DNA from: a virus
Reading direction: 5' to 3' (one strand)
Virus genome (UHGV): UHGV-0335973
Length of the DNA stretch: 38,029 bases
In this document: positions 1-38,029 of the stretch, one piece after another
Layout of the letters: every line of letters starts with the position of its first letter
Numbering within the stretch: position 1 is the stretch's first letter
Notes under the pieces: generated by a model
Database searches by the model: none
The model's input: only the letters and a program-made list of their open reading frames with translations
Told to the model about the DNA's origin: nothing
Program-made: the position numbers and the translations under genes

Positions 1-79
1 ATGACGCCTCTCTGTGGGCGGCCCAATTTGCGTAGGGAATTCCCTCTACGCAGCCATGACTTTTTAAGGAATTTCCCCT

Positions 80-313
80 ATGTCTAAAGTAAGCGCAATC
101 GATGCAATCCGTCAACCGTTCCAGTTCCAATCCAAATCAACCCAAACCTTCAGCGAACCTAAGCAAATTCGCTTGGGTGGCACAGAGAAAACTGTGTTCG
201 ATCTGGCTAAAAACAAGAGCGTTACCGTAGTTGATGGTGGAACTCTGGTTAACGTTTCCCATCGAATCCGCACTGGCAAAACTGCCAAAGACCGTGCTAA
301 GAAAGGCGAGTAA
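80..313 (+). CDS. hypothetical protein (77 aa)
   Basis: ORF from track; AAGGA Shine-Dalgarno-like sequence upstream of ATG; no recognisable motif. Confidence 0.45.
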   Translation: MSKVSAIDAIRQPFQFQSKSTQTFSEPKQIRLGGTEKTVFDLAKNKSVTVVDGGTLVNVSHRIRTGKTAKDRAKKGE

Positions 314-528
314 TGATAACGCTTGTGTCGATCGTTCACAGAATACACTATCGTCTAGACAAAGGTAAAACCTATAAGTGCAAGAGTAAGACAGGCAATA
401 GATGCTCTGTAGAAAACAACTCTGGTCAATGGGTGGATGTACCTTGTTGTTGGTTCAGGAAAGATTTGACTAACAAAGAAATTGACGAAATCCTTAGTGA
501 TGGTTTTGTAAAATCAAGTGATTTTTAG
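313..528 (+). CDS. hypothetical small Cys-containing protein (71 aa)
   Basis: ORF overlapping upstream stop by 1 nt (TAATG); no recognisable motif. Confidence 0.35.
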   Translation: MITLVSIVHRIHYRLDKGKTYKCKSKTGNRCSVENNSGQWVDVPCCWFRKDLTNKEIDEILSDGFVKSSDF

Positions 529-542
529 TTGTAGTAACGCCT

Positions 543-564
543 ATAGCCTTCTTCGGAGGGCTAT
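543..564 (+). other. stable RNA hairpin with UUCG tetraloop, no downstream T-tract
   Basis: ATAGCC...GGCTAT stem around TTCTTCGGAG; not followed by U-run, so possible processing/stability element rather than terminator. Confidence 0.3.
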
Positions 565-722
565 GTGAGTTATTCTGACTCAACTAACCTAATCTTAATA
601 TATTTCCCGTATGGGGCCGATGCTAGGGAGAGGAATAATCCTCGAACATCCGTCGGATAGATATTTTAAGAGCAGGTTATCCACAGATATTGGGTAATAT
701 CTTTTTTTTGGATTTAAAGCTT

Positions 723-747
723 GGCTCTTTTCGGAGAGTCCTTTTTT
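723..747 (+). terminator. putative rho-independent terminator
   Basis: GGCTCT-TTTCGG-AGAGTCC hairpin followed by TTTTTT. Confidence 0.5.
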
Positions 748-766
748 AAATTCAATGAGAGGAAAT

Positions 767-919
767 ATGTCTAAATTAGATTTAAAACTGCTAGCAGCAG
801 CGGTAGTGATTTGTGCACTAGCACTGGTAACGCAGAGAACATCTGGATTTATTCAGTGTTTCTTTTCTGGGCAATCCACTTATCAGTGGGTTATTGACGA
901 GTGTAAACAACAGGAGTAA
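767..919 (+). CDS. small hydrophobic protein (50 aa), not in ORF track
   Basis: ATG preceded by GAGAGGA; hydrophobic segment LLAAAVVICALALV; stop 2 nt before next gene. Confidence 0.35.
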   Translation: MSKLDLKLLAAAVVICALALVTQRTSGFIQCFFSGQSTYQWVIDECKQQE

Positions 920-921
920 GT

Positions 922-1284
922 ATGAATACACGTCCCATTAAGGGCAACGTTAATATTGAAACTCTGAACAAGGTTGCATCAAATCTCGGTGGAATGTCCA
1001 ACGATGAGCTTGAGCAAGAACTTGCTTGGATTGCAAATGGTATCAAAGTTGCTAAAGGTAAGATTGCTCGTGAGCAAAGCAACATGAAAGCTCACAAGTA
1101 TATCATCCGTCGTGCAAATGTGTTACCAGAGCGGGTTGTACATCTTGCCCGTAAAAACTACGCAGACGCAAAGAAAGCTCTGGAAGAAGCTACTTTCCAG
1201 AAGCATCAATTTATGAACAACTATCGAAACTTCCGAGATATTCTCTATATCCGTAAATCGATCGAGTTGATTAAAAACCAATAG
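922..1284 (+). CDS. hypothetical protein (120 aa)
   Basis: ORF with AGGAG upstream; no recognisable motif. Confidence 0.55.
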   Translation: MNTRPIKGNVNIETLNKVASNLGGMSNDELEQELAWIANGIKVAKGKIAREQSNMKAHKYIIRRANVLPERVVHLARKNYADAKKALEEATFQKHQFMNNYRNFRDILYIRKSIELIKNQ

Positions 1285-1295
1285 AGGTTGGTATA

Positions 1296-2489
1296 ATGTT
1301 TCCAGTAACATTAGAAGATACTGAAGGTAATGTTTTAACGGTCAACCCTCCTTGTTATGGGTTCCTTCAGCTTCGCAACTATAATGGTGGCGTTGATGAA
1401 GATGATGACGAAGATGAATACTTCGACCCTAACATGTATGAGGCAACCCATGGATGGAATATGCACGTTCGAGTGTGGCATGAAGAAGCTAACGTTCGTA
1501 GTGCTGATGGGGAAGAGTTCCTGTTAAGCCGAGAGATGGATATGTGTAAAATCAAGCATATCTGGAACTCCGGAACTCACATGAAGATGTTAGGTTTTAG
1601 ACGTTGGCGTGATGGAAAACCTGTATCCGCAGCTTTAGGTTGGGGTGCAATTGATCACGAAGGCGAGCTTAAAAATAACATTGAGCACTGGAACGACAAA
1701 AACCCTGAACATCGAACCACACCTCGTGCTGTACTGGAAGCTATGGAAGCATTTGTGGACAAAGATCGTCCCTCCTGTTTACGCTGGCACGAGAAAGGTT
1801 TTATGGGGGTAGCAACTGAGAACGTTCCCGCTGATCGTTGTCTGTTCTATTTGATGTTAGACCGAACCTTCTATTGTGAAGATGAAGAGAGTCAAGTTGA
1901 AACCTTCCTTCATAAATGGTTGGTTGAAGGTTGGACAATCCTTCAAGCTTATGTCTACTCACGAATGGTTAGCACTCACACTAACCTCTTGGGAGAAAAG
2001 AAAGCAACTCTGGTTGGTAACGATTGGGATGCTTGTATTTTCCCAGCGTCACTATTTACGGTTGGCATGGCTGATAAATATGCCGAAGCATTTAAAGTGC
2101 CTTGGCGTCAACAGTCATACAGAGATGGTTGTGGTCACTTTCGTGATGAAGACTTTAAGTGGATTCATTATGAGAATGATGAAACAGCAGAGCTACGAGT
2201 TAATAACTCAATGTTCTTACCAGTGATGCACCCTGATTTGGTAGAGAGTGGGTCAGAAATACTGAAATGTGATAACCTTTTGGTTAACTTTGCTCGTCGT
2301 GTCTCTAAAGATGAAAGAACAGCAAATAAATTAGTATATGGCATTCGTGCTGAGACTAAAGATCTGTTCAACATCTATAACATTGTTCAGCGATTTAGTA
2401 GTGGAACTCTGGACCAAAGTTCGGAGTATTCAGTGATTCCGTCCTCTGAGTGGGATGGTATTATGAGCGGATTATTTTTAGGAAAATAA
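1296..2489 (+). CDS. hypothetical protein (397 aa), first gene of the ligase-module operon
   Basis: long ORF, tight spacing with downstream genes; no recognisable motif. Confidence 0.6.
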   Translation: MFPVTLEDTEGNVLTVNPPCYGFLQLRNYNGGVDEDDDEDEYFDPNMYEATHGWNMHVRVWHEEANVRSADGEEFLLSREMDMCKIKHIWNSGTHMKMLGFRRWRDGKPVSAALGWGAIDHEGELKNNIEHWNDKNPEHRTTPRAVLEAMEAFVDKDRPSCLRWHEKGFMGVATENVPADRCLFYLMLDRTFYCEDEESQVETFLHKWLVEGWTILQAYVYSRMVSTHTNLLGEKKATLVGNDWDACIFPASLFTVGMADKYAEAFKVPWRQQSYRDGCGHFRDEDFKWIHYENDETAELRVNNSMFLPVMHPDLVESGSEILKCDNLLVNFARRVSKDERTANKLVYGIRAETKDLFNIYNIVQRFSSGTLDQSSEYSVIPSSEWDGIMSGLFLGK

Positions 2490-2499
2490 AAGGTTAGTT

Positions 2500-3471
2500 A
2501 TGTCAATCTCCACAACGATCGTACCTCTTAATCTTCAACAAGATTTAGGGGAACAGAAGTTCTTAGGTCGTGGGTGCTTCGGTATCCACAACTACATGCA
2601 AGGTCAAGTCGTAGCTGATATTAATGGTGAAACTATCTCGGAAGAAGGGCGTTATCGTCGTTTCAACCGTGATATCAACTTGCAACTGGAGATGTTGAAT
2701 TACTGGACTCACTCTTTTCACGGTCATATTGCATCTGAAATTGAAAAGAACTTGGTTGAAACAGCAGACATTATGAACTCCATGTCTTGCTATCGTCACG
2801 TATTTACGATCACTTCGGCGAATAGTGTTGCTGTCAACCTTCGTGAGCATCCAGCAGATCAGATCTTCACAGGACTTATGCTCTTCCGTAGTATTCTGGA
2901 AGGGCAATATCGTGGAATGGATTTCCTAGCAGAAGGAATTGAAGACAGGGAAGAGTGGCTGAAGCGTAAACGCATCGGCATCGCTCTAGTGTTAGCTGGG
3001 TTGGGTCGTGACTTCTTCGGTGGATGGTCTCAACGAGGAAGAGCCAATGGGAGTAGCGAGAGCACCTCTATTGTTATTAACAACAATATGTCAGCAGCAG
3101 CATTCCTTCCTTTGGTTGTAGACTCTGATGAATATACGAAGCAAGTATGGGTTCAAAACCCTTTCGGTGTTGGTGACAACAAGGATGGTTATGTTCGCAA
3201 CCATAACCAAGATGCCTTACGAAGATTTGCTCGTGCTAAAGATCAAGACCCAGACGAGTATGAAACAATGTCAGAGTGGTTAAGACTCTGGTCCAACTGT
3301 CATGGTCACAAACGTGAATCAATAGACGACAAGTTGGGAAACATTACAGTACAAAACTTTACATCCCGACTGATTCAAAGAACTGGAGCAGATTCCGGTC
3401 TTACTCTTGAAGAAGTTGGTAACACAATCTCATCTCTCTTTTCTGAACTAGTGGAGTATTACAATGACTAA
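2500..3471 (+). CDS. hypothetical protein (323 aa)
   Basis: long ORF, overlaps next gene by 8 nt. Confidence 0.6.
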   Translation: MSISTTIVPLNLQQDLGEQKFLGRGCFGIHNYMQGQVVADINGETISEEGRYRRFNRDINLQLEMLNYWTHSFHGHIASEIEKNLVETADIMNSMSCYRHVFTITSANSVAVNLREHPADQIFTGLMLFRSILEGQYRGMDFLAEGIEDREEWLKRKRIGIALVLAGLGRDFFGGWSQRGRANGSSESTSIVINNNMSAAAFLPLVVDSDEYTKQVWVQNPFGVGDNKDGYVRNHNQDALRRFARAKDQDPDEYETMSEWLRLWSNCHGHKRESIDDKLGNITVQNFTSRLIQRTGADSGLTLEEVGNTISSLFSELVEYYND

Positions 3472-4270
3472 GCGCAATTTCTTAATAGGCAGCGACCCTG
3501 AGATGTTCGTCCGTACCAGCAACGGTATTATCACCTCTGTGGCTGGTCTGTTAGGCTGTTCTAAGGATGATAAGATCACTCTGGCTAAGGATGTTCGTCT
3601 TCAAGAGGACAACGTACTGGCTGAGTTTGATATTGACCCACAGAGCGGTTTTGAAGCGTTTAACGATAACATGCAACGTGGTATTGATCTCACCAATAAT
3701 GTCCTGAACAAACTGGACATGGAAATAGCTCCGGGTGTTAGCTCTCACATCTTCACTGAAGAAGAGATGAAAACTTTCAACGAATCAGCGTTCATCTTCG
3801 GGTGCACTCCTGATTTCAACGCCTTCACTGGTCAGAAGAATCCATCCCCGACTTCTCAGAATAAGGGACTTCGTACTGCCGGTGGTCACGTACATCTTGG
3901 TGTGGTTGGTGCTTTGGATATCACTCTGCAAACCCAGATGATGTTGGGTGTGCTGTGTGATTACTTCCTATCCCTCCCAGCAGTAATTATGGACAAAGAT
4001 ACTCGCCGTAAAGAACTCTACGGTAAAGCATCTGCAATCCGTTATAAAGACTATGGTATTGAATACCGTTCTCTGTCTAACTTCTGGATTAGTGGTCGTG
4101 AAAACCGTAAGTTTGTTTACGATCAGGTTGACAAGGTTGTTCAGCAGTGCGATATGTCCACTCTGATGGCATTGCACTCTCGTCTTCCGATTGAGAAGCT
4201 TCATGAAATCATTAACGGGAACAACGTTAAAGAAGCGGACCAGCAGATCAAACTCCTTCAGGTAGCATAA
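3464..4270 (+). CDS. amidoligase-like protein (divergent Amidoligase_2 / glutamine-synthetase-like COOH-NH2 ligase)
   Basis: N-terminal LIGSDPEMF acidic strand, GGHVHLGV and IEYRS motifs that parallel GVGIELELEG, STHVHMD and GSIEFR in the neighbouring amidoligase. Confidence 0.45.
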   Translation: MTKRNFLIGSDPEMFVRTSNGIITSVAGLLGCSKDDKITLAKDVRLQEDNVLAEFDIDPQSGFEAFNDNMQRGIDLTNNVLNKLDMEIAPGVSSHIFTEEEMKTFNESAFIFGCTPDFNAFTGQKNPSPTSQNKGLRTAGGHVHLGVVGALDITLQTQMMLGVLCDYFLSLPAVIMDKDTRRKELYGKASAIRYKDYGIEYRSLSNFWISGRENRKFVYDQVDKVVQQCDMSTLMALHSRLPIEKLHEIINGNNVKEADQQIKLLQVA

Positions 4271-4279
4271 GAGGTTATC

Positions 4280-4897
4280 GTGAGCTTAGTAGCTGATTTT
4301 TCTCATTACTATAATGGTACATGGATTGCTAAACGAGCAGGTAATATCAACCTTCCATGTTTTGTGATTGGTGTTGAGCAGAGCGGTAACTTCCGCAGTG
4401 ATGACTTCTCTCACGAAGCAGAACAGGCTCTGTACTTTGTTGTAGAGCAGTGGTACAAGAACGAGCATGGGAATCTCCGAAACACTACGATGAATATTCC
4501 AGTGTTCGACCCAACTTTGATTCTTGAATCACCTGATGTTGGTTATCTGTTCCATAACGGTAACACTGTAAGCTGGACTCATATCAACCCTGTTCGTCAG
4601 AGAGCGAAGGGTTTGATGGGTAACAAGATCCGAAACGCTCCGGGGGTTGGTCGTTCTATCTCTGGTGAAATGGTTTACAGTCTATTCAATCCTGAATTCG
4701 AAGGATTGGTTACTCGTTATATTTATATCAACCCTACGGATGGTAAGGTGCACTATAAAGGTGCACTGGTAGGACAAGTAGATCTGGAAGCGCCTCGTGA
4801 CTCTTACGGTCAGCAACCAATGCGACTTCTGGAACACTTTCATCACATTTCTGAAAACCTTAGCAATTATAATATTACGTTGGTGGATTCGTTATGA
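4280..4897 (+). CDS. hypothetical protein (205 aa, GTG start)
   Basis: ORF with AAGAGG SD; overlaps next gene (ATGA). Confidence 0.5.
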   Translation: MSLVADFSHYYNGTWIAKRAGNINLPCFVIGVEQSGNFRSDDFSHEAEQALYFVVEQWYKNEHGNLRNTTMNIPVFDPTLILESPDVGYLFHNGNTVSWTHINPVRQRAKGLMGNKIRNAPGVGRSISGEMVYSLFNPEFEGLVTRYIYINPTDGKVHYKGALVGQVDLEAPRDSYGQQPMRLLEHFHHISENLSNYNITLVDSL

Positions 4898-5997
4898 CAA
4901 CTGTAGCGCAAACTTTTGGATATCGAGAAGGTCGTTTAACTGAGGCGCATAGTTCAATTGCACTTCAGTGCGGTGTCGGTATTGAACTTGAACTCGAAGG
5001 TTCCGACCATATCGAAGCAGATATGTGGGATTGTACAGAGGATGGTTCCCTGCGTAATGGTTGTGAAATGGTATGTTCACGGCCTTACAACGGACAGGAG
5101 TTGTTAGACGCTATCAACAACCTGAGTGAAGCAGTAGCTGAATCGCACGCCGAGGGGACTTGGCGTTGCTCTACTCACGTTCATATGGATATGAGGGATG
5201 CTGATAGTAATATCCTCAAGAAAACCATTCTCGCTTGGACCTTCTATGAAAAGATGTTGTTCAAGTGTTCAGGCTACCACCGTTACCGTAGCAACTTCTG
5301 CCCTGCTTTTGCAGTGGTACAAGCACAGGTAATGAATGCCTCTGACGCATTTAACTACGACGATGAAGAGTTCTTCAACCGTCTGGTTCGTTCATGGGAT
5401 AAGTACACATCCCTGAACCTTCTGCCACTTGCCCAATACGGTTCGATTGAGTTCCGTATCAGTGAGCCTAAGTGGAAACGTGGTCAACTTCTCAATCTGG
5501 TTAACCGCTTCTTAATGTTGAAGAAGCTGGCTTTAGATAACGCAGAGATGAGCAATGATCAGTTTATTGAGCATTTAAATACTGTAAGATTTGCCCCAAT
5601 GCTTCCTTACCTTCCTCTGGATTACAATCTGGATGAATCGGATTTGCATTCAGGCTATTGTATGGCCCGTGATGTTTTGTATTGTCGTTCTCATGAAGTA
5701 GAACAGTCTGGTCGTATTCGTTTACGTCGAACCAACTCCAACGGAGAAGTTCTTGTTGACCTACGCCATATCTCAGACTTCTACGGATTCCTTGGATATG
5801 TTCGAGGGAACGCTAACAACTTGTACCAAGAGATTCTGGTTATGCTCCGTACAACTGATCTATCTACTGTACGATCTGCACCAGAGCAACGTATCCGTGC
5901 TATTTTTGACTTACTACGTGAGTCTGGTCACAGTGATAGCAATATCACAGGGTACATTCCAGACCATCTGGAAAATCAGTTAGAGCAAGCGCTGTAA
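4894..5997 (+). CDS. amidoligase (Amidoligase_2 family)
   Basis: GVGIELELEG...EDGSL..GCEMV, CSTHVHMDM, YTSLNL...GSIEFR motifs typical of the family. Confidence 0.65.
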   Translation: MTTVAQTFGYREGRLTEAHSSIALQCGVGIELELEGSDHIEADMWDCTEDGSLRNGCEMVCSRPYNGQELLDAINNLSEAVAESHAEGTWRCSTHVHMDMRDADSNILKKTILAWTFYEKMLFKCSGYHRYRSNFCPAFAVVQAQVMNASDAFNYDDEEFFNRLVRSWDKYTSLNLLPLAQYGSIEFRISEPKWKRGQLLNLVNRFLMLKKLALDNAEMSNDQFIEHLNTVRFAPMLPYLPLDYNLDESDLHSGYCMARDVLYCRSHEVEQSGRIRLRRTNSNGEVLVDLRHISDFYGFLGYVRGNANNLYQEILVMLRTTDLSTVRSAPEQRIRAIFDLLRESGHSDSNITGYIPDHLENQLEQAL

Positions 5998-6076
5998 TCA
6001 ATGGGTGCCTCTGACAAAGGGGCACAATTTAAAGGTTAATTAGATGAAAGGGTTTACCCTTCAGGTGGATTAGAAA

Positions 6077-8107
6077 ATTTGTGGCATCGTATTAGCTGGC
6101 GGTAATCTGTCAAGCACTGATTTAGACGTATTTAACCAACTCTTTTATGCTGGGGTATTCCGAGGACAACATTCCTCCGGTATCTTTGGTCAGCGTAAAA
6201 GTACTAAGGAAGTCTTCACTTATAAAGAAGCTCTTCCTTCTTTCGCATTCATCCTACAAGATGAGTACAAGAAGCACACCACTGGTGAAACAGCTTACAC
6301 TGTAGCACCTTCATGGATTGTTGGTCACAGCCGTCATGCAACGAAAGGTGCAGTTAACGCCAAGAACGCCCATCCTTTCCAACATGGTAACATCACTCTG
6401 GTTCATAACGGAACCTTGATGGACCAAGATCTGTTACCTGACAGCAAAAACTTCGAGGTAGACAGTGAGAACATCTGCCACTCTATTAACACTATTGGTG
6501 CAGCAGAAACTATTCAAAAGCTGGATGGTGCTTTCACCTTAATCTGGCATGATGCTTCTGATAACCGTCTTCATATCATCCGTAACGAAGAGCGTCCATT
6601 CCACCTCGCACGTTGTAACAGAGATTGGTTTGGTGCTTCTGAAGAAGACATGTTGATGTGGATTCTGAAGCGTTCTAGATCTCACAAGAACCGTATTGAT
6701 GAGCATTTTGAATGTAAAGTTGGTACAGAGTATATCTTTGACATGTCAAACAACAGCATGACTCTGGTTGAAGAGGTCGCCCACGAGCTTCCGGTTTTTA
6801 CGGTAGCCAATCGTTGGGGCAGTTATTACTCGAACAACTACAGCCAAAGCAACTATCAAAGTTCCTCAAAAAGCAATACAAGCAATCCTTACGACACGAA
6901 GCCGGGAGTGACAGCGGCAGACGTTCGTCGAAGAAACGCAGTGGTAAGTCAAAACAAAATCGCAAGCGATCGAAACATTGACATTCGCCGCGATATGACT
7001 GTGGAGATCACTCCGCATGAGTTCGTTCCTTATGCAACTGCTGGTGCTGTTCCTTCTCGTGGTAAGATGATTGGTTATATCTACGATGAGAAGTCTCAAG
7101 AGTACATCGAAGGTGATGTTCATAACGTAGATATTAAGGCTTATCAGGATGCACTGAAAGACCCTAAAATTATTTACCGTGGGACAGTATCCTGCATCTC
7201 CGAAGTTAATGCTATGGTTCGTTTAGTGATCACAGCCGGTCGTTTTGTTGACCCATCTCTGGAGAAAAAGGAGTCTGAGTCAACTACTGCTGACTTCGAT
7301 GATGATATCCCTTTTGATATGAATGATAGTTTCGTCAACAAGAATGGCGTTACTATCACTCGTAAATTCTGGGAAGCACACTCTCATGGCGATTGTGGTG
7401 GTTGTGACAAGCACATTGACTGGAAGGATGCACCTAAAGCAGTCTTCGCATATCAGTGCTACTGGCATCCTGAATGTCTGGAAGGTTTGACTAAACCTAA
7501 AGAGGAAGAAGAGGAGGAGACTCCTATTGGTGTTTGTGAAATCTGTGGTGAAGTTAAAACAGAAAATGAGTTCGATGATGAACTTAGTCGTCTTCGTGGT
7601 GAAGATATCTGTAAAGTCTGCGCTGTAGATGTAAAGAAGAAAGTATCTAATGCTACAATCAAAGATGGTTATGTCTGGATTAAAGCAACAGATACAACAA
7701 ACGCCCGTCGTCCTGAATTTGCTTTACGTGTAACTGAAGATATGATCGGTCGTATGACTGTATTACCTTCCTCAGCGAAACAGACAGGCATCACTCTGGA
7801 GGATGTTGTTGATGCTTATGTTGAGAAACGTAGCAACAGTATTTTTGCAATCTCAACTAAGCCAAAAAAGGAGGAACCTGCTGAGAAAGCAGGTGTGTTT
7901 CCTGAATCACGAACAGCTCTCCGCAAAACTGTTGTTAGCTTCGACGGAAACCGAAGCACTGACTTCACCAAAGCCATGTGGTCAACCCTCGGCTACTGCT
8001 CAGAGTGTTTTAAGCAGATTCCGTGGCGCGATGCTGAAAGTTGTACGCTTGGTTCTATGAATCAAGTTTATTGTAATTCTCCTAAATGTTCATTGAATAG
8101 AGGTTAA
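6077..8107 (+). CDS. class II glutamine amidotransferase-like Ntn hydrolase with C-terminal Cys-rich (zinc-ribbon-like) extension; start codon non-canonical (ATT proposed)
   Basis: in-frame CGIVLAGG...GHSRHATKGAVNAKNAHPFQHGNITLVHNGTL resembles GlmS/PurF N-terminal domain with Cys1 nucleophile; Cys codon at 6080 lies 2 codons after in-frame TAG; AGGTGG SD 8 nt upstream of ATT 6077; track ORF 6416-8107 would lack the catalytic domain. Confidence 0.55.
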   Translation: MCGIVLAGGNLSSTDLDVFNQLFYAGVFRGQHSSGIFGQRKSTKEVFTYKEALPSFAFILQDEYKKHTTGETAYTVAPSWIVGHSRHATKGAVNAKNAHPFQHGNITLVHNGTLMDQDLLPDSKNFEVDSENICHSINTIGAAETIQKLDGAFTLIWHDASDNRLHIIRNEERPFHLARCNRDWFGASEEDMLMWILKRSRSHKNRIDEHFECKVGTEYIFDMSNNSMTLVEEVAHELPVFTVANRWGSYYSNNYSQSNYQSSSKSNTSNPYDTKPGVTAADVRRRNAVVSQNKIASDRNIDIRRDMTVEITPHEFVPYATAGAVPSRGKMIGYIYDEKSQEYIEGDVHNVDIKAYQDALKDPKIIYRGTVSCISEVNAMVRLVITAGRFVDPSLEKKESESTTADFDDDIPFDMNDSFVNKNGVTITRKFWEAHSHGDCGGCDKHIDWKDAPKAVFAYQCYWHPECLEGLTKPKEEEEEETPIGVCEICGEVKTENEFDDELSRLRGEDICKVCAVDVKKKVSNATIKDGYVWIKATDTTNARRPEFALRVTEDMIGRMTVLPSSAKQTGITLEDVVDAYVEKRSNSIFAISTKPKKEEPAEKAGVFPESRTALRKTVVSFDGNRSTDFTKAMWSTLGYCSECFKQIPWRDAESCTLGSMNQVYCNSPKCSLNRG

Positions 8108-8111
8108 GTTT

Positions 8112-8345
8112 ATGGAAATCAGAAAAATGATGTTGGATAACGTTGTAACTACTCGACGTATCCCGATGACGAGCACAGGATGTGATAACCTTCGTGCAAT
8201 CCAGAAGTGGATGCAAGCTGGTATTGGTCAAGTACTTGAGACACAGGTTGAGGTTCCATTCCCAACGGTGATCAATAACGTACTTGCTGATTATGTAAAA
8301 ATCAAAGGCATTAAGGTAGAACCTCATGTCAAATCTGGTTCCTAA
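8112..8345 (+). CDS. hypothetical protein (77 aa)
   Basis: ORF in operon context. Confidence 0.45.
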   Translation: MEIRKMMLDNVVTTRRIPMTSTGCDNLRAIQKWMQAGIGQVLETQVEVPFPTVINNVLADYVKIKGIKVEPHVKSGS

Positions 8346-8550
8346 GAAACCGAAGATTACTCTCCTACAGTATTACATAGGAGTTCATATCGAATTAGTA
8401 ACGGAGCAGCGAAAGCTGTATCCGTTCGCTTTCGGTCTGATTGATGCACCATCCGATGAAGTAGAGAACGACGCGTTCAACGACTACTTCGAAATTGAAG
8501 CTCAGATTCAAAAAACTCGTAACGAAATTCTTAAACTTAAAGGTATCTAA
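8326..8550 (+). CDS. hypothetical protein (74 aa) immediately upstream of ATP-grasp gene
   Basis: ORF ends 2 nt before ATP-grasp start. Confidence 0.4.
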   Translation: MSNLVPKKPKITLLQYYIGVHIELVTEQRKLYPFAFGLIDAPSDEVENDAFNDYFEIEAQIQKTRNEILKLKGI

Positions 8551-8552
8551 CA

Positions 8553-16893: not shown

Positions 16894-17449
16894 GAATGTC
16901 TTTGATTTACCTGAGATTGGTCGTGACAGCTATAGTATGTTAGACCGGTCCGACCTATCAATCTCTCGCCTTGAAACGATGCAAGGTATGATTAGTGGAA
17001 ACAGCCTAGAACACATCCTGAGCTGCTTACAAGCTAACATGGAACTCTTGCATATCAAAGCTAAAAACTACCACTGGAACGTCTCTGGTGCAGGATTTCA
17101 GGGTGTTCATGGTATGTTTGATGAGCTGGAAGATTACGCACGACAGGTAGGAGATCGTATTGCTGAACGTATGCGTTACCACTGTGTTAAAGTGGATGCT
17201 ACAGCAGCTAACTACCTCTCTCATGCTTGGTTCTCAGAGGGTAATGCTGATCTAGACATGGACGGTATGCTCTCTGATATGTGCATGACCTTGATGTGTA
17301 TTATTGAGAAGATGGATGAGTTTGATGGTGATTTAGCCACCTACCCTGTCGATCAGAGTATGCTTCAAGAAATTAATGAAGGTCTTGGCAAGTATTGCTA
17401 CTTCGTCAAGAGCAACATGTCCCATTCAAGTGGTGATGTGTCTTACTAA
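16886..17449 (+). CDS. Dps-like ferritin-fold protein
   Basis: KNYHWNVSGAGFQGVHGMFDELEDYARQVGDRIAERM resembles the Dps motif (HWNV.G..F..LH..FEE); internal ATG 16886 with GGAGA SD preferred over track start 16838. Confidence 0.5.
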   Translation: MHKNVFDLPEIGRDSYSMLDRSDLSISRLETMQGMISGNSLEHILSCLQANMELLHIKAKNYHWNVSGAGFQGVHGMFDELEDYARQVGDRIAERMRYHCVKVDATAANYLSHAWFSEGNADLDMDGMLSDMCMTLMCIIEKMDEFDGDLATYPVDQSMLQEINEGLGKYCYFVKSNMSHSSGDVSY

Positions 17450-17509
17450 AACCTCCGCCCTGTCTCCTAACCCGAGGTGGGGCGAACTTATTTATAAGGA
17501 TATAGATAT

Positions 17510-17689
17510 ATGTTATCAGCAATCGTATGGGGTATTTGGGCTATCTTTATCGGTGGTGGTATTTATTGGGCTTCTGGTAAGCTTATTGAAGAAACTCCTG
17601 ATAAGAAAGGTGAGATTCAAACAGCATCAACCATCATGGTTATCGTAGCTGTTGTTATCCCATTCCTGCTTCACCTCCTGACTGCATAA
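17510..17689 (+). CDS. small two-TM membrane protein (59 aa), not in ORF track
   Basis: ATG with AAGGA SD; two hydrophobic segments (IVWGIWAIFIGGGIYW, IMVIVAVVIPFLL). Confidence 0.35.
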   Translation: MLSAIVWGIWAIFIGGGIYWASGKLIEETPDKKGEIQTASTIMVIVAVVIPFLLHLLTA

Positions 17690-17697
17690 GGATTTAC

Positions 17698-17973
17698 ATG
17701 TCTAAGGTAATTAAATTTTATAGTGATCAGTGTGCTCCATGTAAAGCAATGGCCCCTACCTTTGAGAAGGTTGTTAAGGAGTTTGATGTAGAAGTGGAAG
17801 AGATTAACATCCTTGAAGGTGATGGTCGTGAGCAAGCTGTTAAGTATGGTGTACGAAGTATCCCTGCTTTCGTTGTTCCTGACCGTAACAGTGGTGCACA
17901 CTACAGCCTCTCTGGTATGCAGACTGAAGCAAACCTGAAAGCATTTTTGGACACAGCCCTGAGCAATAAGTAA
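17698..17973 (+). CDS. thioredoxin-family protein
   Basis: CAPC active-site motif in a ~90 aa protein with thioredoxin-like pattern. Confidence 0.65.
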   Translation: MSKVIKFYSDQCAPCKAMAPTFEKVVKEFDVEVEEINILEGDGREQAVKYGVRSIPAFVVPDRNSGAHYSLSGMQTEANLKAFLDTALSNK

Positions 17974-17988
17974 TAAGGATATTCACGG

Positions 17989-18645
17989 ATGAATGAACAA
18001 CTACAAGCAACACTAATCGAAGCTATGGGAAGTGATCGTAGCGTAGTAAATGCAGCTCGAGTTTCCTTTGGCGTAACCCGTGAAGGTGATTTAAATGAAC
18101 GTGATGAACGTCTCATCAACTTCCTCGCAAGAGAGAAGCATGTTACCCCATTCCGACACCCGCAAGTCAGTTTCCGATGCAAAGCACCTATCGCAATTGC
18201 GAGACAGTTGGGCAAGCATCAGGTTGGATTCTCGTGGAACGAAATGTCCCGGCGGTATAAAGATGGAGCAGTTGAAGTCTTCATCCCTAAAGAGATTTTT
18301 GCGAGACCTTCGGACCTCCATGCAGGTTCAGGGATTCAACTCATCGACGGAGAGCGAGCTGAAGCATTAATGCTGATTAACGATGCATATGAAGCTTCTC
18401 TAGCAGCATATGACAAGTTGATTGAATTTATTGCACCAGAGCAAGCTCGATTTGTTCTTCCTCAGGGGATGATCACTGAATGGGTGTGGACTGGTTCTTT
18501 GTATGGCTGGTTTGAGTTGTGTCGTCAGCGACTCTCCTCTCACGCTCAATACGAAGTTCGAGTGTTTGCCCAATCTCTAGACGAAGAGATGGCTAAGCTC
18601 TACCCAATCTCATGGGCAGCTCTGAAGAAAACTTTGGAGAACTGA
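17989..18645 (+). CDS. thyX: flavin-dependent thymidylate synthase (ThyX-like)
   Basis: FRHPQVSF, RQRLSSHAQ (RHR..S-like) and ThyX-typical length. Confidence 0.7.
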   Translation: MNEQLQATLIEAMGSDRSVVNAARVSFGVTREGDLNERDERLINFLAREKHVTPFRHPQVSFRCKAPIAIARQLGKHQVGFSWNEMSRRYKDGAVEVFIPKEIFARPSDLHAGSGIQLIDGERAEALMLINDAYEASLAAYDKLIEFIAPEQARFVLPQGMITEWVWTGSLYGWFELCRQRLSSHAQYEVRVFAQSLDEEMAKLYPISWAALKKTLEN

Positions 18646-18830
18646 TGACACGTAAAGTGTGTAGCTTCTGTAAGAAAGAGAAGACTATCGTCAACTTTAA
18701 ACCTAATCCTGTAACTGGTTTGAATCATGCTATGTGTCATGCTTGTGTTACCTATCATGAGAATAAACACACTATCAACAGGTTGCATTATTATCACCCA
18801 ACAACATTCAAATTTAAGGTTGTGAAATGA
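18645..18830 (+). CDS. small zinc-finger protein
   Basis: CSFCKK...CHAC Cys4 pattern; ATG overlaps thyX stop (TGATG). Confidence 0.4.
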   Translation: MTRKVCSFCKKEKTIVNFKPNPVTGLNHAMCHACVTYHENKHTINRLHYYHPTTFKFKVVK

Positions 18831-19150
18831 TTGACAGTAATACATTTAGGACTTCAAATGGAAGTGAAATAAGTCCCGCTGAAGTAATCAATCGGCATAG
18901 AAGGCAATTGATCATCCATTCCTATTTGTATTACTGGTTGGATGACCCTATCTGGTCTGATGATAAATGGCAACAAGTTGCTAACGATTTGGTTGAGTTG
19001 CAAGCTCTGTATCCAGAGCCTACTGGAGTCTTTGACAACGAGTTTAAAGATTGGGATGGTTCTACAGGTATGCATCTCCCACATAACGAAGCTGTTGCTT
19101 GTATGGCGACAGCTGTTTACAGACTTCATAAAGAGGTTAACGTCGCATGA
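18827..19150 (+). CDS. hypothetical protein (107 aa)
   Basis: ORF from track, ATGA overlap. Confidence 0.5.
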   Translation: MIDSNTFRTSNGSEISPAEVINRHRRQLIIHSYLYYWLDDPIWSDDKWQQVANDLVELQALYPEPTGVFDNEFKDWDGSTGMHLPHNEAVACMATAVYRLHKEVNVA

Positions 19151-19347
19151 GCGTAGTTTATGTTCTAGAAAGATACGCTGAAGATCACAACGGTGTTGTT
19201 GCCATATTTAAATATGCCCCGGATGTTGAGGACGTTTTGAATGTGACCAACTTAACTGATGTTGATAAAATCAAAGACCTCATCAGAGATGACAATGCCC
19301 ACATAGGTGACTCCTTGTGGTCTCTTACTGAATGGACATTGTGGTGA
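19147..19347 (+). CDS. hypothetical protein (66 aa)
   Basis: ORF from track. Confidence 0.4.
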   Translation: MSVVYVLERYAEDHNGVVAIFKYAPDVEDVLNVTNLTDVDKIKDLIRDDNAHIGDSLWSLTEWTLW

Positions 19348-19529
19348 GGTGCTCTAGATGTGAAGGAACAAACCTTCATTTAAGTAACAAGGTTATCAGA
19401 GAGCTTGCTAAAGGCTCTCCAACCAAAGGGAAGAACAAACGATTTACTAACGTCAGGGTTTATACAGCAATCTGTAAAGACTGCTTAACTACTGAGTGTC
19501 ATTACGAAGAAATTGGAGAGCGTAAATGA
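19332..19529 (+). CDS. small zinc-ribbon protein
   Basis: CSRC...CKDC Cys4 pattern. Confidence 0.4.
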   Translation: MDIVVRCSRCEGTNLHLSNKVIRELAKGSPTKGKNKRFTNVRVYTAICKDCLTTECHYEEIGERK

Positions 19530-20269
19530 GTCGTCGTCAATCACGGAAAGAATCACGGAAAGACCTTCGTCGGGAAGCACTTGTTACTCGTAAGGGTAAG
19601 CGAGAGTATGAAGAGGTGGTTTTAGCAAAGCCTGTAGTCCCTCAGAACCAGTTTCAGTCTGAGCTACTCAATGCTATTAAGACTAAACAAGTTGTGTTCA
19701 CAGACGCTCCTGCGGGCTGTGGTAAGACCTTTGTAATCACTTCCACGGTTATTGATGCACTGAAGAGTGGTAAGATTCAGAAGATCATCCTGAGTCGACC
19801 TTCGGTCGGCATGGGCAACTCTCTTGGGTTACTTCCGGGAGGAATGCGTGAGAAGTTTGAACCATACCTGATGCCTATTATTGATGTTATTACTCAGCGA
19901 TATGGTAAAGGGTTCTATGAATGCCAAATCGGAAACGGTAACATCGAATTCGTACCTCTGGAATATCTCCGTGGTCGTTCCTTCAATGATGCCATTGTTA
20001 TCGTGGATGAGTTCCAGAACACCACTAAAGATGAAGCCTTCTCCATCATGACTCGATTGGGAGAAACCTCTCAATTGTTCTGTATGGGTGATACAAACCA
20101 GCATGATATGCGTGGTCGTGAGGGTGGTCTTACTTGGGCTACTAACTTTATTGATGAACATGATCTGTATGAGTTCGCTGAGATTGTAGATGGTGAATCA
20201 GATGACATTGTTCGTTCTGGTTTCTGTAAGGCGATTGTTAAAGCAATGGAAAAAGGACAAGATGAGTGA
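19526..20269 (+). CDS. phoH: PhoH-like ATPase
   Basis: Walker A DAPAGCGKTF, Walker B IVIVDEFQN, PhoH-typical length. Confidence 0.75.
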   Translation: MSRRQSRKESRKDLRREALVTRKGKREYEEVVLAKPVVPQNQFQSELLNAIKTKQVVFTDAPAGCGKTFVITSTVIDALKSGKIQKIILSRPSVGMGNSLGLLPGGMREKFEPYLMPIIDVITQRYGKGFYECQIGNGNIEFVPLEYLRGRSFNDAIVIVDEFQNTTKDEAFSIMTRLGETSQLFCMGDTNQHDMRGREGGLTWATNFIDEHDLYEFAEIVDGESDDIVRSGFCKAIVKAMEKGQDE

Positions 20270-20451
20270 AAGCAGCTCTAGTTATTCGAGATTGTGGTGA
20301 TGGTTCAGCAACCATCGACTTCTACAAAAATATCGAACGAGCGTGTTTTGAGTGTGAAGAGTTCAATGAAGACACCTGCATGAATGATGGAGAACCTACT
20401 ATCATTGATGTTCCTGATGATTTTGTACCACCGGGAGGGTGGAGTGAGTAA
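20266..20451 (+). CDS. hypothetical protein (61 aa)
   Basis: ORF from track. Confidence 0.4.
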   Translation: MKAALVIRDCGDGSATIDFYKNIERACFECEEFNEDTCMNDGEPTIIDVPDDFVPPGGWSE

Positions 20452-20632
20452 TACTCAAGAGTCAGTAATAGAAGAGATTAAAGCTCAGATAGTTGATAAA
20501 CTCTCTATCAGGGTTGATTCTAAAGACACCAAATGCTCTGGTATATTGAAGATAGATCTTCTTTACAATGGGGAGGTTATCTCCTTTGATGAGGTATATG
20601 CCTCTGATATTAAATACTTAGCAGAGTTTTAA
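20444..20632 (+). CDS. hypothetical protein (GTG start)
   Basis: ORF overlapping upstream stop; track start 20384 is in the upstream gene. Confidence 0.35.
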   Translation: MSNTQESVIEEIKAQIVDKLSIRVDSKDTKCSGILKIDLLYNGEVISFDEVYASDIKYLAEF

Positions 20633-20686
20633 TAGCATTCATAATGTATACTCCTTAGTGTACACTGATATATTAAGGAGTTTTAA

Positions 20687-21004
20687 ATGGCAGATCATGT
20701 AGGAAAGAGAGATTATGCACAAGAAAGACGTACCGCAATTGCCCGTGGTGAGACAGGCGTTGGGAGCAAGAGCGGAGATGCTCAGCGCCACCGTGCACGT
20801 CGCATCGTTGAAAAGCGCGACGGAAAAGCTGCTGTCAGAGGTAAAGACGTTGGACACAAACGAGCTGTCAAGTCTGGAGGTTCTAATGCGTCAAGCAACT
20901 TACGTGTTGAATCAGTCAGCTCAAACCGTTCAAACGGCGGCAAAAGTGGTGATCGAGCTGGAAAAGCAGCTGGAGCACGCAAAGGAGCTTTAAGCTCATC
21001 GTAA
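20687..21004 (+). CDS. basic Gly/Ser/Lys-rich low-complexity protein (KGG-like stress protein flavour); alternative overlapping frame 20715-20993 also open
   Basis: strong TAAGGAG SD 6 nt upstream; locally GC-richer island; followed by strong terminator. Confidence 0.4.
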   Translation: MADHVGKRDYAQERRTAIARGETGVGSKSGDAQRHRARRIVEKRDGKAAVRGKDVGHKRAVKSGGSNASSNLRVESVSSNRSNGGKSGDRAGKAAGARKGALSSS

Positions 21005-21008
21005 TATG

Positions 21009-21039
21009 AGGCTACCCAAATGGGTGGCCTTTTCTTTTA
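21009..21039 (+). terminator. rho-independent terminator
   Basis: AGGCTACCCA...TGGGTGGCCT stem followed by TTTTCTTTT. Confidence 0.55.
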
Positions 21040-21073
21040 TATAAATCAAGTTGAACTTTTTTAGGTAATAAAT

Positions 21074-21328
21074 ATGTCTATTGTAAAAATCGTAAATATT
21101 TTTGATGTAACCAGAGATGGCAAGATTGTTAAGTGGACTTTCACTAACCACCACAACAAATCAAACAAGATCATCGAACGCATGATTGAGATTAACCCTA
21201 AAACAGCTCGCACTAACGTACTCCTTCGCGGAGCTGATGGAAAATTTATCTCTTATAAGAATAAGAACGTAGAAAAATCTTTCCGTGTTGCAGTAGAAAA
21301 CCTAATCCCATTCCCTAAAGGAGTTTAA
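21074..21328 (+). CDS. small protein, paralog A of tandem pair
   Basis: shares KTARTNV(L/M)LR..GKFISY and PFPKG with next ORF. Confidence 0.5.
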   Translation: MSIVKIVNIFDVTRDGKIVKWTFTNHHNKSNKIIERMIEINPKTARTNVLLRGADGKFISYKNKNVEKSFRVAVENLIPFPKGV

Positions 21329-21329
21329 T

Positions 21330-21614
21330 ATGAATAAATTAGCTATGGTTCAAATTCGAGATACTTTTCCTCTGCGTGAGAATATGAAACCACGTACTTG
21401 GTCTTACCTGCTAGCTGAGAGTAAGACTATCAACAAATATTTTGTAGAGATTGATTGTATCCCAACTAGTATCACATTACTCCCTCACAAAACAGCCAGA
21501 ACTAATGTGATGTTACGTGACAGCAAAGGTAAGTTTATCTCTTACCGTGATTCACGAATCAATAACGAAATTAAATCTGCTATGGAATCTTTAATGCCAT
21601 TCCCAAAAGGTTGA
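21330..21614 (+). CDS. small protein, paralog B of tandem pair
   Basis: same conserved motifs as 21074-21328. Confidence 0.5.
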   Translation: MNKLAMVQIRDTFPLRENMKPRTWSYLLAESKTINKYFVEIDCIPTSITLLPHKTARTNVMLRDSKGKFISYRDSRINNEIKSAMESLMPFPKG

Positions 21615-21616
21615 GT

Positions 21617-21775
21617 AATGAAAGAATACATTTACGTAGGACAGCGCTGGTTCGGTGATGAATGGGAAGGCGGATACAGCGTTGTGAAAGCTTTTAAGTC
21701 GGAAGAAGATGCCAAGTCATGGGTCTTAAAAGACGATGTTGGCGAGAGAACTTACATTGAAGTAGAGGTGGAGTA
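21617..21775 (+). CDS. hypothetical small protein (52 aa), not in ORF track
   Basis: ATG 2 nt after upstream stop; ends 2 nt before next start. Confidence 0.3.
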
Positions 21776-21777
21776 GG

Positions 21778-22191
21778 ATGCCATTACCAGCTAGACACCA
21801 AAACCGTTTCTTAGTTCTCAAGTGGGATGATATTGAAATGAATCTCACTGAACATGAACTAGATTTGTTCCATGAATTATTATCAGAGATTCGCTCTGGT
21901 ATTCCTGAACGTCAGTATGTGGTTATCAGTGATAAGCACCCTCAAGAGTTTGAAGAAGCTTGGGGCATGAAGCTGGCCTATATCCAGAGAGCTATTAGAG
22001 AAAGAGAAGAAGTTGCTAATCAGAGGGTTGTGGCCCATCTAGTCAGAGAGCAGCCTCGTGAGGTTAGATCTTCTTATTCTGCATCTACTTGGGCACAAAC
22101 AAATGCAGCAATGAGAACATATGCTGTTGATTCCTCATCCTTGGATGTAGTAGAAGATAACCAAGCATTTACAGATTTACTTTACCAATAA
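21778..22191 (+). CDS. hypothetical protein (137 aa)
   Basis: ORF from track. Confidence 0.5.
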   Translation: MPLPARHQNRFLVLKWDDIEMNLTEHELDLFHELLSEIRSGIPERQYVVISDKHPQEFEEAWGMKLAYIQRAIREREEVANQRVVAHLVREQPREVRSSYSASTWAQTNAAMRTYAVDSSSLDVVEDNQAFTDLLYQ

Positions 22192-22207
22192 TTTAAAGGA
22201 GTATAAA

Positions 22208-23558
22208 GTGAGCAACCCGGACGCTCTTCCATTTTTGACAGAGATGACTGTCGCTGATATAATCTCTAAGCAAGCAAAGCACGGAGTGAGTTTCAACCGA
22301 AGAAATGCTCGGTGGTATGTTCACCTCCTTAAAGAGATTATTGTTAATATTGACAGAGAGTTGATTCCTCTCTTACCTAAGATGAGATTAGACGGCTCTA
22401 CTTATATGAAGCCGTTTAAGAAGTCTGGAGCTTTGCAGAAGTGGCCTCAAGCTTATTGTGATAGGGTTGGACTTAAGAGAGAAGATATTGGTGGAGCTTT
22501 CACCTGTGTCGAATATGTAGACTTTGACCCATCGAAAGATGCACGAGTTAAAGAAGCTCTTATGGATGAGGGCTTTCTTCCTCCAGAGTTTAACGTATCT
22601 AAGAAGCCTTGGAATACTTTCGAAATTAAGAAAGACATGAGAAAGTATGGAACATACCAAGCATGGTATACTGCTTGGATGCGAGGCAATGCTAAGCAGA
22701 AGCAGACAGCCGAGATGGTTGACGCTGATATTAAGAAGTTCTTAGAAAAGCATTTCAGGTTTAAAACTAAGAACTACATGAAGGCTTATGTATTTGGTTT
22801 AGGTTTAAACCCTAACCGACGTAATCCTGTAACGTTTGATGAGATTAAGAAAGCACTAGCCACATCAAACAAGTGGCCTACAGCTCCTACAAACCTCGAG
22901 GAGACTCTTGAAGAAGGGTTAGGGGGTGAGCTAGGGAGTGTCGGAAGTTTGCTTAAGAGACGCGTTGTAGCGGCTCACAGGCTAGGTCTTATCAGTGGAC
23001 TCATAGCAAAGGAGCGCGAAGATGGTAAACTTTCGGCAGAAGCTAACAGCTGCGCTACGCCGACTTTTCGATTCAAACACCGTATCGTGGTTAATATTCC
23101 CTCCCGTGGTTTGTTTGGTCATGAGTGTCGCAGTTTGTTTGAATCTGACTATAACTCAGATGATGATCACTCTCGTCCTTTCGTTATTACTAACGTTGTT
23201 CCTGATGGTTGTTATATACGAAAAGGTACTAACGTAATTTATGAGAAAGGTAAACCGGGGAAGAAAGACAAACCTGTAGGTGCTTACAAATATTACATAC
23301 CCGCTGGTAAAGAAGTATTCTTAGGGTATGATGGTTCTGGGCTTGAACTTCGTATGCTCGCTCACTACCTCATTAAAGAGTGTAGGGATATGCTTGCTGA
23401 GGCAATCGAAGAGAACAATCCAGCTAAGAAAGCTCTGGCAGAACGTGGTTTAGCTTCTGCTATTATGTATCGTGATATTCTCCTTGAAGGTGATATCCAC
23501 TCCCACAACCAGAAACTTGCTGGTCTTCCTACTCGTGACAACGCTAAGACGTTTATCT
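22208..23558 (+). CDS. DNA polymerase (family A, T7 gene 5-like polymerase domain), exon 1
   Basis: motif A GYDGSGLELRMLAHY; DIHSHNQKLAGLPTRDNAKTFI = start of motif B; track stop 23558-23560 is created by the intron. Confidence 0.75.
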
Positions 23559-24264
23559 GACGTAAATGGATACTTCGAGAGTAATCTCGTCGATTAAATT
23601 GGGTGAACTCAGGGAAACTCTCTAGTAGACAATCCTGAGCCAAGCAAGTATTCTATAGCAACTCAACAAGGAGGTGCTTATGGAATATACAACTGTAACT
23701 AAAACTAAAGAAGAACAGACTGCCGAGGCAGGTAAATACCCTCAAGGTCAGTTCAACCCAAAACCTTGCCGTAATTGCTCAAAAGATTTTCAACCAAATG
23801 CACCATCTGAACATTATTGCTCTGATGGATGCAAAGATAGAGGCTGGAGAAATTCATACTTCAAACGAATGTATGGAATCACAGCCGATGATTACGAAAA
23901 GATGTACGCTGATCAGGATGGGAAGTGTGCTATCTGTAAGGGCGAAGGATTTGTAATGGCAACACATCACAGAATTAGACTTGTGGTTGATCATTGCCAT
24001 GAATCTGGAGTAATACGTGGTCTGTTGTGTCACAACTGCAACAGAGCTTTAGGGCTACTGAAAGATGATGTTAGCCGATTAGAAACAGCTATAGAATACT
24101 TGAAGGTGCAACGACTATCCGAAAGGAGTACACCGGAAGCTGATGCCGGTGGAAGCGCCCAACCCCTCGACAGAGGGTGATGATATAGTCTATCCTACAC
24201 GGCGACGTGTAGCAGTTCATAAGAGAACGGGCAGGAGTGTTGCGGCTCCTGTCGAATATACGAG
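23559..24264 (+). mobile_element. group I intron (706 nt) with endonuclease VII-type HNH ORF
   Basis: P1 pairing exon UAUCU with intron GGAUA (~23568); 5' and 3' segments homologous to intron 1 with compensatory changes in two hairpins; splicing yields KTFIYAFNYGAGD, matching T7 KTFIYGFLYGAGD spacing. Confidence 0.65.
23674..24180 (+). CDS. intron-encoded HNH endonuclease (endonuclease VII family)
   Basis: CAICKGEG...VVDHCHESGVIRGLLCHNCNRALG motif; AAGGAGG SD. Confidence 0.65.
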   Translation: MLMEYTTVTKTKEEQTAEAGKYPQGQFNPKPCRNCSKDFQPNAPSEHYCSDGCKDRGWRNSYFKRMYGITADDYEKMYADQDGKCAICKGEGFVMATHHRIRLVVDHCHESGVIRGLLCHNCNRALGLLKDDVSRLETAIEYLKVQRLSERSTPEADAGGSAQPLDRG

Positions 24265-24758
24265 ATGCGTTCAACTACGGTGCTGGCGACGCTAAGCTTG
24301 GCTCAATTGTAGGTGGTGGGGCTGACGAAGGCTCAGTGATGCGAGCACGTTTCTTAGCAGAGAACCCATGTATTGCAATCCTCATTGATCGTATGACAGA
24401 AAAGGCTGCTCAAGGGTACTTGATTGGTGTTGATGGTCGTAAGATTACAATGAGACGAGATGCCACTGGTAAAGTTATGGTTCATAAAGCCCTTAACACA
24501 CTCCTGCAATGTGCTGGTGCTGTTGTTATGAAATATGCTATGATGTTCCTCAACAAGTGGATTGAGAGGGATGGGGTTCGTTGTGCTAAGGTAATTGATA
24601 TGCACGATGAAGGTCAATTCTCAGTAAACCGTAATGATGTACAGAAACTCAAAGAGCACACTGAGCTTTGTGTTAAGAAAGCTGGTGAGTATTTGAACAT
24701 GGAATGTCCTCTGGCTTCTGATTGTCAGATTGGATTAAATTGGATGCACACACACTAA
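24265..24758 (+). CDS. DNA polymerase, exon 2 (motif B/C region)
   Basis: AFNYGAGDAKLG and NTLLQCAGAVVMK, HDEGQF matching T7 gene 5 C-terminal region; track start 24237 is intron-encoded. Confidence 0.7.
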
Positions 24759-24955
24759 ATTCAGAACTGAAAGACCGGAACACAAATGAACTAGTCTTAT
24801 TGATTAGTTCATCATAAGGAGATTGAAGTGGAAGAGATGCCATCGGATTGGTGTTATCGTCAGAGCGCCATCTGTAATGAACAAGGCCGTGCAGATGAAG
24901 CACAATATTATCTGGAATTAGCGGAGCTTTGGAAAGAGCGAGAGGAGAAAGAGTG

Positions 24956-25123
24956 ATGGAAGGTATCTACCGTAAGCCACCTCCGAAATACAACATCCTT
25001 TATACTGATGCAACAGGTGAGTTTAGAAGTGTGTTAGTTTACACGGATGAAGAACGAAACCAAATGGTTGCTGCTATTGAAGCCAATGGTGGTATAATCA
25101 TGCGAATTTATAACATAACATAA
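24956..25123 (+). CDS. hypothetical small protein
   Basis: internal ATG with GAGGAG SD preferred over TTG track start 24929. Confidence 0.3.
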   Translation: MEGIYRKPPPKYNILYTDATGEFRSVLVYTDEERNQMVAAIEANGGIIMRIYNIT

Positions 25124-25132
25124 GGAATATCA

Positions 25133-25309
25133 ATGACTGCTTCTGAATTAAAAGAAACCCTATCCACTGAAGAAGGTAAAGCTTTCTTCTTATCTCAAGT
25201 ACACTCTATGGGTAAAGATGCCCTTCGCCAAGCAGTCGTTGAGCTTACTGGTGTAGTGATTGACTTGAGTATTGAAAATGAAACACTTGAAGCTAAAGTG
25301 AATAGTTAA
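25133..25309 (+). CDS. hypothetical small protein (58 aa), not in ORF track
   Basis: ATG with AAGGA SD; followed by terminator. Confidence 0.35.
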   Translation: MTASELKETLSTEEGKAFFLSQVHSMGKDALRQAVVELTGVVIDLSIENETLEAKVNS

Positions 25310-25314
25310 ATAAG

Positions 25315-25339
25315 AAGCTGCCTTAGGGCGGCTTTTCTT
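25315..25339 (+). terminator. putative rho-independent terminator
   Basis: AAGCTGCC-TTAG-GGCGGCTT hairpin followed by TTCTTG. Confidence 0.45.
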
Positions 25340-25355
25340 GTCTAAAGGATTTGAC

Positions 25356-25748
25356 ATGAATATTGGTTTAGACTATGATGACACTTACACAGCAGATAGA
25401 CGTCTGTGGAGAGATGTGATAGGTTTAATGAAAGAGTACGGACATGATGTAAGATTCGTGACTTTCCGTTTCTCAGAGCCTAATGGTTATGATAACGTGG
25501 ATATCCTCTACGATGCAGAGACCCTGCAAATCCCTGTCATCTTTTGTAATGGTGTGCAGAAGGATGATGTGTGTCGACAGTTAGGTTTCTTTGTAGATAT
25601 CTGGATTGATGACTTCCCTGTTGGAATCCCCAAAAAGGACCACCTAGACGGTATGCTGAAGGGCGTAAGACTTAATGACCTTAGGGCAGCACCTCCTGTA
25701 GAAATAGCCGCCCCTGTGTACTCTGAAGAGCCTTTGGTGATTCGATGA
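25356..25748 (+). CDS. putative HAD-like phosphatase (short)
   Basis: N-terminal GLDYDDT (DxDxT) motif; ATG 25356 with AAAGGA SD preferred over track start 25338. Confidence 0.35.
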   Translation: MNIGLDYDDTYTADRRLWRDVIGLMKEYGHDVRFVTFRFSEPNGYDNVDILYDAETLQIPVIFCNGVQKDDVCRQLGFFVDIWIDDFPVGIPKKDHLDGMLKGVRLNDLRAAPPVEIAAPVYSEEPLVIR

Positions 25749-25917
25749 AGAAGGTAACTCTTTGGGCTTTAGGTATAGCTCTATTCCTATATCTTATTGA
25801 TATCGGAGGAGATGCCAGTAGAGAAGACTGTGAAATGAGATTGTCTCAAGAGTTTAAGTCAGAGACAAAGTGGGTTAACGGTAGATGCTATGTAAAAGAT
25901 TGGGGAAGAACTTCTCG

Positions 25918-26085
25918 ATGAAGAAATATAGTGTATGGATTAATGAGGAAGAAGAAGGTTTTGATGAAGTTGGAGGATGGGTAAATATCCTAAACACTGA
26001 CGACATAGAAGAGGCCGAGAAGTGCGCCCTAAACTATAACTCTGGATATTATGAAAGAAATTGGGAGTATAAGGAAGAAGTATGA
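25918..26085 (+). CDS. hypothetical acidic small protein
   Basis: ORF from track with internal ATG start. Confidence 0.3.
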   Translation: MKKYSVWINEEEEGFDEVGGWVNILNTDDIEEAEKCALNYNSGYYERNWEYKEEV

Positions 26086-26240
26086 TTTGGATTCACACTT
26101 ATAAGATTGGAAAGAAAGAGATCACCGTTGTACATCACTCTGAGGAAAGTGCAAATGCTTCTCAGGAAGTCTTGAAAGGTGAAGTTAAAACATACGTCGA
26201 AGTAAAAGCTAAATCTTGGTCATAATTAATAGGAGTAAAA

Positions 26241-26456
26241 ATGGAATACATTGATAAATATTCAAGTGAAGATTCAACAGACGCTGAAGTTTTATTTATA
26301 CTAAAAACAGACTGTCTTGAACATGGTCAACTTATCAATTTCATCGAGTTGGCAAAACTTAAAGAAGAGATCGATCAACTATATAGTGATGAGCAATCCA
26401 GATTACTTTCTCTATCCCTTCTAGGTGATTTAACTTGCGATGGTTGCATGATATGA
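26241..26456 (+). CDS. hypothetical protein (71 aa)
   Basis: ORF with AGGAG SD. Confidence 0.4.
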   Translation: MEYIDKYSSEDSTDAEVLFILKTDCLEHGQLINFIELAKLKEEIDQLYSDEQSRLLSLSLLGDLTCDGCMI

Positions 26457-26926
26457 TAGAAGATCTTCTTGATGAGTTCTTTGTTTGTGATTTATCATCT
26501 GGAAAAGTGTTCTGGAGAATTCACAACGGAACAAAATGCAGGCAAGGCGACGAGGCAGGAACTTCAAAAAAGGATGGAAGAGTACTTATTCGAGTGAAAG
26601 GAAGAGCCATTTACAGATACCACATCATTTGGTATTTTGCTAATGGCGTTTTACCTAAAGATCAAATAGATCATATTGATCGAAACCCTTCCAATGATTC
26701 CATAGGCAACCTTAGAGAAGTTAACAACGAGAATAACTCTTGGAACAAGGGTTTGAACTCTAACAACACATCAGGGGCTAAGGGTGTATACCTCAATTCA
26801 AGAGGGAAGTACATAGCCAATATACACATTAAAGGTAAAACTAAATACCTAGGAACTTTCTCAACCCTAGAGGAAGCCGTCTCTGTTAGAAACAGAGCGG
26901 AGGAAGATCACAAATTAACTATCTAA
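26435..26926 (+). CDS. freestanding HNH endonuclease with AP2-like DNA-binding domain
   Basis: IDHIDRNPSNDSIGNLR HNH motif; SGAKGVY...YIANI..KGKTKYLGTFSTLEEA AP2-like motif. Confidence 0.6.
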   Translation: MRWLHDMIEDLLDEFFVCDLSSGKVFWRIHNGTKCRQGDEAGTSKKDGRVLIRVKGRAIYRYHIIWYFANGVLPKDQIDHIDRNPSNDSIGNLREVNNENNSWNKGLNSNNTSGAKGVYLNSRGKYIANIHIKGKTKYLGTFSTLEEAVSVRNRAEEDHKLTI

Positions 26927-26935
26927 GAGGTCTTT

Positions 26936-27439
26936 ATGGCTGAAGTTTATTTTGCAGGAGATGGTCACTTAGGTCATCGCAACATCTGTAGTTTTCGTAA
27001 GCAATTTAAAACCATCGAAGAACATGACAAAGAAATTCTAGCTGCATTTGATCATGTAACTAAGCGAGACAAAATCTTCTTTACCGGTGATTGGGTGTTT
27101 GAAAAGTATGCCCTTGATATCATCGCTGAAGTAAAAGGAGAGAAGCATCTAGTCTTAGGGAACCATGACAGGTTAGAACTTCTCCCTGATATGATGAAAG
27201 TCTTCCGTAGAATCTCTGGTGATTATAAATATAAAGAGTTTTGGGTAACTCATATCCCTATTCACACTGATGAGATGAGAGGAAAGTTTAACATTTATGC
27301 TCATACACACAACCATGTAATTGATGATTGGAGATATTTCTGTACATCAATGGAGCAAATTAACTATAAAGCTGTTTCTCTGCAAGAGATTAGGAAGGTC
27401 TTTGATGAAAGAAGAAAAGAACAAGATCTCGTTATTTAA
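26936..27439 (+). CDS. calcineurin-like metallophosphoesterase
   Basis: GDGHLGH, GDW, GNHD, THIP, HTH metal-ligand motif series. Confidence 0.6.
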   Translation: MAEVYFAGDGHLGHRNICSFRKQFKTIEEHDKEILAAFDHVTKRDKIFFTGDWVFEKYALDIIAEVKGEKHLVLGNHDRLELLPDMMKVFRRISGDYKYKEFWVTHIPIHTDEMRGKFNIYAHTHNHVIDDWRYFCTSMEQINYKAVSLQEIRKVFDERRKEQDLVI

Positions 27440-27985
27440 AGAACCTGTAGTACATAAAGACTCTATCAGAGATCAATATAATGAGATGTTAAAGAAACAA
27501 GCTGATTCTAATCTTCGTTATCAGAGGATAGTAGAACAATCTAACTTTAAAGGTTTACTTGAATGGTAACTTATATTGTTTACTTCTTAGCTTTCTTAGG
27601 AATAATCTTTTTATCTATTATTCTTGAATTTGGTTTAAGTAAGTTAGTTAATTATTTAGGTAATAAGTAATTATTATTCTTTTAAATAGAGAATCAAAGT
27701 CCCTAGGAGTCCCTACAACCTAAATCAAGGATTCCTTAATTCTCTATTTTTATCTCGCAGGTGGCTCCTGCCCTTCGGTACTTGCAAGGGATTCTGTGAA
27801 TTGCCCAATATACAAGCCTGCAATAACTTTATCAGCTATACAATATATACATTACTAGTGTGTTATATCTACTACCAAAGATACTTATATTATATAGCAC
27901 TCTTATCGGTATAAGCGTAATGTATACTATACATAACCGCTCAAAGAGAGCAACAATCTTTCAAATTAAATAAGGAAATTAAAAT

Positions 27986-28732
27986 ATGTCTATGATTCCA
28001 ACTATCGCAACTGCTTCCCGTAAATCCAACTACGATGTAATCCCTGATGGTGAATACGAAGCACGTATCGTTCGTGTAGTAGGTTTGGGTGTTCACAATC
28101 GTGACCCTTGGATTGACCCGAAGACCAAAGCAGTAACTCCTAAGAATCCGGCTTTCCGTATGGATTTAGCTTTCGAGCTGATTGGTGTTGATGCTACTGG
28201 TAAAGATTCCGATGGTAAGGCATTAGAACCACGTCCGGCTTGCCAGTTCAAGAGCTATGATGTAAACCCACGAGCTAAGAACTCTGGTATTCTTGATCTC
28301 TGCAAGATGATTGACCCAAGTATTCAAGCACTGAAAGGTGATCTGTCTTGGTTCAAGGATGTTCTGTTAGGTCAGCCTGTTAACATTCTGGTTAACTCTT
28401 ATACTAACAAAGCTGGTGAAGTTAAAAACTCCATCAAGACCATTTCTCCAATCCCAACCAAATATCGTGCAGCAGTTGGTGAAGCTCGCAGTCCTCTGGT
28501 ATTCTTCGAACCATATGCTGAAACCGATGAGAACGTAGCATCCTATCAACTGATGTTCCCGTTCCAGCGCAACCTGCTTACCCAAGCTAATGACGCTAAG
28601 AACATGCCTCTGGCTGGTCGTGAAATTACTCGTGCTTCTGAAACAGAACAGAAAGAAGCTACTCCTTCAATCCCTACGATTGATAAAGAGCCTGCTTCTA
28701 CCTATGAAGATGACAACGACTCTCCTTTCTAA
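27986..28732 (+). CDS. putative ssDNA-binding protein with acidic C-terminal tail ending in Phe
   Basis: C-terminus YEDDNDSPF resembles acidic F-terminated tails of E. coli SSB and T7 gp2.5; strong RBS, long upstream intergenic region, terminator downstream. Confidence 0.45.
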   Translation: MSMIPTIATASRKSNYDVIPDGEYEARIVRVVGLGVHNRDPWIDPKTKAVTPKNPAFRMDLAFELIGVDATGKDSDGKALEPRPACQFKSYDVNPRAKNSGILDLCKMIDPSIQALKGDLSWFKDVLLGQPVNILVNSYTNKAGEVKNSIKTISPIPTKYRAAVGEARSPLVFFEPYAETDENVASYQLMFPFQRNLLTQANDAKNMPLAGREITRASETEQKEATPSIPTIDKEPASTYEDDNDSPF

Positions 28733-28754
28733 GTAACTCTCCTTGTTATAGCTT

Positions 28755-28778
28755 AGCCACCTCCGGGTGGCTTTTTTC
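28755..28778 (+). terminator. rho-independent terminator
   Basis: GCCACC-TCCG-GGTGGC hairpin followed by TTTTTT. Confidence 0.55.
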
Positions 28779-29025
28779 GTTGGAGATAACATGCAAAACA
28801 CATTAAGTGATAACTTAGGGTTTATCGTTTTCTCAGCTCTTGTATTCTTTGGTGGTATGAAGTTCAATGAATACAGAACAGATAGTAACAACCTCGATAA
28901 AGAGAAACACCAACAAGAGTTAGAGATTGAAAGAAGTAAGGCAGCTGATGAAGTTGCTCAGAGGGTTCTTAATGGTTTATCTAACTGGAAGAAGAACACG
29001 GAGACTGTTTATAAAGAGATGCATT

Positions 29026-30309
<1,284 letters not shown>

Positions 30310-30319
<10 letters not shown>

Positions 30320-30846
30320 ACGAGTTTGAATCCAAAAAAGCAGAAGTTATTGTACTAACAGAGAAATTAAAAGAGAAGACTAAGACAATCTCTATGCTAC
30401 GTGCAGTTATTGACAGTTATCGTAAATCTGTTGAAGAAATCTCTTCATGTTCCGATGATACAGAAATTCGATTTGCAATGAAAAGGTTGATAGTAAAACC
30501 ACCAGTAGGTGAAGAGTATCCAATTTATTCCTCTGTTCCTGTAGTCAGTTTTAAGCCTACAACTGAACAAACCAGCAAAAGAAGCCCAGCTTTAGATGTT
30601 ATGGTAGGTGGCGCACACTACGACCCCGATAGCAAAAAGATTCAACCTGTCGAGTTTTATCATGCAAACCCTCAGTTGAACTTCCAACAAACCAATATGA
30701 TCAAATATGCTTATCGACACAAAGATAAGAATAAGGTTCAGGATTTGTTGAAGGTTGTTCATTATGCCCTTCTTGAATGTGGGTTTGAATACCCTGAAGA
30801 GTACGATAACTTCCGTAGTGAAATTCGTAAGCTGTTAGGAGAATAA
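30310..30846 (+). CDS. DUF3310-like phage protein
   Basis: GGAHY...IQPVEF...NMIKYAYRHKDKN..DLLKVVHYA pattern. Confidence 0.45.
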
Positions 30847-30847
30847 T

Positions 30848-31666
30848 ATGGAAGACGTTAAGCTCCCTGAAGTAGCTATAGTGGATGCTGACGTTCTTCG
30901 ATATGAAGTGGGTGCTCTTACTCAGGAGCATCCCTTCCTTGACACAGGACGTGTTCCAGTTGACTACAATTTCATGATTGAACGACTTCAGTACAAGATC
31001 GATACAATCATAGCTCGCTCAGGTTGTAGTAAGGTTGTGTTCTACTTCAGCGAAGGTGGTAACTTCCGTTTTGATGTTGCTAAGCAGCAAGACTACAAAG
31101 CAAATAGACCTCCCGGAGAAAGACCTTTTCACTGGCAAAACGTTGGTGATTACATTAAAGGTAAATATGAATACATAGACGTATTTGGGAGAGAGGCTGA
31201 TGATGCACTAGCTGAAAGGCAACGCAGAGATAAGAACACTATCATCTGTACTAGAGACAAAGACTTGTTGATAACTCCCGGATGGCACTATCGCTGGGCT
31301 TGTGGAGAAAGGCAGAAAGAGGTTCCCCCTCACTACGTATCTGATTTAATCTCATGGCAAAACTTCTTCTATCAAATGTTGATAGGAGACGGTACGGATA
31401 ATATCCCCGGATGTGGGGAACGTAAAGAGGTTATGTGGGGTGGTAAACTTCAGCTTCGACGTCAAGGTATAGGGAAGAAGGCAGCAGCTAAATTACTAGC
31501 TGATGTTACAGATAAGTGGACCATGTATCATATAGTACGAATGGAATATTATAAGAAGTTCGATACTGAAGATGAAGAGAAGATGCTTGAGAATGCTAGG
31601 CTGCTCTTTGTTGGTCAGACTCCGGAAGATTTATTTGATTGGACATGGTTGGATAGAGAATGGTAA
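30848..31666 (+). CDS. 5'-3' exonuclease (T7 gp6 / FEN family)
   Basis: YKANRPP, EADDALA, TRDKDL and GDGTDNIPG (H3TH) motifs. Confidence 0.7.
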   Translation: MEDVKLPEVAIVDADVLRYEVGALTQEHPFLDTGRVPVDYNFMIERLQYKIDTIIARSGCSKVVFYFSEGGNFRFDVAKQQDYKANRPPGERPFHWQNVGDYIKGKYEYIDVFGREADDALAERQRRDKNTIICTRDKDLLITPGWHYRWACGERQKEVPPHYVSDLISWQNFFYQMLIGDGTDNIPGCGERKEVMWGGKLQLRRQGIGKKAAAKLLADVTDKWTMYHIVRMEYYKKFDTEDEEKMLENARLLFVGQTPEDLFDWTWLDREW

Positions 31667-32172
31667 CAGATTATAGATCTAGTAATACCCCAGAAGACAT
31701 TAGAGATTTATGGCAAACTCCTAAATGGCTGTTTGATTTCTTTAACACAAGGTTTGAATTCTCCTGTGATATAGCATCTAGTGACAAGAATCATCTACTA
31801 GAAAAATATATAACAGAGGAAATGAATTCTCTAACCTATGATTTCTCTGAGTTCAGAAACACTTACACTTGGTGTAATCCTCCATATTCAGATATAACTC
31901 CTTGGGTTGACTTGGCAATCAAAAACAAGAAACTTAAAGTTGGTACAGTTTTATTACTACCAGCTGATACTTCTGTTAAGTGGTTTACTAAGTGTATAAA
32001 CCATGCTGATGAGATTGTTTTCATAACAGGTGGTCGTGTGAGTTTCACAAGAGCAGATACACAGCAAAGTGTTAGTGGTAACACTAAAGGAAGTGTAGTA
32101 GTCATCTTCTCCACTGAAGCAGAGAGACGTAAGCTCTCAACCTCCTATATAGAAAGAGACTGGATAAAATAA
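31660..32172 (+). CDS. DNA N6-adenine methyltransferase (phage Dam family)
   Basis: WQTPKWLFD near N-terminus and NPPY catalytic motif. Confidence 0.65.
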   Translation: MVTDYRSSNTPEDIRDLWQTPKWLFDFFNTRFEFSCDIASSDKNHLLEKYITEEMNSLTYDFSEFRNTYTWCNPPYSDITPWVDLAIKNKKLKVGTVLLLPADTSVKWFTKCINHADEIVFITGGRVSFTRADTQQSVSGNTKGSVVVIFSTEAERRKLSTSYIERDWIK

Positions 32173-32348
32173 GGATATTATAATGGGTAAATTTGATTAT
32201 CGTTCATATGATGAAAACTCCTCCAACCGTGAATCTCGTAAAGACCAAAAGATTAAACATCAACTGTTTGATCAGAGAACTGGTCGTATTCCTCGTGAGG
32301 GTAAGGTGAGCCATCGTGTAAACAAACGAGTTTGGGAAGAAGCTGATT

Positions 32349-33302
32349 ATGGCGAAGTCTGAGAAGACTCGCTGTAGTGGAATGTGGACTGAAGCTCGTT
32401 ATAACTCTTTCATCAAGTCAGGGATTCGTTCTCTGACTAGAAAGTGGAAGCCCATGTTCGATGCACTAGCAGACGCCAAGACAGAGCAGAAGATTAATCC
32501 AAAGACAGGTAGACTGGCAATGCACTTTAAGTGTGCCATGTGTGGTTCTGACCACCCTGTAAAGGATATGGCTATTGACCACATAAAGAGTATCATAGGT
32601 CCAGAAGGGTTCCTTGATTGGGACACTACTATAGAGAGGGCTTTGTGTGAGAAAGAAGGTTTTCAAGTTCTATGTAAAGATCCTTGCCACAAAGAGAAAA
32701 CAAATAGAGAGAGTATGGAAAGAAAGACTTGGAAGAAAGCAAGAGATGACAACCCTAGAGAGTATGATTCTTGGAACAGCATGAATCGAAGATGCTACGA
32801 TAAGAATTTTAGAGCATACCCTTGGTACGGAGGAAAAGGCATCAAGGTTTGTGAGGAGTGGAATCAATCAAATGGTATAGGATCTCTTGATAACTTTATA
32901 AGAGATATGGGCAAGAGGCCAGAAGGTTGCACTTTAGACAGGATAGACCCAGAGAAAGATTATGAACCAACCAATTGTCGATGGGCTACTAATTTAGAAC
33001 AAGGACGAAACACTTCAAGGAATGTTTGGATTCAAGTAGACGATGATTTACTGCAACTTCATGAGTGTGAGGAGCGATACGGTGTTCCTGCTAAATTAGT
33101 GGGACGACGTATCAACAAAGGTTGGACCCCTAGACAGGCTGTTGGTTTAGATAAGAAAGAAAAAGCGGAATACCTCACTAACCTAACAGAAGAAGACGTA
33201 GAGTTTATCAGAGATAGCAAGTTATCACAGGAGAAAACTGGAGAAGTTCTAGGGTTAACAAGAGATCAAGTCAGATGGATTAAAAAGAAATTTAACATTT
33301 AA
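32349..33302 (+). CDS. freestanding HNH endonuclease with C-terminal DNA-binding region
   Basis: CAMCGSDHPVKDMAIDHIKS...LCKDPCHKEK HNH motif. Confidence 0.65.
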   Translation: MAKSEKTRCSGMWTEARYNSFIKSGIRSLTRKWKPMFDALADAKTEQKINPKTGRLAMHFKCAMCGSDHPVKDMAIDHIKSIIGPEGFLDWDTTIERALCEKEGFQVLCKDPCHKEKTNRESMERKTWKKARDDNPREYDSWNSMNRRCYDKNFRAYPWYGGKGIKVCEEWNQSNGIGSLDNFIRDMGKRPEGCTLDRIDPEKDYEPTNCRWATNLEQGRNTSRNVWIQVDDDLLQLHECEERYGVPAKLVGRRINKGWTPRQAVGLDKKEKAEYLTNLTEEDVEFIRDSKLSQEKTGEVLGLTRDQVRWIKKKFNI

Positions 33303-33309
33303 GGATATC

Positions 33310-33555
33310 ATGGAAACTATTAAGGAAATTAATGATGATCAAAAGTCTACGCAACAAGTGCTTCGCTTTCGCTATCGTAATTGGAGAGGCGAGGTTGCTG
33401 ACCGGTCCGTTATTCCACTCCGAACCTCCGTTGCTAGCTCCCGTTTTCATAACGGTGGCAAACCTTGTTGGATTATGACAGCGATAGATGTAGAGAAAGA
33501 TGAGATTCGAGAGTTCAAACTCTCTGACATTATTCAGTATTATGATTTAATCTAG
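33310..33555 (+). CDS. hypothetical protein (81 aa), last + strand gene in track
   Basis: ORF with AAGGA SD. Confidence 0.45.
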   Translation: METIKEINDDQKSTQQVLRFRYRNWRGEVADRSVIPLRTSVASSRFHNGGKPCWIMTAIDVEKDEIREFKLSDIIQYYDLI

Positions 33556-33722
33556 GAGATTGTATGGGAAATGACCAAGAACTGATTGACGAAATGTTAA
33601 AACTAGCCAACCGTCTCACAGAGATAATTAAAGAGATCAATGCAAGAAAGGAATCATACTTAGCCTCTGAAGAGAATTGGGATGTATGACGAATTTGATG
33701 GTTTTTAAAATTTAGAAACAAA

Positions 33723-33759
33723 TAAAGCCCTCTTGGATTTCTCCTTGAGGGCTTTTCTT
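33723..33759. terminator. putative bidirectional terminator between convergent transcription units
   Basis: AAGCCCTC...GAGGGCTT hairpin flanked by A-rich 5' and T-rich 3' sequence; lies between last + strand gene and stop of - strand gene. Confidence 0.45.
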
Positions 33760-33762
33760 TTA

Positions 33763-36700
33763 TCACTCCTTAGGTCGAACTCTTACACGGAGTCTCGATT
33801 GACGCTTACTGCGTTCAAGCTTCTCTGACAATGAGCCACGTTTAATCTTAGGCTTCCCTTCGTCATTAAACTTCTCCAAGAACTGCAAGTACTCAGTACG
33901 ATTCGTTGTCTTGTAAGAAGGAATCTTAATATCAGGGTTCTCTTCAATTACACGTCTCATCTTCGCTACATCATCCCTACCAAGCAACTTACTCTTAGCC
34001 TGTTCAGCTGTAGAACCAAAGATCTTCTCCAGTGCTCTGGATTTGTTACCACCTGCGGAAGAAGCACCAAGTTTAGCAATGGCAGAGTAATCATCAGCAC
34101 TAAACCAAGCTACTGGATTATCACCATACTTCTTCTTGTTTTCAGCAGCAGTCTGCAATGCACGTACAAAGCGACGGTTGTTACCAGCCTTATCTGCACC
34201 ATGAACCCTGTCTAAAACTTCAGCCACACTAGCCAACTCATCCAAGCTCTTCCCACTCAAGAAAGCTTTCTCTACTTTATCAGCAAAGACCTCTTCCTGT
34301 TGTTTAATACTTTCCAAGATATCAGAATTTGCTTGAGATCTTTCATCATCAGGCAGAGCAGAACGAATCTTCTCCATCTCCAACTCTTCCTCTTGCAGTT
34401 TCTTAATATCAGAGTCAACCTTCTGAGCCTCCTCAATAGCCTTCCTAGTATCCGCATCCAAGTTATCAAGCTTACCTTCAGTATCTCCAGTAACCTTAAC
34501 AATCTCTTTCTCGATAGGAGTCATTGATTCGTACTTCTTAGCAAACTTCTCAACATCAGCTTCGATACGAGAACGAGCATTCTGATGTTCAGTGGGAGTC
34601 ATAGGCTTCTCAAGAAGTGCATAACGGTTGTCCATATAGGAACCAGCAAATACTTCAGCATCCTCTCTAGATATGCCCTTATCTTCCATAGTACGCATCA
34701 GGCGGCGATGAATGTCATCACGTTGACGTTGTACTGCCATAAGGTCATTCTCACGCTCTTGGGCCGCTTTAAGCTCTTCACTGCGCTTAACTCTCTTGTC
34801 CACATCAAACTTACGGTTCATCTCTTCCGCTTGCTCATACATCTTATTCCACTTGGCCTGACGAGCATCTTCCTCTGCATCAGTTAAACGACGCTGACGA
34901 TCAAGGTAATCTGACTCGGCGTTGTGGATACGTTCAATGTAACTACGGAACTTCTCTGGAGGAACTGGAGAGTTCTTGTCATGGTGAGCAGCCAACTGTT
35001 TCAATGTACGAGATTCCTGAGCCTCACGAACAGGTTTAGGTAAACCTTCCATCATCTTCTCAATCTCACTCTTCTGAGCTGCAATAGCCTCTAGAGTTTT
35101 ACGTTCATTCTCAACAGCAGCCTTAGCATCTGAACGAGCCTGAGCTTTGTTTTTCAGAGTAGCAAGACGTTCTTCACGAGCTTGTATGTGTTTAGCAAAA
35201 GCTTCGTACTGAGAGTTCTTGTTAGCTTTGTTGAAGGCATTCACTTCTCTGTTGTAGGTGTTAATAAACCCATCCCAAATATCCTTCATCTGACCAACTT
35301 CCAAAGCCTCTTCCCTACCAGCCTTCTCTGAAGACTTAAACTTCCCGTCTACAAAGTCATTCATCAGCTTACGCATAGCGTCTTTCTGAGCAGGACGTAA
35401 AGGTTCTGAATCAATCAAAGCATCAATCTCAGACTGAAGCTCTTTCTTCTGGTCAACCAGCTTAGGAGCATTCTTGTTATCGAAAGCTTTATTCTCTTCA
35501 AGAGCTTGTTGATACAGTCTATCAAACTCATCTTCACGCTGCTTCTGATACAACCTTTCAGCACGACGTTTCAGACTATCCAAGTTAGTTACGTTCCCAC
35601 CTAAACCTTTCTCTTCAGCACGTAATGCCTTAGTAGCAATATCTTCTGGCAGACCACGTTCCTTAACCCATTCAGCAAAATTAGTTCGTACAGTGTTGTT
35701 CTTAGCAGTAGCAATACCTTGCTGAGAAGCCAGCTGGTTACGAGCCATTTCTTCATGACGTTCAGTGTTGATAGCATTATCTTCCTGACGAATACGACGC
35801 ATCAACTCTTTAGGATCACCCTTGTAAGCCAAGAAGTTTTCAGCAGTAGCTTTAGCCTTAGCAGCCTTAGAGTACAAAGAACGAGCAAAACGTTCTGCAC
35901 GATCTTTAGTAGCCTGACGAGCAGCACTAGACATAGCAGCTAAACGTTCTACACCACTTGCCGGTTTAACGTCCTGTACAGCTTCCTTAGGAGCTTTAGG
36001 AGCACTAGCAGGTAATGGATCAGCTTGTCTTAGAGAACTAGCTTTGACCATATCGTTTGAGTCAACCAAATTATGGTTGCGCAAAAACTGTTGCTCAGCC
36101 GGGGTGAACTGGTTTAGGCGAAGAGCAATGTTGCCATTTAAATCTTGAGAAAGTATCCCATCTTCAGTGTAGTGAGAGAGAGATTCTTTAGTAACAGAAG
36201 ATACATCCTCTGATGAAACCTTTTGGCCCTCTTCTTGAGCACGTTGCTGTTCCATTGCACGACGTTCCTCTAAAGGATTACGAGCAGGGAGTGGTTCAGC
36301 CTGTGGAGTCTGTTCGACCGGAACTTCTTGAGCTGCTGCTGCCTCTTCTTCAGCACGACGCTGTTCAGCCTGACGGATAGCACGTCTTTGCGCAACTAAA
36401 TCACGAGCTGTAAGAGGAGATTCTTGAGGAGCAGAAGAAGGAAGATTTTCTTCCGTCACAGTACTAGAAGAAGGCTCCCGAACCGGTTCGGTTTCTACGT
36501 CATTTTGCGTCTTAAATTTAATGTCGTCAACAACTGGCTCTTCTTCCATTTTAGCACGAGCTTCATCAGCAGTAGATTTAGCACGAGCAACTTCCAAATC
36601 ACCACGAGCCAGAGAGCGGATAGCTTCACTGTTAGACTCTTGTTGCTTAACACGTTGAGAACGGGCACGCTGAGAAGAGAAGCGATTCAGAGCATATTTA

Positions 36701-38016
36701 GCAGCACCAAGTGTATTCATAACCAGACTAGGAGAAGAAGCCTCACGGAAGCCATCATCAGTCAGGGAAGTCCAACCACGGTCTTGGTTGCTCATGAACT
36801 TAGCTGTATTATTCAGAGTGTAAGCATCTTGGATAGGATTAAAACCTTTAGGCATACCCTTCAGTTTCTTCAACCCACCAATAGCTTTCTTCATCTCTGG
36901 AGAAACGTTATCAGCCATCTTCTGTAGTTCAGCAGCTTTCTCTACGAAGTTGTTAAAGTCTTCACCATCACGAGCTTTGAATCGATTTGCTTCGTTATAG
37001 AAAGTCTTGTACGCATCAATGAAATCACGGTCAGCTTGTGTGCGATTCTTAATATCAATCGGACTGCCAGTAAAGTCACCAGAAGCTCGGAGAGAAACTA
37101 ACTCACGATCAAGATTATCCAGAACATCTGTAAGAGCTTTAGTGTTATCCTTGGTGTAGTCAGCCATTGCATCTTTCATAGCGACAGCTTGCTTCTGGTT
37201 GTGCTCATTATCAGCGAAGGCTTTACCACGAGTCTTAGCCGGAGAAGATAAAGGGTTAAGGCCCGGAATGTTGGAATGTTCTTTCTGAACAGAAGCAGCT
37301 TTCTCAGCACGAGCTTGGTCAGTATTAAGAATACGCTGAGCAGCAGGAGAATCTACAGCAACAGCATCTGTGATACGGAATCCGTTCTCGTCGAGAAGGT
37401 TCAGAGCAGAAGCAGCGTTAGCAGTTTCAGCTTTAGAGTAAGCCTCTTTCAGCTCATCAATATTCTTAGCACCACGAATCAGTTCATCATCAGCAGCAAT
37501 ATCAGTCTTCGCATACTCTGGAGTGTTCTTGAAGACAGCAGAATCCGGACGGCTAATCAAACCATGAACCCCACCAACTGCGCCACCAAATGCAGCACCC
37601 ATAGCCCCTTCTTCTATAACCCCTTCCAATGTCTTAGCTAGATCATTGTCATCACCATACTTGTTCTGAACCTCAGCAGCGCCAACAAGAGCACCACCTT
37701 TAGCACCAGCCACTGCGTTACTAGCAACGTTCTGACCAATACGACCAAGAGCTGATTCAGCTGTCCCTACAGCACCTGGAAGGATTCTTTGAGCTGCATA
37801 GTTAGCACCACCAACTAGGGCTGCATCTAGAACAGACTTATCTTCCCCCTCTTTAGGGGTTTGGTCTGCATACGCACGACCGGTCTCACGACCTGCGATG
37901 ATAGCAGCGGCAGCTAACGGGTTAGCAACTGTCAGACCAATATCGGCAACCACCCCAGCATACTGACCAGCAGATTTACCAATCCCATCCTCAATCTTAT
38001 CCATACGTTCTTTCAA
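33763..38016 (-). CDS. giant virion-associated protein (putative internal/ejection protein), 1417 aa or longer
   Basis: single uninterrupted - strand ORF; N-terminal Gly/Ala-rich hydrophobic segments, long charged coiled-coil-like central and C-terminal regions; no stop between start 38016 and window end. Confidence 0.5.
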   Translation of the reverse strand: MKERMDKIEDGIGKSAGQYAGVVADIGLTVANPLAAAAIIAGRETGRAYADQTPKEGEDKSVLDAALVGGANYAAQRILPGAVGTAESALGRIGQNVASNAVAGAKGGALVGAAEVQNKYGDDNDLAKTLEGVIEEGAMGAAFGGAVGGVHGLISRPDSAVFKNTPEYAKTDIAADDELIRGAKNIDELKEAYSKAETANAASALNLLDENGFRITDAVAVDSPAAQRILNTDQARAEKAASVQKEHSNIPGLNPLSSPAKTRGKAFADNEHNQKQAVAMKDAMADYTKDNTKALTDVLDNLDRELVSLRASGDFTGSPIDIKNRTQADRDFIDAYKTFYNEANRFKARDGEDFNNFVEKAAELQKMADNVSPEMKKAIGGLKKLKGMPKGFNPIQDAYTLNNTAKFMSNQDRGWTSLTDDGFREASSPSLVMNTLGAAKYALNRFSSQRARSQRVKQQESNSEAIRSLARGDLEVARAKSTADEARAKMEEEPVVDDIKFKTQNDVETEPVREPSSSTVTEENLPSSAPQESPLTARDLVAQRRAIRQAEQRRAEEEAAAAQEVPVEQTPQAEPLPARNPLEERRAMEQQRAQEEGQKVSSEDVSSVTKESLSHYTEDGILSQDLNGNIALRLNQFTPAEQQFLRNHNLVDSNDMVKASSLRQADPLPASAPKAPKEAVQDVKPASGVERLAAMSSAARQATKDRAERFARSLYSKAAKAKATAENFLAYKGDPKELMRRIRQEDNAINTERHEEMARNQLASQQGIATAKNNTVRTNFAEWVKERGLPEDIATKALRAEEKGLGGNVTNLDSLKRRAERLYQKQREDEFDRLYQQALEENKAFDNKNAPKLVDQKKELQSEIDALIDSEPLRPAQKDAMRKLMNDFVDGKFKSSEKAGREEALEVGQMKDIWDGFINTYNREVNAFNKANKNSQYEAFAKHIQAREERLATLKNKAQARSDAKAAVENERKTLEAIAAQKSEIEKMMEGLPKPVREAQESRTLKQLAAHHDKNSPVPPEKFRSYIERIHNAESDYLDRQRRLTDAEEDARQAKWNKMYEQAEEMNRKFDVDKRVKRSEELKAAQERENDLMAVQRQRDDIHRRLMRTMEDKGISREDAEVFAGSYMDNRYALLEKPMTPTEHQNARSRIEADVEKFAKKYESMTPIEKEIVKVTGDTEGKLDNLDADTRKAIEEAQKVDSDIKKLQEEELEMEKIRSALPDDERSQANSDILESIKQQEEVFADKVEKAFLSGKSLDELASVAEVLDRVHGADKAGNNRRFVRALQTAAENKKKYGDNPVAWFSADDYSAIAKLGASSAGGNKSRALEKIFGSTAEQAKSKLLGRDDVAKMRRVIEENPDIKIPSYKTTNRTEYLQFLEKFNDEGKPKIKRGSLSEKLERSKRQSRLRVRVRPKE

Positions 38017-38029
38017 GAGATTTTGAGCG

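What the first reader, a model, noticed from the sequence alone, without database searches (positions are those of the whole stretch)
33763..38016. Giant coiled-coil protein with glycine-zipper-like N-terminus, possibly truncated by the window edge
The 1417-aa - strand ORF has N-terminal Gly/Ala-rich hydrophobic stretches (GVVADIGLTVANPLAAAAIIAG; GAAFGGAVGGVHGLI) followed by very long charged, Glu/Lys/Arg/Ala/Gln-rich helical regions. This is consistent with an internal virion or ejection protein that spans the cell envelope, or a tape-measure-like protein. The reading frame is open upstream of the first start to the window end, so the gene may be longer.
Basis: partly seen in the sequence, partly recalled or inferred. 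Interest (0 to 1): 0.5.

Follow-up and report, generated by a model that had tools for sequence, protein, structure and literature searches.

The report
Known giant phage DNA-ejection protein, truncated
This is the 3' 93% of the gene for the largest ejection protein of a phiEco32/SU10-like (Kuravirus) coliphage, whose near-identical ortholog is already known to be packed in the virion and released with the DNA. The find is therefore ordinary, apart from a small inserted module that it shares with the giant virion RNA polymerase of unrelated N4-like phages.

Summary
A 1417-codon minus-strand ORF (33763-38016) stays open to the window edge, and the quoted Gly/Ala-rich strings are present. The window is Kuravirus DNA. 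The ORF is the ortholog (93-96% identity) of phiEco32 gp26 / SU10 gp24 (1473 aa; 1526 aa in the closest relative), so about 105 N-terminal codons lie beyond the window.

Published SU10 work found this protein in virions (116 peptides, 73% coverage) and missing from genome-release intermediates, so it counts as an ejection protein. The tape-measure alternative is not supported, and "coiled coil" overstates an all-alpha protein with few heptad repeats.

- The family is narrow and has no Pfam domain.
- It is always the last gene of a conserved needle/DUF6453/SLT/three-protein cassette.
- It has no cysteine in 13 of 13 members.
- It has conserved GxxxGxxxG glycine zippers.
- Its N-terminal ~270 residues match weakly but collinearly the LUZ24 gp50 / Pa223 gp53 family (putative inner-membrane ejection component).
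- There is no sequence or fold match to T7 gp16.

This phage lineage carries a 53-aa net insertion in the disordered linker that is 67% identical to a segment of Cbunavirus (N4-like) virion RNA polymerases. Its function is unknown. Overall the finding is already known and of low-to-moderate interest.

The parts
33763..38029 (-). 3' part (residues 106-1526 in the numbering of the closest full-length relative, P0001) of the giant ejection-protein gene, ortholog of phiEco32 gp26 / SU10 gp24. Stop TGA at 33763-33765. The 5' ~315 nt lie beyond the window.
   Evidence: PHROG 14629 E=0
37549..38028 (-). Gly/Ala-rich amphipathic helical region (window-protein residues 1-160). It holds conserved GxxxGxxxG glycine zippers at residues 17-25 (37954-37980), 108-116 (37681-37707) and 144-156 (37561-37599), and the one near-transmembrane hydrophobic segment (residues 23-48).
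   Evidence: Collinear weak profile match to the N-terminus of the LUZ24 gp50 family.
36544..37536 (-). Helical domain I (window residues ~165-495). This is the best-predicted part of the N-terminal model (pLDDT 70-92 for full-length residues 270-520).
35959..36543 (-). Hypervariable, Pro/Glu/Gln/Ala-rich, low-confidence linker (window residues ~496-690). It contains two copies of a 'P-L-T/P-A-R-x-x-L/V-x-x-R-R-A' motif (residues 538-562 and 579-600, i.e. 36229-36417).
   Evidence: 1, 2, 3 or 5 repeat copies in different relatives
36016..36225 (-). Inserted module (window residues 602-671). It is absent from phiEco32 and SU10, present in only 4 Kuravirus records, and 67% identical to residues 935-1004 of Cbunavirus (N4-like) virion RNA polymerases. 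At DNA level it is a clean replacement of 42 nt by 201 nt (about 36027-36227).
33829..35961 (-). Helical domain II (window residues ~690-1400). It is all alpha, with helices of 84 and 67 residues and a mean pLDDT around 75.
33766..33828 (-). Conserved basic C-terminal tail (...RSKRQSRLRVRVRPKE; 43% K+R in the last 21 residues). A basic K/R-V/I-K/R tail is present in all family members.
33716..33755 (.). Terminator-like hairpin 8 nt after the stop codon: a 9-bp G+C-rich stem (33747-33755 / 33724-33732) followed by a U-rich tract. It lies between the convergent late and middle gene blocks.
   Evidence: -19 kcal/mol, z = -3.95. SU10 has an annotated terminator at the same place. The consensus scanner missed it because of its loop limit.

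Best explanation
Shown (partly by published work on the 93%-identical ortholog): this is the largest of the five ejection proteins of a Kuravirus (phiEco32 gp26 / SU10 gp24). It is made late, packed inside the prolate head with the DNA, and leaves the particle when the genome is released. Inferred mechanism: after the tail needle is shed, the cysteine-free, all-helical protein is threaded through the portal/nozzle channel into the periplasm. There its conserved N-terminal Gly/Ala-rich glycine-zipper helices insert into the inner membrane. The two helical domains, joined by a flexible linker, contribute the inner-membrane/cytoplasm-proximal end of the trans-envelope DNA conduit. This is the role proposed for T7 gp16, Pa223 gp53 / LUZ24 gp50 and, in N4-like phages, the flanking domains of the vRNAP. 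The lytic transglycosylase that T7 fuses to gp16 is a separate protein here (phiEco32 gp22). The basic C-terminal tail may contact the DNA. The extra 66-70 aa module in this lineage is an accessory acquired by recombination within the disordered linker.
For: Identity and location: tblastn gives 93-96% identity over 100% of the query to Kuravirus genomes. PHROG 14629 matches at E=0. In phiEco32 and SU10 it is the last gene of the late operon, after needle, membrane protein, SLT, two 'DNA ejection proteins' and a 551-aa protein. The same cassette is found around a 25-30%-identical relative on a 90-kb metagenomic contig. Virion and ejection status of the ortholog: PMC4281155 Table 2 and PMC9509320 text and Suppl. 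Table 1. Features of an ejected protein: zero Cys in 13 of 13 family members, against 1.8% Cys in the other window ORFs (P about 4e-12). In phiEco32 exactly gp22-gp26 are Cys-free while gp21 has 6 Cys, which matches the SU10 gp20-24 ejection set. N4 and DEV vRNAPs are likewise reported to be Cys-free (PMC11445570). All-alpha models. Membrane-active N-terminus: 4 GxxxGxxxG motifs against 0.23 expected, at conserved alignment positions with invariant Gly residues. Link to the putative inner-membrane component of Bruynogheviruses: hhalign of the gp26 family against the LUZ24 gp50 family gives probability 81%, P = 1.2e-5, 269 collinear columns at both N-termini. Reversed controls score at most 32 and 20 column-shuffled controls at most 23, against 59 for the real comparison. 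gp50 homologs are also Cys-free and have 5 glycine zippers in the same region. The role proposed for Pa223 gp53 is in 10.1101/2025.06.11.659172.
Confidence: 0.6

Rival explanations
1. It is a cytoplasm-entering pilot or DNA-escort protein rather than a channel component. It leaves with the leading genome end, binds it through the basic C-tail and charged helices, and protects or pulls the DNA, or acts on a host target.
For: The basic C-terminal tail is conserved across the family. The helices are highly charged. The protein shares a module with the N4-like vRNAP, which does enter the cell (PMC11445570). There is no classical transmembrane helix apart from one borderline segment.
Against: No DNA-binding or enzymatic domain was detected. 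The most conserved part of the family is the glycine-zipper N-terminus, which is more typical of membrane insertion. The two roles are not mutually exclusive.
Confidence: 0.22
2. It forms the periplasmic tunnel (a T7 gp15-like role), using its very long helices to span the periplasm, while another cassette protein makes the inner-membrane contact.
For: Helices of 67-84 residues (10-12 nm) are predicted. SU10 authors propose that ejection proteins extend the nozzle across the periplasm.
Against: In T7-like, Bruynoghevirus and N4-like cassettes the tunnel protein is the mid-sized one (500-900 aa) encoded just upstream of the giant protein. The phiEco32 551-aa gp25 occupies that position. No fold match to gp15-type structures was found.
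Confidence: 0.12
3. It is a tape-measure or ruler protein that sets tail length, or the length of the unusually long prolate (C3) head.
For: It is a very long helical protein in a phage with a 140-nm prolate head. A few Foldseek hits are to TMPs.
Against: This is a podovirus without a tail tube. There is no TMP Pfam or PHROG hit. Foldseek probabilities for the TMP hits are at most 0.04. Isometric-headed relatives (LUZ24, T7) have comparably large ejection proteins. The linker length varies by more than 50 aa among Kuraviruses with similar genome sizes. The protein leaves the head on ejection.
Confidence: 0.04

Closest known systems
phiEco32 gp26 (YP_001671771.1) / SU10 gp24 (YP_009152875.1), PHROG 14629
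   Same: Orthologs with 93% identity over the whole window fragment, the same domain order and the same genomic position, followed by the same terminator. SU10 gp24 is experimentally a virion protein lost on genome release.
   Different: The window copy (like SDYTW1-F1-2-2_3, PE006 and VTCCBPA_211) has 201 nt in the linker where phiEco32 has 42 nt, adding a 53-aa net module. The window lacks the first ~105 codons.
LUZ24 gp50 / Pa223 gp53 family (PHROG 6958; Bruynoghevirus, Bjornvirus, Krylovvirus): putative T7-gp16-like inner-membrane ejection protein
   Same: It is the largest virion-borne protein and follows a ~500-aa protein in the ejection cassette (its cassette ends with one or two small downstream genes), and it is Cys-free. 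It has a cluster of GxxxGxxxG motifs in the N-terminal 120-320 residues. There is a weak collinear profile match over ~270 N-terminal columns (probability 81%, P = 1.2e-5, controls much lower).
   Different: No detectable similarity beyond the N-terminal region. It is 1050 aa against 1470-1530 aa. The neighbouring genes are not detectably similar. Membership is not established.
T7 gp16 (internal virion protein D)
   Same: It is the largest, last-encoded internal or ejection protein of a podovirus, mostly helical, and thought to reach the inner membrane.
   Different: No sequence, profile or fold similarity. T7 gp16 has an N-terminal lytic transglycosylase, which in Kuraviruses is a separate 260-aa protein. 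T7 gp16 has no GxxxGxxxG motif.
N4-like virion RNA polymerase (Cbunavirus: Nepra, CB1, CB4, phiA41, Possum, EK8)
   Same: It is a giant, ejected, last-in-cassette protein. It shares one 58-70 aa module at 59-67% identity, which in both proteins sits inside a disordered Pro/Ala/Gln linker.
   Different: Nothing else is similar. There is no RNA polymerase domain here, and hhalign against the vRNAP N-terminal 1100 aa is negative.

Membership tests
Kuravirus gp26 / SU10 gp24 ejection protein (PHROG 14629) | Full-length sequence similarity to family members | tested here: met
   PHROG 14629 E=0, 2943 bits. 93-96% identity over 100% of the query. Alignment.
Kuravirus gp26 / SU10 gp24 ejection protein (PHROG 14629) | Last gene of the late structural/ejection cassette, followed by a terminator and convergent middle genes | tested here: met
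   The downstream hairpin and convergent plus-strand genes are in the window. The upstream cassette is seen only in orthologous genomes and in a distant relative, because it lies outside the window.
Kuravirus gp26 / SU10 gp24 ejection protein (PHROG 14629) | Present in virions and released with the genome | not testable with these tools
   Published for SU10 gp24 only. The Cys-free signature is consistent with it.
T7 gp16-type internal virion protein D | N-terminal lytic transglycosylase domain | tested here: not met
   No Pfam hit in any of 8 family members. The SLT domain is in the separate phiEco32 gp22.
T7 gp16-type internal virion protein D | Sequence/profile or fold similarity to gp16 | tested here: not met
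LUZ24 gp50 / Pa223 gp53 family | Profile-profile similarity | tested here: inconclusive
   N-terminal 269 columns: probability 81%, P = 1.2e-5, score 59, against at most 32 (reversed) and at most 23 (column-shuffled) controls. Nothing over the remaining ~75% of the protein.
Tail tape measure protein | TMP family domains and a position between tail-assembly chaperones and distal tail genes of a long-tailed phage | tested here: not met
   No TMP hit in Pfam or PHROGs. The genome is a podovirus. BFVD TMP hits have probability at most 0.04.
N4-like virion RNA polymerase | Central T7-like RNAP domain and vRNAP-wide similarity | tested here: not met
   Only residues 602-671 match. The vRNAP N-terminal 1100 aa give no hhalign match.
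Canonical coiled-coil protein | Extended heptad (a/d) periodicity | tested here: inconclusive
   A crude a/d-occupancy test found 13 windows against 2.1 +/- 4.2 in shuffles (maximum 18), confined to residues ~933-996 and 1149-1178. No dedicated coiled-coil predictor was available. AF2 shows long helices.
Glycine-zipper membrane-insertion motif | Conserved GxxxGxxxG in hydrophobic or amphipathic helices | tested here: met
   4 motifs against 0.23 expected (0 of 500 shuffles reached 4). Invariant Gly at 126/130, 213/217/221 and 253/257 in 18 sequences down to 25% identity. Actual membrane insertion was not tested, and hydrophobicity is only borderline.

The most novel reading that the evidence does not exclude
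The 58-70 aa module is a portable docking domain. It sits in the disordered linker of this lineage's giant ejection protein and also, 59-67% identical, in the disordered linker between the N-terminal and polymerase domains of Cbunavirus virion RNA polymerases. Unrelated podoviruses would have exchanged it to tether their largest ejected protein to a common partner, such as an enterobacterial envelope or cytoplasmic factor, or a conserved virion element such as the portal barrel. If so, giant ejection proteins evolve by shuffling small folded 'beads' within their linkers.
Probability: 0.2. Interest if true: 0.55.

Novelty: already known. Interest (0 to 1): 0.25.

Why it matters
The main finding only re-identifies a protein that the SU10 and phiEco32 literature already lists as a virion-borne ejection protein, so it changes little. 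Three by-products may help people working on podovirus genome delivery. First, a simple signature (Cys-free, N-terminal conserved peptide, glycine-zipper cluster, basic C-tail, last gene of the cassette) picks out exactly the experimentally defined ejection set. Second, a weak but control-tested N-terminal link between the Kuravirus giant protein and the Bruynoghevirus gp50/gp53 family suggests a shared membrane-insertion device that is distinct from T7 gp16. Third, a small module is shared between a Kuravirus ejection protein and N4-like vRNAPs, which offers a concrete handle (deletion, pull-down) on what the disordered linkers of these giant proteins do.

Tried and rejected
- Pfam on the window protein, on 8 family members and on the module alone gave nothing.
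- phmmer/hmmsearch against PDB sequences, with the protein and with the module profile, gave only chance-level hits.
- hhalign against T7 gp16 and against the first 1100 aa of the Nepra vRNAP was negative.
- BLASTP of phiEco32 gp25 against LUZ24 gp51 and of gp24 against LUZ24 gp53 was not significant, so cassette equivalence rests on order and size only.
- Foldseek against BFVD found the protein itself, then low-TM (0.1-0.25) helical matches including Salmonella phage 7-11 G0X4V7 at E = 5.5e-3. These are not trustworthy.
- The word-indexed protein search with the 70-aa module returned no candidates, a limitation of the tool for short queries.
- The consensus terminator scan missed the hairpin, so it was checked by folding instead.
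- The AF2 model of the module was low-confidence (pLDDT 29-58), so no fold could be assigned.
- The database names attached to orthologs ('TolA protein', 'erythrocyte binding protein 1', 'putative liver stage antigen', 'Nuclear Pore Complex') were treated as composition-driven mislabels. No domain search supports any of them.
- The head-length ruler idea was considered and rejected (see rival explanations).
Full report
**1. Observation**

The ORF exists as described: 33763..38016, minus strand, 1417 aa from a TTG. Translating 33763-38028 shows the frame open through the last complete codon of the window, and both quoted Gly/Ala-rich strings are present. The first 200 residues are 33-34% Gly+Ala. 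The rest is rich in Glu/Asp/Lys/Arg/Ala/Gln. There are 0 Cys in 1421 residues.

**2. Identity**

tblastn against 50,697 phage records finds 114 records. Of these, 98 cover at least 80% of the query, nearly all of them Kuravirus-like coliphages and Shigella phages. The best matches are 93-96% identical over 100% of the query. The orthologs are phiEco32 gp26 (phi32_26, 1473 aa) and SU10 gp24. PHROG 14629 ('unknown function') matches at E=0.

In both reference genomes the match begins 315 nt inside the CDS, so the window lacks about 105 N-terminal codons. The closest full-length relative (P0001, 96% identity) is 1526 aa, which equals 105 + 1421. The TTG at 38016 is an internal codon.

Immediately after the stop codon lies a 9-bp G+C-rich hairpin followed by a U-rich tract (-19 kcal/mol, z = -3.95). 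It sits where SU10 has an annotated terminator, between the convergent late and middle gene blocks.

**3. What is already known**

- SU10 proteomics detected CDS24 (163 kDa) with 73.2% coverage and 116 peptides, the most of any protein (PMC4281155).
- The SU10 cryo-EM study lists gp24 (1473 aa) as 'in virion: yes, detected by MS: yes' (Suppl. Table 1).
[quoted passage not shown] No density could be assigned to them (PMC9509320).
- A Kuravirus genomics paper repeats this assignment for the equivalent YF01 genes (PMC9965538).

Its own refutation criterion, absence from virions, fails for the ortholog.

**4. Family and context**

The family is narrow.

- An exhaustive HMMER scan of 1.84 billion 50%-identity representatives with residues 1-1200 found only 10 representatives.
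- A profile search added about a dozen relatives at 25-40% identity on 80-90 kb metagenomic contigs.
- These distant forms have no cultured representative in the phage collection searched: their only matches there are Kuraviruses at about 30% identity.

Around one distant member the gene order is nozzle (Big_2) – Phage_Tail_Tip – DUF6453 – SLT – 335 aa – 324 aa – 572 aa – giant protein, followed by convergent genes. This is the same cassette as phiEco32 gp19-26.

**5. Anatomy**

From the alignments and AF2 models, in full-length numbering:

- **(i) N-terminal peptide.** A conserved peptide (W7, Y16, AGGxIP).
- **(ii) Gly/Ala-rich helical region, ~55-265.** It has invariant glycines and four GxxxGxxxG motifs, against 0.23 expected. 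One segment has Kyte-Doolittle 1.83; the others are amphipathic.
- **(iii) Helical bundle, ~270-520.** Well predicted (pLDDT 70-92).
- **(iv) Hypervariable linker.** Low-confidence and rich in Pro/Glu/Gln. It carries 1, 2, 3 or 5 copies of a 'PLTAR(D/E)LVxxRR' motif in different relatives.
- **(v) All-alpha C-terminal region, ~700 aa.** Helices reach 84 residues.
- **(vi) Basic C-terminal tail.** Conserved across the family.

A crude heptad test found little canonical coiled coil. There is no Pfam domain in any member.

All 13 members examined are cysteine-free, against 1.8% Cys in the other window ORFs (P about 4e-12). In phiEco32 exactly gp22-gp26 are Cys-free and gp21 is not, which mirrors the SU10 ejection set. 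N4 and DEV vRNAPs are reported to be Cys-free too.

**6. Comparison with other ejection systems**

- **T7 gp16:** no profile similarity and no fold match. The T7 gp16-type lytic transglycosylase is a separate gene in Kuraviruses.
- **N4-like vRNAP N-terminal domain:** no similarity.
  - A 16-sequence against 5-sequence hhalign gives probability 81%, P = 1.2e-5, with 269 collinear columns from the very N-terminus through the glycine-zipper region.
  - Reversed controls score at most 32 and 20 column-shuffled controls at most 23, against 59 for the real comparison.
  - The gp50 family is also Cys-free and has five glycine zippers in the same region.
  - I read this as probable distant relatedness, or at least a shared device, limited to the N-terminal region. 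It does not establish membership.

**7. Mechanism**

- **Shown for the ortholog:** the protein is packaged in the head and released with the DNA.
- **Inferred:** it is threaded through the tail channel as a Cys-free helical protein. The glycine-zipper N-terminus inserts into the inner membrane. The protein forms the inner end of the trans-envelope conduit, and the basic tail may contact DNA.
- **Rivals:** a cytoplasmic pilot or DNA-escort role (not exclusive with the main model), a periplasmic tunnel role (less likely because gp25 holds that position), and a tape-measure or head-ruler role (rejected).

**8. The one unexpected item**

Relative to phiEco32, the window protein has a sharply bounded replacement of 42 nt by 201 nt in the linker, a net gain of 53 aa.

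- That block (window residues 602-671) is 67% identical (E = 2e-24) to residues 935-1004 of the 3693-aa virion RNA polymerase of Pectobacterium phage Nepra. It is 59-67% identical to the same segment in every Cbunavirus vRNAP hit in the phage database.
- Four IMG/VR contigs with the module are also Cbunavirus-like vRNAPs.
- Among Kuraviruses only 4 records carry it.
- In both protein types it lies within a disordered Pro/Ala/Gln-rich linker.
- It matches no Pfam family or PDB sequence, and its AF2 confidence is low.

The most parsimonious reading is an old transfer of a small module between the giant ejection-protein genes of two unrelated enterobacterial podovirus groups, probably from a Cbunavirus-like source. 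Its function is unknown, and a docking domain is a hypothesis only. I found no paper describing it in the library searched, but that search is not exhaustive.

**9. Verdict**

Novelty is 'already known'. Interest is low to moderate (0.25), carried mostly by the shared module and the N-terminal link to the gp50/gp53 family.

Noticed in passing
window 36016-36225 (minus strand); L003 12001-12210; L004 12001-12219: A 58-70 aa module in the linker of the giant protein is 59-67% identical to a segment (about residues 935-1004) of Cbunavirus (N4-like) virion RNA polymerases. It is absent from phiEco32 and SU10 and present in only 4 Kuravirus records. At DNA level it is a clean swap of 42 nt for 201 nt.
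   Followed up: yes
window 36229-36417 (minus strand); alignment A1 columns ~700-1100: The disordered linker carries a tandemly repeated short motif (PLTAR(D/E)LVxxRRA...). Copy number varies: 1 (P0118/P0119), 2 (most Kuraviruses), 3 (P0121), 5 (P0122). The 25-30%-identity group instead repeats a 'DQxLVRxPRRP' motif. These may be short linear binding motifs or merely low-complexity expansion.
   Followed up: partly
L001 (phiEco32) 3070-13107: Cysteine content separates the experimentally defined ejection proteins from their neighbour. gp22-gp26 have 0 Cys each (2,956 residues in total), while gp21 (SU10 gp19, not found in virions) has 6. This could serve as a cheap predictor of ejected proteins.
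   Followed up: partly
window 33716-33755: A strong hairpin plus U-rich tract lies between the convergent late and middle gene blocks (likely a bidirectional terminator). The consensus scanner missed it because its loop contains an inner 3-bp stem.
   Followed up: yes
L007 1-14050 (JGI 3300031419 contig, 90 kb): Uncultured ~80-90 kb phages carry the complete Kuravirus-type nozzle/needle/DUF6453/SLT/ejection cassette, with a 1349-aa giant protein only 25-30% identical. No cultured phage in the collection matches them more closely than Kuraviruses do.
   Followed up: partly
GenBank records under hits H26, H52, H64; SU10 Suppl. Table 1: Orthologs are annotated as 'TolA protein', 'erythrocyte binding protein 1', 'putative liver stage antigen' and 'Nuclear Pore Complex'. 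These are composition-driven mislabels that no domain search supports.
   Followed up: yes
window 26000-28000: There is a local G+C dip (0.35 against ~0.42). Coverage among Kuravirus genomes is variable over a stretch annotated with a homing endonuclease and a phosphoesterase, so this is probably a mobile or variable insert in the middle-gene region.
   Followed up: partly
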